Positions 1 to 64,000 of a stretch of 64,000 nucleotides of DNA are shown here, one piece after another (the stretch's first letter is position 1; each line of letters starts with the position of its first letter). The position numbers and the translations under genes are program-made. The notes beneath the pieces were generated by a model that saw only the letters and a list, made by a program, of their open reading frames with translations, searched no databases and had not been told where the DNA came from. Source of the stretch: Candidatus Latescibacterota bacterium (GTDB lineage Bacteria > Latescibacterota > UBA2968 > UBA8231); contig OZ241867.1 in assembly GCA_965203175.1 (NCBI GenBank), positions 6,432,001 through 6,496,000 on the forward strand, given 5' to 3'.

Positions 1-2
1 TA

Positions 3-563
3 ATCCGCACCAGCCACCACACGCACTACGTGATCGGCACGGGTGCCAACGACCCGCAGAAAATGGACCCGGACGCCTCGCGCGAGACCCTCGACCACAG
101 CGCCATGTACATCCTCGCCGTCGCCTGGGAGGACGGCGCTTGGCACCACGTGCATTCCTATACCTCGGAGCGCGCCCACCGCCCTTCGACCGTCGCGTTG
201 TGGCACAAGATCCGCACCGAAGAAGTCGCCGAGTGGACTCAAGCCTATCACCACCCAGACCCCGACCACAAGCAGTTCGGTGCCCAAGTCGTCGTCCGCC
301 TTACAGACGGCACCCAGATCGCCGAACGCCTCGACAACCCCAACGCCCACTACCTCGGTGCCCGCCCCTTTGCCCGGCCAGACTACATCGACAAGCTAGC
401 CGTATTAACCGAGGGACTCGTAGCGCCAGCCGAGGTCGATCGCTTTCTAGGACTAGTGGACCGGTTGCCAGATCTAACGCCCGAGGAAGTGGGCCAGCTC
501 AATCTCGTGGCAGCCGAAGGCATGTTGGAAGACGCCAGCAGCCCCCGCGTAGGCATCTTATAG
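3..563 (+). CDS. prpD: MmgE/PrpD family protein (2-methylcitrate dehydratase-like), 5'-partial
   Basis: Frame open from the window edge; [18 protein letters not shown]...ASRETLDHS and [10 protein letters not shown] motifs typical of PrpD. Confidence 0.8.
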
Positions 564-567
564 CTCA

Positions 568-1863
568 TCAATCCTGGAGCAAATCTTCGCCTTCCGTGCG
601 CGCCACCAGTGCCGTGACTACCAGATCGCTGGTCACGTTAACGGCCGTGCGGCACATGTCGAGCAGGCGATCAACGGCCAAGACAATGGCGATGGCTTCC
701 ACTGGCAAGCCGACTGCGGGCAGGATCAGCGCGATAGCCACCAAGCTGGCCGCGGGAATACCCGCCACGCCGATCGACGTGAGCAAGGCGAGCAATACGA
801 CGATCATCTGCTCTGCAATGCCAAAATCTATGCCAGACGCGAACGCGTACACTTGGGCGATGAACACCACCACCACGCACTCGTACAGTGCCGTGCCGTC
901 CATGTTCACCGTCGCCCCCAACGGCAGGACAAAGCTGGTCACGCGGTTGGAGATGCCGGCTTTTTCAGCGCTGTTAATAGTCACCGGCAAAGTCGCCGAA
1001 GACGACGCAGTCGAAAACGCAGTTAATTGCGCAGGCGCGATCTTGGCGTAGTACTCGTATGGACTGATCCCAGCGACCAAGCGCAGCAGCAGCGGCAACC
1101 AGACGGCAAAATGCACTGCCAGCGCCAGCAATACGGTCAAGAAGAACAGACCCAACGCTTCAAACGCGGCAAAACCGGAGACGAGCAACGTCTTGCCCAC
1201 TAGCGCAAACGCGCCGATGGGTGCAAACCGCATGATCCACATCGTAATCAGGATCATAAGGTCGTGCAGACCGACCCAGAACTGCTGAAGAATGTCGCCC
1301 GCCGGCCCGTTTAGCCGCGACATGAAATACCCGAACACAACCCCGACGAATACCAGCGCCAGCAGTTGCACCTCTAGCACCGCCGCGAAAATGTTGGACG
1401 GTATCGCGCGCTTGAGGACCTCGACCAGATCGCGCATGCCGCGCCCCTCTACCTTGTCCATGACCTGCGACGGATCTGGCAGTGCCGTGCCCAGCGCCCG
1501 CGCCGATTCAGTCTCACCGGGCGCTATGACATTCACGCAAACAAGACCGGTGCAAACCGACAGCAATCCCGTCGCCACGTAAAAGGCCACCGTCTTCCCG
1601 CCGATGCGCCCAAAGGCGTTCTGGCTCGCCATGTTGCGGACGCCAACAATGATCGAAGACAGAATCAACGGCACCACGATCATCTTCAGCGCATTGAGAA
1701 ACAAGCTGCCGAAGAAATCGAGAATTTCCATCAGCGACGCGCCAAACAGCGTCGTACGCTCGTCGGCCAGCCACCCTACTAATGCGGCGAGGACCAGGGC
1801 AATGGCGATCTGCCAGTGCAACGGAATGCCGATAAACCGCGAAAGTGCGCTACGTTGGCTCAT
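568..1863 (-). CDS. Dicarboxylate/amino acid:cation symporter (DAACS family)
   Basis: [27 protein letters not shown] and [15 protein letters not shown] signature motifs; multiple TM segments. Confidence 0.95.
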
Positions 1864-1932
1864 TATCTATTTTTCCTTGGTCAATGGTTGGCCCAATTCG
1901 TACTCTTTCTCTCCAACACTAAGGACAACACC

Positions 1933-3039
1933 ATGATCTACGACGGACACGCCTATTGCTTCCCACCGCCGAGCCGCAACGGGGGCTTCGCCAACCCCGC
2001 CGAGTTCTGGCAGCACTTGCAACTGTTCATGGCCCACGCCCGGCAGCAGCCCTGCTGGCGGCGCGCCGACCGCGCCTCGGCCGACGCCACGGGCCTCTAC
2101 GACCCCGATCGCCCCTGGCGCTTCGATGGCCTGCGGGACGCCGCCTTCCGCACCGGGGACCACGGCCTCGTCGAATGGACGGTGGACGGCGAGGACTACG
2201 TAAAGCAGGCTCTGCCTCCGTGGACGGTGGACTTTGCCTTCTCCGCCGACAGCCTAGTGGCGGAAATGAACTACGCCGGCATCGATCGGGCGCTCCTGCA
2301 CCGCACCCCGTACATGGGTCTCAACGACGAGTACATCGCCGACTGCTGCCAGCGCCATCCAGGGCGGATACAGGGCCTAGCCCACGTGCCCGAATGGTGG
2401 TTCCCCAGCCGGACGGACGACGCCGTCGCCAAGCTGCAACGGGCAATTCGCGACCACGGCCTGTCGGGCCTCCAGTTCATGCCCTTTCACCGGCCCCTCT
2501 ACGACCTCTCCCCCGAGTGGACCGGGCCTGACTTCGATCCTTTGTGGGCAGCCGTGGCCGAACTGGGCATCCCCATGTTCTTCACCCTCGGCGGAGCCAA
2601 CTCACCCGCCGCCTATCTCGACGAGTTGCGCGCGCTGCGCACCTGGATGGACCGCTTCCCCGACATCGATGTAGTCATGACCCACGGCTTCTCCTGGCGG
2701 ATGTTCGCCGACGAAGACCGGCTCCACGTGCCCGACGAGGTGTACGAGGCAGCGCCCATCGGCCACCCGCGCTTCCACATCCAAATCCTCTTCGCCGTGT
2801 TCCTGCAATCGCGCTGGGACTACCCCATGCCACAAATGCGGCCCGTCTTGGAGAAAATGGTCGAACGCATCGGTGCCGATCGCATCCTGTGGGGAACGGA
2901 CATCCCCATCGTCCTGCTGCACTGGACCTACCGCCAGAGCCTCGACTACGTGCGGCACTACTGCCCGTTCATGGGCGAATCCGAAATGGCGGCGATCCTC
3001 GGCGGCAACATGGAACGGCTCCTAGGTCCGGGACAGTAG
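1933..3039 (+). CDS. Amidohydrolase family protein (Amidohydro_2-like)
   Basis: N-terminal MIYDGHAY, C-terminal ADRILWGTDIP...ILGGN; AAGGA RBS before ATG 1933. Confidence 0.85.
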   Translation: MIYDGHAYCFPPPSRNGGFANPAEFWQHLQLFMAHARQQPCWRRADRASADATGLYDPDRPWRFDGLRDAAFRTGDHGLVEWTVDGEDYVKQALPPWTVDFAFSADSLVAEMNYAGIDRALLHRTPYMGLNDEYIADCCQRHPGRIQGLAHVPEWWFPSRTDDAVAKLQRAIRDHGLSGLQFMPFHRPLYDLSPEWTGPDFDPLWAAVAELGIPMFFTLGGANSPAAYLDELRALRTWMDRFPDIDVVMTHGFSWRMFADEDRLHVPDEVYEAAPIGHPRFHIQILFAVFLQSRWDYPMPQMRPVLEKMVERIGADRILWGTDIPIVLLHWTYRQSLDYVRHYCPFMGESEMAAILGGNMERLLGPGQ

Positions 3040-3081
3040 CCTACCTCGTTAGACGCTGCACAGGTACAAAATCCGCAGAAA

Positions 3082-5046
3082 TTACTTTAACAACGTCAGC
3101 GACCGACTCTCTTGGTAATTGCCTGCGGTAAGCTGGTATACATAGGTGCCGCTGGCCACGGCTCGGCCACGGTCATCGCGCCCGTCCCACTGCACCTCGT
3201 AGCGTCCCGCTGCCAACCAGTCCTGCATCAAATCGCGGATCCTCTGTCCGGCGGCATTGTAAATGGCCAGTTCCACTAGCCCTTCGCCACCCACCTCGTA
3301 GGCGATGGTCGTGTTAGAGTTGAAAGGGTTGGGATAATTCTGCGCCAGCGCGTACCCGTCGGGCACACTGCTACTTTCTTCCTCCACAGCGGTGACCGAA
3401 CTGGGCAGGGTAATCTCCCACAAACCGCGACCGCCACTCCACTCGATCACGTAGATCTTGTTGTCGATGATCTCGGCGTCAATAGGGCCACTGAAACCCT
3501 CTACAATCCGAGTCATGCGCGCCTGATAGTTATCTCCCACCTTCTCCAAGTCCATGTGGATGAGGTCCTCGTCCGGATCGTTGAAGGGGTTGATCAGGTT
3601 GCAGCAGTCCCCGCCGATGCGCAACACAAAGCCGTCGCCGCGAAACTCGGGTGCTAAAACCTTTTCTACGTCAAAGACCAGTCCCAACGGCGAACTATGC
3701 GGCGTAAAAGTATAAGCTGCTCCGCCCTCGTCGCTGGCGTCGCGCACCTCGCCCGTGCTCGGGTCGCGGTAGCGGTCGGCGTCGGGCCCTAAATTGAGGA
3801 CCGGATCGGCAAAACGGTCTACTGGCGGGGGCGGGTAGGTCGGATCGTTGTAAAATAGGCCGCGATCCCTAGCGTCCGAGCGGGTCAGCAGGAGCAAGTC
3901 CGCGGCCGGGTCGTAGTCGGGGAAGCGCTGGGCTGTGTCCATTGCCCCCATGCGCCAAGGGAAGCCATAGTGCAGCCCCTGCCGCACCCAGCAGACCTCG
4001 TCGGCCATATCGCTGTCCGGGCCATTGTCCGCGGCGAACAGATCGCCGTTGGCGGCAAAGGCCATGTCAAAGGCATTGCGAAATCCATCGGCGTACAAGT
4101 AGCCCGAAGCCTGTAGAGCCTCCTCAGCGGCCGGAATCAAAAGATCCTCGCCATCCGCCGGCACCCGCAAAATGGCCGACGACAAGGGCAACTCGCGCGC
4201 CCCGGCAAAAGCCCCATCCTCGGACAGCTCGCCGTGGTCAGTGCGAGATCCCGAATTGACGTACACAAAGCGATCGTCCGGGCTGAGGACAATGGCCGGA
4301 TGGGGATGGTTCTTGGTGCCGGGAGGAATGCGCTCAGTGCGGGCCACCGTAGTCCACTCAATGTTCTCTCCGTTGCGCACCCCACGCACTACATTTATGA
4401 CCTTGTTGCCGCTGTTGCCGCCAATATAGAACGTGCCGTCCCCCGCAATATCAAAGCCCTGGGTATCGTTGAGCTTGTGGTCCGCGGAAGTAGCAATTCG
4501 CTCTTCTCCCGAAGCATTGGCCGCCTCCACGTCGAGCACCACGTACAGGGCACCTTCGGCGTCGAAGTAGATAGCTCGTGGGAAGGCGATGCCATAGTCG
4601 GCTAGATTGGCCACTTCTTTGTTCGGTGGGGTGATGATGCGGTTGTTGCGCGTATCGAGGACGTGGATTTTATCTTCGATCGGATCGGTCGCCCGAGTTG
4701 CAGCCGCCGCAGCCGCGGCGCGGATTTCGTCGATGGGTACTCCTTCGGGCACCCCCTCTGTGGGACGGAACTGAGTCCAAGTCCACGCTCCCTCGGCGTT
4801 GCGCACCCCTCGGGCGATGGTCTCGCCGATGCGCTCGTCCTCACCCTTGATCCGAATGCGGTAAATAGCCCCCGTAGCCGTGAGAGTGTACAGACTGTTG
4901 TCGCGCGGGTCCTTGGCAATGCGCATGGTCCGCCGGCTCACATCGAGCACGTGGCGGACTTGAACATCGTCGCGCAGGGGCCGGGGATCGGCACCGGCAG
5001 CGCTTAAAGTCCAGCCGATTAGGACTATTACGATAATCTTTCGCAA
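3082..5046 (-). CDS. Secreted glucose/sorbosone (PQQ-type) dehydrogenase-like beta-propeller with FlgD/T9SS-A-like CTD
   Basis: Signal peptide; YADGFRNAFDMAF...DNGPD...HYGFPW, HSSPLGLVF; CTD QNYPNPFN...WDGRDDRGRAVASGTYVYQL; GAGGAG RBS before TTG. Confidence 0.8.
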   Translation of the reverse strand: MRKIIVIVLIGWTLSAAGADPRPLRDDVQVRHVLDVSRRTMRIAKDPRDNSLYTLTATGAIYRIRIKGEDERIGETIARGVRNAEGAWTWTQFRPTEGVPEGVPIDEIRAAAAAAATRATDPIEDKIHVLDTRNNRIITPPNKEVANLADYGIAFPRAIYFDAEGALYVVLDVEAANASGEERIATSADHKLNDTQGFDIAGDGTFYIGGNSGNKVINVVRGVRNGENIEWTTVARTERIPPGTKNHPHPAIVLSPDDRFVYVNSGSRTDHGELSEDGAFAGARELPLSSAILRVPADGEDLLIPAAEEALQASGYLYADGFRNAFDMAFAANGDLFAADNGPDSDMADEVCWVRQGLHYGFPWRMGAMDTAQRFPDYDPAADLLLLTRSDARDRGLFYNDPTYPPPPVDRFADPVLNLGPDADRYRDPSTGEVRDASDEGGAAYTFTPHSSPLGLVFDVEKVLAPEFRGDGFVLRIGGDCCNLINPFNDPDEDLIHMDLEKVGDNYQARMTRIVEGFSGPIDAEIIDNKIYVIEWSGGRGLWEITLPSSVTAVEEESSSVPDGYALAQNYPNPFNSNTTIAYEVGGEGLVELAIYNAAGQRIRDLMQDWLAAGRYEVQWDGRDDRGRAVASGTYVYQLTAGNYQESRSLTLLK

Positions 5047-5081
5047 TGTGAACGCTCCTCGCAGATGAGATAAATTGGATT

Positions 5082-6536
5082 CTAGCGCACCAGTATCAAC
5101 TGCCGGGCTGCCGAGTAGTCCCCTATTCGCAGACGATAGAGGTACGTGCCGCTGGCGGCCAAGCCGCCGTCTTCTGTCCGGCCATCCCAGCGCACAGTAT
5201 AAGACCCCGGTGCCTGCTCGGCCTGTACTAAGGTGCGCACTTTCTGGCCCACCGCATCGTATAGGGCCAATTCCACTGGACCGGTTTCCCCAACTTTATA
5301 GACGATGGTGGTATAGGCATTGAAGGGATTGGGGAAGTTCTGCTCTAAGCCAGCCTCTTCTGATACAGTCGCCAGTCCTTGTACGGCAGTAGGCTGGTCC
5401 ATACTGGCGATCCAGCGGCGGATGATATCGCTGCCTTCCCAATCAACCAAGGTGGAGGCCACCGGCGGCATGCGGTTGGAGGAAAAGGTGAGCAGGCGCA
5501 AGTACAGGGTGGAGTTATCTGGGTTGCCTGGGTCGATGATAAACCCTTCTTCAGTACCCAAAGCACCCAAGGAAGGCACCCAGTTTAAGGTATTGGTCTC
5601 CTCTAAGAGGGTGTCGTACCGCAGGTCGATGGTCGAGCGGCTGACTACATTGGGACGATGGCAGTGAGCGCAGTTGGCCGCCAGATAGGCGCGACTGCGG
5701 TCCGCCAGCGGCAGGCTTTCATCGGTGGGGTCGGCCCACTGGGGGAAGCCGTCGTAATTCTCGCCTATATCCTCAGTGAACAAACCAATGTGGTTTAAGG
5801 TGCGCAATTGGTTATCTACAATGCCGCCGTAGTCGTACGAGCGATTCATCTGGGCCGTATTGAGCCCCAAGACATAGCCAGCCGGTCCGGTATGACACAA
5901 GGCGCAATCTTCGGGTCCGGGGTAGAAATGCACGTATTCGCGGAAGCCGTCTTCGGCTTCCGGGTCGGCGATGAGATAGGACTGGGTCGCCTCCTCTTCG
6001 AGCAATATCGCGTCCTTGCCCTCCAGATCCCACATATAGCTAAAGCCGTCCCATGCATCAGCTTGGCTGCGCTTGACCAAAAAGCGCGTCTCGACAATAT
6101 GCCGACTGTCCAAATTACCCTTTTCCAACTCTATGTAGAAATTTTTCACCACCACCGCGTTGGGGGGAAATTTCCAGATGCCCGAGGCGGAAAACTCAAT
6201 CTGGCTCTGCCCAGGTAGAGCGATAAAGCGAGTCTTGGCCGTCCCGTCGGACCACAGTACTGAATTGACCTCGTAGGGAATGAGTCCCGAAGCCGGGGTC
6301 TGGGCCGCCACATTGCTAAACAGGCCCGACTCGGAGACGGTCTGGGGCACTCGTCCCTCGACCGGAGCGATGAGCAAAGAATGGTTCGGCACCCTTTCTT
6401 GCAGGCCGTACGGGGCCTGGGCTAGGACGGCCGGAGGGGCCATCAGGGCTGGTAAAACAATGAACAGCAGCATGACCGTCCGGCTTTGGGAGACGGCGAA
6501 ACAGGAGAAGTAAAATCGCTTACTCCAGTCCCTCAC
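5082..6536 (-). CDS. Secreted diheme c-type cytochrome (SO2930-like) with FlgD/T9SS-A-like CTD
   Basis: Two CxxCH (CALCH, CAHCH); LIPYEVNSVLWSDGTAKTRFIALP, RMPP motif; QNFPNPFN CTD; GTG start assumed to overlap upstream TGA. Confidence 0.8.
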   Translation of the reverse strand: MRDWSKRFYFSCFAVSQSRTVMLLFIVLPALMAPPAVLAQAPYGLQERVPNHSLLIAPVEGRVPQTVSESGLFSNVAAQTPASGLIPYEVNSVLWSDGTAKTRFIALPGQSQIEFSASGIWKFPPNAVVVKNFYIELEKGNLDSRHIVETRFLVKRSQADAWDGFSYMWDLEGKDAILLEEEATQSYLIADPEAEDGFREYVHFYPGPEDCALCHTGPAGYVLGLNTAQMNRSYDYGGIVDNQLRTLNHIGLFTEDIGENYDGFPQWADPTDESLPLADRSRAYLAANCAHCHRPNVVSRSTIDLRYDTLLEETNTLNWVPSLGALGTEEGFIIDPGNPDNSTLYLRLLTFSSNRMPPVASTLVDWEGSDIIRRWIASMDQPTAVQGLATVSEEAGLEQNFPNPFNAYTTIVYKVGETGPVELALYDAVGQKVRTLVQAEQAPGSYTVRWDGRTEDGGLAASGTYLYRLRIGDYSAARQLILVR

Positions 6537-7750
6537 TCCAACACCGACCCCTCCTTTTCCACCCGCCCGTACATGCGCGCGAATTCCTCGGACCCATCGT
6601 CGTGCCACACCTCAAAAGACAAACCCCGGATGGTTCCCTCGGCAAAGCCAGTCAAAGCATCTATCGGCGGGATGCTAGCCGTGTAGAGCACGTGTCCGTC
6701 CGGCAGGCGCAGCTTGCCCAAGTGCCGGGGGATTTCCGCGGGGCCGCGCTGCGCCAAGCGCGCAATGACCGCTTCGTCCACCTCCACTCCGAGGCCCGGC
6801 CCCTCCGGCACGGGCGAACAGCCTTCGACGATCTCAATGCGCTGCCGGGCCGCGTCTTCCTCGTACTGGTCGTCGAGATTGATCGAGTGGGCCGCTGTGG
6901 GCAATACAGCCGCCAAGTGCAGCGCCAACGCCTTGGCCAAGGTGCCCCCGGTTAGCTGCACCACCACCTGCATATTGGCTTTGCCATAGGCCAAACCGCG
7001 CACCAACGCATCGCCAAACCCGCCGCAGTACTCGGCCACGATATACGCATCGGCCATCCCCTGTACGACTTCCTGCAACCCACCCAGCGGTGGCACGTGC
7101 ATAACCAATGGCACACCGCATTGGGCGCGGAGCCGCCGCCAGCCTTCTACATCGCTCAGCACCAAGGGATCCTCGATATAGCCCACTACGGGCGATTTTT
7201 CGAGCTGTTTGACGATGGGCAACACCGTGGCCAAGGTGCGGTTGGAGTTGAAGTCGTACTGCATCTTGAAGCCGGGAGGCGCCACATCCTCTACCGCGCG
7301 GTTTTGCTCGAACACATCGTGGTGCTGACAAGTGTGCATCTTGAACAGCCGATAGCCTTGATCGGCAGCGCGGACGATTTCGCGGCTCAGCTCCTCGGGA
7401 TCAGCGGGCCGAGTCCACGCCGCCACGGGCACGCGGTCGCGCACTTTTGGACCCATCAGCTTGTAGGCCGGCACTTCGAGGTACTGGCCCATCACGTCGT
7501 ACAAGGCCCCGGCCAAGCCGAGGTGGACCTCGCTGCCCAAAAAGTCGAAGGGACTGCGCCCGATGAGGCCCTCCACGCTCTGCGCGGGCGGCGGCGTGCA
7601 GCGATACTCGCCCCAACCCACCAAGCCGTTGTCGGTTTGCACCTTGAAGAAGGTGCGCTGGTCAATGGAGCGGAAGCGCACGGCGTGCTCGTCATTGCGG
7701 GCGGCGAGCGGCACGTGCGCAGGAATGATGTCAACATCGGTGATTTTCAC
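6533..7750 (-). CDS. Mandelate racemase/muconate lactonizing enzyme family (enolase superfamily)
   Basis: KITDV N-terminus, GLVGWGE, KMH, YDFN, IEDP, VPEGPGLGVEVD; GAGGAG RBS before GTG 7750. Confidence 0.88.
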   Translation of the reverse strand: MKITDVDIIPAHVPLAARNDEHAVRFRSIDQRTFFKVQTDNGLVGWGEYRCTPPPAQSVEGLIGRSPFDFLGSEVHLGLAGALYDVMGQYLEVPAYKLMGPKVRDRVPVAAWTRPADPEELSREIVRAADQGYRLFKMHTCQHHDVFEQNRAVEDVAPPGFKMQYDFNSNRTLATVLPIVKQLEKSPVVGYIEDPLVLSDVEGWRRLRAQCGVPLVMHVPPLGGLQEVVQGMADAYIVAEYCGGFGDALVRGLAYGKANMQVVVQLTGGTLAKALALHLAAVLPTAAHSINLDDQYEEDAARQRIEIVEGCSPVPEGPGLGVEVDEAVIARLAQRGPAEIPRHLGKLRLPDGHVLYTASIPPIDALTGFAEGTIRGLSFEVWHDDGSEEFARMYGRVEKEGSVLE

Positions 7751-7842
7751 GGTTGTTCTCCTCGGCGCATAAGTGAGATTGCGTTGGTAGAAAAATTGAC
7801 GATCCATCGCCGTCGGCCTTAACTTACCCCATCCCACCCCCA

Positions 7843-7857
7843 TCGCCAAAGACGGTC
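7843..7857 (+). repeat. 15-bp direct repeat, left copy (TCGCCAAAGACGGTC), flanking hicBA
   Basis: Identical to 8420-8434. Confidence 0.9.
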
Positions 7858-7933
7858 ATTTTACCTATACTTTTTGACAGATCGTGGGATAGAAAGAGTA
7901 CAGTACCGACAACTGTGAAAGTAGAGGTGCAGC

Positions 7934-8167
7934 TTGGCGACATACGTAATTACTGCAGAGATCGAGCAAGATGAGGACGGTCGGTGGAGTGCTTGGATTG
8001 ACGCGCTGCCGGGATGTGCCGCTTGGGGCCACACCCGCGAGGAAGCCCTACTGGCACTGCAGGACGCCGCCGATGCGTACATCGAAGATATGGAAGAAAC
8101 GGATGAACAGGTTCAGGAACGTGGCATCGAAGTGGTAGATTCTCCTCTCGTCGTCGTCACGCGATGA
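7934..8167 (+). CDS. hicB: HicB family antitoxin (short, no DNA-binding domain)
   Basis: EQDEDGRWSAWIDALPGCAAWGHTREEAL...AYIE pattern; overlaps next gene (ATGA). Confidence 0.88.
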   Translation: MATYVITAEIEQDEDGRWSAWIDALPGCAAWGHTREEALLALQDAADAYIEDMEETDEQVQERGIEVVDSPLVVVTR

Positions 8168-8418
8168 ATCTGCGTCCTGACCTGTTTCGGCAACTCAGGA
8201 CTGTCACCGCGCGCAGCTTGGTACGAGCACTGGAAAAGGATGGCTTTACGTATAGGAGAAGGAAAGGATCCGGCAGAGTCTATCGTAGCGAAGATGGTCG
8301 CCGCGTTATACTTCACTACCATACGTCGGGTGATACATTCCCAGTTGGCACTCTACGGAGCATGCTAAAAGGAACTCGATGGACCGAAGACGACCTCCGC
8401 CGTTTACGGCTTATTTGA
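8164..8418 (+). CDS. hicA: HicA family toxin
   Basis: LVRALEKDGF..R.KGS..GRRVILHYH..DTFPVGTLRSML pattern; coupled to hicB. Confidence 0.82.
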   Translation: MNLRPDLFRQLRTVTARSLVRALEKDGFTYRRRKGSGRVYRSEDGRRVILHYHTSGDTFPVGTLRSMLKGTRWTEDDLRRLRLI

Positions 8419-8419
8419 G

Positions 8420-8434
8420 TCGCCAAAGACGGTC
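8420..8434 (+). repeat. 15-bp direct repeat, right copy
   Basis: Identical to 7843-7857. Confidence 0.9.
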
Positions 8435-8440
8435 CAACCC

Positions 8441-9346
8441 ATGCCTTCTTACATATCTGCTTACGACACCGAAGCCGTGTACGCTTGGTGGGACGCGCCG
8501 CTCGGGCCGGGCTACCAAGGCCGGATCAGCTACGAGGGAGAGCGGCTGGCCGAGTGCATTGCCGGCGTCCGGGCCGTGGCCCAAGTGCATCTAGAGCGGC
8601 AAGCGCCCGCCTCTTTTTTTATCGTCGCCGAGTTGTTGCAGCATGCCGCATCCGAATTTCGCGCCATCCTCGACGAGCCCCTTTTTGACATCCAATGCCA
8701 CTCGTTCACCCACAAAGACCTAATCAGTTTAGCCGATGACCAAGCCGCCTTACAGTATGAGTTAGTCGATTCCAAAAAACTGATCGAAGACACCTTCTCC
8801 CGCCCAGTGATCGGCTTGACCGCACCTGGTGGCTACACCCGAGGCTTCATCGGCCAAGAGCGCATCCTGCACGTGATGTGGGAGACCGGCTACCGCTACA
8901 TGCGCACAGTGGGAGCTGGGCCAGACGGAACCATGCCCGCGCCACTCAACCGGCCCTTCTGGTACGCCCGCGAGGGCTTTCCCGGCCTCCTCGAAATGCC
9001 CTCGCACGCCTGGCACGACAACATCCTCACTGGGCAGCCAGGCAAAGTACTGTGGCCGCCGCAATTCCCCTGGCCCTATCCGGCGCACATGCCCGAAGAC
9101 GCCCAAGGCGTGTACGCAGCCTACGCCCCGGGCATCGACTACGTGCAACAAGCAGACCTGCCCTACTACTTGCCCATCTTCCACCCTTGGTCCGTCTATC
9201 GCATCGACCGCCGCGCACGGCAACTCGACCTCCTCTTGCGCCACGCGCAAACGGAAAACCTCCCCCTCGTCTCCTGCACCCAACAGTACGAACACGCCCT
9301 AGCGCATAAATCCCAAATCCCCGACGCCTCGCCAGACGATCTATAA
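8441..9346 (+). CDS. Polysaccharide deacetylase (NodB/CE4-like) family protein
   Basis: AYDTE, ASFFIVA, IQCHSFTH, GLTAPGG, IFHPW motifs. Confidence 0.8.
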   Translation: MPSYISAYDTEAVYAWWDAPLGPGYQGRISYEGERLAECIAGVRAVAQVHLERQAPASFFIVAELLQHAASEFRAILDEPLFDIQCHSFTHKDLISLADDQAALQYELVDSKKLIEDTFSRPVIGLTAPGGYTRGFIGQERILHVMWETGYRYMRTVGAGPDGTMPAPLNRPFWYAREGFPGLLEMPSHAWHDNILTGQPGKVLWPPQFPWPYPAHMPEDAQGVYAAYAPGIDYVQQADLPYYLPIFHPWSVYRIDRRARQLDLLLRHAQTENLPLVSCTQQYEHALAHKSQIPDASPDDL

Positions 9347-9350
9347 CCCC

Positions 9351-10958
9351 ATGCCCACCCTCTCCCCCACCCACCTCGCCGCCATCGACCGCCGCCGTCG
9401 CCTCATAGTCAATTTCGACGTGACCTTTGCGATCAATGTGCAGCATCGCCGCAACCCGGACCGGCCCGACCTCGTGGAGCATCTGTTCGAGTTTGCCGAC
9501 GCGCCCGGATCGCAGATCGACAGCATTTGGTGGAATTGGGGCGAGGGGAATCAAGCGCCCTATCCGAGCGGACACTTGCCGCTATACGACCATCCGCTCT
9601 ATCAAAAGTGGGCAGACGAAGGGACGGACATCGTCGGCCAAGTTCTTGAAGCGACCCAGCGCCGAGGGCTAGAGTGCTTCTTTTCACATCGCATGAACGG
9701 CTCGGACAACGACCTCGGCCCGTTTGCACGCATCCCCGCGAAAGTCGCGCATCCCGACTGGCTCTTTCGCACGCCTTGGTGTACGCACGAGGACAACGGC
9801 TATTGGAATTTCGCCCTGCCCCAAGTACACGACTACGTCCTGCGCAACTTGCGCGAGGTAATCGAGCGCTGGCCTTTTGACGGGATGGAATTGGACTTTG
9901 CCCGCGGGGTCGTCTTCCCCGCCGGACAAGGCTGGTTCAACCGCGAGAGGCTGACTGAATTCATCGCCCAGTTGCGAGAATTATCATTGGCCGTGGGCGA
10001 GCGGCGCGGGCGGCCCTTTCTCCTCGCCGCCCGCATACCCGAGACGCTCGTGGGCTGCTGCTTCGACGGGATCGATGTCGAGCGCTGGGTCGGCGAGCAA
10101 TTGATCGACTTACTGGCTCTCGGCGTGCGCTCTTTTGAGGTGGATTTGGCAGATTTCCGGCACGTGGTCGCGGGCACCCCAGCCAAGCTCTATCCGTCCA
10201 TAGACGATCACCACGCTACGGACGGCTACCAAAACCCCGGCATCGAAGTGCTGCGCGGAGTGGCGGCCAATTGGTGGCATCAAGGCGCGGACGGCATCCA
10301 CACCTTTAACTTCAACTACGCGACCGACGCCCCGTACGCCGGCCAGGATTGGGCCAGCCATCGCCGCGCCTACCAAGAGTTAGGCGCAGTCACAACGCTC
10401 AACGCCAAGGACAAGCGCTTCGTCGTCCAGCGTCGCGGAGGCGGGCACGGCCCCACCGTGATACCCAACCCCGAGGATTGGGCAACCCCTAGGCACAACT
10501 ACGCCAACACCAACATGCTGGCCCAACTACCCGCGGCCGTACCCAACGACGAGCACACCGATCTCTTGCTGCAAATACACGTGGGCCTCGACCTAGCCGC
10601 CGAGCGAATCGCCGCAGCCGAATTGCGCCTCCTGCTGTCCGACCCAGGCGCAGCGGACTTACCCGAGGCTCAACGCCTATCGCAGGTGCAAGTGGCGACC
10701 ATCGGTCATCCCGACGGGGAACTCGTCAATATCCCGGCGGCGCAAGGTGTGGAACAAGCCGTGCAGATACGGCTGAACAATGCGGTGCTGGAGCAGCCGA
10801 CCGTGGACGATGGGTGGTTGATCTGGCCGGTTGAGGGGTTGCTCTTAGCAACCGGCGCGAATCTGGTCGGCATCAGCGCACAGGGACGGGGACTTGACGC
10901 GCCGCAGCTCGTCGTCGAAAAGCTGGAAATAGCTGTGGTGTGCGAGGCTGTGTACTAG
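9351..10958 (+). CDS. Glycoside hydrolase-like TIM-barrel protein (GHL10/DUF187-like)
   Basis: FFSHRMN, WNFALPQV, FDGMELDF, GADGIHTFNF motifs. Confidence 0.6.
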   Translation: MPTLSPTHLAAIDRRRRLIVNFDVTFAINVQHRRNPDRPDLVEHLFEFADAPGSQIDSIWWNWGEGNQAPYPSGHLPLYDHPLYQKWADEGTDIVGQVLEATQRRGLECFFSHRMNGSDNDLGPFARIPAKVAHPDWLFRTPWCTHEDNGYWNFALPQVHDYVLRNLREVIERWPFDGMELDFARGVVFPAGQGWFNRERLTEFIAQLRELSLAVGERRGRPFLLAARIPETLVGCCFDGIDVERWVGEQLIDLLALGVRSFEVDLADFRHVVAGTPAKLYPSIDDHHATDGYQNPGIEVLRGVAANWWHQGADGIHTFNFNYATDAPYAGQDWASHRRAYQELGAVTTLNAKDKRFVVQRRGGGHGPTVIPNPEDWATPRHNYANTNMLAQLPAAVPNDEHTDLLLQIHVGLDLAAERIAAAELRLLLSDPGAADLPEAQRLSQVQVATIGHPDGELVNIPAAQGVEQAVQIRLNNAVLEQPTVDDGWLIWPVEGLLLATGANLVGISAQGRGLDAPQLVVEKLEIAVVCEAVY

Positions 10959-11071
10959 CCTTTTGCAAGGCACTCCAGCGGTCGTAGTAAAGCTGGGCTT
11001 TCGGCGCACATCGTGGGCTAACTTCCAGCGCAGCTTGCCCGCGCAAACGACGATACCGTTGTTAGCAAGCC

Positions 11072-11437
11072 ATGGATCGCATTCTACTGGTAGGCTGTGG
11101 CGGCTTTATCGGAGCCGTGTTGCGCTATTTAGTCTCCTTGGGAACCCAGCGCCTGTTGGGCACCCCACTCTACGCCACCCTCGTCGTCAACGTAGTCGGC
11201 TGCCTCGTCATTGGCTTTTTGGGCGGCTTGGCCGAAGAGCGTCAATACCTCAGCCCCCAGCTCCGCCTATTCCTCTTCGTCGGCATCCTCGGCGGCTTCA
11301 CCACCTTTTCATCCGTGGCCTACGAGACCGCACAAATACTGCGCGCAGGTCAGGTGCCAGCCGCCTTAGTCCACATTGGCCTACAACTGCTGCTGGGTAT
11401 TCCCGCTGTATTCGTCGGGTATTGGGCAGCCCGCTAG
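11072..11437 (+). CDS. crcB: Fluoride efflux channel CrcB/FluC
   Basis: GGFIGAVLRY, TLVVNVVGC, GILGGFTTFSS; 121 aa, 4 TM. Confidence 0.95.
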   Translation: MDRILLVGCGGFIGAVLRYLVSLGTQRLLGTPLYATLVVNVVGCLVIGFLGGLAEERQYLSPQLRLFLFVGILGGFTTFSSVAYETAQILRAGQVPAALVHIGLQLLLGIPAVFVGYWAAR

Positions 11438-12222
11438 TCGCCTAGCCCGCGCAAATACGCCAAGCTCGCGGGCGCGGCTTCGCGCAAACTGGCCTGACGA
11501 TAGACCTTGACCGAGGCAAAACCCGCGTAGCCAATGGCGTCCAAAGCCGCGAGCACGGCCTTGAAGTCGAGGTGGCCGCTGCCCAGCACGCCGCCGTTGC
11601 TCTCGCACAAATGGACGTGCCGCAGCGCGTCGCCGCAGTCGAAAATGGGCTGGGTCAACGACTTTTCTTCAATGTTCATGTGAATCGTATCGACCATCGG
11701 CCTAAAAGTCGGCACGCCAATGCGCTCAATCAGGGCGCGCACCTCGCCGACGGAATTGTTAAACCCCACTTGCAGGTGATTGATCGGCTCGACGACCAAG
11801 TCCACGCCCGCGTCTTGCGCGGCCAAACCCACTTCGCACAGGCCAGCAGCAATGCGCTCGTTGGCCACCTCAGCGTCGGGCTCGTCCTCGCGCAAGCCCT
11901 GCAAAAGTCCGACGACGAGAATGGCACTGAAACGCTGGGCAATCGGCAGGTACTCCCGCAGCCTAGCGACGGCACCGGCGCGCCGATGCGGATCGGCCAC
12001 ACTCAAGCACAGCCCCTCGGTATAGGCAGCCCCGGTCAAAAGCGACGGCACCACCAAGCCGCACGCCTCCACCGAGCGCTCAATCGCGTCTAATTGACCA
12101 AGCACCGCAGGCGTCAAGTTCAACTCGACGCCCTCGTACCCACAGTCCCGAATGAAGTCCAACCCAGCGGCGAAATCGCCCCCGAGATCCGCAAAGTCGA
12201 TTACCATATAGCTGTAGCGCAT
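11434..12222 (-). CDS. Sugar phosphate isomerase/epimerase (xylose isomerase-like TIM barrel)
   Basis: GYEGVEL, VVEPINH, DTIHMNIEE, HVHLCESNGGVLGSGHLDF. Confidence 0.88.
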   Translation of the reverse strand: MRYSYMVIDFADLGGDFAAGLDFIRDCGYEGVELNLTPAVLGQLDAIERSVEACGLVVPSLLTGAAYTEGLCLSVADPHRRAGAVARLREYLPIAQRFSAILVVGLLQGLREDEPDAEVANERIAAGLCEVGLAAQDAGVDLVVEPINHLQVGFNNSVGEVRALIERIGVPTFRPMVDTIHMNIEEKSLTQPIFDCGDALRHVHLCESNGGVLGSGHLDFKAVLAALDAIGYAGFASVKVYRQASLREAAPASLAYLRGLGD

Positions 12223-12311
12223 CGCTGTCTCCAAGTGAGTGGAAAAGTGGCGGCCAACCGCCGCCGTGTCTAAGTTACTCCATTCCATTTAGCCCCAACA
12301 GCGGAGCGCAC

Positions 12312-13214
12312 GTGCGATACCGACGATTCGGCAAAACGAACTGGCAAGTCAGCGAAATCGCCATGGGTGGGTCTTGGTTCTACGGACGCCCAGAATACGG
12401 CCTCCTGCCGGTGGCGCACGGAGTCGCCATGGTCGAGCGCGCCCTCGAATTGGGCATCAACTACTTCGACACCGCCCCGCTCTACGGCCAAGGCCGCAGC
12501 GAAAAGGTCCTCGGCCACGCCCTCAAAGGCGTTGACGCGCCCTATTATCTGGCGACCAAGGTAGGCTATTTTCCCGCACCCTTCGACTACACCCGCGACA
12601 CCGTGTGGCGGGGGTTTGAGGCCAGCCTCCTGCGCTTGCAACGCGACTCGGTCGATCTGTTGCAACTCCACGAGGCCGAGCAGGCGGGCTGGGAGGGCAT
12701 CTTCGGTCGGGGGCGCGCCCTAGAGGCCATGCTCGAAATCCACGACCAAGGACTCGCACAACACATCGGCCTCACCGGCTCGGACCTAGAATTGATGCGC
12801 GATGTCCTCGCCGAGTGCGACGATTTCGTCTCGGTGATCACCTTTCTCAAATACGACCTGCTGGTGCAGACAGCCAAGGAAATCCTCCTGCCCACCGCGG
12901 CTGCCCGCGACGTCGCCATCATCCTCGCCTCGCCACTGCACGCCGGCCTGCTCGGCTCCAAGCGCGACGCCTGGAAGGAGATCGGCCGCTTTGCCGAACT
13001 CTATCCCAAACTCGAAAAAGTTGCAGCCCTGCTCGCCGACGAACCCGGCGACATGCCCGACCACGGGCTGCGCTACTTGCTGTCGGACCCCCAAGTCTCC
13101 GTGCTGCTCACCGGCGCTGCAACAATAGACGAACTCAAAGTCTCCGTGGCCGTTTCTGACGGTCGCTACCTATCACCCGAACTCATCACCCGCATCGAAG
13201 CACTCACCCCTTGA
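12312..13214 (+). CDS. Aldo/keto reductase
   Basis: YRRFGKT, GINYFDTAPLYG, LATKVG, SLLRLQRDSVDLLQLH. Confidence 0.93.
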   Translation: MRYRRFGKTNWQVSEIAMGGSWFYGRPEYGLLPVAHGVAMVERALELGINYFDTAPLYGQGRSEKVLGHALKGVDAPYYLATKVGYFPAPFDYTRDTVWRGFEASLLRLQRDSVDLLQLHEAEQAGWEGIFGRGRALEAMLEIHDQGLAQHIGLTGSDLELMRDVLAECDDFVSVITFLKYDLLVQTAKEILLPTAAARDVAIILASPLHAGLLGSKRDAWKEIGRFAELYPKLEKVAALLADEPGDMPDHGLRYLLSDPQVSVLLTGAATIDELKVSVAVSDGRYLSPELITRIEALTP

Positions 13215-13227
13215 GAAGGAATAGCAC

Positions 13228-14259
13228 ATGAAACCTGTCCGCGTCGGCTGCATCGGCCTCGGCTGGATCACCCAAAGGGCGCACCTTCCGGCGTTAGCTG
13301 CCCTCGCCGAGGAAGGCCAAGTCGTCTTCCAAGCATTCTGCGACAAAAGCGAGGAAACCCTCCAAGAACAAGCGGCCGTGTACAAGCCTCTTTCGACCTA
13401 TACGGACCACCACCAGATGTTCGCAGAGCAGGAACTCGACGCCGTGTACCTATCCATTCCGCCGACTGCACACACCGACGAAGTGCTCATCGCCGCGGAC
13501 CAAGGCGTCGCCCTGTTCGTCGAAAAGCCGCAGACCCTCGACTTAGCGCAAGTCGTCGAATTCAACGCCGCAATCGAAAAAGCCGGCATCGTATCCCAGG
13601 TCGGCTTCGTCTCTCGCTACGAGCCTTCTTCCGCGCCGACCGTGGAGCTATTGCAGCAGCGCACGCCGCGCCACGCCCAAATCCAAAGCTTCTACAGCGG
13701 CCAGCCCATCCGCTATTGGACCAGCCGCTACGAACTCTGCGGCGGCTCCTTCGTCGAAAACACCATCCACAGCGTCGATCTGTTGCGCTACTTGCTCGGC
13801 GACATTGAGGCGGTCTCGGCCTTCTACGTCGAATCCCTGCCCGACGAGCGCATCGAGCCGATGAACCTGCCCCACGTGTACAACGTCAACTACCGCTTCG
13901 AAGGGCGCTTGACGGCCAACGCCAGCGTCTCGCGGGTAATGAGCAACGTCGATTACTCCAAGCGCGAAATCCTCGTCATCAGCGACGACTCGATCATTGA
14001 ATGGAAGCCACAAAAAGTGACGGAAAACGGCGAGGTAGTGTGGGAGGCCAAAGAAGAACCGCAATCTCGCGGGGCTTTCTTCACCCAAGCCCGCGCCTTT
14101 ATCGCCGCGGTCCAAGCCGGCGACCCTTCCATGACACGCAGCCCCTACGTCCCTTCCCTCAACAGCCTAGCCGCCGTTTTGGGGGCCAATGCCTCGGCCG
14201 AAAGCGGCGGCGAGTTGGTCCTCCTCAGCGACCTAATCGGCGCAGCCACCCAAGGATAG
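13228..14259 (+). CDS. Gfo/Idh/MocA family oxidoreductase
   Basis: GCIGLG Rossmann motif, FVEKP, GGSFVENTIHSVD. Confidence 0.92.
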   Translation: MKPVRVGCIGLGWITQRAHLPALAALAEEGQVVFQAFCDKSEETLQEQAAVYKPLSTYTDHHQMFAEQELDAVYLSIPPTAHTDEVLIAADQGVALFVEKPQTLDLAQVVEFNAAIEKAGIVSQVGFVSRYEPSSAPTVELLQQRTPRHAQIQSFYSGQPIRYWTSRYELCGGSFVENTIHSVDLLRYLLGDIEAVSAFYVESLPDERIEPMNLPHVYNVNYRFEGRLTANASVSRVMSNVDYSKREILVISDDSIIEWKPQKVTENGEVVWEAKEEPQSRGAFFTQARAFIAAVQAGDPSMTRSPYVPSLNSLAAVLGANASAESGGELVLLSDLIGAATQG

Positions 14260-14265
14260 ATCTCC

Positions 14266-15762
14266 ATGCAACCCCAACTCACGCCCTTTCTCGACTGGTA
14301 CGGCATCTGGCCCTCCCATCGCAAACTCGAAGACGACGGCACCGTTTGGTCCCAAGATCCGCCCCAAGGCATTGAACTCGTGCCCGAACTGGCGCGCAAA
14401 TCCGAGGTCTTTTTCCACAAGGAGCGCCCTTGGGAACAAGGAGCCAATCTCCACACCAACGCCATGCTGCACGACGGAGGGCGCTACCGCCTCTGGTACG
14501 GCGTGCAACGCTTGGAAGACATCACGCGCTCGTATGTCTGCTACGCCGAAAGCGACGACGGCTTTACCTGGCAGCGGCCGGAGTTGGGCTTGTGCGAGTA
14601 CGAAGGCTCTACCCGCAACAACATCATCTGCGCGGACCGCGACCATCCCCTCGGCTGGGTGTTCATCGACCCCAGTGCCCCAGCGGCCGAGCGCTACAAA
14701 GCCGTCGGCCCGGGAGCGAACTACTTCCGCGACGGCAAGCCCGACCCGGAAATGGACTCCGCGCGCTTCAAGGCCCTGCTCGCAGCCCGCGACTTGGGCG
14801 ATGTGTCGGCCGGGGAAAAGGCCCAGGGGATTGAGATTCGGCAGCAACTCCACGGCGCGACCTCTGCCGACGGCATCCACTGGCAGAACCTCTGCGCGCC
14901 CGTCTTCGACGCCGGCGCGACCCAGCTAGACACCCACAACCTCTGCGTGTACGACCCCCACCAAGAGCAATACATAGCGTATCTGCGCGGCCATATCGAT
15001 CGCCGGCGCTTGGTGCGCCGCGCCTCGGGCCCGCAGTTCACATCCCTGGCCGATCCGCACCCCTGCCTCCTGCCCGACCCCTTGGACGCGCTCGACGACG
15101 ACATCTACAACCCTTGCTACACGCCGTATCCGGGTACGCAGCCGCGCTACCTGATGTTCCCGTCGATATACCATCGAATCGCCTCTACGGTCGATGTCCA
15201 GCTCGCGGTCAGCCGCGATAACCACCAATGGATCCGGCCCTTTCGCCAGCCCATCATCGACCGCACCTATGAGGGGGGAACGTACGGCCAGCTCTACGCC
15301 AGCCCGAATCTCATCGCCGCCAACGGCACTTGGCGGCTGCCTTTTAGAGGCTACCAACGCCGCCACGACTTTCTCCGCCGTGGCGCTGAGTCGTACCCCG
15401 AGGATGGAGAATTTCGCTGGGCCTGTTGGGAGCCGGATCGGCTCGCGGGAATAGAAGCCAAAGGCGAGGGGCGAGTCACGCTCATCGAGCGGCCGTGCTC
15501 CGGCCGCGAGCTGCTGCTCAACTTTCGCACGGCTGCGGACGGCTGGATCAAGACCGAAATCGTCCAGACCATTCACACCCCACCCCAGCCCGTAGAAGCC
15601 CACCCCGGCTTTTCGCTCGCCGAGGCCGAACCCCTCGCGGGCGATTCCATTTCCGAGGCCGTGCGCTGGCGGGGCCAAACCGACTTATCCGCCCTCTCAG
15701 GCGAAAACGTCGGCCTCCGCTTTCACCTGTACAAAGCCAAGCTGTTTTCAGTATCTATTTGA
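14266..15762 (+). CDS. Hypothetical protein, probable five-bladed beta-propeller glycosidase-like fold
   Basis: YRLWY, CYAESDDGFTWQRP, TSADGIHW, LAVSRDNHQW Asp-box-like repeats; C-terminal LRFHLYKAKLFS beta-sandwich. Confidence 0.55.
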   Translation: MQPQLTPFLDWYGIWPSHRKLEDDGTVWSQDPPQGIELVPELARKSEVFFHKERPWEQGANLHTNAMLHDGGRYRLWYGVQRLEDITRSYVCYAESDDGFTWQRPELGLCEYEGSTRNNIICADRDHPLGWVFIDPSAPAAERYKAVGPGANYFRDGKPDPEMDSARFKALLAARDLGDVSAGEKAQGIEIRQQLHGATSADGIHWQNLCAPVFDAGATQLDTHNLCVYDPHQEQYIAYLRGHIDRRRLVRRASGPQFTSLADPHPCLLPDPLDALDDDIYNPCYTPYPGTQPRYLMFPSIYHRIASTVDVQLAVSRDNHQWIRPFRQPIIDRTYEGGTYGQLYASPNLIAANGTWRLPFRGYQRRHDFLRRGAESYPEDGEFRWACWEPDRLAGIEAKGEGRVTLIERPCSGRELLLNFRTAADGWIKTEIVQTIHTPPQPVEAHPGFSLAEAEPLAGDSISEAVRWRGQTDLSALSGENVGLRFHLYKAKLFSVSI

Positions 15763-16294
15763 GGCGGCCCGCAAATACCTCGGCGAACCGCTCCTCGGCG
15801 ATGCCGCCCAAGCGCTGCGCCATGCGCTCAAATGCGTCGCGGCGATAGTCCCATTGGCCCCACCGCGCCACCTGCTCCAGCCAGTCGCACAGGTGGATCG
15901 TCACTAGGTCGTTGAAATCCTGCTCGTTCATCTCGATGGAACCGCCAGTCAGACGATCTTGGAGCACGTAGGGAGCACCGTGCTGCTCCACGGCGGCGTC
16001 GAACGTGCCGCGCACCATGGCGCAATTGACGTACGCCAAGTATTCGGCTTGTTCGCCGATGAGTTCCCGCACTTCAGCGCGACGCTCGACGGGCAGGGTA
16101 AAATCCTGGAAAATCTCGGTGCCGTATATGGAGTGAAAGAGCGCCGCGTGGCACATCACATCGTCACCCCCCCATTTCCTCATATCGCCATGCACGCCGA
16201 TGCAGTGAGCCAAGTACGTCTTGTTGGTGTGCCCCACATCGGCAGCGCCAATTTCCCTAAAAAATCCAGTCATTTCTTTAAAACTAGCAGCCAT
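15755..16294 (-). CDS. DUF6817-like HD-related protein
   Basis: HTNKTYLAH...AALFHSIYGTE...RELIGEQAE motif. Confidence 0.65.
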   Translation of the reverse strand: MAASFKEMTGFFREIGAADVGHTNKTYLAHCIGVHGDMRKWGGDDVMCHAALFHSIYGTEIFQDFTLPVERRAEVRELIGEQAEYLAYVNCAMVRGTFDAAVEQHGAPYVLQDRLTGGSIEMNEQDFNDLVTIHLCDWLEQVARWGQWDYRRDAFERMAQRLGGIAEERFAEVFAGRLK

Positions 16295-16303
16295 AGCGTC
16301 GTC

Positions 16304-17500
16304 CTATGCGTTTGAGGATTGAAGCGGGCGGTCGGCAATCGGCAGGTGGAGCAGCGCTGCCACCACGCCGAGGGCAATCGCCAACCACCAGACGGGATCG
16401 TACGACCCCGTCGCATCGTAGAGCAGGCCAGCCAGCCAGACGCCCAAGAAACTGCCGGCCTGATGACTGAAAAAGACAATCCCGTACAGCGTTGACAAGT
16501 AGCGCGCCCCGAATATCTGCGCCACAGTCCCGCTGGTCAACGGCACAGTCGCCAGCCACAAGAAGCCAATCAGGCCGCCGAAGAGCAGGGCGGAAAAGCT
16601 GGTCAGGGGGACGAAGAGAAACAAGCCGATGACCACGGCGCGGCTGAAGTAGAGCGCGCTCAACAAATATTTCTTGCGGTAGCGGTCGCCCAGCCAGCCA
16701 AACAAAGACGAGCCGAAGATGTTGCACAGGCCAATCAGCGACAACGCCGTGGCCCCGATCATGCGCGACAGGCCACCGTCGGTGAGGAACGAAGGCAAGT
16801 GCGTGGCAATAAAGGCGACGTGGAAGCCGCAGACAAAGAACCCCGCGTTGAGCAGCCAATAGCCCGAATGGCCCCGCGCTCTGACCAGCGCCTGCAGCAG
16901 CGTGCCCTCGCCGTGCGGCCGAGCCGCGTGCGTGCTGGGCTGGCGCGGAAAGCCAAAGGCCAACAGCACAACCCAGCCAATCAAGGCCGCGCTGACTACA
17001 AAGGACGCTTGCCAACCCGCGTGGACGATCACCCACTGCAACCCAGGCACCAAGGCGAAAGTCCCAAAAGAACCGGCCGCGGTGACGATGCCAAACACCG
17101 TACTTCGGTTTGCCGGATGGACGACGCGGGCAACGGCCCCCAGCACTACCACATACGTCGTGCTGCCGAGCCCCAGTCCGATGATCAGCCCCAGCGTCAG
17201 GTACAAATCGAGCGGGCCGTTGCTAGCCGGCACCAGCAGGCAACCGGCCGCGTAGAGCAGCGCGCCCCCCAGCACGACCCACCGCGCCCCATAGCGGTCG
17301 GCGATTATCCCGAACAAGGGCAGACCGAAGACCACGTTTTGCAGCGCTATGGCTAGGCTGAACACTTCGCGCCCCAAGCTCAAGCTGTCGCTAATCGGCT
17401 GTAGAAAGAGGCCAAACGACTGACGGATCCCCATGCTGGCGAGGACCGTCAACGCACTGAAGAGCACGATGATCGTCGTCTGGCGATTCGCAGCAGCCAT
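16304..17500 (-). CDS. MFS transporter
   Basis: GIIADRYGAR and GWLGDRYRKK motif A; ~12 TM; GFFVCGFHVAFIATHLP. Confidence 0.93.
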   Translation of the reverse strand: MAAANRQTTIIVLFSALTVLASMGIRQSFGLFLQPISDSLSLGREVFSLAIALQNVVFGLPLFGIIADRYGARWVVLGGALLYAAGCLLVPASNGPLDLYLTLGLIIGLGLGSTTYVVVLGAVARVVHPANRSTVFGIVTAAGSFGTFALVPGLQWVIVHAGWQASFVVSAALIGWVVLLAFGFPRQPSTHAARPHGEGTLLQALVRARGHSGYWLLNAGFFVCGFHVAFIATHLPSFLTDGGLSRMIGATALSLIGLCNIFGSSLFGWLGDRYRKKYLLSALYFSRAVVIGLFLFVPLTSFSALLFGGLIGFLWLATVPLTSGTVAQIFGARYLSTLYGIVFFSHQAGSFLGVWLAGLLYDATGSYDPVWWLAIALGVVAALLHLPIADRPLQSSNA

Positions 17501-17577
17501 GAAAAGTAGTATAGCCCTTGTCGCACTTGGGACAAGGAACTATGTTTCGGCGCAAAACCTCAAAGGAGTAAACCTCA

Positions 17578-18600
17578 ATGACCTCACAAGCCCAACCCGT
17601 CGTCTTCGTCTCGCTCACCGGCGACGAAGCCATCAAGATCTACGACCTCGACCCCCAATCGGGCGCGCTGGAACTGCGCGCCACCAGTCCGGCGCACGGT
17701 CCGTCGGGCGCGCTCTTTTTGCACCCGTCGCGCCCTGTGCTCTACGACGGCCACGTCGGGGACTCAACCCTCGCCAGCTTCCACCTCGACACCGCATCGG
17801 GTGAGTTGACCCTGATCAACAAGGTGGATACCAGCCTCGACACCCCCGCTCACCTCATTACCGATCCCGCCGGTCGCTTTCTCCTCACCGCTTATTACAC
17901 CGGCGGCGGCGTCACAGTACACCGCTTAGACGACGACGGAGCCATCGGCGACCTCGTCCAGCGCATCGATACGGGCCCCAAGGCACACGCCATCCTGCTG
18001 ACCGAGGACGAGCGCTCTGTCTTTGTGCCCCACGTCTATCCCAACAACAAGACCAGCCAGTTCCGCTTCGACGCCAGCACCGGCCAACTCTCGCCCAACG
18101 ACCCGCCCGTGCTGGCTCCACCGGAAGGAGAACCTGGCCCCCGGCACATCTGCTTCCGTCCGCTCGGCGATGTCGCGTACATCGTCAACGAACAGGGCAA
18201 CACGGTCACCGCCCACCGCTTCGACCCCGAGCGCGGCACCCTCTCCATTTTCCAGGACATCTCGACCCTGCCCGCGGACTATACTGAAGGCGGGCACACC
18301 GCTCACGTCGAAGTCCATCCCAACGGCCAGTGGTGCTACGCATCCAATCGCGGCCACGACAGCATCGTCGGCTATAACATCGATGCCGACGGCGCGCTCA
18401 GCCCGTTTGGACACTATCCGGTGCCGGCCAGCCCGCGCTCGTTCAACATCGACCCGACCGGCACGTACCTGTACGGCGCTGGAGAAGCCGCCGACCGCAT
18501 GACCTGTTACCAAATCGATGCAACCAGCGGCGCACTACAGCCCATTGCGGATTACGAAGTGGGCAGTCAGCCGTTTTGGGTCATGGTGACGATCCTTTAG
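17578..18600 (+). CDS. Lactonase family protein (6-phosphogluconolactonase-like, 7-bladed propeller)
   Basis: GPRH, YIVNE, YASNRGHDSI, PRSFNIDP; AGGAG RBS. Confidence 0.9.
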   Translation: MTSQAQPVVFVSLTGDEAIKIYDLDPQSGALELRATSPAHGPSGALFLHPSRPVLYDGHVGDSTLASFHLDTASGELTLINKVDTSLDTPAHLITDPAGRFLLTAYYTGGGVTVHRLDDDGAIGDLVQRIDTGPKAHAILLTEDERSVFVPHVYPNNKTSQFRFDASTGQLSPNDPPVLAPPEGEPGPRHICFRPLGDVAYIVNEQGNTVTAHRFDPERGTLSIFQDISTLPADYTEGGHTAHVEVHPNGQWCYASNRGHDSIVGYNIDADGALSPFGHYPVPASPRSFNIDPTGTYLYGAGEAADRMTCYQIDATSGALQPIADYEVGSQPFWVMVTIL

Positions 18601-19853
18601 TCCAACCCAAGCGCTTCGTCGATGTCCTGCTGATAGGCCCGCACGGCTCCGCCCATAATCTCTTCCATGGACAGCGAACGCCCGGCGTGCGCCGACTCAT
18701 AGGCTCCCACAATCGCCGCCACGGCCTGCATCCCGCCGAAACCATCCACTTCGGGTTGGCCGCCGGTAAGGATGGCTTGGGCAAAGTCGTGGTACTCAAT
18801 GGCTAAGTGCCGGGAGTCGATTTCGTAGAAGGATGTTGCGGAAGGATCGTATTCTACGCCGTCGGCACCAAAGAGGCGCTCGGTGATCTCGTCGAGGTGG
18901 AAATCCGGCAGGAGTTTGAGGATCTCACAGCCTTTTAGCTCCTTGCCTTCTAAGCGCAGCACCACGGGCCGACCATTGCGGTCGCCGGGAGAATAGAGCG
19001 CGCCCCAACGGCCGTGGACGCTGCGCTCCCTTCCCCGACCGCCGCGACCCGCCACCAACACGAGCTGCGCCAGCGCACCGGACCGCATCCTGTATAGCGC
19101 GACGACAGAATCCTCGCCCGTGGCCTCTACACTTTCGGGATAGGTCTTGGCCCGCTCGCGGTAGGATTCGAGGGGGTGATCGTCGTACCCTTCTGGCCGG
19201 CGCCGCACCGGCTCGACGATGAAGCCACCGCCGAAGACGTGCGCGTAGTCCCCCATGTAGTATTGGATGATGTCGCCGTAGTGGACGCCCATGTCCAAGC
19301 CAATGGCCCCCTTTTCCTTGAGATGGCGCCAAGGCGTAATGGTTATGCGGTCGCTGCCACCGGCCGACGCCTGTATCATCAAAAAGGGATCCCCGAGTAG
19401 GCCGGACTCGACGATGGCCCGCGCCAAGCGATTGGGCGGGTCGCGGCGGTAGTTTTCGGCTGTGGCCAGCACGGCATTGCCGGTGCGGGCCGCGTCGATC
19501 ATGGCTTGGCAGGCGCGCATGGTAATGCCGAGGGGCTTTTCCACCAGCGCGTGCTTACCGGCCAACAGGGCCGGTACGGCCACCTGGTGGTGCGTTGAGC
19601 CGTCGGTAACCACATCGACAGCTAGGATATCATCGCGCTTGAGCATCGAATCCATATCCGTAAAGATCAGCGGCTCGCGTCCGAACAGCCGCTGCACTTC
19701 GCGGGCGGCGAACTCGGCGTTCGCCCGGTTCACATCGCAGACAGCCACCAATTCGACATTGCCAATGCCGCTGTCTTCTAACACCTTGTAGGCCAAGATG
19801 TGGCGATGGCCCATGCCGCCGCAGCCGACGACGCAAAGCGGTACTTTTTCCAT
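18597..19853 (-). CDS. Gfo/Idh/MocA family oxidoreductase
   Basis: VVGCGGMG, HALVEKPL, DMGVHYGD. Confidence 0.92.
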   Translation of the reverse strand: MEKVPLCVVGCGGMGHRHILAYKVLEDSGIGNVELVAVCDVNRANAEFAAREVQRLFGREPLIFTDMDSMLKRDDILAVDVVTDGSTHHQVAVPALLAGKHALVEKPLGITMRACQAMIDAARTGNAVLATAENYRRDPPNRLARAIVESGLLGDPFLMIQASAGGSDRITITPWRHLKEKGAIGLDMGVHYGDIIQYYMGDYAHVFGGGFIVEPVRRRPEGYDDHPLESYRERAKTYPESVEATGEDSVVALYRMRSGALAQLVLVAGRGGRGRERSVHGRWGALYSPGDRNGRPVVLRLEGKELKGCEILKLLPDFHLDEITERLFGADGVEYDPSATSFYEIDSRHLAIEYHDFAQAILTGGQPEVDGFGGMQAVAAIVGAYESAHAGRSLSMEEIMGGAVRAYQQDIDEALGLD

Positions 19854-19937
19854 AATAGGGTCTCCTGTTGTGTATGCGGAAACTCGTGCGCGGCTACGGG
19901 CATTGTCAAGGGGAAGGCAAAACGCGAGAGGAATACT

Positions 19938-21896
19938 TTGCTAAAACGTTCTCCACCGATCATAAAGGGATGCACGCCCAAGGCGCTGATCGTCGGGCTG
20001 CTCGGTGCCCTTTGCATGGGCCTCGGCTCGACCTACAACGATATGATCATCAAAGGCTCTGGGCTAGCCGTGTGGAACCTGACCCCTGGGGCGACTTTTC
20101 TCTTTTTTGTGCTAGTCCTCCTCTTAAACCCGCTCTTGCGATTGCTGCATCCGCGCCTGCCCTTGCAACGCGGCGAATTGGCCGTAGCCTTCTTCCTGAT
20201 CCTGCTGGCCAACACCTTGTCGGGCCGCGGCCTGCCCGCGCAACTCCTGCCGGTAATCACTGGGGCCTATTACTACGCCACGCCGGAAAACGGTTGGGCC
20301 GAGATCGTCCAGCCCTACATGCCCGATTGGCCGGTGCCCCAAAGCCGCAACGCCATCTGGGGCTTTTACGAGGGCGACCCAACTGGGGCCGTACCGTGGG
20401 CAATTTGGGCGGCTCCTTTGCTGTACTGGGCCGTGTTTGGCCTAGCCCTCTTTCTGGCCATGGTATGCCTGATGGTGATCGTGCGCCGACAATGGGTAGA
20501 GCACGAGCGCCTAGCCTATCCCATGGTCCAGCTTCCCCTGGCCATGATCGCCGACGACGAACGCGGACGGATCATCAAACCCCTGTTCCGCAGCGGGTTG
20601 ATGTGGATAGGATTTGCCGTCCCCTTTGTGCTAGCCTCGATCAACGCCTTGCACAACTACTTCGTGATCATTCCCACCGTCAGCACTTCGCTTGGCGGCT
20701 TGTCGATGTTCCGCGGCGCGGTGTCGCTGGGCTTGAATCTAAATCTGTCGATGGTCGGCTTCTCCTATTTCATCCCCCAGAACATCGCCTTGGGCTTGGT
20801 CTTTTTTTACATCGTGAATGTAGTGCAGCGCGGGTTGTTGGGAATGCTGGCTTGGGGGGGCAAGGACGAGACCATGGGCGCGTACAGCCAGTACACCGAC
20901 CCGATCATCATCCACCAAGCCATGGGCGGCATGATTGTCTTGGTCTTGGGGTCCTTGTGGGTGGGTCGGCGCCACCTCGGGAACGTGCTGCGCAAAGCTT
21001 TGGGCCGCGCGCCAGAGGTAAAAGACGCCGATGAAATTACCTCCTATGGCGTGGCCGTGTGGGGAGCCGTGGCCAGCTTCCTAGTGATGGGTATCTGGCT
21101 GTGGCAATCCGGCATTCAGCTGCCCTTTGTTCCCCTGCTGCTGTTCGGCGCATTCGTCGGGTTTATGACCATTGCCCGCGTCGTCGCTCAAGGCGGAGTC
21201 GCGTCCATGTTTCCGCCGACCAACGGACCGGACTTCGTCGTCGCCAATGTCGGGGGCACCGTGTTGGGCACTAAGGGCATGGCCGGCATGGCCCTGAGTT
21301 ATGCCTGGAGCGTGGACACCTTGATACTAATGATGAGCGCATGCGCCAATGGCCTGAAGCTCGTCACCGAAATCAGCCTACCCCAGCGCCGCCGCCTATT
21401 CGGGGCCACCGTTGCGGTAATCGTCCTGACGCTGACCTGCGTCGTCTCCTTAACCCTCTATCTAGGCTATCAGTACGGAGCCATTAATTTGTCGCGGTTT
21501 TACTTTGATAACGTCGCGCAATATCCCTATCGGTTCATGGAGAAGAGCATCCTCAATCCATTCGAGCCGCGGCCAAGTACGTGGATGCACATCAGCGTTG
21601 GCGCGGCGATTATGGGCGGGCTGATGGCAGCCCAGCACCGGTTCCTGTGGTGGCCTTTCCACTCGCTCGGATTCCCGATTAGCTGCGTGTTTGGCTCGAT
21701 GTGGTTCAGCGTATTTGTCGCTTGGCTCATCAAGAGTACGGTACTCAAATACGGCGGGCTGACGCTGTTGAACCGCCTCAAGCCCTTCTTTCTAGGGTTG
21801 GTCTTGGGCGAGGCCGTAGCAGCCGGAACTTGGATACTCATCGACTATGTAATCGGCATGCAGAACAATTATCTGGGCGGGATTGTGTTCCAATGA
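19938..21896 (+). CDS. Polytopic membrane protein, DUF6785/DUF6784-like (putative transporter)
   Basis: RRQWVEHERLAYPMVQLP, RFLWWPFHSLGF, AWLIKSTVLKYGG...KPFFLGLVLGE; many TM segments; GAGAGGA RBS before TTG 19938. Confidence 0.7.
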   Translation: MLKRSPPIIKGCTPKALIVGLLGALCMGLGSTYNDMIIKGSGLAVWNLTPGATFLFFVLVLLLNPLLRLLHPRLPLQRGELAVAFFLILLANTLSGRGLPAQLLPVITGAYYYATPENGWAEIVQPYMPDWPVPQSRNAIWGFYEGDPTGAVPWAIWAAPLLYWAVFGLALFLAMVCLMVIVRRQWVEHERLAYPMVQLPLAMIADDERGRIIKPLFRSGLMWIGFAVPFVLASINALHNYFVIIPTVSTSLGGLSMFRGAVSLGLNLNLSMVGFSYFIPQNIALGLVFFYIVNVVQRGLLGMLAWGGKDETMGAYSQYTDPIIIHQAMGGMIVLVLGSLWVGRRHLGNVLRKALGRAPEVKDADEITSYGVAVWGAVASFLVMGIWLWQSGIQLPFVPLLLFGAFVGFMTIARVVAQGGVASMFPPTNGPDFVVANVGGTVLGTKGMAGMALSYAWSVDTLILMMSACANGLKLVTEISLPQRRRLFGATVAVIVLTLTCVVSLTLYLGYQYGAINLSRFYFDNVAQYPYRFMEKSILNPFEPRPSTWMHISVGAAIMGGLMAAQHRFLWWPFHSLGFPISCVFGSMWFSVFVAWLIKSTVLKYGGLTLLNRLKPFFLGLVLGEAVAAGTWILIDYVIGMQNNYLGGIVFQ

Positions 21897-21958
21897 GGTG
21901 CGCTTGAACGGCGCTGTCGAAACGGCTATCTTATCCACCCAAACAAAGATCCAACCCC

Positions 21959-22798
21959 ATGATGACACCCGACCAACGCTACTTCTTCGATTTGACCGGC
22001 TACCTCCATTTGCGCAACGTGCTCAGCCCGGAGGAACTCGCGCCCGCCCAGGCGGCAGCCGACCGCTACATCAACATGCCGCCCGAGGAGTGGCCGCCCG
22101 AATTCGGCGCGGATCTCGAGCGCCGCGACATCACCGGCTATCAGCACGGCTTTGCCTTTGACAAAAGCCTCGAAGTGCTCACCCGGCATCCTACTACTTG
22201 GCCGATCCTCATGGAACTCACCAACCGTCGGCCGCGCCTCAACGGAGGCACCCTCGGCTATAACCGCCACGGCCACGGCTTCCACTACCTGCACGCCGGA
22301 TGGCAGCCGTCCAAACAGCCCGATGTGCGGCGCTATTACCTCGAAGACGGTCAGGTGCGCTGCACGGACTTTATCTTCTTTTTTTATTTAAGCGATGTCT
22401 TCCCCGGCGATGGCGGCCTCATCATCTTGCCCGGCTCGCACAAGGCCCACTTTGCCCGGCCCCGAGCGATGTTTTATCCAGGAGCCGAAGACGACGAGGA
22501 CAGGGACTACGTCGCCGACACCGTGCCCCCGGGCGTCCACAATGTCTGTGCCCGCGCTGGCGATGTGGTTATCATGCCCGAGCACCTCATGCACGGCGCG
22601 CTCACTTGGAAGCCTCGCGACCGCGACCGCCGCTTCTTGATCCTGCGCTACAACGTCCAGCACATGCTCACCGGCCAGCGCCGCCCTTTTCCAGACGCCA
22701 TTCGCCAGCGGCTCGACCCTGAGACGATTGACCTGATCGAATTGGCTCCGTACTTCGAATACAAAGACCTCGTCAAAAAGCGCGAAAACATCGACTAA
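21959..22798 (+). CDS. Phytanoyl-CoA dioxygenase (PhyH) family protein
   Basis: YFFDLTGYLHLRNVLS, GGLIILPGSHK, AGDVVIMPEHLMHG. Confidence 0.85.
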   Translation: MMTPDQRYFFDLTGYLHLRNVLSPEELAPAQAAADRYINMPPEEWPPEFGADLERRDITGYQHGFAFDKSLEVLTRHPTTWPILMELTNRRPRLNGGTLGYNRHGHGFHYLHAGWQPSKQPDVRRYYLEDGQVRCTDFIFFFYLSDVFPGDGGLIILPGSHKAHFARPRAMFYPGAEDDEDRDYVADTVPPGVHNVCARAGDVVIMPEHLMHGALTWKPRDRDRRFLILRYNVQHMLTGQRRPFPDAIRQRLDPETIDLIELAPYFEYKDLVKKRENID

Positions 22799-22803
22799 AT
22801 CCC

Positions 22804-23571
22804 ATGGCATCACAACAAAACAGCGGGCAGCTGAGCTTCCGCGCCCGCGTCCCCGTCTTCGACGCCAACATCGGCGTCGGCCACTGCCACGACCGGCCCT
22901 CGCCGTTTGCCGATGTGACCGGCTTGCGGGCGGAAATGCAGCGCCACGGCGTAGAGCGCGGTTTGATCTACCACCTCCAAGGCGAAACCCTCAGCGCGAT
23001 TGAGGGCAACGAGGCCCTGCGCGCTTGGCTTGGCGACGGATTCGTCCCCCAATGGGTCGCCGGACCGAGTGCGGACTCTTTGGCGCAACTGCGCGCGCTC
23101 CACGCCGCGGGCGAGGTCCGCAGCGTCCGCCTGCACAACACCGAGGCGAGCCGCGTCCCCTTTGCCGACTGGATCTACGGCGAGTTGCTCGCCTGGCTGG
23201 CGGCCGAGCGCATCCCCCTGTGGGTCTCGCTGGCCGATACCCCGGTCGCCGAAGTCATGGAGACCTTGCGCCGCTTCCCAGATTTACAAGCAGTACTCCT
23301 CGGCGCACACTACGTGCATTCCCTCGCCTTGCGCCCTCTGCTCAGGGTACTGCCCCAAGCGGCGATGGAGCTGAGCCGCTTTGAGAATATAGGCGGCATC
23401 GAATCCCTGATCGGCGAATTTGGCGTGGAGCGCTTCCTCTATGGGTCGTACTACCCGCGCTACGCCATGGGGCCGATGCTCTTTTACCTGCACCACTTGG
23501 CCATTGACGACGCCGCACTTGCGGCTTTGACCGCGGGCAATCTAGAGCGCATTCTCGGAGGAACCGCATGA
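22804..23571 (+). CDS. Amidohydrolase family protein (degenerate metal motif)
   Basis: VFDANIGVG, ERFLYGSYYP...GNLERIL; coupled to next paralog. Confidence 0.75.
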   Translation: MASQQNSGQLSFRARVPVFDANIGVGHCHDRPSPFADVTGLRAEMQRHGVERGLIYHLQGETLSAIEGNEALRAWLGDGFVPQWVAGPSADSLAQLRALHAAGEVRSVRLHNTEASRVPFADWIYGELLAWLAAERIPLWVSLADTPVAEVMETLRRFPDLQAVLLGAHYVHSLALRPLLRVLPQAAMELSRFENIGGIESLIGEFGVERFLYGSYYPRYAMGPMLFYLHHLAIDDAALAALTAGNLERILGGTA

Positions 23572-24302
23572 TTATCGACTTTCACGGCCACGTGGGCCGC
23601 TGGGACTCCCTCGACATGGTCGATGACCCGGTCGAGATGCTGCGCGCCATGGATGCGGTGGGGATCGACAAAAGCTGCGTCTTCAACATCTTCCATCCCG
23701 AGGGCAAACCCGGCAACGACCAGACCGCGGCTTTTGTCGCCCGTCACCCCGACCGCTTCATTGGCTTTGCCTATGTGTGCCCTACCTGCCCCGACACCGT
23801 GCGGCCCGAGTTGGAAAGGGCCATCGACGAACTCGGGTTCCGGGCGATCAAAATCTACCCCCCCTATACGCCCTTTCCGCTCGACGACTCGGCTTGGGAT
23901 CCAATCTACGGCTTTGCCGCTGAGCGCGGCCTCGCAATCATAGCACACACAGGCGGCGAGCCAACGGCCGCTCCCGCTCAGTTTGGCCGCGCAGCCGAGC
24001 GCTTCCCCAACGCCCGCTTCGTCGCCGGCCACTCCGGCAACATCGAGCCGTATCGCAGCCAAGCCATTGACGCGGCTCAGCGCTTGCCCAACTACTTCCT
24101 CGAAACCTGTTCGACCTTCCGCACCCCAGGCGTCATCGAAGAGCTGGTGGCCAAGGCCGGGGCCGACCGCGTGCTCTTCGGCTCGGATATGCCCTTGATG
24201 GATCCCCGCCCCCAGCTCGGCAAGATCATCACCGCGGCCATTGACGACGACGCCAAGCGCCTCGTCCTCGGCGAGAACGCCCGGGGCCTACTCGGACTGT
24301 AA
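23568..24302 (+). CDS. Amidohydrolase family protein
   Basis: IIDFHGH, IIAHTG, VAGHSG, DRVLFGSDMP. Confidence 0.9.
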   Translation: MIIDFHGHVGRWDSLDMVDDPVEMLRAMDAVGIDKSCVFNIFHPEGKPGNDQTAAFVARHPDRFIGFAYVCPTCPDTVRPELERAIDELGFRAIKIYPPYTPFPLDDSAWDPIYGFAAERGLAIIAHTGGEPTAAPAQFGRAAERFPNARFVAGHSGNIEPYRSQAIDAAQRLPNYFLETCSTFRTPGVIEELVAKAGADRVLFGSDMPLMDPRPQLGKIITAAIDDDAKRLVLGENARGLLGL

Positions 24303-24307
24303 GACGC

Positions 24308-24346
24308 AAAAAGCCCGCCTGCCACAAGGGCAAGCGGGCTTTCTTT
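24308..24346. terminator. Probable bidirectional intrinsic terminator
   Basis: AAAAAGCCCGCCTGCC-ACAAG-GGCAAGCGGGCTTTCTTT hairpin with A/T tails between convergent genes. Confidence 0.85.
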
Positions 24347-24368
24347 GCAAAGGGTGTGGAACCGGGTA

Positions 24369-25307
24369 TTACTGCTGATACTGGTACTTAATCCGGCCCC
24401 AACTCTGCGCCTCGACCGCCGTCCCAGTCGGCTCGCCCCAATCAATGGTGTCGTCCATGGGGGAGATGAGCAGGTCCTGCGAAGAGTGACAACAGTGCGT
24501 CGGGGTCGTCGCCCACATGCCGACGCGATTGTCGGCATCGCCGGCGCTGTCGTCCACATCGCTGACGAAAATCGAAAAGCCGATCACCTCGCCCGCGGTC
24601 AGGTCGTGCTCAATCACCTGATCGTCCGTGATGTTCTCCTCGGTGGGCTTGGGATACGAATCAATGGCGATCGTGCGGAACTCGTAGATGTACGTGCTCT
24701 CGCCGTACTCCTCGCCCTCAAAGCTATAGGTGCAGTAGTACCAACGGCTGCCGTTGGACAACAGCGTCGGATTCTCGACGTCGGCGCTACTGACCGCAGC
24801 CGTTTGCAGGGCCGGGCCGAAATTGCCATTGAGCGGCGGGAACGCGAATGAGTACTTGTGGTGCGTCACCACGTCTTCGGGCTTGGGCAAGTAGTCGTGC
24901 CGCGGGTTGAACTCGATCTCAATGCTGTCGTCCCACCAATAGGAACCTAAGTCCTGGCGGGTGATCGTGTGCTTGTTGTCAAACACTTTCGTCGTCACGT
25001 ACAGCTCGTTGCGCGAATCGTTCCAACCCAAGATGTGGCGGATCTGCATCGAAGCCGGATCCATGCCACCGCGCGGCACGTCGTCGCCAGCAAAGCCGTG
25101 CACCGAAAAGAGCTTTGAACTGGGAATGGCGTACACCTCGAGCGGCACAGCCGACCAATCATCGTCAAATCCGTCGATGTTAGGCACATGCGTATCGGGG
25201 AACTGCACGGCGAGGAAGACCTCGCCCGGGGGCTCGTGGGCCCCGGCGGCTAGCGCAAAAGCCAATAGGGCGATTGCGGTCAGGCCACAGGTAAAAAGAC
25301 GCTTCAT
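24369..25307 (-). CDS. Secreted CBM9/DOMON-like protein with C-terminal TAVEAQSWGRIK tail
   Basis: Signal peptide; PNIDGFDDDW, LGWND..LYV..V.D, WDDSIEI, YIYEFR, GEVIGFSIFVSDVD; AGGAGG RBS. Confidence 0.65.
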   Translation of the reverse strand: MKRLFTCGLTAIALLAFALAAGAHEPPGEVFLAVQFPDTHVPNIDGFDDDWSAVPLEVYAIPSSKLFSVHGFAGDDVPRGGMDPASMQIRHILGWNDSRNELYVTTKVFDNKHTITRQDLGSYWWDDSIEIEFNPRHDYLPKPEDVVTHHKYSFAFPPLNGNFGPALQTAAVSSADVENPTLLSNGSRWYYCTYSFEGEEYGESTYIYEFRTIAIDSYPKPTEENITDDQVIEHDLTAGEVIGFSIFVSDVDDSAGDADNRVGMWATTPTHCCHSSQDLLISPMDDTIDWGEPTGTAVEAQSWGRIKYQYQQ

Positions 25308-25404
25308 AGCTACCTCCTTAAGGGTAGGTGGACGATAAACGACTAAATCGTAAATGAACGACTGAACTGCTTAATTTAGTCAAATGACCCGTCAAATACA
25401 ACTA

Positions 25405-28128
25405 CTATTGCAAACCGGCGTATAGCGTGACAAAGGTCTCGGTCGTCGTCTCGGCCTTGGCCTCCGCAAACGCCTTGCGCTCCACCACAAAGCCGGCCAA
25501 CGCCTGGATCCGGTAGCCCAAATAGGCCGACTCGGTCGCCAATTGCAAGGCCCAGCTCAGGGAGTCGAAATCCTCTGCATCGCGGTCGAAGTCGTTGAAC
25601 AGCGCGTACTCGACCCCGGCCTGAAGCCGCGTGGCCTGCAATAGCTGCGTTTCCAAAAGCAGCGAAAAAAGCTCCATCAGCGTCGTGCGCTCCTCCTGGT
25701 CAAACAGCGACCGGCTCTGTTTGCGGAATTCGCTCTTCCAGCGTGGCAACAGGGTCAACCCATGCCAAGTGCGGCTATAACTGGCCTTGTTGATCAAGCC
25801 AAAGAAGAAATCCGACGCATCGCGCTGCCGTTGCGCGAAGAACACCCCGTTCAGCTTGCTCATCACCAGCAGCGCGTCGCTCGCCAGGCTGTGGCCGACG
25901 AATAGCTGGTGGACCCAAGCATCGCGCGCCAACAGCGGATCGGCGATGTGCATGAGCTTGCCGCCGCGCAGCGTGTTGTCCGGCTGCCACTGCAAAATTG
26001 GATCGGGAATGTCGTCTTGCACCAACTGACTCATCTCGAACAGCCTCACCCGACCCACCCGTGGCCAAACCCGCTCGTACCCTAGCTGCAAATACGTGCT
26101 GTGGTTTTTGCGATCCGCTGAAATCTGTTCCTCGCGCAAGGCCCCCACCTTGAGCTGCCAGTGCTGGCTCAGGTCGATGCCCCCATAGACGTTGAAGCCT
26201 TGTTGATCGCGGCGATAGGGGTAGTCCGGCTCGGTGTCGTTTTCGTATAGATCAACCCAGAAGTTGTGGTTCATATCCACGCCGAAGAGGAACTCTGGCC
26301 GATCGACCAAGAAGCGGAGAAACGGCTCCTCGTAATCCGGAACGGAGTTGGCCTTGACGCGGTTGTCGTTTTGGTTGAAATCGGGCACTAAGTCATTGTT
26401 GAGATCCCAGCCGGGGAAGACCAACCGATCGTTTACCAAAAAATCCGCGCGGAACCCATCGGGGAAGCGGTCTTGATCGTCGTTGTCTTCCACTAAGTCA
26501 AAGCGATTGCCCTGCCGGGCGTAATCGAGGCCCGAGGTCGTGGTGACAAAAGATTGGGTGTTGTAGCGCGGATCAATCGAATACACTTCCCCAAACAGCG
26601 ACAGCCGTCCCATGTGCTTACTCAGGTTTGCCATCCACGCCGGCGCGCTGGGCCGGTCGCCAATCCCCGCCGAGGAAGTGTGCGTTTCCGAGGCAACATT
26701 GGGATACTTGCGGAAGCTCCAACTCAGGTCGTATTCGCCATACAGGTCGAAGCCGAGCACGTCTTCCACCTTGAACGTAGCTCCGGCGACTGTCGTAGCC
26801 GTCGGCAGCCCGTAGGCAAAGCGGACCGTGCGCAGGTTGGAGATGTCCTGCACATTGCCCTCGGCCTGCGCCACCAACAAGAAGACTGGATCATCCACAT
26901 CCGCGCCGAATACGTCGCCCAAGCTGATAGAGCGCTCGCCCGTCCAAGTAAACGAGCTCGATGGCCGACCGACCGTTACAAAACCGCCGCCTTCTCCCAA
27001 CTGCTGGTCCGAACTCATCCAGATCTGGTAATCGTTGGCCAGCACGAGGCGAAATTCCACCGCTGCGATTTCGGATTTATCGGCCGAGGCGCGGTTGACA
27101 AACGACGCGCTGTCAAAGTCGTAGAGCAGGCTGATTTGCCCGTCGCCATCCGCGGTGAGAAATCCCTGCCGCTCTAAGCCGCCGCTAATCACCGGGCCAA
27201 AGCGGATGTCGCGGCCCGACTCCACCGTGCCGTCGCGGTAGGTGATAATCACGTCCGAGGCATCGGGGAAGAACGCGGCACCGCCGGCACCGTCTTCCGG
27301 CGAGTCGTCGCGCAAGGCAATCGCGATCTGCGAGATGGTTGCGTTCTGCTGCTTGTTCAGCCCGCCTTTGTACAGGGTTTCTATTAGTTGATCCGACTCG
27401 CTATTGGTCTGGTGGGCGTTGACCGCGTGCAGGCCCAACTCCACGAAATCCCCTAGCTGGGCCGTGAACCGCCCTCCCACGAGGGAAGTCGCGTCTGTAA
27501 AGCGGCTCTCCTCCACCTGCAAGCCGCGCGGGCCAGTGATCAGCGAGTGGAGAAAGGTCAACTGGTATTTGTCGGTGGCGAGGTCGATCTGCATGCCGTT
27601 CAGGCGCGGCTTGGAAAACGACAGCGGCGTCAAGGTCGTCCGCAGGTTGTTGCTCGCCGTCAGCGCGTAGTGATATTGGCCCTTGTGATCGCCGGCGATG
27701 ACCAACTCGTTGAACCACCGCGCAAACCGCTCGGTCTTGAACAAGGAGCTACCAGCTTCCTCGGGCCGCCTCTGCGCCGTATTGAAGATCAGCCACCCCT
27801 GGGTTAGGTAGTTCCCGTACAGATCGTAGAAGTAATCGCCCTCCAAGTCGATGTTCACATAGCGTTGATACGGCAGCCGCGCGCGGTTGGTGTATTCCCA
27901 CTGCCGCCACGGGTATTCGGCGAACATCACCTGCGGCACGTACCAGCGCCGCAGGGCCGGGTCCAGCGCGTCGAGGTACACCTCCGGGCTTTGTGCTACG
28001 TCTTGTCGCCATCCCAAGCGGCTACCGTAGGCTCCGTCGGCAAGGACGAGCAATGCGGCGCAGCAGGCAAACGTCCGCCAGAAGTTTGCAGACAGCCTCT
28101 TACAGTGAATAGCCCTAGTCAAATCCAT
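25405..28128 (-). CDS. Large secreted hypothetical protein, probable outer-membrane beta-barrel with Asp-rich Ca-binding-like region (paralog of 33306-35969)
   Basis: Signal peptide; DNDDQDRFPD, DLNNDLVPDFNQNDN, DMNHN repeats; amphipathic C-terminal strands ending FVTLYAGLQ. Confidence 0.6.
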   Translation of the reverse strand: MDLTRAIHCKRLSANFWRTFACCAALLVLADGAYGSRLGWRQDVAQSPEVYLDALDPALRRWYVPQVMFAEYPWRQWEYTNRARLPYQRYVNIDLEGDYFYDLYGNYLTQGWLIFNTAQRRPEEAGSSLFKTERFARWFNELVIAGDHKGQYHYALTASNNLRTTLTPLSFSKPRLNGMQIDLATDKYQLTFLHSLITGPRGLQVEESRFTDATSLVGGRFTAQLGDFVELGLHAVNAHQTNSESDQLIETLYKGGLNKQQNATISQIAIALRDDSPEDGAGGAAFFPDASDVIITYRDGTVESGRDIRFGPVISGGLERQGFLTADGDGQISLLYDFDSASFVNRASADKSEIAAVEFRLVLANDYQIWMSSDQQLGEGGGFVTVGRPSSSFTWTGERSISLGDVFGADVDDPVFLLVAQAEGNVQDISNLRTVRFAYGLPTATTVAGATFKVEDVLGFDLYGEYDLSWSFRKYPNVASETHTSSAGIGDRPSAPAWMANLSKHMGRLSLFGEVYSIDPRYNTQSFVTTTSGLDYARQGNRFDLVEDNDDQDRFPDGFRADFLVNDRLVFPGWDLNNDLVPDFNQNDNRVKANSVPDYEEPFLRFLVDRPEFLFGVDMNHNFWVDLYENDTEPDYPYRRDQQGFNVYGGIDLSQHWQLKVGALREEQISADRKNHSTYLQLGYERVWPRVGRVRLFEMSQLVQDDIPDPILQWQPDNTLRGGKLMHIADPLLARDAWVHQLFVGHSLASDALLVMSKLNGVFFAQRQRDASDFFFGLINKASYSRTWHGLTLLPRWKSEFRKQSRSLFDQEERTTLMELFSLLLETQLLQATRLQAGVEYALFNDFDRDAEDFDSLSWALQLATESAYLGYRIQALAGFVVERKAFAEAKAETTTETFVTLYAGLQ

Positions 28129-28137
28129 TTCTCCAGC

Positions 28138-30201
28138 CTAGTACGCCACACCCACCACGCCGTTGGCCACTTCGCGGCCCTTGTCGGTGTCCCAATCGAG
28201 CTGATAGAGGTACATGCCGGGCGGCACGAGTGCGCCCTCTTCGTCGCGCCCATTCCAAGTTTGGGCAAAGCTGCCGCTGCCAGTACTAGCCGCGATTTGG
28301 CGCACTAGTCGGCCGGACAGGTCGTATATCCGTAAGCGGATCTGCCGCAGGCTTTCCAAATCGCGCAATTCGTATGCGATCGCGACGTGGTCGTTGACGC
28401 CGTCGCCGTTGGGCGTAAAGGCCGCTGGCGTGGCCTGCACGCTGCTGATGAGGCCGCCGCCCATGGGCGTGCGCACCGATACTATGTCGCCGCTAAAGCG
28501 GAACGTCGCGTTGCCCGGGGCGACCTGCTGTTTGAGCTCGGGTTCGGCGCTGTCGTACACCCAGCTTCTGAAATCCGCGCCAAAGCGCAAGACCTTGGCG
28601 TCGAAAACCACCTCAATCCGCTTCTCATTGTCGCGCGGCCCTACCAAGCGATCGAACGAGACGATTAGTCGGTCATCCTGGATCTCGGGCGGGAAGCGGT
28701 CGCTGATCTCCTCGCCGTCGATGAGCACCGAATGCACCCGCTCGACCGGGATCTGGGTAAAAATTTCCAGCCGGTCAAAGCCCAAGTCGCTCGCGCGCAA
28801 GACCGGGCGCACCACATAGGTGAAGGTTTCAGCCGCGAAGCTCTGCGTGGCAATCGGCCAGATCTCCCCAATCACCTCTTGGGCCACTGGATCCTCGGAG
28901 AACAGCAGCGACATGTTGTCGATGCGCGGAGCCGCATCGCCGCTGGCGAACAGGATGGCCTCTAGCTGGAAGTAACGCGCCGGACTCGGCGAGAGCACGG
29001 GCGTGCCGTCCTGCCACAAATCCGCTGGCAACTCGACCTGCCGTAGCCCAGTTGCGAACTCATAGGGCGCGGACCACGGGCTCCAATTTTCTAGATCGTA
29101 GCCCAATTCCACGTCGTCCCACCGCCGGCGGCCGAGCTGAGTCAGGTAGTCGTCGAGAGTCGATGCTTCGAGGGTGCCGGTCGGGCCGATGACGCGGTAG
29201 ATGTTGGGCTGTGGCGTGTTGCCCGTGCGAGTGCGGAGCAAAAGCTGGGTTCCCTCGGGCACTTCGCCTTGCCAGCGAATTTTACTCCACGCGACCTCGC
29301 GGCCAAAATCCATAATCGGGGTGCGGTAAGTCGTCCGAGTCACAAAGCCCTCGCCATAGATTTCGAACTCGGCGATTTCCCAGTCGCGTTCCGGGTCGAG
29401 CGGGCGGATGGCAATCCACTTGAGGTCACGGGTCGGAAAGCGCAAATCCACCACCACATCGAGGCTCTCGCGATTGCGCGCCAAAATGTCAAAGGCCGGA
29501 TCGTTGGGCGCGCCCAAGGCCGCGTCGATAACCATGTACCAACGCTTGCCGCGCTGGCTGCGGTCGAAGTTGCTGTCCCAAAACGGCCCGGTGTGGTCGG
29601 CCACGCCGATTTCGTACCACGCCAAGTAGTTGTCCTCAAACCCAGGCCGGGGAAAGAAGCGGATGCGGTTGAGGGGCAACTCGGCCCCCAAGTGCATGAC
29701 GTTGTTTTTGACCACTCCGGGGTTGTTGCGGCCGGCCAAGCGCGGCGGCTCGGGCACCCGCACTAGCATGGCGGTCGTCGGATCGCCATCGATGAGAAAC
29801 TGCAAGGGCTGGGAGTCGGTTACCAAGTGCGTATGGCCGTAAATGCTGGCCGTGTAAAAGTGCCCTTGGCGCTCCTTGATCGACAGCGCCAGATTGTCGC
29901 TCGGGTCGATGTACACTGGGCGCAAGCCGCCGTCGGCAAAGTCGATCAACGTATCGACGCCCGCGGTGTTGAAACGCACACTGACCTCTTCGTCCACCGC
30001 GCCAATGGTCACCTCCTCGACGATGCCGCCCTCGGCGTCGAGCAGCACGTACGCAGCCGTCTGCTCGGAGACCAGAGCCTGCCAAGAATTGCCATCCGCG
30101 CCGCCGAGGCGAAACTCACCGCGGCCCCACGCGCTGGCGGTCCAAGCCACGGCCAGCACCGCGCTTAACCAGCCCATCCGCTCTATCCGATTCAGCACCA
30201 C
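28138..30201 (-). CDS. Secreted protein with FlgD-like / TPNGDG (T9SS type-B-like) CTD
   Basis: Signal peptide; DGDPTT; RTRTG..WSPWS..SPARYFQ; FTPNGDGVND..IYDLSGRLVR..WNGRD..VPPGMYLY..VAY. Confidence 0.75.
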   Translation of the reverse strand: MVLNRIERMGWLSAVLAVAWTASAWGRGEFRLGGADGNSWQALVSEQTAAYVLLDAEGGIVEEVTIGAVDEEVSVRFNTAGVDTLIDFADGGLRPVYIDPSDNLALSIKERQGHFYTASIYGHTHLVTDSQPLQFLIDGDPTTAMLVRVPEPPRLAGRNNPGVVKNNVMHLGAELPLNRIRFFPRPGFEDNYLAWYEIGVADHTGPFWDSNFDRSQRGKRWYMVIDAALGAPNDPAFDILARNRESLDVVVDLRFPTRDLKWIAIRPLDPERDWEIAEFEIYGEGFVTRTTYRTPIMDFGREVAWSKIRWQGEVPEGTQLLLRTRTGNTPQPNIYRVIGPTGTLEASTLDDYLTQLGRRRWDDVELGYDLENWSPWSAPYEFATGLRQVELPADLWQDGTPVLSPSPARYFQLEAILFASGDAAPRIDNMSLLFSEDPVAQEVIGEIWPIATQSFAAETFTYVVRPVLRASDLGFDRLEIFTQIPVERVHSVLIDGEEISDRFPPEIQDDRLIVSFDRLVGPRDNEKRIEVVFDAKVLRFGADFRSWVYDSAEPELKQQVAPGNATFRFSGDIVSVRTPMGGGLISSVQATPAAFTPNGDGVNDHVAIAYELRDLESLRQIRLRIYDLSGRLVRQIAASTGSGSFAQTWNGRDEEGALVPPGMYLYQLDWDTDKGREVANGVVGVAY

Positions 30202-30213
30202 GTCTCCTTTCGT

Positions 30214-32262
30214 TCAGTACGCCACGCCCAAGGGCCGCATCGTCTGCCCGCTGCGCGCATCCCCTTGCACCTCAATCCGCACCAAGTAGATGCCGGGGGC
30301 AACGCGCTGGCCCCGCTCGTCGGTGCCGTCCCAATGCACGGCGTCGTACACGCCGTTTTGCCCTTCGGCGTCAAAGAGGCGGCGCACCCGCCGGCCCCCT
30401 AAATCCCACAAATCGATCACAATCCGCGCTTTGCCGATGACCGCCAGCACCTCGAAGTTCACGTCGAGGACATCGTTCACGCCGTCCCCATTGGGCGTCA
30501 AGACATCGCTGCCGACGGCGAAATTGCCGATCAAGCTGCCCTCATTCACCGCGCGGCTCAACACAGTCGTCCCCGATTCGGTCGCCACGTCGCCTTCCGC
30601 CAAAAAGGCCGCGTTGCCCGGAGAAATGCCCTGAAAGGCATCCTCTTCTAGCAGCAGGGCACGGCCGCCAAAGCGGGTGCTAAAGGCCAGCACCCGGCTG
30701 GCGAAGTGAATTTTCAACACCGCGTCGTGCTGGTTGATGGCCGGGAAACTTACCGCAAAGCGCTGGTCGTCAATGGCGGTGATGGCGACCTCGCCTTCGG
30801 TTGTGACTCCATCGGTGACCGCAAAGGCGTGGTCGATCACCTGCTGGCCGCTGGCGTCAATGATCTCGATCCGCTCGACGCGGCCCACGCGACTCGGCGT
30901 AAACACCTCAAAGCTGTTGAAACCCTGCACGTAATCGCTCTCCATCTCGGCCCGCACCGCGTACACAAAGGGCACGTCGGCAGCAGCCGGGACCTCGCGG
31001 GGGAAAATCTCGCCGACGAGGGCGTCCGCTAGCGGCGGAGCGGAAAACTCAAGCGCGATCTGCTGGAGAATGTGGCTCGCCTCCAAGTGCTGGCTCTGGA
31101 ATTCTACGCGGAATTGGAAATAGCGGCTGGGACCGGGCGAGAGAATCTGCGTACCCGCGGCCAACTCTTCCAGCGCATAAGGCGAAGTCCACGGACTCCA
31201 GTTTGCCAAGTCGTCGCGCACCGAGCCGCGCTCCCAATCGTCGCCCTGACGCCCGCGCTCGGGCAGCTTTAAGTACTCCTTGCGCAACAGCGGCTCGTCC
31301 GGATTATCCACGGACGACGGGATCTCAGGGGCGTCTTGCAGGGCCACCTGCTTACGGGTGTACGCCAAGGGACTGGGATCGTGACCGCTGCGGGTGCGCA
31401 ACTGCATGTCGGCCAGGTCCGCAGCCCCTACTTGCTGCTGCAAGGTGCGGATGAGGCCCCAATTGGCCGGGCTGCCCATGTCGATGATCGGCGAGATATA
31501 GCGCGCCGTCGGAAAGAACCCCTCGCCAAAGACCTGGAGCTTCTCGATCTCAAAGGGAATGGCCGACGTGGCCCGCAGGCGGATGAAGCGAATGTAGCGC
31601 GGCGGGTCGATGAGCACTTCGGTGATCCGGTCGCTGTTGTCGTTGCGCACGACATAGGTCTCCCAGATCGGGTTGCCCGAGCTGGTCAGCACCAAGCCGT
31701 CGTTGATCTCTACTTCAAAGTTTTTCAAAAAGTCGTTTTGAAAGGGGGTGCCGGGCGAGGGAAAGATCGTGTTGCGCGGAAAAAAGCGCAGCCGGTTGAC
31801 CCCAAAGCGCGCGCCCAAGTCGAGAATGAGCTGGGTCCCCAAGATGTCGTCTTCTTTGCGCTCGAATGCCTGCCCGGTCGGGTCGGCCGCGAGCATGTCC
31901 TCGAAAATCACCTGGAGTTGCAAAGCGGTCAGGTCGAAGACGGTCGGTGCGCGCAACGAGCCACCCCGATCCAGCACCTCTGCGGCCAAATTCTGCTCGG
32001 CACCCACTCGCCGCGGCAGGATACTGCCCGGAAAATCCGCACTTTTAAACTCGATCAAATCGGCCGGTGCATAGCCTATTTCGGTGACATTGGGGTCGAG
32101 AAAGGAGCGGTGCTCGGGCTGGATCGTCGAAATGTCCTCAGCCCCTTCGACCCGCCCGGTCCACGAGATTTGCCCGTCCTGTCCAATCAGCAGGACTTGT
32201 CGGGCCGCTAGCGGCTGCACCAAGCACGCACTTAGAACCCCAATCAGCAACGCGGCTCTCAT
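30214..32262 (-). CDS. Secreted protein with FlgD-like / TPNGDG CTD (paralog)
   Basis: Signal peptide; discoidin-like ILDLG..LRFFPR; RTRSG..WSPWT..SPGPSRYFQ; LTPNGDGVND..WDGTD..VAPGIY..VAY. Confidence 0.75.
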   Translation of the reverse strand: MRAALLIGVLSACLVQPLAARQVLLIGQDGQISWTGRVEGAEDISTIQPEHRSFLDPNVTEIGYAPADLIEFKSADFPGSILPRRVGAEQNLAAEVLDRGGSLRAPTVFDLTALQLQVIFEDMLAADPTGQAFERKEDDILGTQLILDLGARFGVNRLRFFPRNTIFPSPGTPFQNDFLKNFEVEINDGLVLTSSGNPIWETYVVRNDNSDRITEVLIDPPRYIRFIRLRATSAIPFEIEKLQVFGEGFFPTARYISPIIDMGSPANWGLIRTLQQQVGAADLADMQLRTRSGHDPSPLAYTRKQVALQDAPEIPSSVDNPDEPLLRKEYLKLPERGRQGDDWERGSVRDDLANWSPWTSPYALEELAAGTQILSPGPSRYFQFRVEFQSQHLEASHILQQIALEFSAPPLADALVGEIFPREVPAAADVPFVYAVRAEMESDYVQGFNSFEVFTPSRVGRVERIEIIDASGQQVIDHAFAVTDGVTTEGEVAITAIDDQRFAVSFPAINQHDAVLKIHFASRVLAFSTRFGGRALLLEEDAFQGISPGNAAFLAEGDVATESGTTVLSRAVNEGSLIGNFAVGSDVLTPNGDGVNDVLDVNFEVLAVIGKARIVIDLWDLGGRRVRRLFDAEGQNGVYDAVHWDGTDERGQRVAPGIYLVRIEVQGDARSGQTMRPLGVAY

Positions 32263-33305
32263 GGTATTTCTCCCGACAATTGTTTCAACAACACGTCCCG
32301 CTCGGTCTGCACGCGCGCGGCGACTTTGGCGCGCTGCTCTTGGCGCTGGTACTGGGCAAACGCCTCCCGTGCGGCCTCTTCCTCGCCCAGCAGCCCGTAG
32401 AGCTTGCTCAGAAAGAAATGCACCCGGTAGTCGTCCGGGGTAGCCTCAGCCAACTTAGCGACGCAAGTGAGGGCCTCTTGGTAGCGCCCCTGCCAGAACA
32501 GCAGCTTGCCCAGCCCCCACAAATCGGCGCTTGAACCGGGTCTTTCCACTAGCGCGGCCTCGAGCTGCTCCTCCGCCTTTTGCATGGCTTCCTCCCCGAC
32601 CAGCCCTTGTTCCCGCCACCAGCCCTCCGCCCTAGCGCTGCCCAGCTCGCCGCTGCGGTGGTCCAGCTCAATGAGGAGATCCGCCAGCCTCAAGGCCGCT
32701 TGCCGCGCATAGGTCTTTTGCGCCAACAGTTCGACGTAGGCCGCAATCGCTGGTTCGGCCCGGCCTTCGGCCGCGTAAATGCGCGCTAGCTGGTACCGGG
32801 CCCGGCTGCTGTCGGGGCGCAGCACCAGCAAGTCGCCGTAGGACTGGGCCGCACTCTGCAAGTCGCCGCTCAGGCTCTGCGCGTCGCCTAGACGACCGAG
32901 CAACGCAGCGGGATCACCCCCTTGATCGAGCAAGGTCCGGTAGAGGCTAGCGGCGGCGACCGGTTGCCCCGAAGCTACATAGCGAGCCGCCAGCAACTCC
33001 TGCGCTCGGCTTTCTTCGGGCCAACGCTCTAACAGTTCGCGGTACGCGGCAATGGCCTTGTCGTGTTCGTCCTTTTCGCCGTAGAGCGCGCCGAGCGCGT
33101 AATAGGCAGCGGGAGAATCGACTCCTGCCGCGACCGCACTCCGGTACTCGCGCAGGGCGTTGGCCGTCATGCCCTGCTCTTGGTATGCGTGGCCCGCCCA
33201 GTAGTGCTGCTCCCCTTTTGATCTACTATCGCACGCATGGAGTCCAATAGTGAGCGCGACCAGGACCACCCACGGTCGCCGGACCAATGTGGCTAGCTGG
33301 CGCAT
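32259..33305 (-). CDS. Tetratricopeptide repeat protein, probable lipoprotein
   Basis: LHAC lipobox-like after hydrophobic stretch; AYYALGALY..AIAAYRELL..P TPR units. Confidence 0.85.
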   Translation of the reverse strand: MRQLATLVRRPWVVLVALTIGLHACDSRSKGEQHYWAGHAYQEQGMTANALREYRSAVAAGVDSPAAYYALGALYGEKDEHDKAIAAYRELLERWPEESRAQELLAARYVASGQPVAAASLYRTLLDQGGDPAALLGRLGDAQSLSGDLQSAAQSYGDLLVLRPDSSRARYQLARIYAAEGRAEPAIAAYVELLAQKTYARQAALRLADLLIELDHRSGELGSARAEGWWREQGLVGEEAMQKAEEQLEAALVERPGSSADLWGLGKLLFWQGRYQEALTCVAKLAEATPDDYRVHFFLSKLYGLLGEEEAAREAFAQYQRQEQRAKVAARVQTERDVLLKQLSGEIP

Positions 33306-35969
33306 CTAGTTCAGCCCTGCGTAAATCGTCACAAAGGATTCGTTGGTCGTCCGCGCCTTCTGCCCGGTGAACTGCTTGCGCTCCACCTTCATGCCGGTCA
33401 GGGCGCGGAGCTTGTAGCCGAGGTAGTTGGATTCATTGCTGAATTGAACGGCTACGGTCACCGCGTCGAAGTCGTTGGCGTCGGCGTCTAAGTCGTTGAA
33501 GATCGCGTACTCCACCCCGGCCTGGAGCTTGGTCACCTGCAAGACCTGCGTCTCCACCAAGCCCGAAAACAGCTCCATCAGGCTGGTGTGGCTGTTGAGC
33601 GACAGCAAGCTGCGGCTCTGCTTGCGGAACTCGCTCTTCCAGCGCGGCTCCAGCGACCACGCCCCGAGCTGTAAGCGATAGCTCGCTTTGTTGATCAGGC
33701 CGAAAAAGAAATCAGAAGGCGCCAGGCCGTATTTCTCCCGCTGGGCCTTTTCCATTTGCTGGTGAAAGTGGAGCCAGTGCATCTTGGTGGTCAGAAAGAG
33801 TGCCGCCACCTGTAGATTGTGGCCGACAAAGAGCTGGTTGGCCCAAGTGTCGCGCGCCAACAGCGGGTCCTCGACCTTGGTCAACTCGCCGCCGCGCAGT
33901 GTATTGTCCGGTGCCCACTGCAACAACGGGTTGGGAATGTCGTCTTTGACCAACTTACTCATCTCAAAGACTCGGAAGCGGCCCAGCCGCGGCGCATCGC
34001 GTTCATAGGTGAACATCAGGTAGTTGCTCTCGTTTTTGCGCGCCGAGGAAATCAGCCCCTCGCGCAGCGCACCCACCACCAAGCGCGCCCGCGGCGTGAT
34101 GTCGGCCCCGAGGTGGATGTTGAATCCCCGGTGATCCCGGCGATACGGATAATCCGGCTCCTCGTCGTTTTCGTATTGATCGACCCAAAAATTGTTGTTC
34201 ATATCGACGCCAAAGAGAAACTCGGGCCGATCGACGTAAAACCGCAGAAACGCCTCCTCATAGTCCGGCTCGGTATTCGAGCGCACAAACGTGTCATTTT
34301 GGTTGAAGTCGGGCACGAAGTCGTTGTTCTGATCCCAGCCCGGAAAAACCTGTTGATCGCCGCTGAGAAAGTCGAAGCGCACGTTGTCCGGGAATTTGTC
34401 CTGATCGTCGTTGTCATCGACCAAATCGACCAAGCCGCGCTCGTTGTCGTAGTCGAAGTCCCCAGTGCCCGAGGTGATAAAGGTCTGAGTATTGTAGCGC
34501 GGATCCATGCTGTAAAACTCGCCAAAGGCAAAGTAGGGAGCGGCCTTCTTGGACACGTTGACCATCCAAGCGGGAGCCGAGCGCCGGCCGCCGATCCCCG
34601 AGAATGCCTCGTGGGTTTCCGTGAGCACGTTGGGGTACTTCCGATAGCTCCAACTCAGGTCGTACTCACCGTACAAGTCGAAGCCCTGTAGGTCTTGCAA
34701 CTCGACGCTGCCGCCAAAGATGTGGGTCGCCGTCGGCAGGCCGTACTCAAAGCGAATGGTCTGCAAGTTGGTGATGTCCTGGACATTGCCCTCGGCCTGC
34801 GCGACGAGCAGCAAAACCTCCTGGCCGTCGAGGTTGATCTGGCGGTCCGAGGTCATCCAGACCTGATAGTCGTTGCCCAGCGTCAGCAGGAATTCGACCT
34901 TGGCGATTTCGTCCTTGGCAAAACGGGCGCGATCGACAAAATCCGGGCTGTCGAAATCGTACACGAGCCGCATCTCCTCCGGCCCGTTGGCGGCGACAAA
35001 GCCCTGCTGCAAGAAGCCACCCTCGATGATCGGCTCAAAGCCAATGGCCTTGCCTGATTCCTCCGAGCCGTCGCGATAGGTGATCTGCACGTCCGACGCA
35101 TCGGGAAAAAACGCCGCGCCGCCCACGCCGTCTTCGGGCGAGTCGTCGCGCAACACGAGCTTGACGAGCGAGATGGTTTTGTTCTGCCCGATGGTCAGCG
35201 AGCCAGCGAATGGGTTGCCGGCCTGCTTGTCGAGCAAGGTGTGCGACTGGTGGGCGTTGGCCGTGTGCAGCGCGACTTCGGCAAAGTCGCCAATCTGAGC
35301 TCCCAACCGTCCACCTGCCAAGATGGTGTTGTTCGTCCGCAGCACCTCGCGGTCCCCAGTCGAGCCGCCGCCGGGGTTGCTCAGCCGCGAAAACAAAAAG
35401 GTCGCTTCGTAGCGGTCGGTAGCCAGATCGAACTGCACGCCGTCCATGCGGGCCTTGGCAAACACCATCGGCGACAGCACCGAGCGCAGGCGGCTGCTCG
35501 CCGTCAAGGTGTAGAAGTACTGGCCCTTGTTGTCTTGCGCCACCACGACTTCGGAAAACCAGCTTTGGAAGCGGGAGGACTTAAACAGCACGTTGCCAAA
35601 CTGCTGGGGCTTGCTTTGCGAGTTGTTGAAAATCAGCCAGCCGCGCGTGAGGAAATTGCCGTACAGATCGTAGAAGTAATCGCCCTCCAAGGTCGTTTCC
35701 ACGTAGCGCTCATAAGGGTTGCGCGCATAGTTGGTGTATTCCCACTGCCGCCAATGGTACTCGCTGTACAGCTCCTGCGGCACGTACCAGCGGCGCACGG
35801 CCGGGTCGAGCGCGTTCAGGGCCACTCCGGGGCCTTGGGGCGCGAGGCTAGTCTGATCGCCGAGCTGTAAGCCCAAGCGCGTTCCGTACTGGCCTTGAGC
35901 GACAGCCGGCGCATCGACCGCGCTCCACAACATTAGGAGACCGCAATAAATACCGGTCTTTGGTCTCAA
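33306..35969 (-). CDS. Large secreted hypothetical protein, probable outer-membrane beta-barrel with Asp-rich region (paralog of 25405-28128)
   Basis: GGAGG RBS before TTG 35969; shares ALDPA.RRWYVPQ, LEGDYFYDLYGN, LRDDSPEDG, PDYPYRRD with paralog; ends FVTIYAGLN. Confidence 0.6.
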   Translation of the reverse strand: MRPKTGIYCGLLMLWSAVDAPAVAQGQYGTRLGLQLGDQTSLAPQGPGVALNALDPAVRRWYVPQELYSEYHWRQWEYTNYARNPYERYVETTLEGDYFYDLYGNFLTRGWLIFNNSQSKPQQFGNVLFKSSRFQSWFSEVVVAQDNKGQYFYTLTASSRLRSVLSPMVFAKARMDGVQFDLATDRYEATFLFSRLSNPGGGSTGDREVLRTNNTILAGGRLGAQIGDFAEVALHTANAHQSHTLLDKQAGNPFAGSLTIGQNKTISLVKLVLRDDSPEDGVGGAAFFPDASDVQITYRDGSEESGKAIGFEPIIEGGFLQQGFVAANGPEEMRLVYDFDSPDFVDRARFAKDEIAKVEFLLTLGNDYQVWMTSDRQINLDGQEVLLLVAQAEGNVQDITNLQTIRFEYGLPTATHIFGGSVELQDLQGFDLYGEYDLSWSYRKYPNVLTETHEAFSGIGGRRSAPAWMVNVSKKAAPYFAFGEFYSMDPRYNTQTFITSGTGDFDYDNERGLVDLVDDNDDQDKFPDNVRFDFLSGDQQVFPGWDQNNDFVPDFNQNDTFVRSNTEPDYEEAFLRFYVDRPEFLFGVDMNNNFWVDQYENDEEPDYPYRRDHRGFNIHLGADITPRARLVVGALREGLISSARKNESNYLMFTYERDAPRLGRFRVFEMSKLVKDDIPNPLLQWAPDNTLRGGELTKVEDPLLARDTWANQLFVGHNLQVAALFLTTKMHWLHFHQQMEKAQREKYGLAPSDFFFGLINKASYRLQLGAWSLEPRWKSEFRKQSRSLLSLNSHTSLMELFSGLVETQVLQVTKLQAGVEYAIFNDLDADANDFDAVTVAVQFSNESNYLGYKLRALTGMKVERKQFTGQKARTTNESFVTIYAGLN

Positions 35970-35994
35970 GATAACCTCCCTTTGCAATGCCTTA

Positions 35995-36155
35995 GAGTCC
36001 CTACCCAACCGTTCGGCGTCGGCCCAAGCGCGTGCGAGCAAGGCCGTGGCCAAGGCACCCGACGAAGGCATATTAAACAATATGCCGACCGAGGGTAACG
36101 CCGGCCACGGTCGGCGCAGCCGCGCGACGCCAGCAGAGCGGTTGGGTAGGGACTC
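35995..36155. mobile_element. 161-bp MITE (IS5/IS1031-group-like ends) inserted at a stop codon
   Basis: Perfect 17-bp TIRs GAGTCCCTACCCAACCG (35995-36011) / CGGTTGGGTAGGGACTC (36139-36155); TTA duplicated at 35992-35994 and 36156-36158; internally palindromic. Confidence 0.85.
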
Positions 36156-39100
36156 TTAATATGCAACGGCTATGAGGTGGGTGCGGGTCGTCCCTCCGAC
36201 TCCTTCTGCATCCGCCTCTACTGTGATCTGACATAAGTACAACCCCGGCGGCACCACCTGCCCGGCCTCGTCCTTCCCATCCCACCTAAACTGCTGCGGC
36301 CCGCCGGTCACTAATCCCGTTAGCTGCCGCACCTGTCGTCCAGCCAGCGTGTACAGGTGGATGATCAACGGCCGCGCAGCCTGCACGCGGAACAGGGAAA
36401 AACCGATCTCCGCAGTCTCGTTGATCCCGTCGCCATTGGGGGTAAACGGATTGGGCGCGATGGCAATATCGTCGATGGTGGCCTGCGCCCCCTGCGCGCC
36501 AATCGACAGGCTCTTAGAAGGGCTCAGGGCGGTCGCGTCGCCCCCGTCGGCCACCTGCCAAGGCGTCGCGGGCTGGCTCTGCCGCACGGCGACCTGCATC
36601 CGCGTCCCTTGCAGGTACACCCGCCCTGCAAAGCGCACGCGCAACAGCCGGCCGCGGCCCACTATCCAACCCCGCTGACTGCCCAGCCGACCATAGGTCC
36701 GCTCGTCGAGGCTGTCGCCAGCCGCGTCAAAGGGCACCTGATCGCCTAACCCGACCACCTTGCGGAAGTAGCGCACCGGCCCCTGTTCGTCCGCGCTGAG
36801 TGCTTCGTAGTTCGCGGCGTCCACTTCGGCCAAACTACCGTCTGCCCCCCGCTGAAAGTAGCGCACTGCGCCCTGCTCGGCATCCGGCAAGAGGCTGTGC
36901 GAGGTAAAGGTCAACAGATTGCGATCCAATCCGGTGGGCACCTCGTCGCCGGGAAGGACCGACCGGTAGTACACGGGCGTGAGCACATCGTCCGGCGCCC
37001 CCTGCACAATCTGCGGGAATTCCAACCACAGCGAGTCGCCCTCGGAGTGTACCCTCAGCTCGTCGTCCCACTGGAGCGGCGCTCCGGCCAACAACTCGGC
37101 CTCGGAACCCATAGCCGCATCGACGAACTTCAGCGCAAACGACGGCTCCGCGTGCAAGAGCAATTGGTCGAAGCCCGGGCTGCGCACATTGGCCGGCTGC
37201 TGCAAAAAGTTGGGCTGTACGTAGAGCGCAAAGGTGTCGAGTACCCCGGCCTCAGCAGTAGTCGGCCACACCTCGGCCCGCAGGTGCTGAGCCACCGGCT
37301 GGTGGAACGCGACCGCAATGCGGTGCAGGGCCGCCGCGTTTTCACCGCTGCTTTTGAGGCGCGCTTGGATCTGCATGAAGCGCCGCAAGCCCGGCGAAGT
37401 AGCTAAGTCCCCGGGCTGCAAATAGCGCTGGCTCCACGGACTCCAACCCGGCCCCACCACCACGGTCGTGTCCGAAGGCCCCTTCAGAAAGCCGGCCAGC
37501 GTCCTGTACTCGTCCGCGGTCTTCTGGTTGCCAGTTTTGTCGAAATAGCGGATTTGCTGCAAAAGCTGGTCGCCGGTGCGGGTGCGGATCTCCACATCCG
37601 TGCCCTGGGGCGTGTTCGCCTCCCAGTGCACCTCACCCAAGCCCACCAACCCCGGCAGCTCGATCAGATCCGACTCCAGCACCACCTCGGCCGGTGCCCC
37701 CTCGGCGAGCAGCATGAACTCGTGATGATACGACCAGAACTGATTCATGTGGCCGGTGCCGCCCGGGCCGGTGGCCCTAAATCCTGGGGGTACGTGACCG
37801 AGGGTGACCAAGTCGAGGAAGCGAGTCAAAACTGGCGGGTTTTGAATGTCGGCGATATCGCGAAAGTTGCCGGTGAACACATTGCGCTCGCGTTCCTCCG
37901 GGTTGATGCGCTGCCACTTGAGATTGCCTTGAGCGTCGCGCTCGCCCGTGGAGGCGCGCATGATGTAGCCCCGGCTGCTGCCCACTAAGCGGGTCTGAGC
38001 CAAGCGCACAATGCCTCCCATATCTATGGTCAGCACGTTGGCGGTGGGGTTTTTCGGGTTGCGGATTTGGTGTGAGAATCCAGTGCCGGCGTCGCCGTCG
38101 AACGCAAGCAGCGTATTGGTCCCATCGGTCGTCAGCACGTACGAGCCGCCGTTTTCAATCAGGTTGATGCCCAAGTTGTCGCCCCAGCCGTGCGCTTTGA
38201 CTTCAGCTAGGCGCGGCAACTCGCGGCGGTAGTAATCCCGTCGCCCCTGGCGCTGCTCTTCTAGAGCCTGATAGGTGGCTTCGTCCACCGGCTCTTCGCG
38301 GCCGGCCACGTCGCGCGCGAAATAGACGATATCCCCGCGCTCTGCTTCCGGCAGTGCTTCCCACGCCTCTTGATCTATCTGTCCGGCCCGCCCGCCGCGC
38401 GTATCCGTGATGACGATGCGGATCGTCTCGATCTTGCGCCCAGTCCACTCGGGCGAGCGGTGCAAGCTCTCCGCGAGCTTCTTGTCGCTGACCACGCCAG
38501 TGGCCGGGGGCAGTTCGGGGCTGGTGTGCTCGCTTTCAAAGATGTATTCGCGCTGCGTGGTATTGGGCGCGTCTTGCGGGATGAAGAGCTGGAAGCCAAT
38601 GCGGCTGTTCGGCTCGTGCAGCAGCGCACTCTGCCGGTCCGACAGCAGCATGATGAAGCGCAGGAAGGGATCTCCGAGTGCCTCATCGACAAACTGGAAC
38701 TTGAGCCGCTCCACCGGCACCACTCTTCCCAAGTCCACCTCGATCCACCACTGCTCGATGGGATCGCGCGGGTCCGGCTCCCAGAACGTGGTCGGATCGC
38801 CGTCGAGAATATTGGCCGCGAGCCGCGGATTGGACCCCACTCGGCTGATACCCGGCCGCACCCAATAGTCAAAGACCAGCTCGTTGAGCGTATTCCGTAT
38901 CGGCTCGCCAAACACGTCGAACTGCATGGTGCTGTCGATGGTGCCGATGCGCGGCTCGGGCTTGCTGATGACGATCGGACGCTTGAATCCGGGATCATCT
39001 AGGACGTTGAAGACCGTCCGCAGCGAATGCGCCCGCACCGAACCGTCCTCGTGGATGCGCGCCAGATGAGTGGGAATGGACCACTGCTGCCAGTGGCTGG

Positions 39101-39212
39101 CCCGCTCAACTACGACTTCGTCACCGGCGATCTGATAGCCCGACTGGGCCTCGGCCAATACCCAACTCAGCGCTAGGCCGACGAGGATCTGCACGGCGAA
39201 GTGGCTCTTCAT
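36156..39212 (-). CDS. Large secreted protein with FlgD-like / TPNGDG CTD (paralog, with internal repeats)
   Basis: Signal peptide; ILDGDPTTFW..WIEVDLG discoidin-like; RTRTG..WSPWS..SPGLRRFMQ; FTPNGDGINE..WDGKD..VPPGLY..VAY. Confidence 0.75.
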   Translation of the reverse strand: MKSHFAVQILVGLALSWVLAEAQSGYQIAGDEVVVERASHWQQWSIPTHLARIHEDGSVRAHSLRTVFNVLDDPGFKRPIVISKPEPRIGTIDSTMQFDVFGEPIRNTLNELVFDYWVRPGISRVGSNPRLAANILDGDPTTFWEPDPRDPIEQWWIEVDLGRVVPVERLKFQFVDEALGDPFLRFIMLLSDRQSALLHEPNSRIGFQLFIPQDAPNTTQREYIFESEHTSPELPPATGVVSDKKLAESLHRSPEWTGRKIETIRIVITDTRGGRAGQIDQEAWEALPEAERGDIVYFARDVAGREEPVDEATYQALEEQRQGRRDYYRRELPRLAEVKAHGWGDNLGINLIENGGSYVLTTDGTNTLLAFDGDAGTGFSHQIRNPKNPTANVLTIDMGGIVRLAQTRLVGSSRGYIMRASTGERDAQGNLKWQRINPEERERNVFTGNFRDIADIQNPPVLTRFLDLVTLGHVPPGFRATGPGGTGHMNQFWSYHHEFMLLAEGAPAEVVLESDLIELPGLVGLGEVHWEANTPQGTDVEIRTRTGDQLLQQIRYFDKTGNQKTADEYRTLAGFLKGPSDTTVVVGPGWSPWSQRYLQPGDLATSPGLRRFMQIQARLKSSGENAAALHRIAVAFHQPVAQHLRAEVWPTTAEAGVLDTFALYVQPNFLQQPANVRSPGFDQLLLHAEPSFALKFVDAAMGSEAELLAGAPLQWDDELRVHSEGDSLWLEFPQIVQGAPDDVLTPVYYRSVLPGDEVPTGLDRNLLTFTSHSLLPDAEQGAVRYFQRGADGSLAEVDAANYEALSADEQGPVRYFRKVVGLGDQVPFDAAGDSLDERTYGRLGSQRGWIVGRGRLLRVRFAGRVYLQGTRMQVAVRQSQPATPWQVADGGDATALSPSKSLSIGAQGAQATIDDIAIAPNPFTPNGDGINETAEIGFSLFRVQAARPLIIHLYTLAGRQVRQLTGLVTGGPQQFRWDGKDEAGQVVPPGLYLCQITVEADAEGVGGTTRTHLIAVAY

Positions 39213-39313
39213 AGTTCCACTTTCTCCCTCACTCGCCAGCGGCCCGCCCTTGCCGCGGCGCTTGCTGAAAAACTATTAGGTATGGTTAAAACTCAGGGCT
39301 GTCAAGATAGCCG

Positions 39314-40948
39314 CTACCAATCCACCAAGACGGCGACTTGGTCTTTGTACTTATCCTGCAACTGGCGGATAAACGCGCCAATCCGCTCGTTTTCTCGCTG
39401 GCGGCGCAAGCTCGCAGCCGCCCGGCGGCGCGCCTCGGCAAAGGGCTGGATCTGGCCACCCTCCCGCCGCAGCACCCGGAACACCGCGTACCCGTCCATG
39501 CTCTCTAGCGGGCCGACGAGCGCGCCGATCTCAGCGGCAAAGGCCGCTTTTACCAGCTCGGGATAGCGCGGCTCGTACAGGCGCACTAGGCGCATCTCCC
39601 AGCCGTGCTCGCGCACCCCGTGCCCCTCGACGCCAGCGTGCGAGCGCACGCCGGGCCGGTCGAGCAGGTCGGCAATGGGCGCGCCAGCCTCCCACTCGGC
39701 GCGCAAAGCCGCAGCGTCCTCTTCCTCCGCGGTCCACAGCTCGTGGACGATCACGGCCTCTTGGGTGCGGTAGCGGTCCTTGTGAGCCTCGTAATGCGCT
39801 CTGATCTCGTCCTCGCTGGGCGCGGCCCCGGCCGTGGCCTGTTGGAAGAGCTGATTGAGAATCAGTGCTCGGCGCTGGTGCTCGCGCCACTCCTCAAAGG
39901 CCGCTTCCTTGATCCAGCCGCGCTTGCGCGCCTCGGCCTCGAAGAGCCGCACCGGCAGCAGCAAGCGCCCAATCCGCTCGGCGGCCTGGGCCTTGTCCTG
40001 CAATACGCCCTGTGCTCCAACCGCCTGCAGGCTGCCCAAACCCTCGGCCACGCTGATTGTGCCGCCTTCGTACGCGTAGAAGGGGTGATTCAACTCGTCC
40101 GTCGTCAGGGGCCGGTCCAAACTCTGGAGCAAGATGGCCTCGCCTGCTGGATCTAAGCGCGCGTCGTAGCGAAAGCGGAGGCGTTCGAATTCCTCTTCCT
40201 CCTTCTCCCGCGTCCGTTCCTTGCGCAGCCGCTCGGCCACTTCCTCGCTGTAGTTGGCGAGCGAGGCCGGGCGATCCTCGACAAAGCGGAAGATTTGATA
40301 GCCACCGGCTAACCCGACCGGCTCAGCTATCTCCCCAACGGGTAAACCCACAAAGACGGCGGGCGAGATGGAGAACCGCCGCGCAGCTTGCGTGCGTCCG
40401 ATCCAGCCGACCAGGCCGTCGCCCTGTGCGGCGAAGAGGTCGTTGGCGGCAAAGCGCGCGGCCACTTCCTCAAAGGGCTGGCCTTCGCGCAGGTCGCTCC
40501 CGACTGCCTCTAGCTCCTCCCGGGTGCGCACCAAGATGCGACTGAAGAGCCGCTCGCGGTCAAACCCCATCTCTGCGAAGGCGCGCTCGACATCTGCGGC
40601 TGTGATCTCCACCTGCGGCACAATAACTTGGGCGCGGTAGCGCTCCACGAGGCGCTGCCGCACCATTTCGCGGAGCTGGTGCTCAACCGCCAAGCTGGTG
40701 TCGATCCCAAGCGAGCGCGCCTCGGCGAACATCAGTTCCTCGTCGATCATCGACTGCAAGTGCTCCCGGTCGGCTTCGCGCCCTTCCTTGGGACTGCGCA
40801 ACCCCGGTGGCAGACGCTCGACAAAAGCCGCAAACTCCGCCTGCTCAATCTCCACCTCGCCGACCCGAGCGACGATGGTCTCGTCCTCGCCGCACCCCAT
40901 TAACAACAGGGCCAGCACACCGCAAAACTTACTCGATAAATAGCGCAT
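39314..40948 (-). CDS. Parvulin-type peptidyl-prolyl isomerase (SurA/PrsA-like) lipoprotein, two PPIase-like domains
   Basis: LLMGC lipobox; VARVGEVEI, LQSMIDEELMFAEARSLG, FEEVAARF..GLVGWI, GPLESMDGYAVFRV. Confidence 0.82.
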   Translation of the reverse strand: MRYLSSKFCGVLALLLMGCGEDETIVARVGEVEIEQAEFAAFVERLPPGLRSPKEGREADREHLQSMIDEELMFAEARSLGIDTSLAVEHQLREMVRQRLVERYRAQVIVPQVEITAADVERAFAEMGFDRERLFSRILVRTREELEAVGSDLREGQPFEEVAARFAANDLFAAQGDGLVGWIGRTQAARRFSISPAVFVGLPVGEIAEPVGLAGGYQIFRFVEDRPASLANYSEEVAERLRKERTREKEEEEFERLRFRYDARLDPAGEAILLQSLDRPLTTDELNHPFYAYEGGTISVAEGLGSLQAVGAQGVLQDKAQAAERIGRLLLPVRLFEAEARKRGWIKEAAFEEWREHQRRALILNQLFQQATAGAAPSEDEIRAHYEAHKDRYRTQEAVIVHELWTAEEEDAAALRAEWEAGAPIADLLDRPGVRSHAGVEGHGVREHGWEMRLVRLYEPRYPELVKAAFAAEIGALVGPLESMDGYAVFRVLRREGGQIQPFAEARRRAAASLRRQRENERIGAFIRQLQDKYKDQVAVLVDW

Positions 40949-41279
40949 TGACTGCCATCTCTAGGTCTGCATTCGTGCGTTCAATAGCTCCCCCGTTTTC
41001 GGCCTCGGCCTCCGAGACCGAGGCCCAGCGATCTAAGCAGAGAAAATGCCCCATGGACTGCGGCCCTTCCCCCGCTCTTTCGCGGCCCCATGAAAGCGGG
41101 TTGACACCCTGGTCCCGCAAGTGGAAATCCGCAATTGAGCCACCCAGCAAATCGACGACGACTCGGGCCGCCTCGCCGTCGAGCACTAGGGCTGGCTGGC
41201 CTTTGACCTCGGCCTCTGCTCGGGCTACATTCGCGCTGTACAGTGCTGCCATAAGCAAAAATATCCTCACCATCGCCAT
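40929..41279 (-). pseudogene. Probable 3'-truncated secreted hypothetical protein (aldose-epimerase-like N-terminus)
   Basis: Signal peptide, VDLLGGSI..F..VNPLSW..MGHFLCLDRW, then an apparently unrelated tail running into the PPIase start. Confidence 0.45.
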
Positions 41280-41345
41280 ATAAGTCGTCCCTCTATTATT
41301 CGGATGTTGCGCACCTTTTGCAAGCGCCCACATGATCGAGAAAGT

Positions 41346-43082
41346 ATGAGAAAATTCCTCCAAAAGACAAAACTCGCCGCCTGGGGCTTACTCGGCGGCC
41401 TAGCACTCGCCGCCTGTGGCTCCGACGAGGGAGGCATAAAGCACGTCCCCCGCAACCGCACCCTCATCCTCGGCCTGCCGCAGATGCGGGACTACGACTC
41501 GTTCAATCCCTTTATCGTCGGCACCCAATCCCCGGGCTTCGACTACCTGTTTGAGCCGCTCTACTTCTACAACGCGTACGTAGAAAAAGACCACGTCATA
41601 CCCTGGATCGCCACAAGCCACGAGTACAACGCAGACTACACGGAAGTGACGATCCACATTCGCAAGGGGGTGAAGTGGAGCGACGGACGGCCCTGGACCG
41701 CCCACGATCTCAAGTTCACCGTTGACATGCTCAAGGACCACGCCCCAGAGCTGGCCTTTTCCACCGACATGGACACTTGGGTCGCCGAGGTCGAAGTCCC
41801 GGATTCGCTGACGGCGCGGTTCGTGCTCAAAGCGCCCAACCCCCGCTTTGTATTCTCCTATTTTACCTACAACTTCGGCAACGGCATCCACATCGTGCCC
41901 AAGCACATCTGGGAGGGCGAGGATCCGACCTCGTTCAAAAACCTCGACTTGGCGCGCGGCCTGCCGGTCGTCAGCGGCCCCTATCGCTTGGCGCGCTCCG
42001 GTCCCCAGCAGCGGCTCTGGGATCTGCGCGAGGACTGGTGGGCCGCCCAAATCGGCTTTCAGCGTCTGCCGAGGGTCGAGCGCATCATCTACCTGCCCCA
42101 AGGCGACGAGAACAAGTGGGTCCAACTCATCCTCGCCAACCAGATGGATCAGTGCATCGACTTGCGGCCCTCCAACATCAAGACCCTCCTCGACCAAAAC
42201 CCCAACGTCACCACGTGGTCGGGCCGCCAACTGCCCTACGGCTATCGGGACTGGTGGCCGCCGGCCCTCGGCTTCAACAACCTAGAGCCGCCCTTCGACG
42301 ACCCGGACATTCGCTGGGCCGTAAACCACGCCATCGACCGCGAACAACTCGTGGCTATCGGCTGGCAGGGCGCCGGCGAGTACACCCTTTTGCCGTTCCC
42401 CCACTTCCCGCCGCTTATGCACTACATCAACCAAGTGCAGGATCTACTAGCAAAGTATCCCGTGGGAAAACACGACCTAGCCCAGACCGCAGCCATCATG
42501 GAGCGCAAGGGGTGGAGCAGAGATGCGGAAGGTATGTGGCAGCGGGACGGCGAGCGCCTAAGAATCCCGGTCGTCGTCTTTCCCTCCCTCTTCCAAGACT
42601 TCACGCCCGTGCTGGTCGAGCAACTGCGCCGCGCGGGTTTCGACGCCTCCTTCCGCATGTTCTCCGACGCCTATACCCGCATGACCCAAGGTACGGCCCA
42701 CGCCTTTGTCATGGGCAACGGCGGCTCAGTGCGCGACCCGTACTTCACTCTGCGGCTCTACCACAGCCGCTACGTCCAGCCCACTGGCACAGCCACTCCG
42801 TATTTCTGGCGCTGGCGCAACGCGGATTTCGATCACTTGGTCGATCAGATGGGCCAGACCGCGCCCGACGACCCAGCGCTCGTGCCGCTGTTCCGCCAAG
42901 CCCTCGAGATCTGGCTGACCGAATTACCGGCCATTCCTCTGCTCCAGTGGTTCCACCGCATTCCCCACAACCAAACCTATTGGAAAAACTGGCCCTCGGC
43001 CGAAAACCCCTACATGAACAGCGCCTATTGGGTGCGTTCGTTCTTGATCGTGCTGTTGGGATTGGAGCCGACGCAGCCTTGA
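41346..43082 (+). CDS. ABC transporter substrate-binding lipoprotein, family 5 (peptide/oligosaccharide)
   Basis: LAAC lipobox; IRKGVKWSDGRPWTAHDLKFT, PFDDPDIRWAVNHAIDR. Confidence 0.93.
   Translation: MRKFLQKTKLAAWGLLGGLALAACGSDEGGIKHVPRNRTLILGLPQMRDYDSFNPFIVGTQSPGFDYLFEPLYFYNAYVEKDHVIPWIATSHEYNADYTEVTIHIRKGVKWSDGRPWTAHDLKFTVDMLKDHAPELAFSTDMDTWVAEVEVPDSLTARFVLKAPNPRFVFSYFTYNFGNGIHIVPKHIWEGEDPTSFKNLDLARGLPVVSGPYRLARSGPQQRLWDLREDWWAAQIGFQRLPRVERIIYLPQGDENKWVQLILANQMDQCIDLRPSNIKTLLDQNPNVTTWSGRQLPYGYRDWWPPALGFNNLEPPFDDPDIRWAVNHAIDREQLVAIGWQGAGEYTLLPFPHFPPLMHYINQVQDLLAKYPVGKHDLAQTAAIMERKGWSRDAEGMWQRDGERLRIPVVVFPSLFQDFTPVLVEQLRRAGFDASFRMFSDAYTRMTQGTAHAFVMGNGGSVRDPYFTLRLYHSRYVQPTGTATPYFWRWRNADFDHLVDQMGQTAPDDPALVPLFRQALEIWLTELPAIPLLQWFHRIPHNQTYWKNWPSAENPYMNSAYWVRSFLIVLLGLEPTQP
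43042..43082 (+). repeat. 41-bp direct repeat A1 (3' end of the SBP gene)
   Basis: 39/41 identical to 44443-44483. Confidence 0.9.
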
Positions 43083-43195
43083 GATTGAGTTATGAACTGA
43101 CATTACGCAGTCTTTGTTCCCAACTTCCCATTCCTGTATCCTTTCCGCTACACCCCAGCGCCTCATATCCCCTTCTCTCCGCTGAGCCGCCGCTG

Positions 43196-43210
43196 TGGCA
43201 CGATTCTTGC
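43196..43210 (+). promoter_or_regulatory. Putative sigma-54 promoter (-24/-12)
   Basis: TGGCAC-GATTC-TTGC matches TGGCAC-N5-TTGC, 45 bp upstream of the rpn ATG. Confidence 0.5.
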
Positions 43211-43255
43211 CTTGGGTTGCGGGTACCACTTCACCCGCAACTCAAGGCAGGGCTC

Positions 43256-44167
43256 ATGGCCGAATTCGATACCATCGCCAAACATCTCATCCACACCTAT
43301 CCCCACGACTTCGCCCGCTTCGCCCTCCACCAAGACGACCTTGAAGTGCTCGATGTCATTGACACCGAGCAACCCACCGTCGAAGCCCACCGCACCGATA
43401 GCCTCATCCGCGTACAAGTCGGAGACGAGGAGGCGTTGGTCCATCACGAGTTTCAAACTACGGATAGTAGTCCGCCCATGCCGCAGCGCATGGCCGGTTA
43501 TATCGGGCGTGCCATCGAGCAGCACGGCGTACCCACCTACTCCACCGTCATCTATCTTCGTCCGGACGCCGGCCGGAATGATCCGGGGCACTATCTCCAA
43601 GAGCGGCACGGCTTCCGCGTGTTGGTGCAATACAAGGTGATTCGGCTGAGTGAACTAGACGGCCAACGCATGCTCGACGCGGGGCATTCGGGTTTGATTC
43701 CGTTTGCGCCGTTGATGCAGCAGCCGGCGGGTGTGGATGCCGAGGCATGGTTGCGCCAGTGTGTCCACCGGGCACAGCAGGTGCCGATGGACGAGACTCG
43801 CAAGGTCAATTACTTGGCCGATCTTGCCATTTTGGGTGGATTAGTGTATGAATATGAAACAATAATGACCATCATCTCGGAGGCGACCATGTACGAATCG
43901 TCGGTAGTGCAGTATTTCACGGAAAAGGCCATCAAGCAGGGTCGAGAAGAAGGCATTGAGCAAGGCATTGAGCAAGGAAGCCGAGAACGCGCTATTGAAG
44001 ATTTGCTCGACGTGCTGGAGATTCGCTTTGGGCTGGCCGCGTCGGATCCGTTGGCCGTGCGCCTTGGGGCCATTGACGATGTGCAGCGCCTCAAGCAGTT
44101 GTTTCGCGCGGCCATACAGGTGCCCAGCCTCGAAGCCTTTAGGCACCTGTTAGACAAAGCCGAGTAG
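43256..44167 (+). CDS. Rpn family recombination-promoting nuclease / PD-(D/E)XK putative transposase
   Basis: FDTIAKHL, RTDSLIRV..LVHHEFQT..MPQRMAGY, STVIYL, C-terminal QGREEGIEQGIEQG repeats. Confidence 0.85.
   Translation: MAEFDTIAKHLIHTYPHDFARFALHQDDLEVLDVIDTEQPTVEAHRTDSLIRVQVGDEEALVHHEFQTTDSSPPMPQRMAGYIGRAIEQHGVPTYSTVIYLRPDAGRNDPGHYLQERHGFRVLVQYKVIRLSELDGQRMLDAGHSGLIPFAPLMQQPAGVDAEAWLRQCVHRAQQVPMDETRKVNYLADLAILGGLVYEYETIMTIISEATMYESSVVQYFTEKAIKQGREEGIEQGIEQGSRERAIEDLLDVLEIRFGLAASDPLAVRLGAIDDVQRLKQLFRAAIQVPSLEAFRHLLDKAE
43889..44167 (+). CDS. Putative nested in-frame small protein (RpnS-like intragenic antitoxin), 92 aa
   Basis: GGAGG at 43879-43883, 5 nt before in-frame ATG 43889 (MYESSVVQ...), just ahead of the xEG/xQG repeats. 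Confidence 0.6.
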   Translation: MYESSVVQYFTEKAIKQGREEGIEQGIEQGSRERAIEDLLDVLEIRFGLAASDPLAVRLGAIDDVQRLKQLFRAAIQVPSLEAFRHLLDKAE

Positions 44168-44218
44168 GGCACTGCGTAACGTCAGTTATGAAGTTGCGGA
44201 TGCCGTTGGCGCAGAGGT

Positions 44219-44260
44219 CATCAGGCACCTCGATTAGGTTCGACTTAGCGGCGAATCCGT
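44219..44260. repeat. Direct repeat B1 (copy of the hsdR leader region)
   Basis: CATCAGGCACCTCGATTAGGTTCG---ACTTAGCGGCGAATCCGT matches 48397-48441 apart from a 3-bp indel. Confidence 0.9.
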
Positions 44261-44392
44261 TTGCGTTGTGTCCTCCCAAACGGCCTCATCTTCCGCCACG
44301 GCCTCTTCCTCCGTTTGTGATTCGTAATGCTGGAGGAGACGTTGGACACGTTCCTCGTTCCAACCGTCTGGAAACCTAGTCTCATTTTTCAT
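44234..44392 (-). pseudogene. Small putative antitoxin-like protein (FPxGWxEERV...EAVAEDEA type), C-terminus disrupted
   Basis: MKNETRFPDGWNEERVQRLLQHYESQTEEEAVAEDEA; a plausible continuation (LIEVPDDL..IRNFI) lies in another frame around and past the stop. Confidence 0.5.
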
Positions 44393-44442
44393 CTTCCTCT
44401 CTGATTGCAACACGCGATCCTTCGCGTCCGGGTCTATCTTCA

Positions 44443-44483
44443 TCTTGATCGTGCTGCTGGGATTGGAACCGACGCAGCCTTGA
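44443..44483 (+). repeat. 41-bp direct repeat A2 (copy of SBP 3' end)
   Basis: TCTTGATCGTGCTGCTGGGATTGGAACCGACGCAGCCTTGA. Confidence 0.9.
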
Positions 44484-44489
44484 CCCCGA

Positions 44490-45215
44490 TTATTGCAACA
44501 CCACCGAATCAAGCTGTGATTTTCTGGCCTCCCAATCGGGCATACAGCGGTCGAGCAGGCGGAAGAACGCCGGGCTGTGGTCGTAGATGTGCAGGTGACA
44601 AAGTTCGTGCATGATGACGTATTCGATGCAGTGCAAGGGCGTTTTAATGAGTTCGGTACTGAGGGTGATGGTTCCTCTCCTAGTGCAGCTACCCCAACGT
44701 CTAGTCATTCGTCGGATTCTCAAGGTGGGTGTCACCTTCTGTAAGGACGGTGCCGACTCCAAGCAGTGAGCCATTCGCTCCCGGAAGATGGGCTCAGCGT
44801 GCGCGCGATACCAATCGTCAAGCGCTGTGCGAACACACCGAGGCTCTTCCGGCTCTGGGACAGAAACATTCAAGAAACGACCGGCTAGCTTGACCTCAAC
44901 GTCGCAGGCGCGGCGAACTTTCAGCCGATACTGACGCCCGAGATAGAGGTGGGTCTCCCCAGAGACGAACCGTTTGACTTCTGGCAGTGGATGAAAAGTC
45001 TCGAAATGGCGACGCTGCTTGGCAATCCACGCCCGTCGGCTCTCAAGATATGCTAGCACTTCCTCTAGGGGACAACCCACAGGTGCCGACGCTGTCACCG
45101 AGCAGTCGGGATGAACTGAGATTGACAGGTATCGGCTCTTTTTGAATTTGAGCGCGACCGGAATTTGTTCACTCGAATACTCTACGACGACATGCTGGAT
45201 ATGCTCGTCAGGCAT
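44490..45215 (-). CDS. M48/YgjP (SprT-like, DUF45) metallopeptidase associated with type I R-M
   Basis: GETHLYLGRQYRL, MTRRWGSC, YVIMHELCH..HSPAF. Confidence 0.92.
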   Translation of the reverse strand: MPDEHIQHVVVEYSSEQIPVALKFKKSRYLSISVHPDCSVTASAPVGCPLEEVLAYLESRRAWIAKQRRHFETFHPLPEVKRFVSGETHLYLGRQYRLKVRRACDVEVKLAGRFLNVSVPEPEEPRCVRTALDDWYRAHAEPIFRERMAHCLESAPSLQKVTPTLRIRRMTRRWGSCTRRGTITLSTELIKTPLHCIEYVIMHELCHLHIYDHSPAFFRLLDRCMPDWEARKSQLDSVVLQ

Positions 45216-48200
45216 ATCGCACTCTCGCAATATCCAGCACCGAGTCCAAAATGCGGTCAATCTCCTTGAAGCTTAGTTCGAGATTTTCTCGCTCCATGAG
45301 TTCGAACAAGTAGTCTTCAATCGCCAATTTCATCCGGTTTTGGACATCGGTGTTGCGGGTCCAGTGGACGATGCGATGCTCTTGGACGATGTCGTCGATG
45401 GCCAGACTAATCGTGGCACCAATATCCCGGACATTGGCCGTTTGGTTGGCGTGGTCCGAGAACACTTCTTGAAGCACGCCAAAGAATGCCTTGGCCACGT
45501 CTCGGTGAGCGAGGGCCGCAGGAATGTCGTCCCCCGTGCGGTTGCGCACGCGCTCGGCAATTTGCTTCACTTCTTGCAGGTATTCCGCGTCGGAAAGCCG
45601 CTGTTCCCGAAAGGCCCGGATCGCGTCTTCAAGCAACTCTGAGAATTGGCGATAGAAGGCCGGATCCTTCCGCATGAGATCCTGAATCGTGCGCCTCGTG
45701 CGAAAGGCGATGGTGTCGGCCTTGGACGACGCGCTAGAGAGCCTGTCAACTTCCTTAGCGAAAGCGTCGGCGTTGAAGATGTCCACCAAGTCCGTGATCC
45801 GCTCCACCTCGCCCGTCCCCACGTACTGATTGACCAGCTTTTGAATGCGCGGCTCGTACTCTTTGAAATCGACTACTTCGGCGTAGCGTCGGCTTACCGA
45901 ACTGCGCAGGCGCATGAAGAAGCGAAGATCGGCCTTGTACGCAGCGATTTTCTTTTCCGGTGTCGCATCGAGAAAACCCGCACTGGAGAGCGCGACCCCC
46001 AGCGTTCGTGAGAAGGCGCTCAAGCGTTCGTAGAAGCGGTCACGCAGCCCCTCGTCCGCCAAGAGTTGCTCGTATTCTTCCTCGTCTTGTCTGTTTTGGA
46101 TAGTCTTGAACAGATCCCACAGGTCCGAATAGCGCTGCCGCAGCTTGTGGGATTCAGCACTCACATCCGTTATCGCTCTGGCCAAATCTTCGATCCCCTC
46201 TTCTTCGAATTCGGCGAGTTGGCCGTAGAGGTCGAACGCTTCGTCGAGGTTCTGCAAGACACCCCGGTAGTCGATGATGTAGCCGAAATCTTTGCCGTCA
46301 AAGAGGCGATTGACCCGGGCGATCGCTTGCAGTAGGGAATGGCTCTTTAGCTGCCGCGTGAGGTAGAGCACGGTGTTACGCGGCGCGTCGAAGCCAGTGA
46401 GCAACTTGTCAACGACAATGATGATCTCGGGCTCCTCAGCCTGTTTGAACGCGCTGATGATCTGGCGATTGTATTCTTTCTCACTACCGTATTTCGCCAT
46501 CATCTTCTTCCAGAAAACTTTGACCACGTCCTTGGATTCCTCGTGGACGTCTTCCTCACCCTCGCGGTCGTCGGGTCCCGAGATCAGCACCTCGCTGCTG
46601 ACCATGTCGAATTCGTCGAAGAAGCGCTTGTAGAGCAGGGCCGAGGCTTTGTCTTGGGCCACGAGTTGCGCTTTGTAGGGAGTGTGGTGCCAGTTATCGC
46701 GGAAGTGTTCGCTCACATCCCAAGCGATTCGCATCACTTTTTGCTCGGCTTTGTTCAACTGGTCGCTCGATGAGAATTTCTTCTTCAAGTCGCTTTTCTG
46801 CTCGTCGGACAAGCGGGCCGTAATCCGCTCGAACCAGTCGTCCAGTGCCTCGGAATCAACTTTCTGATCGACATGCCTCCCTTCGTAGAGCAGCGGTACC
46901 ACGGCCTTGTCCTGTACGGCCTGCTCTAGGGTATAGGCGTCGATTAGGCCTCCGAAGCGGTCAATGGTACTCTTGTCCTTCTTCATTACGGGCGTGCCGG
47001 TGAATCCTATGAAGCAGGCGTTGGGGAGCGCCTGTCTCATTTTGGCGTGCAACTCGCCGAACTGGCCTCGGTGGCTCTCGTCAACGAGGACGAAAATATC
47101 TGGATGCTCATTGCGCACGCCGACTCTACTGACCGCGAGTTCAAACTTGTCGATGACCGTAGTGATAATCCGCGCCTTGTCGTCCTTGAGCAGTTGCTCC
47201 AAGTGCCTGCCGGTTTTCGCCTGAATAGGCTGTGTGCCGCAGTGGTGGAAGGTCTTGTAGATCTGATCGTCGAGATCAACGCGATCCGTCACTAGGATGA
47301 TTTTGAAGTCAGTGAGGCTTCGTTCAAGGGCGAGGGCCTCGGCGAGCATCACCATGGTCAGGCTCTTGCCACTGCCTTGGGTATGCCAGACTACGCCGCC
47401 TTGGCGCGTTCCGTCGCTCTGGGTTTCCCGCACTCGGTCGAGGATCTTGTTGACGCAGAAGTACTGCTGATGGCGGGCAATTTTTTTCTCGCCTCCGTCG
47501 AAGAGCATGAAACGGAAGATCAATTCGAGGAGTCGCTCCTTGCGACACAGGGAATAGAGCGCTTCGTCCTGTGGCGTTACCTGCCGTTCTATGCTTCCAT
47601 AGCTCTCCCGCTCTCGGCCCCAAAACTCCTTCGTAGCAAGAATTCTGTCGATTTGGCCCTCGCTCAGCGGAAGGCTCACCCTCTTCTTTAGGTCAGCCTC
47701 ATCGCTCTCGCTGAAATTCTCCTTCCACACCGACCAGAACTTGGCGGGCGTACCCACCGTGGCGTACTTGGCTTCGTTCTTCGAGATGGCGAGGAGGAGT
47801 TGCGCGTAAAAGAAAAGACGGGGGATTTGGTCTTGTTGCTGGTTGCGGATATGCTGGCTAATCGCTTGGCCGATCGGGTCCTTCATGTCGGGCCGCTTGC
47901 ACTCGATGACCACTAGCGGAATCCCGTTGACGAAGAGCACGATGTCGGGTCGGCGGGTCTCCTCGCTACCACTGCGCTCGACTACGAACTCCTCGGTCAC
48001 GTGGTAGGCGTTGTTTTCAGGATGCTCCCAGTCGATGTAATTGAGCTGAAAGCTCTTGGTGTCTCCCTCGACCGATTGTTGCAGGCTCTTCCCCATGCAC
48101 AGCAAGTCATACGCTTTCTCATTGGTTGGCAGCAGGCCGTCATCTACTATGTCCTTCAGTGCCTGAACTGCCGCGAGGATATTGCCCTCGCTGAAGGGAT

Positions 48201-48399
48201 ACGTGCGGCCTCTGAAGAGGATGGCGTTCTGATTGCGCAGTTGATCCGTCAGTATCTTGTCGAGGAGTACGCTGCCCAGTCGATCACCGCGAGCTTCGTT
48301 CGCTTTTTCCGGGCTGAGGTACTCGTAGCCGAGATTCTGCAGAAGCGCCACCGCAGGAAGCTGGGAGATGAGCTTTTCTTGGAAGGAGGGTAGGACCAT
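45208..48399 (-). CDS. hsdR: Type I restriction endonuclease subunit R
   Basis: RPDIVLFVNGIPLVVIECK nuclease motif, HTQGSGKS Walker A, VDESHR, GFTGTP, LLTGFDAP, QAIARVNR. Confidence 0.97.
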   Translation of the reverse strand: MVLPSFQEKLISQLPAVALLQNLGYEYLSPEKANEARGDRLGSVLLDKILTDQLRNQNAILFRGRTYPFSEGNILAAVQALKDIVDDGLLPTNEKAYDLLCMGKSLQQSVEGDTKSFQLNYIDWEHPENNAYHVTEEFVVERSGSEETRRPDIVLFVNGIPLVVIECKRPDMKDPIGQAISQHIRNQQQDQIPRLFFYAQLLLAISKNEAKYATVGTPAKFWSVWKENFSESDEADLKKRVSLPLSEGQIDRILATKEFWGRERESYGSIERQVTPQDEALYSLCRKERLLELIFRFMLFDGGEKKIARHQQYFCVNKILDRVRETQSDGTRQGGVVWHTQGSGKSLTMVMLAEALALERSLTDFKIILVTDRVDLDDQIYKTFHHCGTQPIQAKTGRHLEQLLKDDKARIITTVIDKFELAVSRVGVRNEHPDIFVLVDESHRGQFGELHAKMRQALPNACFIGFTGTPVMKKDKSTIDRFGGLIDAYTLEQAVQDKAVVPLLYEGRHVDQKVDSEALDDWFERITARLSDEQKSDLKKKFSSSDQLNKAEQKVMRIAWDVSEHFRDNWHHTPYKAQLVAQDKASALLYKRFFDEFDMVSSEVLISGPDDREGEEDVHEESKDVVKVFWKKMMAKYGSEKEYNRQIISAFKQAEEPEIIIVVDKLLTGFDAPRNTVLYLTRQLKSHSLLQAIARVNRLFDGKDFGYIIDYRGVLQNLDEAFDLYGQLAEFEEEGIEDLARAITDVSAESHKLRQRYSDLWDLFKTIQNRQDEEEYEQLLADEGLRDRFYERLSAFSRTLGVALSSAGFLDATPEKKIAAYKADLRFFMRLRSSVSRRYAEVVDFKEYEPRIQKLVNQYVGTGEVERITDLVDIFNADAFAKEVDRLSSASSKADTIAFRTRRTIQDLMRKDPAFYRQFSELLEDAIRAFREQRLSDAEYLQEVKQIAERVRNRTGDDIPAALAHRDVAKAFFGVLQEVFSDHANQTANVRDIGATISLAIDDIVQEHRIVHWTRNTDVQNRMKLAIEDYLFELMERENLELSFKEIDRILDSVLDIARVRYA

Positions 48400-48441
48400 C
48401 AGGCACCTCGATTAGGTTCGGCTACTTAGCGGCGAATCCGT
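48397..48441. repeat. Direct repeat B2 (DUF2442 gene end plus hsdR RBS/ATG)
   Basis: Matches 44219-44260. Confidence 0.9.
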
Positions 48442-48741
48442 ATGCAAATCCTCGTTCTTCTGAGGCTCTTTCTCTGGATTCATCCATGCGGGAAGAGGGG
48501 TTCCTGTAGCTTCCGCATACAAGGTCGCCGGTGCTATGTCGATCTCGTTGCCCCAGGTCAGAACGCCAAGCTCCTTGTTGATAGCGAAGCTCTGAAAGAA
48601 CTCGAGATTCCTGAATCGCTCAAAGACACCTCGACGCTCCAAATACTTTGTGAAATCAATGGTTCCGCACTGGCCGTTATCGAATCCTAACTCGATCAGA
48701 TAGCCACCCTGATAGATAGCAGAAACAACGTCGTGTAGCAT
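48412..48741 (-). CDS. DUF2442 domain protein (putative antitoxin)
   Basis: YLIELGFDNG...GVFERF..FFQSF...LTWGNEIDIAPATLY. Confidence 0.8.
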   Translation of the reverse strand: MLHDVVSAIYQGGYLIELGFDNGQCGTIDFTKYLERRGVFERFRNLEFFQSFAINKELGVLTWGNEIDIAPATLYAEATGTPLPAWMNPEKEPQKNEDLHTDSPLSSRT

Positions 48742-48761
48742 ACGGCGCTCCTTATCTCTAC

Positions 48762-48965
48762 CTATCGGCGCAGGGTTTGAGCGGCGAAATCCAAGGCTGC
48801 CAGAACGCCTTCTCTGGTCAAACGGGGATGCGCCTCAAGGATCTGGTCGATTGTCTCACCTGTGGAGAGTTTCTCCAGAATTAACTCAACGGTAATGCGC
48901 GTTCCTGCGACGACGGGTTTACCCATCATAACTGCGGGGTCGGATTGAATGAGTTCAGAATCCAT
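48762..48965 (-). CDS. DUF433 domain protein (putative antitoxin)
   Basis: DPAVMMGKPVVAGTRITVELIL..L..GETIDQIL..HPRLT..VLAALDFAA. Confidence 0.9.
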   Translation of the reverse strand: MDSELIQSDPAVMMGKPVVAGTRITVELILEKLSTGETIDQILEAHPRLTREGVLAALDFAAQTLRR

Positions 48966-48996
48966 TTTATAGGACGCGAAAGAGATTTCCTTACAA

Positions 48997-49665
48997 CTAA
49001 AGAGGTATGCGAACCATGAAATTTGAGAGACCTTGGAGCATCTGTGAGACATGCTCCTTTGTGTACTCTGGATATTTCCCATGGGCGGCTTTATTCCGAA
49101 GATCCAGCCATGTTGTCACCTGCTTCTGGTCAAGCTGGTTGTAAACCTTTTTTTTAACGAGTTCTGTATTGAGTGCATCTGCTTTCTTGGGTTGCGGGCG
49201 ATCCTTTTTGGTCGCTTCCGCTGGGATGCCGTGTTTCTGGCAAAGCTGCCGCAAATGCTCTTCCAGAACGCTGCCGGCCATAACCGCAGCGGGGTCCTTA
49301 TATCCTTCTTCAAGCAAATGCTGCGCCATTTCTATGAAATCAGAGAATATCTCAGCAGAAATCAGTCCCTTGGTTGTAGTAAGCCAACCACCTGACAATT
49401 CCTCCCGCGCAGCAGATAGGATACCTCGTCCTACTTGGGCGCAGCTTGGATCCGAATGATTGGCCCGTGAATTGAATTCATCATAGTAAGTGTGATCCTT
49501 GCCGAAAGTCATGGAAAGGAACGAAAGAGAGGCCGACCGAAAAGCGTGAAACAACTCTTCATCGACATAGGTGACGTATTCCTCCATCGCTTCGGTCTGA
49601 ATAACCTCGTCGGCACTTTTGATGAGTTGATCTATTCGTTGAATTAGATCCTCAAGATTCATCAC
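48997..49665 (-). CDS. HEPN-domain protein (DUF4145-like)
   Basis: PAAVMAGSVLEEHLR...LRNKAAHG (RxxxxH). Confidence 0.75.
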   Translation of the reverse strand: MMNLEDLIQRIDQLIKSADEVIQTEAMEEYVTYVDEELFHAFRSASLSFLSMTFGKDHTYYDEFNSRANHSDPSCAQVGRGILSAAREELSGGWLTTTKGLISAEIFSDFIEMAQHLLEEGYKDPAAVMAGSVLEEHLRQLCQKHGIPAEATKKDRPQPKKADALNTELVKKKVYNQLDQKQVTTWLDLRNKAAHGKYPEYTKEHVSQMLQGLSNFMVRIPL

Positions 49666-50908
49666 GATCCTCCCCTCTTGCTAATCTGACTTCACTTGTG
49701 CTATCGGTAAAGAGCCTTTGCATCAACCCCCTCTTGATCTCCCGAAGAGCGGTAAGTTTCGTTTGGAGCAACTTGACGCGGCGATCGGCCATCGAAAGGA
49801 CATTTGCGATACGCTCCTGCTCTGGTAAACTAGGCACTCGTAGCCGGTAGTTTTGTATGAAACCGGCCGGAATGCGACGCTGCCCTGCTGAGCCTGTCAT
49901 GTTCGCTACTCCGCGAGCCCTAAATCCCTCGGACATCGACACATAAAATAAAAATCTGGCACTACAGGATGCTTTGGCCCGAAGAACATGCAACTCGGTG
50001 GTACCGAAGCCGTATCCGTTAGCCAGGTCTTGGGCCAAAGCTCCCTTCTGATTCTCAAAGCACGGCGTTATCTTGGATACAAGAACATCGCCATCCTGAA
50101 ACGCAGTGAAACCTGAAGCCACGTCACCATAAGGACGAACTGGAGGAGAAATTAACCCACCTCCTTCGCTGATGTTCGCCATAGGCACGAACGAAACATG
50201 GGTATCCAAAGATGGTGGTTTCGCCGTTCTAGGATTTACTTCCGCCAAGTCACTTATACTTCGCTCGCACCATTGTGACTCGAAATCAGATAACCTGATC
50301 TTGCCCGAGAGCAATAACTCAGCGAGTCCCTCCTTGAGCCTTCGTTTCGCATCTATGAGGTCTTCAGTTCGCGCAATTGCTCGGTCGGCTGCTGCGAGCG
50401 TATCTACGACCATGCGTTGATGCGCTAGAGGCGGAACGGAAATCTTGAGTTGATTGAACTCCGCTTGCCCCAAGGTCTTGTTCCGCCCTGCACCGCCTGG
50501 AGACGCGATTCCAAGATCGTATTTACCCCGAGACGACGAGAAGTACCGCCAAGCGTACTCGGGCAATAGCTTGCCGTTGCGCGATGTATACATGGGAAAA
50601 CGATGAGATGCAATCATGCCAGCTTCGTTCTCGCTGGTCATTGCAACCGCCTGCTCCCATGCGAATATGATGTTGAAGATCAGGCAACCCGGCTCAACCC
50701 AGAAGACCCGCTTGTTGCCGATTTCCTCACCAGTGGTTGGAGTCTTATGAAAAATCCCCTTGCAGTGGCTTCGGATCCCAATCTCTTGATAGGTCTGGCC
50801 AAGCAGGACACCCACGGGCTGGCGAACTCGTCTCAGAAGCTCGCCGATTGGTCGTACAGACCATTCAGTATTTGGTTTCGTATACGTCATTTCCATAATC
50901 ACTGCCAT
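49652..50908 (-). CDS. hsdS: Type I restriction-modification specificity subunit
   Basis: Two TRDs with PPLAHQ..V / PSLPEQERIA conserved helices and KRGLMQRLFT. Confidence 0.93.
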   Translation of the reverse strand: MAVIMEMTYTKPNTEWSVRPIGELLRRVRQPVGVLLGQTYQEIGIRSHCKGIFHKTPTTGEEIGNKRVFWVEPGCLIFNIIFAWEQAVAMTSENEAGMIASHRFPMYTSRNGKLLPEYAWRYFSSSRGKYDLGIASPGGAGRNKTLGQAEFNQLKISVPPLAHQRMVVDTLAAADRAIARTEDLIDAKRRLKEGLAELLLSGKIRLSDFESQWCERSISDLAEVNPRTAKPPSLDTHVSFVPMANISEGGGLISPPVRPYGDVASGFTAFQDGDVLVSKITPCFENQKGALAQDLANGYGFGTTELHVLRAKASCSARFLFYVSMSEGFRARGVANMTGSAGQRRIPAGFIQNYRLRVPSLPEQERIANVLSMADRRVKLLQTKLTALREIKRGLMQRLFTDSTSEVRLARGEDRDES

Positions 50909-50927
50909 AGTAGAATAGCGGCACTCC

Positions 50928-51776
50928 CTATTCGCTCTCCGGCTTCGGCAAGTACTGCTTCCATTTGTCCATCACATAGTCCCGAAATCCCTCTACCGGC
51001 CTACTTCCGCATATCGGTGCGAGTTCCTGCCCGACCTTTGTAAGAAGAACCATTCCTATCTCAAGCGCGTTATCAGTCTCACCAGGCATCTCTAACGTAA
51101 GCCGCTTACCGTAGTAAAGTACGACGAATTTCTTGGGAAAGTTGCGCCGTTCGAGTCCAGTAATACTATTGAATTGAACAAGACCGATACTTTCAAGGTG
51201 ACTCAGGCTATTAAAGTTGATCCCGTTTTTGTTGTATATTTCCGCCTTAACGTCGAACACCAACGGCACAACATTTCCAATCATCCAGCCGAATCCGCAA
51301 AGCTTGGCAAACAACTCCGCGTCAGCCTTATCGAGGTCTGATAGAAAATTGACGGTCCTCTTCGAGTAGGTGCCAGGGGTATTGGCCTCTCCAGCTAGAA
51401 CACGCGACCATAGCTCCTGCATCTCATTGTCCGATACGATTCGGGATTTATCGAAGAAGTTGACGAGCCAGTCGTTTTCCACGGAATCGGGGGTAGCCTT
51501 TTCATCTAACTGAGGCAGTGCTTTGGCAGTGATGTCTTCCATGTTCTTCTGACGTTGCGCTTCCTCCTCAATCCACCGATGTACGGCTCGTCGATGCAGG
51601 TCGGTGATCTCAGTTTCAGATTGCGCCTTTATCATTGCAGCCTCGGCTTCCGCTTTGGCCATTCTCTTGACTTGGTACGGCGCAAAGAATCCGCCGACTG
51701 CGTCCGATACCTTCTTGATCAGAGTATCAGCCGGTTTCGACAGATTGCCCAAGTTTATGAGAGAATTCGTACCCAT
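50928..51776 (-). CDS. DUF2806 domain protein
   Basis: EEAQRQKNMEDI..DWLVNFFDKSRIVSDNEMQELWSRVLAGE..PGTYSKRT. Confidence 0.8.
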   Translation of the reverse strand: MGTNSLINLGNLSKPADTLIKKVSDAVGGFFAPYQVKRMAKAEAEAAMIKAQSETEITDLHRRAVHRWIEEEAQRQKNMEDITAKALPQLDEKATPDSVENDWLVNFFDKSRIVSDNEMQELWSRVLAGEANTPGTYSKRTVNFLSDLDKADAELFAKLCGFGWMIGNVVPLVFDVKAEIYNKNGINFNSLSHLESIGLVQFNSITGLERRNFPKKFVVLYYGKRLTLEMPGETDNALEIGMVLLTKVGQELAPICGSRPVEGFRDYVMDKWKQYLPKPESE

Positions 51777-51789
51777 ATTGTCATCGCTC

Positions 51790-53307
51790 CTATTCCGGCC
51801 CCTGTGACCGACTGTCGATTTCATTCATCATGCAACGACATATTGACTCGACCGTGTGGTCCACTTCAGCATCTCGACCGTCGAGTTCCGAATAAGAGAC
51901 GTGATAGCCTATGGCCGTCATAGGGATTCCGTCGATCGCTGCCTCAAACGAGAATCTTTCGCCACCGAGTTTCCAGACAACTGACAGCTTTAAGTCAAAA
52001 CCCCGGTTCCCTGTCCCTATGTATCTGTGGAAGTTGTACTTCGCTCCTAGCTCGACTTGTTGCTCGTCGCTGAGTTCAAAACCCGACTTCACTAAGTATT
52101 TTTCCTTTGTCCTTCCCCATTGATCGGTTCCGAATACGTCACCGGATACGCCTCCACTACTACCAAGTCGTGCGTACTTGTTCGGCGAGTAACGATCAAA
52201 CAGCTCGGAGCCTTGCCGTTCGCATAGCCCATCCAGCTTCTCAAGCATTGGACTAACATGCCGAAAGAATACCTGATCCAGCACTTCAACGTCAGTTTTA
52301 TTCGGTTCCGGTCCCCTCCTGCTTCGCACGAAGAGTTCCATTTCTTTATCCATATCATCGGATTCGCGAATCGATTCCCCCTTCGCAGCCCGAATCGCCA
52401 ATTCAATCGACCATGAGACGTTCTCCAACATGAACTCGGCAAGTGGCAACATGCGCCCTACATCGGCGTTCTGGAGCCCTCCGATATAACGGTCTCGGTC
52501 TTCGCTCTTGATCACGATAGGCAGCAGGTTGTTCCTCAGCAAAGCGTAGTTGGTGAGTAGCCGTGCGGTGCGCCCATTCCCGTCGTCGAATGGATGGATA
52601 TGGATAAAACTCCAGTGCGATTCAGCTAGGAACAACGGCAGAGGATAGGCGCTCCGCTCTAGGTCACGCCGAAAATCACGGGTCCATCCCTCCATTAATG
52701 GGGGCGTTTCCTCGGGTTCGGCAAACCGATGAAGTTCTCCTGTCGCCGTCCGCACGTGATTTGGCAGTGTCTTGTATTGGCCCGGAACAATGCGCTTCTG
52801 CGTCGGCTGGCCATCCGGCGTCTCTGCGTAGCTCCAGAATGGCTCCTTGAGGAGAATTTTGTTTAGCTGTCTTATATCGCTCTCCCCAATAATCTGTTCC
52901 TCGCCTGCGAGAGATCGCGTATAGTCGATCGCAACATCGTGCGCCTTCATCTCCTCGTAGTCCCGCATCGGATGCCCGCCAGCCGTGCGGCCGTGGATGA
53001 GCAGCAGTTCGGTCTCGTGGTAGGTCAGCGTATTACCCTCGATATGGTTGCTGTTGTAATTCCATTCGAGTCTGAGTTTCCTCCAGAGTCGTTCGTCGTC
53101 AGCGCTCTTCATGCCTTCGCGCCGCTCGTGCCATTCCGCAATCGCCGCCTCCAAATCCGCCAAGCGTTCAAAGAGGCGAACGTGATCATCGGTGAGGTTT
53201 GGGATGTCGATACCTAGCGAGTGGGATTCAGCGATCCAGCGGGCCATTCGCTCTTTGACTCCGGCGTCGGCTTCGAGCGCAGAAAGCGCATTCAGTATGT
53301 CCTTCAT
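51790..53307 (-). CDS. Fic family protein (class II, autoinhibited AMPylase)
   Basis: HPFDDGNGRTAR catalytic motif; SNHIEGN inhibitory motif; ATGA-coupled to hsdM. Confidence 0.93.
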   Translation of the reverse strand: MKDILNALSALEADAGVKERMARWIAESHSLGIDIPNLTDDHVRLFERLADLEAAIAEWHERREGMKSADDERLWRKLRLEWNYNSNHIEGNTLTYHETELLLIHGRTAGGHPMRDYEEMKAHDVAIDYTRSLAGEEQIIGESDIRQLNKILLKEPFWSYAETPDGQPTQKRIVPGQYKTLPNHVRTATGELHRFAEPEETPPLMEGWTRDFRRDLERSAYPLPLFLAESHWSFIHIHPFDDGNGRTARLLTNYALLRNNLLPIVIKSEDRDRYIGGLQNADVGRMLPLAEFMLENVSWSIELAIRAAKGESIRESDDMDKEMELFVRSRRGPEPNKTDVEVLDQVFFRHVSPMLEKLDGLCERQGSELFDRYSPNKYARLGSSGGVSGDVFGTDQWGRTKEKYLVKSGFELSDEQQVELGAKYNFHRYIGTGNRGFDLKLSVVWKLGGERFSFEAAIDGIPMTAIGYHVSYSELDGRDAEVDHTVESICRCMMNEIDSRSQGPE

Positions 53308-54866
53308 AGCTCCAACTCCTTCAGATACCCTTCCAACTCGGCCTCGGCTTCAGCAAGCTCGGTCTCAAGGTCCGCGATTTCCTGTCGCACAGCCGCGATA
53401 TCTACCTCCGGCTCAGGCTCGTAAGTATCCACATAGCGGGGGATGTTGAGGTTGAAATCGTTCTCCACGATCTCGTCGAACGTAGCCGTATAGGAGTACT
53501 TATCCACCGCCCGGAAGGCACCGAACACCTCGACGATCTTGTCGATGTCTTGGGCACGGAGCCGATTCTGATTCTTGTCGTCCTGGAATTCCCGACTGGC
53601 GTCGATGAAGAGCACGTGCCTCTCGCGGTCGGTGCCAGCTTCGCTCCACGGCTTCCTCGCCTTATTGAAGATCACAATGGCCGCCGGGATACCAGTGCCG
53701 AAGAAGAGATTGACAGGCAACCCAACGACCGATTCAAGCATGTTATCCTCTATGAGCTTCTGCCGAATCTTGCCCTCGGCACCCCCACGGAACAGCACCC
53801 CGTGAGGAACAATGACGCCAACGCGCCCCTCATCTTCGAGAGCCGTCTCAATCATGTGGCTGATAAAGGCATAATCCCCCTTGCTCTTGGGGGGAATGCC
53901 GCGCCAAAAGCGATTGTAGGGATCATTCTCGGCGTGATCCTGCCCCCACTTATCGAGACTGAAAGGCGGATTGGCGACGACGACATTGAACTTCATCAGC
54001 CGGTCGCCCTCGACTAGGCGGGTGCTGGTGATCGTATTGCACCACTCGATACGAGCGTTGTCCATCTCGTGCAGAAACATATTCATCCGGCACAGCGCCC
54101 AAGTGCTGCCATTCGATTCTTGGCCGTAAAGCGCGAAGTCGTCCGAACCTACGTTTTTGGCAACACGAATCAGCAGCGAGCCCGATCCACAGGCAGGGTC
54201 GCAGATCGTATCGCCATGCTGGGCGTTCAACAGCTTCGCCAAGAGCATTGCAACCTCTCTGGGCGTATAGAACTCCCCTCCCTTCTTGCCCGCATCCGCA
54301 GCAAACCGACCAATCAGATACTCATAGGCGTTGCCAATGATGTCCTCGTCCCCGATGCGGCTCGGGCGGAGGTCAAGCTGCGACTTGGCGAAGTCCTCAA
54401 GAAGGTGGCTGAGTCGGCGATTGCGATCCCTAGTCTGGCCAAGGTTCGGCTCGGAGTTGAAGTCTATATTGCGGAAGACGTTTTCTAGTTTAGCCTTATT
54501 GGCATCCTCAATCTTTTCCAAGGTGATGTTGATCAACTCGCCGATATTAGAGCGCGTGCGCCGCTCGTAGAGGCTGTCGAAGCTGGCCGGAAAGGATTCC
54601 TCAACATTGCCGTCCTGGTCCTTTAACTCGACCTCGGGCATGACGAAGCGCTCCCGGCTGAGCGCTCGCTCGACGCGCCGTTCGTCTCCCTGGTAGCGCT
54701 TGCGGTACTGTTCTTGCCTGTCTTTCCAGAGATCAGACAAGTACTTGATGAAGAGCATCACCAAGATATAGTCCTTGTACTGGGTGGGATCGAGCGTCCC
54801 ACGAAACGTGTCACACGCCTGCCAGACGATTTCGTTGATCTCCTGCTGGGCGATGCCTGTCGTCAT
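53304..54866 (-). CDS. hsdM: Type I restriction-modification N6-adenine methyltransferase subunit
   Basis: GGEFYTP, DPACGSG, VANPPF, PHGVLFRG, NLNIPRYVD. Confidence 0.97.
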   Translation of the reverse strand: MTTGIAQQEINEIVWQACDTFRGTLDPTQYKDYILVMLFIKYLSDLWKDRQEQYRKRYQGDERRVERALSRERFVMPEVELKDQDGNVEESFPASFDSLYERRTRSNIGELINITLEKIEDANKAKLENVFRNIDFNSEPNLGQTRDRNRRLSHLLEDFAKSQLDLRPSRIGDEDIIGNAYEYLIGRFAADAGKKGGEFYTPREVAMLLAKLLNAQHGDTICDPACGSGSLLIRVAKNVGSDDFALYGQESNGSTWALCRMNMFLHEMDNARIEWCNTITSTRLVEGDRLMKFNVVVANPPFSLDKWGQDHAENDPYNRFWRGIPPKSKGDYAFISHMIETALEDEGRVGVIVPHGVLFRGGAEGKIRQKLIEDNMLESVVGLPVNLFFGTGIPAAIVIFNKARKPWSEAGTDRERHVLFIDASREFQDDKNQNRLRAQDIDKIVEVFGAFRAVDKYSYTATFDEIVENDFNLNIPRYVDTYEPEPEVDIAAVRQEIADLETELAEAEAELEGYLKELEL

Positions 54867-54871
54867 ACTCC

Positions 54872-55486
54872 CTACTCCTTATTCTTCGCCTGCTGGACTG
54901 CATGTTGGCATATCAGTTGGATATACTGCTCGCGCTGTTCATCAAGCTGCCGCCGAATGGACTTTATCTTATGCCAGAGCTCCAAAGTTTGATCAATATC
55001 ATGCTGCACAGCGAGCGTTGGAACCTGGACGCTCAGTTTTTCGAGGGCCTGACGGCTGATGTAGCTAATGCCCGTACCACGCGACTCCGTATCGATCTGA
55101 GCCTGAACTGAGGGCAGGTTTAGCCACCACGCGAGGTAGCCGGGCAGAATGTAGCTGGGGTCTGGGCGCAGTATATAAAAAGTGGCAGAGACGAGAGTGT
55201 TCGGAAGATCTGTGTCGATACAGTACGCTCGATGCTCTTGGCCTCTGGCTACGACGAGCACATCTCCATGTAAGACCTGATAAAGCTCAGGATTTCGCTC
55301 AGGGTGGAACCAGACGGAGTTCTCTAGGCTCACACCGCCATCTGCGGAGAAATCCCTAGCTTGGAGCAAGCGGTGAGTCCCATCGGGAACGGAGTGAACG
55401 CGACCGCGGCTCAGATAGCCAGGCTGAATGTGGACGAGTTCCGACAACTGAATCCACGGAGAATTTGATTGAGCAGTAGATTTCAT
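54872..55486 (-). CDS. Single-TRD HsdS-like protein upstream of hsdM
   Basis: GDVLVVARG, ILPGYLAWWLN, VPTLAVQ..I; start MKSTAQ placed just after the promoter. Confidence 0.75.
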   Translation of the reverse strand: MKSTAQSNSPWIQLSELVHIQPGYLSRGRVHSVPDGTHRLLQARDFSADGGVSLENSVWFHPERNPELYQVLHGDVLVVARGQEHRAYCIDTDLPNTLVSATFYILRPDPSYILPGYLAWWLNLPSVQAQIDTESRGTGISYISRQALEKLSVQVPTLAVQHDIDQTLELWHKIKSIRRQLDEQREQYIQLICQHAVQQAKNKE

Positions 55487-55495
55487 ACTGCTTAA

Positions 55496-55522
55496 ATTAT
55501 ACTCTTGCCGGTAATCTGTCAA
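55496..55522 (-). promoter_or_regulatory. Consensus sigma-70 promoter of the R-M operon
   Basis: TTGACA (55522-55517) - 15 bp - TATAAT (55501-55496); ATG 9 nt downstream, no clear RBS. Confidence 0.65.
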
Positions 55523-55612
55523 CAGTAGGACTAATACTGACCTCTATCGCACCATGATGCGCTCCAATGACGTACCTAATGCTTCAGAGTGCCGATCCGT
55601 CGAGGGAAGGGG

Positions 55613-57577
55613 TTATTTGATGTACACCAGCGGCTGCCGGTACAGTTGGGAGCCCACGCGCAGACGCGCCCAATAGACCCCAGAGGCCACCGGACGCCCC
55701 TCATCGTTGCGGGCATCCCACCCAGCTAGGTAGCGCCCCACCCCTCGGCCGCCGGTCAGTTGGCGCACCAATTGGCCATCGACCCCATAAATGGCCAAGG
55801 CATAATCCGCCTCAAGCGGCAGCACGAAGGGAATTCTCGTGAAGCTGTTGAACGGATTGGGATAATTGGCCAGCAGAGCGGCCTTGTCGGGGGTGGTTTG
55901 TTCCACCTCCTCCACAGCCGTGGGGACCGCGCCGGGCAAATATCGGGCCAGTGCGGCACCGCTGATAATGTGGGCTTCCCCCGCGTTTTCGCGTCGATTG
56001 TCGGGTCCGTCGCCGGCCATGCCGTTGGGGATGGCGTCCACCCGCCCATCGCCATCCATATCGCCGCTAGCTCCCCAATAGGCTGAAAAATCGATCGGGT
56101 CGGGTGCTTGAATCCACACGACAGGTACTGCGGGGTCGGCCAAGTCAATCTCGTGCGGCAAATCAGGGCCGCCAGCCAACACCGCGAAACCGCCGGCGAA
56201 GCGCCGCTTGAGAGGCCCCTCGTCGCCGGGCACGCCGATAAAAAGGTCGTCGTACCCGTCTCCGTGGATATCGCCGGCAGCTACGGCGTCGCCAGTAATG
56301 GCATCGGGACGGGCACCATAGATAACAGTAATGTCGCTCGGCGGCGCGGCCATATCCAGCCGCTGTCCGCGCCGCTGCGGACCGCCATACACCACGTACA
56401 CCTCGCCAGCGTCGGTGCGGCTATTGCCCGGACCGTCGGCCCGGTACGCACCAATGAATAGGTCTTGGATACCATTGCCGTCGATATCGGCCAAGACGAT
56501 TTCCTCGCCCAGCCGGTCGGGCGAATTCCCGCCGCCATCGGCACCGAAAATGACGGTCAGATCGGCGGGCGGATCCCCGGCTAAATCAATGGCCGCGGGA
56601 CGCTGGGGACCGCCGTACACCACGTACATTTCCCCGGCGTTTTCGCGCTGGTTTTCAGGGCCATCCCCAGCGCCGCCGGTGCGATGGTACGCATTGCGCA
56701 AGGTGCCAAAAGCCGCCGCGCCAATGGCGATGTCGTCGTACCCGTCGCCGTCAAAGTCGCCAGCGACCACGGTCGAACCAGCGTGGTCTAGGGCATCGAT
56801 GCCGTAGATGATACTCAAGGGTTGTTCCGCAGCCGCCAGATCGATAGTAGCGCCCGAATCTAGCGGGCCGTAGAGGACGTACACCCGTCCCGCCTCAACA
56901 GCCCCTGCCGCCCCCGAGGCTCGGTCAGCCCCCACCACCGCATCCCGGTAGCCATCGCCGTCGAAATCCCCGGCAGTCATCCACACCCCCAAGCGGTTGT
57001 CGCGTTCAGCGCCGATAACGGTAATCAACCCCTCTGGCCAAGGTCGTTGCGCCAAATCCAAGCGCCTCCCTGCGGCCCGCAACCGAGCGATAAGTTCGGC
57101 CGAGAAAATATAGAGCTTGCCGGCGTTGGAACGATCGGGAGCATCGGCGTAAAAAGCGCCCACCAAAAGATCGGCGCGCCCGTCGCCCATGAGGTCGGCC
57201 ACATGGGTCTTAATACCGAAAAGATCGCGCCGGGCCTCGCCATATAGAGTGACCACATCGCCGGAGTCAGCGGCCAAGTCCAGGCCGCCCCCCGAGGGTA
57301 TGGTGTCGAAGCAAATGGCCACTTCTCCGGCATTGGAGCGATCATTGGCGGGACCATCGCCAGCCATGGCCGAAATCACCAGATCGTCGCGCCCATCGCC
57401 ATCGATATCGCCGGCGGTAATAGGAGTGCCGAATTCGGCATCATTGACGTCGGGGTTGTACACTGTGAGCTGGCCTGTCTGGGCAGTATCGGCTAGATCC
57501 CACACGTGGACTATTTGGGCTGAGACCGGAATGGCGAGACAGCACAGGACCGACGACAGGGTAGCAGCGTATTTCAT
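55613..57577 (-). CDS. FG-GAP (integrin alpha-like) repeat protein with FlgD/T9SS-A-like CTD
   Basis: Repeated GDxDGDGxDDLxIGA..AGEVY units; signal peptide; NYPNPFN..WDARND.GRPVASGVY. Confidence 0.88.
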   Translation of the reverse strand: MKYAATLSSVLCCLAIPVSAQIVHVWDLADTAQTGQLTVYNPDVNDAEFGTPITAGDIDGDGRDDLVISAMAGDGPANDRSNAGEVAICFDTIPSGGGLDLAADSGDVVTLYGEARRDLFGIKTHVADLMGDGRADLLVGAFYADAPDRSNAGKLYIFSAELIARLRAAGRRLDLAQRPWPEGLITVIGAERDNRLGVWMTAGDFDGDGYRDAVVGADRASGAAGAVEAGRVYVLYGPLDSGATIDLAAAEQPLSIIYGIDALDHAGSTVVAGDFDGDGYDDIAIGAAAFGTLRNAYHRTGGAGDGPENQRENAGEMYVVYGGPQRPAAIDLAGDPPADLTVIFGADGGGNSPDRLGEEIVLADIDGNGIQDLFIGAYRADGPGNSRTDAGEVYVVYGGPQRRGQRLDMAAPPSDITVIYGARPDAITGDAVAAGDIHGDGYDDLFIGVPGDEGPLKRRFAGGFAVLAGGPDLPHEIDLADPAVPVVWIQAPDPIDFSAYWGASGDMDGDGRVDAIPNGMAGDGPDNRRENAGEAHIISGAALARYLPGAVPTAVEEVEQTTPDKAALLANYPNPFNSFTRIPFVLPLEADYALAIYGVDGQLVRQLTGGRGVGRYLAGWDARNDEGRPVASGVYWARLRVGSQLYRQPLVYIK

Positions 57578-57635
57578 GGAAATTCTCGGTAAAAAACTTG
57601 GCGAATTACTGCATATGCCAAAGTCAAAAGTTGAA

Positions 57636-58016
57636 TTACCAAATAGCTTGTGAATAAAATGCGCGGATAGCGGAATCCGAAGTGACGAGCGGGCAGGCAT
57701 GCAAACTAGCCGTAGCAACAATGGTGCGGTCAGCAGGGTCGCGATGATCCCAGTCGAGTTCGAGATTTTTGATCCAAGTCCGGACGTCTACCGGGAGAAT
57801 ATCGAGACGGTCGATTTGTTCTAGTTTATCGGTGAATTCTTGGATGGAAATCGGTATGGAGAGCTGTTCTTTTTTTACTTTAATGCCAATTTCCCAGATA
57901 GAGATCGAACTAAGAGCAATGCGGTCGGCGTCCGAGATCGCTTGTGCTGCGGTTCGAGATAGCCGGTCTCGATTTAGCGTCCAGAATACGAGGGCCGAAG
58001 TATCCAAGACGATCAC
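57636..58016 (-). CDS. vapC: PIN-domain toxin VapC
   Basis: IVLDTSAL, SSISIWE, HRDPADRTIVATA, LVTSD; GTGA overlap with antitoxin. Confidence 0.92.
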   Translation of the reverse strand: MIVLDTSALVFWTLNRDRLSRTAAQAISDADRIALSSISIWEIGIKVKKEQLSIPISIQEFTDKLEQIDRLDILPVDVRTWIKNLELDWDHRDPADRTIVATASLHACPLVTSDSAIRAFYSQAIW

Positions 58017-58246
58017 GCCAGCGCTCCCCATTCGTCAGTGGTCGGCGTATTGATGTCTTCGCGATAGACGACTTTGCCCTGAATCGCTCCGAACACCTCT
58101 TCCACGGTCTTTTTTTGCGCAATCGGCTGAATGCGCAAAACAGGGCGATTGTGATCTGTCACCACCCATTCTTCGCCGGTTTCTTCAATCTCGCGAAAGA
58201 TGCGAAGCATATTGGCTTTCAATTTACTCTTTGAAATAGAAGGCAT
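58013..58246 (-). CDS. Phd/YefM family antitoxin
   Basis: ISKSKLKANML.IFREIEETGEE.VVTDHNRPVLRI. Confidence 0.88.
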   Translation of the reverse strand: MPSISKSKLKANMLRIFREIEETGEEWVVTDHNRPVLRIQPIAQKKTVEEVFGAIQGKVVYREDINTPTTDEWGALA

Positions 58247-58266
58247 TTTCTTTCCTTTTTGATGTA

Positions 58267-58296
58267 TTATGACCACAGTTATGACTATGGTCATAA
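58267..58296. promoter_or_regulatory. Palindromic operator upstream of the antitoxin
   Basis: TTATGACCA-N12-TGGTCATAA and nested TTATGAC-TATG-GTCATAA inverted repeats. Confidence 0.7.
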
Positions 58297-58324
58297 AATG
58301 CACAAAATCTCTTTGTTGTCAAAG

Positions 58325-59155
58325 TCACAGACTGCGACTAGCCCGATACCTGCTCACTAACCGGCTGACGACAAAGGCGCAGAGCAGGGAACATATCGTC
58401 AGCCAGACCAGCCGTTCGATTCCAGCGCGGGGATACTCGACGTAAATACGACCCCAATCAGAATCGTCTTTTAGAGGCAACGCACGCGGGGCGAGAAGAT
58501 GAGCCAAGACGCCCGCCTGACGCGCCGGGGCGATACTCCCCGCAAAGCCACCGACGTACAGAGGAAATTCCACAGTCTGCCCACAGCCCGTGACGCGGAG
58601 TACGTGTTCGCCGGATCCCTCCGGTCGGAGACGCCAGACCAGACGGTGTAGGACCGGCTCCCGCACTGAAGGACTCAGCGCGCCCGTTCCTTGGACCCAT
58701 TCGAGTTTGCAGTCCATGTGGGCCATATCGGCAGTAGGCCGGGCCAGTACTGCGGTCAGCAGCGTTTCAGCACCGCTCGGAATGGGCGCAAGGGCAAAGC
58801 GGTAGTGGGCCTGTATCAACAAGGGAGCGCTCGCCAGCAAAGAAAGGACGAGCGGAACCAAAAGAATGCCGCTATAGCGCAAATTGGCCTTGAGCAATGC
58901 TAGTTGCGCCTGCCATACCAACAAAGGCTCGCGCCGGTAGAGCCAGATTTCGAAAAGGGCAGCCCACAACTCGTCGCGGGCCTGGCGCAGGCGTTCTCTG
59001 CGGACCAGCGCGGCGAATATCAGCGAAACCACTATCCCCAAGACAGCCGCCACACCAAGGATCTCCGCCCACCTCCCCAGCGCTGCCAAGGGTGCCATAC
59101 AGGCGTCGAACGCATAGTTGGCCAAGCGGTTGTAGTAGAGAACAAGGGCCTGCAT
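58325..59155 (-). CDS. Hypothetical membrane protein
   Basis: Three to four hydrophobic segments; ALFEIWLYRREP motif; last gene of the AlkP operon. Confidence 0.7.
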   Translation of the reverse strand: MQALVLYYNRLANYAFDACMAPLAALGRWAEILGVAAVLGIVVSLIFAALVRRERLRQARDELWAALFEIWLYRREPLLVWQAQLALLKANLRYSGILLVPLVLSLLASAPLLIQAHYRFALAPIPSGAETLLTAVLARPTADMAHMDCKLEWVQGTGALSPSVREPVLHRLVWRLRPEGSGEHVLRVTGCGQTVEFPLYVGGFAGSIAPARQAGVLAHLLAPRALPLKDDSDWGRIYVEYPRAGIERLVWLTICSLLCAFVVSRLVSRYRASRSL

Positions 59156-59158
59156 GTC

Positions 59159-59353
59159 CTACTCCAGATAGCCCAAACCCCTGAGACGTTCTTCGATTTG
59201 TGCTTGGTCCGCAGCCGACGGAGCGTCGAGTTCTTTCTCAATGCAGTGGATGACAAACTCTTCCACACTGCTGTACCCTACCTTTTCGACGTGGGCTTGA
59301 GCGCGCTGCCAAAGCTGGTCGTCCAAGGCGATTTTTCGTTTAAAAAGCGCCAT
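59159..59353 (-). CDS. Small hypothetical protein (RHH-like N-terminus, ERLRGLGYLE C-terminus)
   Basis: GGAGG RBS; tightly packed between neighbours; GYSSVEEFV.H.IEKEL. Confidence 0.75.
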   Translation of the reverse strand: MALFKRKIALDDQLWQRAQAHVEKVGYSSVEEFVIHCIEKELDAPSAADQAQIEERLRGLGYLE

Positions 59354-61330
59354 TTAATCCTCCCAGATCGAATGTCCCGACATAGCGGCCGGCGGGGCCA
59401 CACCGTAGTGTGCAAGGATACTAACCGGAATGTCCCGCAGATGGTGTGGGATGGGCTTCAGCGGTTTATTGCTCAGGAGAACGCCAGGCACCTCTTCGGC
59501 CGCCATGCAGTGATCCCCACTCCAAGGAGAGAGATTATCCTGCAAAACCGCACTCTCCAGTTGGCCAATGGCCGTGGCACCCGAAGCGCGATACCCCCTC
59601 GCATAGCCGATGATCAAGTCGGGCGCTAGACCCGAATCGGCCCCAGAGTCCAGACGATAGACTTTTTTTATCACCTGCCGACCATCGACCGAGTCCCGCA
59701 AGGCGAGCAGCTTCTGGCTCAGTTCGCTGAGCAGGCTTTCCCGAGCCTCGGGCCGCACCGTCCCATGATGTTCGCGGCCCTTGAGATTGAGGTACAGGGC
59801 ATTGAGCCCCAAGCCATAGGCCCGAGTCTGTTCCCAACGCATGTGGCTCTCGTTGAGAATATGGGCCTGATCGAGCGACACTTGGGGAGCCAAGGCGAGA
59901 TAGCCCTCCCGCGCCAGCCAAGAATTGAGATTGAAAGAGCGCTCGTACGCGGCAAAGCCGTGGTCCGAAAGGACGATGATATCCACGTCTGCCCCCAGCA
60001 TGGCGACGGCCTCGCCCAGCAAATCGTCCATGGCGACGTACTGATCGGCAATGGCCTGTTGGTACGGGGCGAATTCCGCTCGGTGGCCCGGGTGATCGGG
60101 TGCCCAAGCGCGCCAGAGCATGTGGCAGACTTGATCGAGACTGTGGACGTAAAAAAAGAGCACGCCGGCCGCAAAGCGTCCCAACTCATAGCGCAATTGG
60201 CGTCGGCGTTCTTCGAGGGCCAAGGCGTCCTGGCGCAAGAATTCTCCGTAGTCAAAAACGTCTGCTTCGAGGGCTTTGGTATCGTCGGGCATGCCCTGGG
60301 TATAGTGTGGGCCAATAGCCTGGTGCAATTCTTCGCTGGCCTCTGGAGGAGTAGAAATGGGCATGGCCGGATTGCCGGGGTGGATATTGACCGGTGTCAG
60401 GTAGAGTTGCAGAGAGGGAGCCGCGGCCCGCAAGTAAAAGCGAGCAATGCCCTGCAGGCGTTCCAAGCTGTAGGGTCTGCGCCCGTAATCTATGGTAATC
60501 CACGGACTCCACTCGCCGGACTGGAGGACCAAGCGCTGTTGGTCGAGGACAATTTCGGCGGTCCGGTGCTGCCGATCTAGGTAAATCGCAAAATGGGTTT
60601 GCACCGGCCCTTCGTCGAGCGTCGGACCGTGGATGGGCAGTTGCGCCCAACCCTTTTCCAACTGGACGCTGATTATTTTGCCACCGGGAACTACCAATTC
60701 CCCCCCGGCCACTAGACTGGTGCCCCCGCCTTCGAGGTACGCCGGTACAGTGTACGGCCCCTCGGTGTAATAGGTAAAAGTTCCATAGGTCCCCAACATA
60801 TCCGGCGTGCCCATGCCCGAGAAAGCGCGCACATCGCAGGGACGAAAAAACGGCAGGTCTGCAAAACTCCCCGCTGGCTGAGAGGGAGGAAAATTGGCCG
60901 GCACTTTGAAAATAGTCGTGGGAACACCTCGTTCAGCGAGGATTTCCCAAAAGGGCCGACCCCGGCGCTGCAACGCCAGCTCGCCGGATTCCCCTCGGCG
61001 CGCGATAGACAGAAAGGGAGTCAGGGAGGCCGGGTCGCGGTGGACAAAGTCGAAAATGCCGTGATCCTGTGGATCCAAGCCAGTAATAAAGCTCGCCCAT
61101 GCCACCGGACTCTGCGGCGGCGCACTAGTTTGCAAAGGCGCAAAACCCCCGCGCCGGGCCAGAGCCTCAAAGTGAGGCATCCGGCCCTCGGTCATCAACG
61201 TCCGCAGAATTTGCGGGTCCATGCCGTCGATGCCCAGCACCAGCAGGCGGTCCGGCAGAGGACCAGAGCGGCAGCTCCAAGTCCAGGACAGGAGGCCGAT
61301 CAGAACGATGGCAAGAGCGGCGTTAGGCAT
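59354..61330 (-). CDS. Alkaline phosphatase superfamily / type I phosphodiesterase-nucleotide pyrophosphatase
   Basis: LVLGIDGMDP, PPQSPVAWASFITG, HGIFDF, DQVCH, LSDHGF, WSGDH. Confidence 0.88.
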   Translation of the reverse strand: MPNAALAIVLIGLLSWTWSCRSGPLPDRLLVLGIDGMDPQILRTLMTEGRMPHFEALARRGGFAPLQTSAPPQSPVAWASFITGLDPQDHGIFDFVHRDPASLTPFLSIARRGESGELALQRRGRPFWEILAERGVPTTIFKVPANFPPSQPAGSFADLPFFRPCDVRAFSGMGTPDMLGTYGTFTYYTEGPYTVPAYLEGGGTSLVAGGELVVPGGKIISVQLEKGWAQLPIHGPTLDEGPVQTHFAIYLDRQHRTAEIVLDQQRLVLQSGEWSPWITIDYGRRPYSLERLQGIARFYLRAAAPSLQLYLTPVNIHPGNPAMPISTPPEASEELHQAIGPHYTQGMPDDTKALEADVFDYGEFLRQDALALEERRRQLRYELGRFAAGVLFFYVHSLDQVCHMLWRAWAPDHPGHRAEFAPYQQAIADQYVAMDDLLGEAVAMLGADVDIIVLSDHGFAAYERSFNLNSWLAREGYLALAPQVSLDQAHILNESHMRWEQTRAYGLGLNALYLNLKGREHHGTVRPEARESLLSELSQKLLALRDSVDGRQVIKKVYRLDSGADSGLAPDLIIGYARGYRASGATAIGQLESAVLQDNLSPWSGDHCMAAEEVPGVLLSNKPLKPIPHHLRDIPVSILAHYGVAPPAAMSGHSIWED

Positions 61331-63470
61331 CGGACCCAGCGTCCGAGGCGAATACATTTCGGCCCTGCATATAAGACGGCGGCTCAATCCCAAAGAGGCC
61401 CAGAATAGAAGGAGGAATATCGAGCAAGTGGGGATTGCGAATGTCTATTTTGCGGTTGCAGAAAAACACGCCGGGCACCAGCCGCGGGTCCACGCAGTGG
61501 TCGCCGCTCCAAGGCCGGGTATTGGTCTCAAAGACAGCCTCGGTCACTTGGCCGCTAGCCCCGCTCCAAGAAGCGCGGTATCCGGCGTTGTACCCAATGA
61601 GTAGATCCGGGCCATCGTCCGTATAAGGACCGCTGAAAGAAGCCGCCGTATCCCAAGCCTTGTTGATGGCCGTCTCGCCCGTCTCCTGGTCCACCAGACC
61701 GGTGAGGCGGGAGCACAGTTCGGCCTTGAGTTGGCGCAATTCCGTCCCAGGGGCGACAATCCCGCCAGCTTCGCGGCCCCTGAGATTGATGAATAGGCCA
61801 GTGAGGCCCAGAGCAAAAGCCCAGGTGCGGCTCCAATCGACTTGAGCCAGCCACTCGTCGCTGTGCGTGCAGCCCTCGTGCAAACACAAGTACCCATTTT
61901 GCCACAGCCACGTATTGAGGTTGACGCCGCGTTTAAAGGCGCAAAAGCCGTGGTCGGAAATGACCATGAGTACGGTTTTGGCGCAGTCGATTTTTTTTAG
62001 CGTGCGTCCCACTAGGTCGTCCATGCGCGCGTACATATCGGGGATGGTATCGGCCAAGCCGTTGACTTCCCGGCCCCGGTTAGCCGGATGGTCGGGATCT
62101 AGGGTGCGGAAAAACATGTGCTGGATGCGGTCGGGGCTGTCAAAGACGCAGGCCGCGAGGCCCTTTGGGGTTTTGTCGAGCGCGTGGAAAAACATGGCTT
62201 GGCGCTCGTCATCGAGTAAGTAGGTCTGGTCGAGAAAGGCCTGCTCGTCAATTAAATCGGCATTGAGTGCATCAGTGTCTTCCGCCAAGCCCACGGTGGC
62301 GAACTTGCCCAGGCGTCGGGCGAGGTAGGGGGCATAGGACGGAGGGTGAGAAAGGGGCAAGTGGGGATGAGCAGGGTCAATTTGAATGGGGGTGACATAG
62401 AGTTTGAGTGGTTCGGCTTCAATCAGGTAGAAGCGGCAAATGCCGTGCACCTGGATCCCTGGTCCAGCGGCAAAGGCGAGCGTTATCCAAGGGGAGTAAA
62501 TTCGCTTTTGCAGAGCTATTCTTTGGCCTCCGATCACCAGCGTAGCCGACTCGGCGACCGGATCTACGGTCAGATCCATGGCGGCTGTTAGTCTTTTGCC
62601 GTCCGGGCGCAGCGAGTTGGCGGGACCGGGGATACTGGTGCGGACCCTGCCGCGCTCAAGTTCGAGGCGGATGCAGCGGCCCACAGAGGTGTCTTGAGGT
62701 CCGGGTCCGCTAAAAAAATAAGTGCACTCGCCCTGAGTGCCGCGCAGATCTGGCGCGCTCATGCCCGCGAGCAGGAGCCCCGCGAATTTTTCTGGGGGAA
62801 AACTGATGGGCACCCGGACAATGGAACTGGAGACGTGGTTGTCGCCCAGGACCTTCCAAAAAGGCTGGCTCCGCCGCAAATTGCGCACCTGCGCTTTGCC
62901 CAAGGGCAGGCGGTACGGACCGAGCCTCAGGCTTCGGCGCGAGGCGCTGATCCGCGCCGAAGACAGTACAGGCTGGTACGTGTGTGGATCGCGGGTGATA
63001 AAGTCGTAGATGCGGTGCCTAGAAGCATCCACTCCCGTGGCAAAAGCCGACCACGCCGCTGGCGTAATGGCGGGCAAGGTAGTCTGCAAAGGACGAAAGG
63101 TTCCCTGCTCGGCCAGCTTTTTAAACGCCGGCAGCCGGCCTTCCTCCATCCAGCGGGCCACTAGCTGAGGATCGAGGCCATCGAGGCCGATGACCACCAC
63201 GCGCTCAGCGCTTGCTTGAGCTGCAATTTTTTTGCCGCGACGCCAGCTAAGCAGCAAGCGGACGGGCAGTACTAGGATGGCAAGCGCGGCGAGAACGAGG
63301 GCAGCGAGGGTCCAAAAACCGCTAGCTAGAACAAAGCCAGCGCCGGGGCCGACATAGGCGTCGGCCCGTTGGACAACGAGGCAAGTGCCGTTCCAGACGA
63401 GGAAGAGGAGCCATGCGGAGACGAGTCGGGGGAATTTATTTTGTGCTGGACTCGAATTAAATTTACTCAC
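61323..63470 (-). CDS. Alkaline phosphatase superfamily / type I phosphodiesterase (paralog, N-terminal AYVGPGAG plus TM)
   Basis: VVIGLDGLDP, PAITPAAWSAFATG, DRIQHMF, ISDHGF, WSGDH. Confidence 0.88.
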   Translation of the reverse strand: MSKFNSSPAQNKFPRLVSAWLLFLVWNGTCLVVQRADAYVGPGAGFVLASGFWTLAALVLAALAILVLPVRLLLSWRRGKKIAAQASAERVVVIGLDGLDPQLVARWMEEGRLPAFKKLAEQGTFRPLQTTLPAITPAAWSAFATGVDASRHRIYDFITRDPHTYQPVLSSARISASRRSLRLGPYRLPLGKAQVRNLRRSQPFWKVLGDNHVSSSIVRVPISFPPEKFAGLLLAGMSAPDLRGTQGECTYFFSGPGPQDTSVGRCIRLELERGRVRTSIPGPANSLRPDGKRLTAAMDLTVDPVAESATLVIGGQRIALQKRIYSPWITLAFAAGPGIQVHGICRFYLIEAEPLKLYVTPIQIDPAHPHLPLSHPPSYAPYLARRLGKFATVGLAEDTDALNADLIDEQAFLDQTYLLDDERQAMFFHALDKTPKGLAACVFDSPDRIQHMFFRTLDPDHPANRGREVNGLADTIPDMYARMDDLVGRTLKKIDCAKTVLMVISDHGFCAFKRGVNLNTWLWQNGYLCLHEGCTHSDEWLAQVDWSRTWAFALGLTGLFINLRGREAGGIVAPGTELRQLKAELCSRLTGLVDQETGETAINKAWDTAASFSGPYTDDGPDLLIGYNAGYRASWSGASGQVTEAVFETNTRPWSGDHCVDPRLVPGVFFCNRKIDIRNPHLLDIPPSILGLFGIEPPSYMQGRNVFASDAGSDA

Positions 63471-63568
63471 AACGGAAGACCAATATCAGGGTATCTCTTT
63501 GTGGCTTTTGCTAATATACAACAATATGCTTTGGCTCTCGCTATACTTTCCCCAGGGGAGAAAACGCC

Positions 63569-64000
63569 ATGAAAAAAATCAACCGAGGAATCCTGTCGGC
63601 CCTGATGGCCGTTTGTGTGCTCGCCCTAGGTGCCGATGCCCTAGAGTTCGTAGAGCCCACCACCCCAGACAGAGTCGCGTATCTGACTTCGACGCCCTGG
63701 CTGGAAGTAGTCGAAAAAGAGGTGCCGCCTCTCCAACATTCACGGGCGGACCGCTGGCCCATGATCATGTGGCACGGCGTGGGTTTTGCGCCGCTGGCCG
63801 CGGACCAGATCCAGATGCTGTTGGCTCGCGGATTGACGCAGCACCTGCGGTTGGACCAAGGCATGATCGACGCGGCCAAAGCTCTGCAGGAGGCCGGATC
63901 GCCGGTGATTTTCATGCAGGGCAATGCCGGGGCCTGGCCCTATTCTCTAGCCGCTGATTCCAGTGCCTGGGCACACCAATTCGACGCCGGCTACCACTAT
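63569..64000 (+). CDS. Secreted hypothetical protein, 3'-partial
   Basis: GGAG RBS; MKKINRGILSALMAVCVLALGADA signal peptide; frame open to the window end. Confidence 0.65.
   Translation, partial: MKKINRGILSALMAVCVLALGADALEFVEPTTPDRVAYLTSTPWLEVVEKEVPPLQHSRADRWPMIMWHGVGFAPLAADQIQMLLARGLTQHLRLDQGMIDAAKALQEAGSPVIFMQGNAGAWPYSLAADSSAWAHQFDAGYHY

Follow-up and report, generated by a model that had tools for sequence, protein, structure and literature searches.

A putative mobile insertion cassette carries a distant Rpn-family nuclease gene in Candidatus Latescibacterota

RESULTS

The window is a 64,000-nucleotide stretch of contig OZ241867.1 from Candidatus Latescibacterota. It contains a unit that, with a probability of roughly 0.85, is a mobile insertion cassette, in which a passenger gene is enclosed by the two ends of a DDE insertion sequence (IS) of the IS701 family and is moved in trans. 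Elements of this kind are known; the cargo, an Rpn-family nuclease, is new and notable. A preliminary description of the locus had proposed a unit of 1089 bp, bounded by 15-nt inverted ends and by an exact TTATGAA repeat on either side, and the sequence confirms this anatomy (Table 1). The left and right ends match at 14 of 15 positions, and a repeat search returned inverted arms of 17 nt at 94%. The rpn gene is, as proposed, the only cargo: the stop codon of its 303-aa open reading frame (ORF), P0001, occupies positions 44165-44167, and the right end starts 3 bp beyond it. Shorter overlapping ORFs listed in the unit were not counted as genes. The cassette has one gene and lacks a transposase gene, and P0001 has no Pfam transposase match. 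The preliminary description also saw no DDE transposase in the window, and for the cognate enzyme this holds across the whole genome.

Table 1. Features of the cassette and its flanks (window coordinates)
Feature	Position	Strand	Basis
Left 7-bp target-site duplication, TTATGAA	43090..43096	.	Identical to 44186-44192
Whole passenger cassette (mobile insertion cassette), 1089 bp	43097..44185	+	End-to-end alignment with four other copies
Left terminal inverted repeat, CTGACATTACGCAGT, 15 nt	43097..43111	+	Sequence and repeat search
Sigma-54-type promoter-like motif, TGGCACGATTCTTGC, ~45 bp before the start codon	43196..43210	+	Conservation
Leader hairpin, 3' arm reaching into the start codon	43199..43258	+	26-nt arms, 81% complementary
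Sole gene P0001, 303 aa, distant Rpn/YhgA-like PD-(D/E)XK nuclease (predicted)	43256..44167	+	ORF, fold, conserved positions
Candidate internal start: GGAGG, five bases, ATG of Met212	43879..43891	+	Conservation among copies
Tandem 12-nt repeat encoding variable four-residue repeats (GIEQ GIEQ)	43950..43973	+	Repeat family
Right terminal inverted repeat, ACTGCGTAACGTCAG (as + strand), 15 nt	44171..44185	-	Sequence, repeat search, aligned ends
Right 7-bp target-site duplication, TTATGAA	44186..44192	.	Read from sequence

Cassette copies in this genome and its relatives

Including the window copy, this genome contains five cassette copies, and their homology ends at the inverted ends, so the structure of the unit is no coincidence. 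The other four full-length copies are 87, 84, 84, and 74% identical to the window unit and align with it over positions 1-1089 or 7-1089, where the alignment stops. Their flanking repeats are TTATCTAA, TTACTAA, TTATATA, and TTAAAAA/TCAAAAG (5/7 positions). Perfect repeats were thus found at four of the five copies, and each copy has its own flanks and its own 7- to 8-bp repeat. Many further copies are spread over 26 of the 31 genus genomes and over a second family, in which three copies carry the repeats TTATTCA, TTGGTAA, and TTACTGA. Both ends were readable in 11 genus copies, with perfect repeats in four, a 6/7 match in two, and no duplication in five. Cassette duplications are 7 bp long (8 bp in one case) and the targets are AT-rich. 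Based on their distinct flanks and repeats, the cassettes are independent insertions.

The association of gene and ends spans two bacterial families, down to ~55-60% protein identity. Five genus genomes lack the gene (G015, G016, G017, G024, and G018). A motif scan of the first four showed that the ends are scarce in them, with 0-1 matches each compared with 21 in G001.

At the window site itself, the copy lies within a 1401-bp block between 41-nt direct repeats, and this block is missing in G002 and G013. G003 has an internally deleted copy at the site, and G023 has ~75 diverged bases where the unit would stand. Two sister species have orthologs of the window copy, with a dS of ~0.25 that is similar to that of the neighboring gene; the copy has been at this site since before the divergence of the three species. 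The dN/dS of the ORF is ~0.2, indicating purifying selection, and the reading frame is undamaged in 26 of the 27 copies examined.

The same ends define MITEs with empty sites

Searching for the same ends in the genome and its relatives, as the preliminary description had advised, recovered cassettes, MITEs and, in sister genomes, a DDE IS. When 16 ends of cassettes, IS copies, and MITEs were aligned, eight positions (T2, G3, A4, T7, T8, A9, G11, and C12) did not vary, and conservation reached at least 90% at three others among the first 13 nt. The likeness between cassette and IS is confined to the terminal 13-15 nt and is gone after approximately position 19.

MITEs with cassette ends, 98-234 bp in length, are present in this genome and in G001. 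The insertion site of MITE 2217043-2217145 (TTACTAC) is represented in G010 and G044 by a single TTACTAC with no insert. Similarly, the empty site of MITE 4697665-4697762 (TTAGTAA) is a single TTAGTAA in G006 and TTAGTCA in G010. These clean empty sites in sister species establish that the ends define a truly transposing unit. An empty site for the window copy had also been suggested as a check; none that was clean was found in the genus, either for this copy or for L002, L003, L004, L005, L050, and L054. The sites of these seven cassettes are variable AT-rich spacers or islands. Comparing the flanks of 20 relatives' copies with this genome likewise yielded no clean empty allele.

In G032, ~60 protein matches were found, together with only distant relatives of the transposase (28-30% identical). 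Eight of its loci share at least one flanking sequence and four share both, placing those copies inside a larger repeat. A 20-nt G032 end, TAAGAGTCCCTAACAAAAAG, was considered as a diverged cassette end and rejected, as it belongs to a separate 118-bp repeat that flanks many Rpn-like genes. Nor is it the end of the distant IS701-like element of G032 (0 matches in two loci). In Poribacteria, relatives of the passenger are multicopy, and their homology begins at a promoter ~45 bp upstream and ends with the stop codon; no inverted ends were seen around them among the 26 loci listed.

The G032 arrangement, the 1401-bp block around the window copy, and the lack of a clean empty site for a full-length copy would all fit a history in which recombination, or the horizontal transfer of larger segments, spread the cassettes and the repeats persist as relics of one old insertion. 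We consider this history highly improbable. The five copies in this genome differ in flanks and in their 7- to 8-bp repeats, as do copies in other genomes, and MITEs with the same ends were inserted precisely and with a duplication.

A DDE IS in sister genomes shares the cassette ends

The search for an autonomous IS with these ends, also proposed earlier, succeeded in sister genomes and found none in this genome. In G001, a 1108-bp unit (CTGACGTTACGCA...TGCGTAACGTCAG) is flanked by the duplication TAACTAG. Its 361-aa product reaches 351.4 bits on the NF049921 model, 'IS701 family transposase', against a cut-off of 250, and matches Pfam DDE_5 (6.4e-17) and DDE_Tnp_1 (9.9e-11). Across nine IS loci, five have perfect repeats (TAACTAG, TACATTAA, TATTTAA, TTAATTA, and TTACTCA), three have none, and at one no end pair was found. 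The duplications measure 7 bp at four loci and 8 bp at one, and the targets are again AT-rich. Intact close copies are found in seven genus genomes and two second-family genomes. G010, G013, G023, and G035 each contain several copies with identical scores, and the IS looks active in these genomes.

In this genome, tblastn detected no cognate transposase at E ≤ 1e-3, and further searches gave 0 matches. Fuzzy end scans and self-comparison recovered only cassettes, MITEs, and lone ends, and the other repeat families revealed by self-comparison bear different ends. The IS was similarly not found in G000, G004, G005, G006, G009, G012, and G021, yet cassettes are present in them; therefore, either the spread there is old or the assemblies miss copies. 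Because the cognate transposase is absent from this genome, its five cassettes are probably stranded.

These data bear on whether the Rpn-like protein moves the unit. The cassette could in principle be an autonomous IS whose Rpn-like PD-(D/E)XK protein is its transposase, which would be the first stand-alone transposase of this fold. The unit is filled by one ORF that stops 3 bp short of the right end, a typical IS layout, and that is intact in nearly every copy; no coding element other than the cassette bears these ends in this genome; and end motif and gene are jointly absent from G015, G016, G017, and G024. However, the sister-genome DDE IS accounts for the ends, duplications, and MITEs without new chemistry, and the Poribacteria relatives multiply without inverted ends. 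Purifying selection on a site-fixed copy is also unlike element-level selection on a transposase, and the available text of Zhong et al. 2023 (PMC10400941) reports no evidence of autonomous rpn transposition. Collectively, we regard the autonomous reading as close to refuted. Rpn-linked transposition, one of two readings in the preliminary description, is likewise not supported, as the ends occur on a DDE IS. The other, a non-autonomous cassette with a DDE transposase acting in trans, draws support at the sequence level from the shared 13-15 nt, the 7-bp duplication, and the MITEs.

It is similarly doubtful in the extreme that the nuclease is an accessory to the DDE transposase, making the second-strand cut at the ends as TnsA does beside TnsB in Tn7. 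TnsA is a PD-(D/E)XK nuclease in a heteromeric transposase (Zhong et al. 2023, PMC10400941, in its accessible portion), and the long-lasting association of gene and ends across two families would suit such a role. Yet the full-length IS has no nuclease gene and nevertheless leaves perfect 7-bp duplications and occurs in several identical copies, cassette and IS have only 13-15 nt in common, and the protein appears to retain Rpn toxin/antitoxin hallmarks. TnsA of Tn7 is, like P0001, a nuclease of the PD-(D/E)XK fold that is associated with a transposable element. However, TnsA works in a multi-protein transposase of the same element, whereas P0001 and the DDE transposase never occur in one unit, and no link ties P0001 to the transposition reaction.

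The passenger resembles Rpn nucleases

The earlier 'Rpn' label holds for P0001 as a distant member, by fold, catalytic positions, and repeat region, but not by the family models (TIGR01784 and PF04754): P0001 has no Pfam match and scores 29.5 bits on TIGR01784, below the cut-off of 52.1. A TIGR01784 search of the whole genome returned no match, though P0001 alone matches weakly. Of a set of 35 relatives, TIGR01784 recognizes 17 at E ≤ 0.01 (the best at 3.5e-11), DUF4351 three, and Transposase_31 one. Pfam/NCBIfam matches to Yae1_N and FliH were attributed to the low-complexity repeat region.

In an alignment of 35 sequences, D48 and E65 are invariant, and conservation is 90% or more at D5, Q67, and R78. 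These five residues are spaced like D11, D63, E82, Q84, and R94 of RpnA, the residues mutated by Kingston 2017 (PMC5350276) according to the accessible part of that paper, and include the E-x-Q motif of the PD-(D/E)XK core. In a wide structural search with the predicted model, residues 1-134 resembled restriction-endonuclease-fold proteins and not DDE proteins. The matches were NucS (Z 8.5, rmsd 3.1, 100 aligned), VC1899 (Z 7.8), R.BspD6I (Z 7.6), and Can2 (Z 7.5), scores of 7.5-8.5 being in the middling range by the tool's own scale. Foldseek of P0001 against the PDB gave nothing at E ≤ 0.001, and a profile search of solved structures returned one chance-level row only. Judged by its alignment and predicted model, the passenger is a distant Rpn/YhgA-like PD-(D/E)XK nuclease in which the conserved D/D/E/Q/R are the predicted catalytic positions.

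The C-terminal part is also Rpn-like, as far as the available descriptions of Rpn go. It is helical (a long helix is predicted at 216-258) and contains four-residue repeats of varying number, and the gene has multiple copies per genome. Protein length ranges from 287 to 327 aa across copies, and the differences fall in the repeat region. Met212, preceded by a Shine-Dalgarno word, lies 17 residues before the repeats, compared with 8-20 in the portion of Zhong et al. 2023 (PMC10400941) available to us. Its column is Met in 25/26 genus copies and 21/35 distant relatives, and a Shine-Dalgarno-like word precedes it in 26/26 genus copies. It is possible that this internal start yields a 92-aa C-terminal RpnS-like protein, with a role inferred by analogy with Zhong et al. 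2023. In other respects the likeness is looser: P0001 matches the family models weakly, and its toxicity, small protein, and defense role are only predicted. By the same analogy, the passenger is probably a self-contained toxin/antitoxin-type defense gene. Rpn (YhgA-like) proteins of E. coli and other bacteria are toxin-antitoxin and anti-phage nucleases, and their genes have a patchy distribution and frequently reach high copy numbers.

The leader has promoter-like features

The motif TGGCACGATTCTTGC is exact in 22 of the 26 copies read. TGGCAC-N5-TTGC, which we take to be the sigma-54 promoter consensus, has 41 matches across the genome compared with 7 for a reversed control, and rpoN is present in this genome. 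We infer that TGGCACGATTCTTGC may act as a sigma-54-type promoter. A sigma-70 promoter scan found none. The inner stem of the leader hairpin, GTTGCGGGT/ACCCGCAAC, is retained in most copies, with a two-sided change in one copy, as judged by eye. Rfam returned only a sub-threshold miRNA row.

DISCUSSION

The shared ends, the shared duplication length, the family of the DDE enzyme, the MITE empty sites, orthology, and purifying selection are observed; from the shared ends we infer mobilization in trans, and the passenger's role is a prediction. The passenger gene would occupy the place of the transposase gene between two 13- to 15-nt IS ends, and full-length IS copies elsewhere in the cell would supply the DDE transposase. 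This enzyme would recognize the cassette ends, excise or copy the cassette, and insert it at AT-rich sites like TTAnTAA with a 7-bp staggered cut, which would produce the 7-bp duplication; the same enzyme would also move the MITEs bearing these ends. The passenger protein would have no part in movement. Its full-length nuclease form would be restrained by the short C-terminal protein from the internal start, and selection has maintained the reading frame of the window copy, long resident at its site.

Among mobile insertion cassettes (MICs), MIC231/IS231 of Bacillus cereus has DDE IS ends, a passenger that replaces the transposase, movement in trans, and the duplication of the parent. The window cassette likewise has IS ends, a passenger in the transposase's place, and the duplication of its parent IS, and its movement in trans would complete the likeness. 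Unlike MIC231, however, the parent here is a 1108-bp IS701-family element and the passenger is an Rpn-family nuclease; the cassette is also more numerous than the IS (five versus none in this genome) and is retained in genomes in which the IS was not found. MITEs are like the cassette in being non-autonomous and in having the ends and duplication of the parent IS, whereas the cassette has a complete, selected gene and its own promoter-like leader.

In the accessible text of De Palmenaer et al. 2008 (PMC2266710), IS701 elements are 1400-1550 bp, have 4-bp duplications, and mostly lack YREK. In contrast, the partner IS is 1108 bp, has 7- to 8-bp duplications, and contains, by eye, the string Y-QK-R-WNV-E-TFHKTL-K (Y-2-R-3-E-6-K). 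Given the 7-bp duplication in place of 4 bp, the family label has only NCBIfam behind it, whose IS701_2 cut-off the transposase passes. The 5'-CT ends, AT-rich targets, and 7- to 8-bp duplications of the partner IS are like those given for ISPepr1 (IS4 family) and the IS10/IS50 subgroups (PMC2266710, same portion). The partner IS therefore fits neither the IS701 nor the ISPepr1 description cleanly, as far as these are available.

We found no published Rpn cassette of this kind in the literature, supplementary tables being outside the scope of the search. The nearest is a Thiomargarita genome paper that speculates about a MITE family derived from a PD-(D/E)XK-type IS. The main study of rpn genes, Zhong et al. 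2023 (PMC10400941), reports in its available text that neither inverted repeats nor target duplications were found to flank them and concludes that they must hitch-hike. Here, in contrast, inverted repeats and target duplications flank the gene, and they are present because the gene sits in borrowed IS ends. The locus thus offers a concrete vehicle for the spread of rpn, the ends of an IS701-family IS. It also illustrates how a gene annotated as a 'putative transposase' inside an IS-like layout can be misread: the layout is genuine, but the enzyme behind it is encoded elsewhere.

We suggest tentatively, and at less than even odds, that the cassette is more than a passive hitch-hiker and that its toxin/antitoxin cargo makes copies costly to lose or useful against phage. 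In a bolder version, drawn by analogy, the nuclease may aid the DDE enzyme at the ends as TnsA does. If the cassette is more than a hitch-hiker, a non-autonomous cassette would survive longer than its parent IS and exceed it in copy number, and this would account for the five copies here without the IS and for the abundance of matches in G032. Borrowed transposon ends would then be a regular route for Rpn-family defense genes, as Zhong et al. 2023 proposed without documenting it in the text available.

Copies of the cassette and their flanks

The cassette, a 1,089-bp unit whose ends match at 14 of 15 positions, is flanked by TTATGAA on both sides at the window site (see table), and a repeat search extended its inverted arms to 17 nt (94%). 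Its only long frame encodes P0001, a protein distantly related to Rpn/YhgA-like nucleases, and its upstream neighbor is a gene for a family-5 solute-binding protein. We searched the whole genome containing the window (G000; 6,579,469 bases, one contig, 59% G+C) and found four further copies, with 87, 84, 84, and 74% identity to the window copy. Their homology spans the whole unit and stops at its ends, and each copy has individual flanks and direct repeats (TTATCTAA, TTACTAA, TTATATA, and TTAAAAA/TCAAAAG).

Querying with the cassette locus gave matches in 26 of the 31 genus genomes (counting G000), most of which have several copies. P0001 likewise had no match in the remaining five; these are fragmented assemblies in which absence is not proven. 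Both ends were readable in 11 of 20 copies fetched from relatives, and one end was lost or diverged in the other nine. Perfect 7-bp repeats flank four of the 11 (GAAATAA, TGAATAA, TTACGAC, and TAACTAA), two have repeats agreeing at 6 of 7 positions, and the other five lack repeats. Local tblastn also detected the protein in a second family belonging to the same class, at 49–64% identity to P0001 (51–66% in another search) and with up to 64 matches per genome (G032); three copies from this family have cassette-type ends with perfect repeats (TTATTCA, TTGGTAA, and TTACTGA). Overall, the target sites resemble TTAnTAA. The repeat-flanked unit with inverted ends reported in the preliminary description is therefore real and well replicated.

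The window copy adjoins a restriction-modification locus. A short minus-strand frame nearby has no Pfam match. A 1,401-bp block, made up of the cassette and about 300 bp, lies between two copies of a 41-nt direct repeat (95%) that corresponds to the solute-binding protein gene's last codons. Two genus genomes (G002 and G013) lack this block and retain a single 41-nt copy; the difference could reflect insertion with duplication or deletion between the 41-nt repeats.

Coordinates of the cassette, its surroundings, and related elements
Feature	Location	Strand	Details
Upstream 41-nt direct repeat	window 43042-43082		
Left 7-bp repeat	window 43090-43096		TTATGAA, read in sequence
Left end	window 43097-43111		CTGACATTACGCAGT, read in sequence
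Sigma-54-type motif	window 43196-43210		TGGCACGATTCTTGC
Hairpin	window 43199-43258		
P0001 frame	window 43256-44167		303 aa; sole long frame in cassette
Right end	window 44171-44185		ACTGCGTAACGTCAG, read in sequence
Right 7-bp repeat	window 44186-44192		TTATGAA, read in sequence
Short frame	window 44234-44392	-	
Downstream 41-nt direct repeat	window 44443-44483		
YgjP-like (metallo)peptidase gene and type I restriction R subunit gene	window 44490-48399	-	directly 3' of cassette
DDE_5 match	G000:C1:364376-365059	-	broken by TGA stop
Other IS families, example copies	G000:C1 29238-30423, 1294947-1296179, 2686406-2687640		
MITE	G000 2217043-2217145		103 bp between TTACTAC repeats
MITE	G000 4697665-4697762		98 bp between TTAGTAA repeats
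Partner IS	G001:C1:3370343-3371450		1108 bp; ends CTGACGTTACGCA...TGCGTAACGTCAG; repeat TAACTAG
G032 118-bp repeat, examples	L088:1045-1162 and 2451-2568; L097, L110, L111		

Short units and a DDE insertion sequence share the cassette ends

G000 also contains units of about 100 bp (MITEs) with the same ends as the cassette. Two are occupied in G000 and empty in relatives: the TTACTAC site is single in G010 and G044, and the TTAGTAA site is a single TTAGTAA in G006 and TTAGTCA in G010. These ends therefore delimit a truly transposing unit that makes a 7-bp duplication. The empty-site comparison proposed in the preliminary description was thus clean for two MITEs, while full-length cassettes yielded no clean empty allele at the seven loci tried.

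When 16 ends of cassettes, MITEs, and IS copies were aligned, eight of the first 12 positions proved invariant, and nothing was shared beyond approximately position 19. We scanned five genomes for the end motif, obtaining 21 matches in the sister genome G001 (control, 4) and 0–1 in each of four genomes without the cassette gene. Two motif pairs in G001 lie 1.1 kb apart at places without a cassette match. One delimits an insertion sequence, here called the partner IS, and the other a broken copy of it. The 361-aa frame of the partner IS scores 351.4 bits against NF049921 ("IS701 family transposase"; cut-off 250) and matches Pfam DDE_5 (6.4e-17) and DDE_Tnp_1 (9.9e-11), identifying it as a DDE transposase. 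The element does not fit the IS701 family as described in the available text of PMC2266710, with a 4-bp duplication and usually no YREK motif, nor ISPepr1, given there as 1500–1600 bp long.

Among 40 relatives searched at E ≤ 1e-20, the partner transposase had matches in 13 of the 24 from the genus and 4 of the 12 from the second family. Intact close copies are present in G001, G002, G007, G010, G011, G013, and G023 of the genus and in G035 and G038; only fragments occur in G003, G008, G014, G019, G020, G022, and G036, and the 29 matches in G032 are just 28–30% identical. G010, G013, G023, and G035 each have several copies with identical scores, the pattern expected if the IS was active recently. 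Perfect repeats flank five of nine IS loci (TAACTAG, TACATTAA, TATTTAA, TTAATTA, and TTACTCA); three have no repeat, and no end pair was found for one.

A probable passenger moved in trans

The cassette, MITEs, and partner IS have in common their terminal 13–15 nt, duplication length, and target type, precisely the features that a transposase requires, and the IS alone codes for a transposase from a class known to transpose. By definition, such a unit is a mobile insertion cassette. We consider it probable, at roughly 85%, that it is a passenger bounded by IS ends and moved by a DDE transposase in trans; the partner transposase would act through the shared ends. Of the two readings offered in the preliminary description, the DDE-coding IS with the same ends, an element proposed there as a search target, supports the non-autonomous cassette; the preliminary description had itself named such an IS as grounds for rejecting Rpn-driven transposition.

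Seen from G000, the cassette might pass for an autonomous IS with the Rpn-like protein as its transposase: it is the sole coding unit there with these ends, the MITEs share them, and other repeat families end differently. The DDE IS of sister genomes, with the same ends and duplication length, refutes this reading, and relatives of the protein in Poribacteria give independent support to the cassette reading. These are about 43% identical to P0001 and numerous per genome. Homology among their copies begins at a TTGACA-N17-TATAAT promoter about 45 bp upstream, whose -10 box is followed within a few bases by the ATG, and extends as far as the stop codon; we saw no inverted ends in 26 inspected loci. 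Since the family multiplies there without such ends, those of the cassette are an acquisition. An Rpn-driven IS would have been remarkable because, in the available text of Zhong et al. 2023 (PMC10400941), rpn genes lack such ends and no autonomous transposase of this fold is known.

Of the 77 loci returned from Candidatus Poribacteria MAG records (L185-L261), record OZ242325.1 accounts for 24. In G032, a 118-bp repeat that has 20-nt inverted ends of its own (TAAGAGTCCCTAACAAAAAG) stands on either side of many Rpn-like genes, an arrangement resembling a composite in which two MITEs enclose the gene; no IS partnering this repeat was found at the two loci tested.

G000 lacks the cognate enzyme

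The partner transposase had no tblastn match in G000 at E ≤ 1e-3, and further searches returned zero matches. The preliminary description, which saw no DDE transposase in the window, thus holds genome-wide for the cognate enzyme, which G000 lacks. The five cassettes of G000 are thus probably no longer mobile, consistent with how old they are and how far they have diverged from one another. A stop codon breaks the frame of the genome's sole DDE_5 (PF13546) match, which has no tblastn similarity to the partner transposase, and has no cassette-type ends nearby in the end scan. Other IS families in G000 comprise one of about 1.17 kb (15 copies; ends GGCGTTGTTGCATGAA), an IS3-like family (1.23 kb, 6 copies), and a 1.23-kb family (4 copies) that encodes a zinc-finger transposase and of which one copy has an 8-bp duplication.

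The cargo is a distant Rpn-family protein

P0001 has no Pfam match, and its score against NCBIfam TIGR01784 (Rpn family; 29.5 bits) is under the cut-off of 52.1. A word-index search at E ≤ 0.001 returned 1,962 relatives. The top 120 of these are 80–95% identical, and the few named entries among them are labeled hypothetical proteins of Gemmatimonadota MAGs; an exhaustive search found 2,421 cluster representatives at E ≤ 0.001. We aligned 35 full-length relatives, of which 17 match TIGR01784 at E ≤ 0.01, three match DUF4351, and one matches Transposase_31. The alignment shows no variation at D48, E65, and Y82 and conservation of at least 90% at D5, Q67, and R78, a pattern and spacing that agree with RpnA residues D11, D63, E82, Q84, and R94, mutated by Kingston et al. 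2017 (PMC5350276).

With a mean pLDDT of 93.9, the AlphaFold model is of high confidence. Residues 1–134 align with restriction-endonuclease-fold nucleases at Z scores in the search tool's middling range (NucS, 8.5; VC1899, 7.8; R.BspD6I, 7.6; Can2, 7.5). Foldseek returned nothing at E ≤ 0.001, with XisH and NucS at high probabilities. The C-terminal half is helical and contains four-residue repeats whose number varies among relatives and copies (287 to 327 aa), resembling the helical, variably repeated C-terminal part of Rpn proteins described by Zhong et al. 2023. We regard the gene as a true, if remote, member of the Rpn family, with an Rpn-type function predicted by homology. The Rpn label given earlier thus gains the catalytic pattern, fold, and repeats, and lacks a Pfam match and an above-cut-off TIGR01784 score.

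GGAGG, followed after five bases by Met212, is present in 25 of 26 genus copies, and 21 of 35 relatives also have Met in this column. The repeats start 17 residues after Met212, within the 8–20 residues reported for the small antitoxin RpnS (Zhong et al. 2023). We hypothesize that Met212 is an internal translation start.

A perfect sigma-54-type motif lies about 45 bp 5' of the start codon and is exact, at the same place, in 22 of 26 copies. G000 has rpoN and 41 such motifs (reversed control, 7). If this is a sigma-54 promoter, it would imply activator-dependent expression of a mobile cassette. Between motif and start codon is a predicted hairpin. Transcripts from the cassette's own promoter would lack its 5' arm; external read-through transcripts would hold both arms and could mask the ribosome site.

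The cassette gene is maintained at an inherited site

The frame is full length in 26 of 27 examined copies, including copies with one end lost, and its median pairwise dN/dS is 0.23 (325 pairs). G012 and G022 have the cassette at the window-copy site with the same ends and repeat, and the dS of the frame relative to G000 (0.25–0.28) is like that of the adjacent solute-binding protein gene (0.24–0.27); the window insertion was therefore inherited. Along these lines, dN/dS is 0.19–0.20, indicating selection on a stationary copy.

Between G012 (L008) and G022 (L009), dS at this site is 0.08 for the cassette frame and 0.26 for the adjacent gene, which hints at gene conversion or recent block exchange between the two lineages. 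At the same site, G003 (L010) retains the left repeat and first 9 cassette bases, then resumes near base 598 (query positions 1006 to 1595); this copy is a derivative that has undergone internal deletion in situ.

Significance

Mobile insertion cassettes, including MIC231, are a previously described kind of element. Searches of published articles returned no Rpn-family gene bounded by IS ends. Flood et al. 2016, in the available text, speculated that a Thiomargarita MITE family derives from a PD-(D/E)XK-type IS, on the ground of one MITE copy inside a YhgA-like gene. The kind of element is thus known; this member, with its Rpn-family cargo, is new. That cargo makes the cassette relevant to work on Rpn proteins and on the spread of defense genes.
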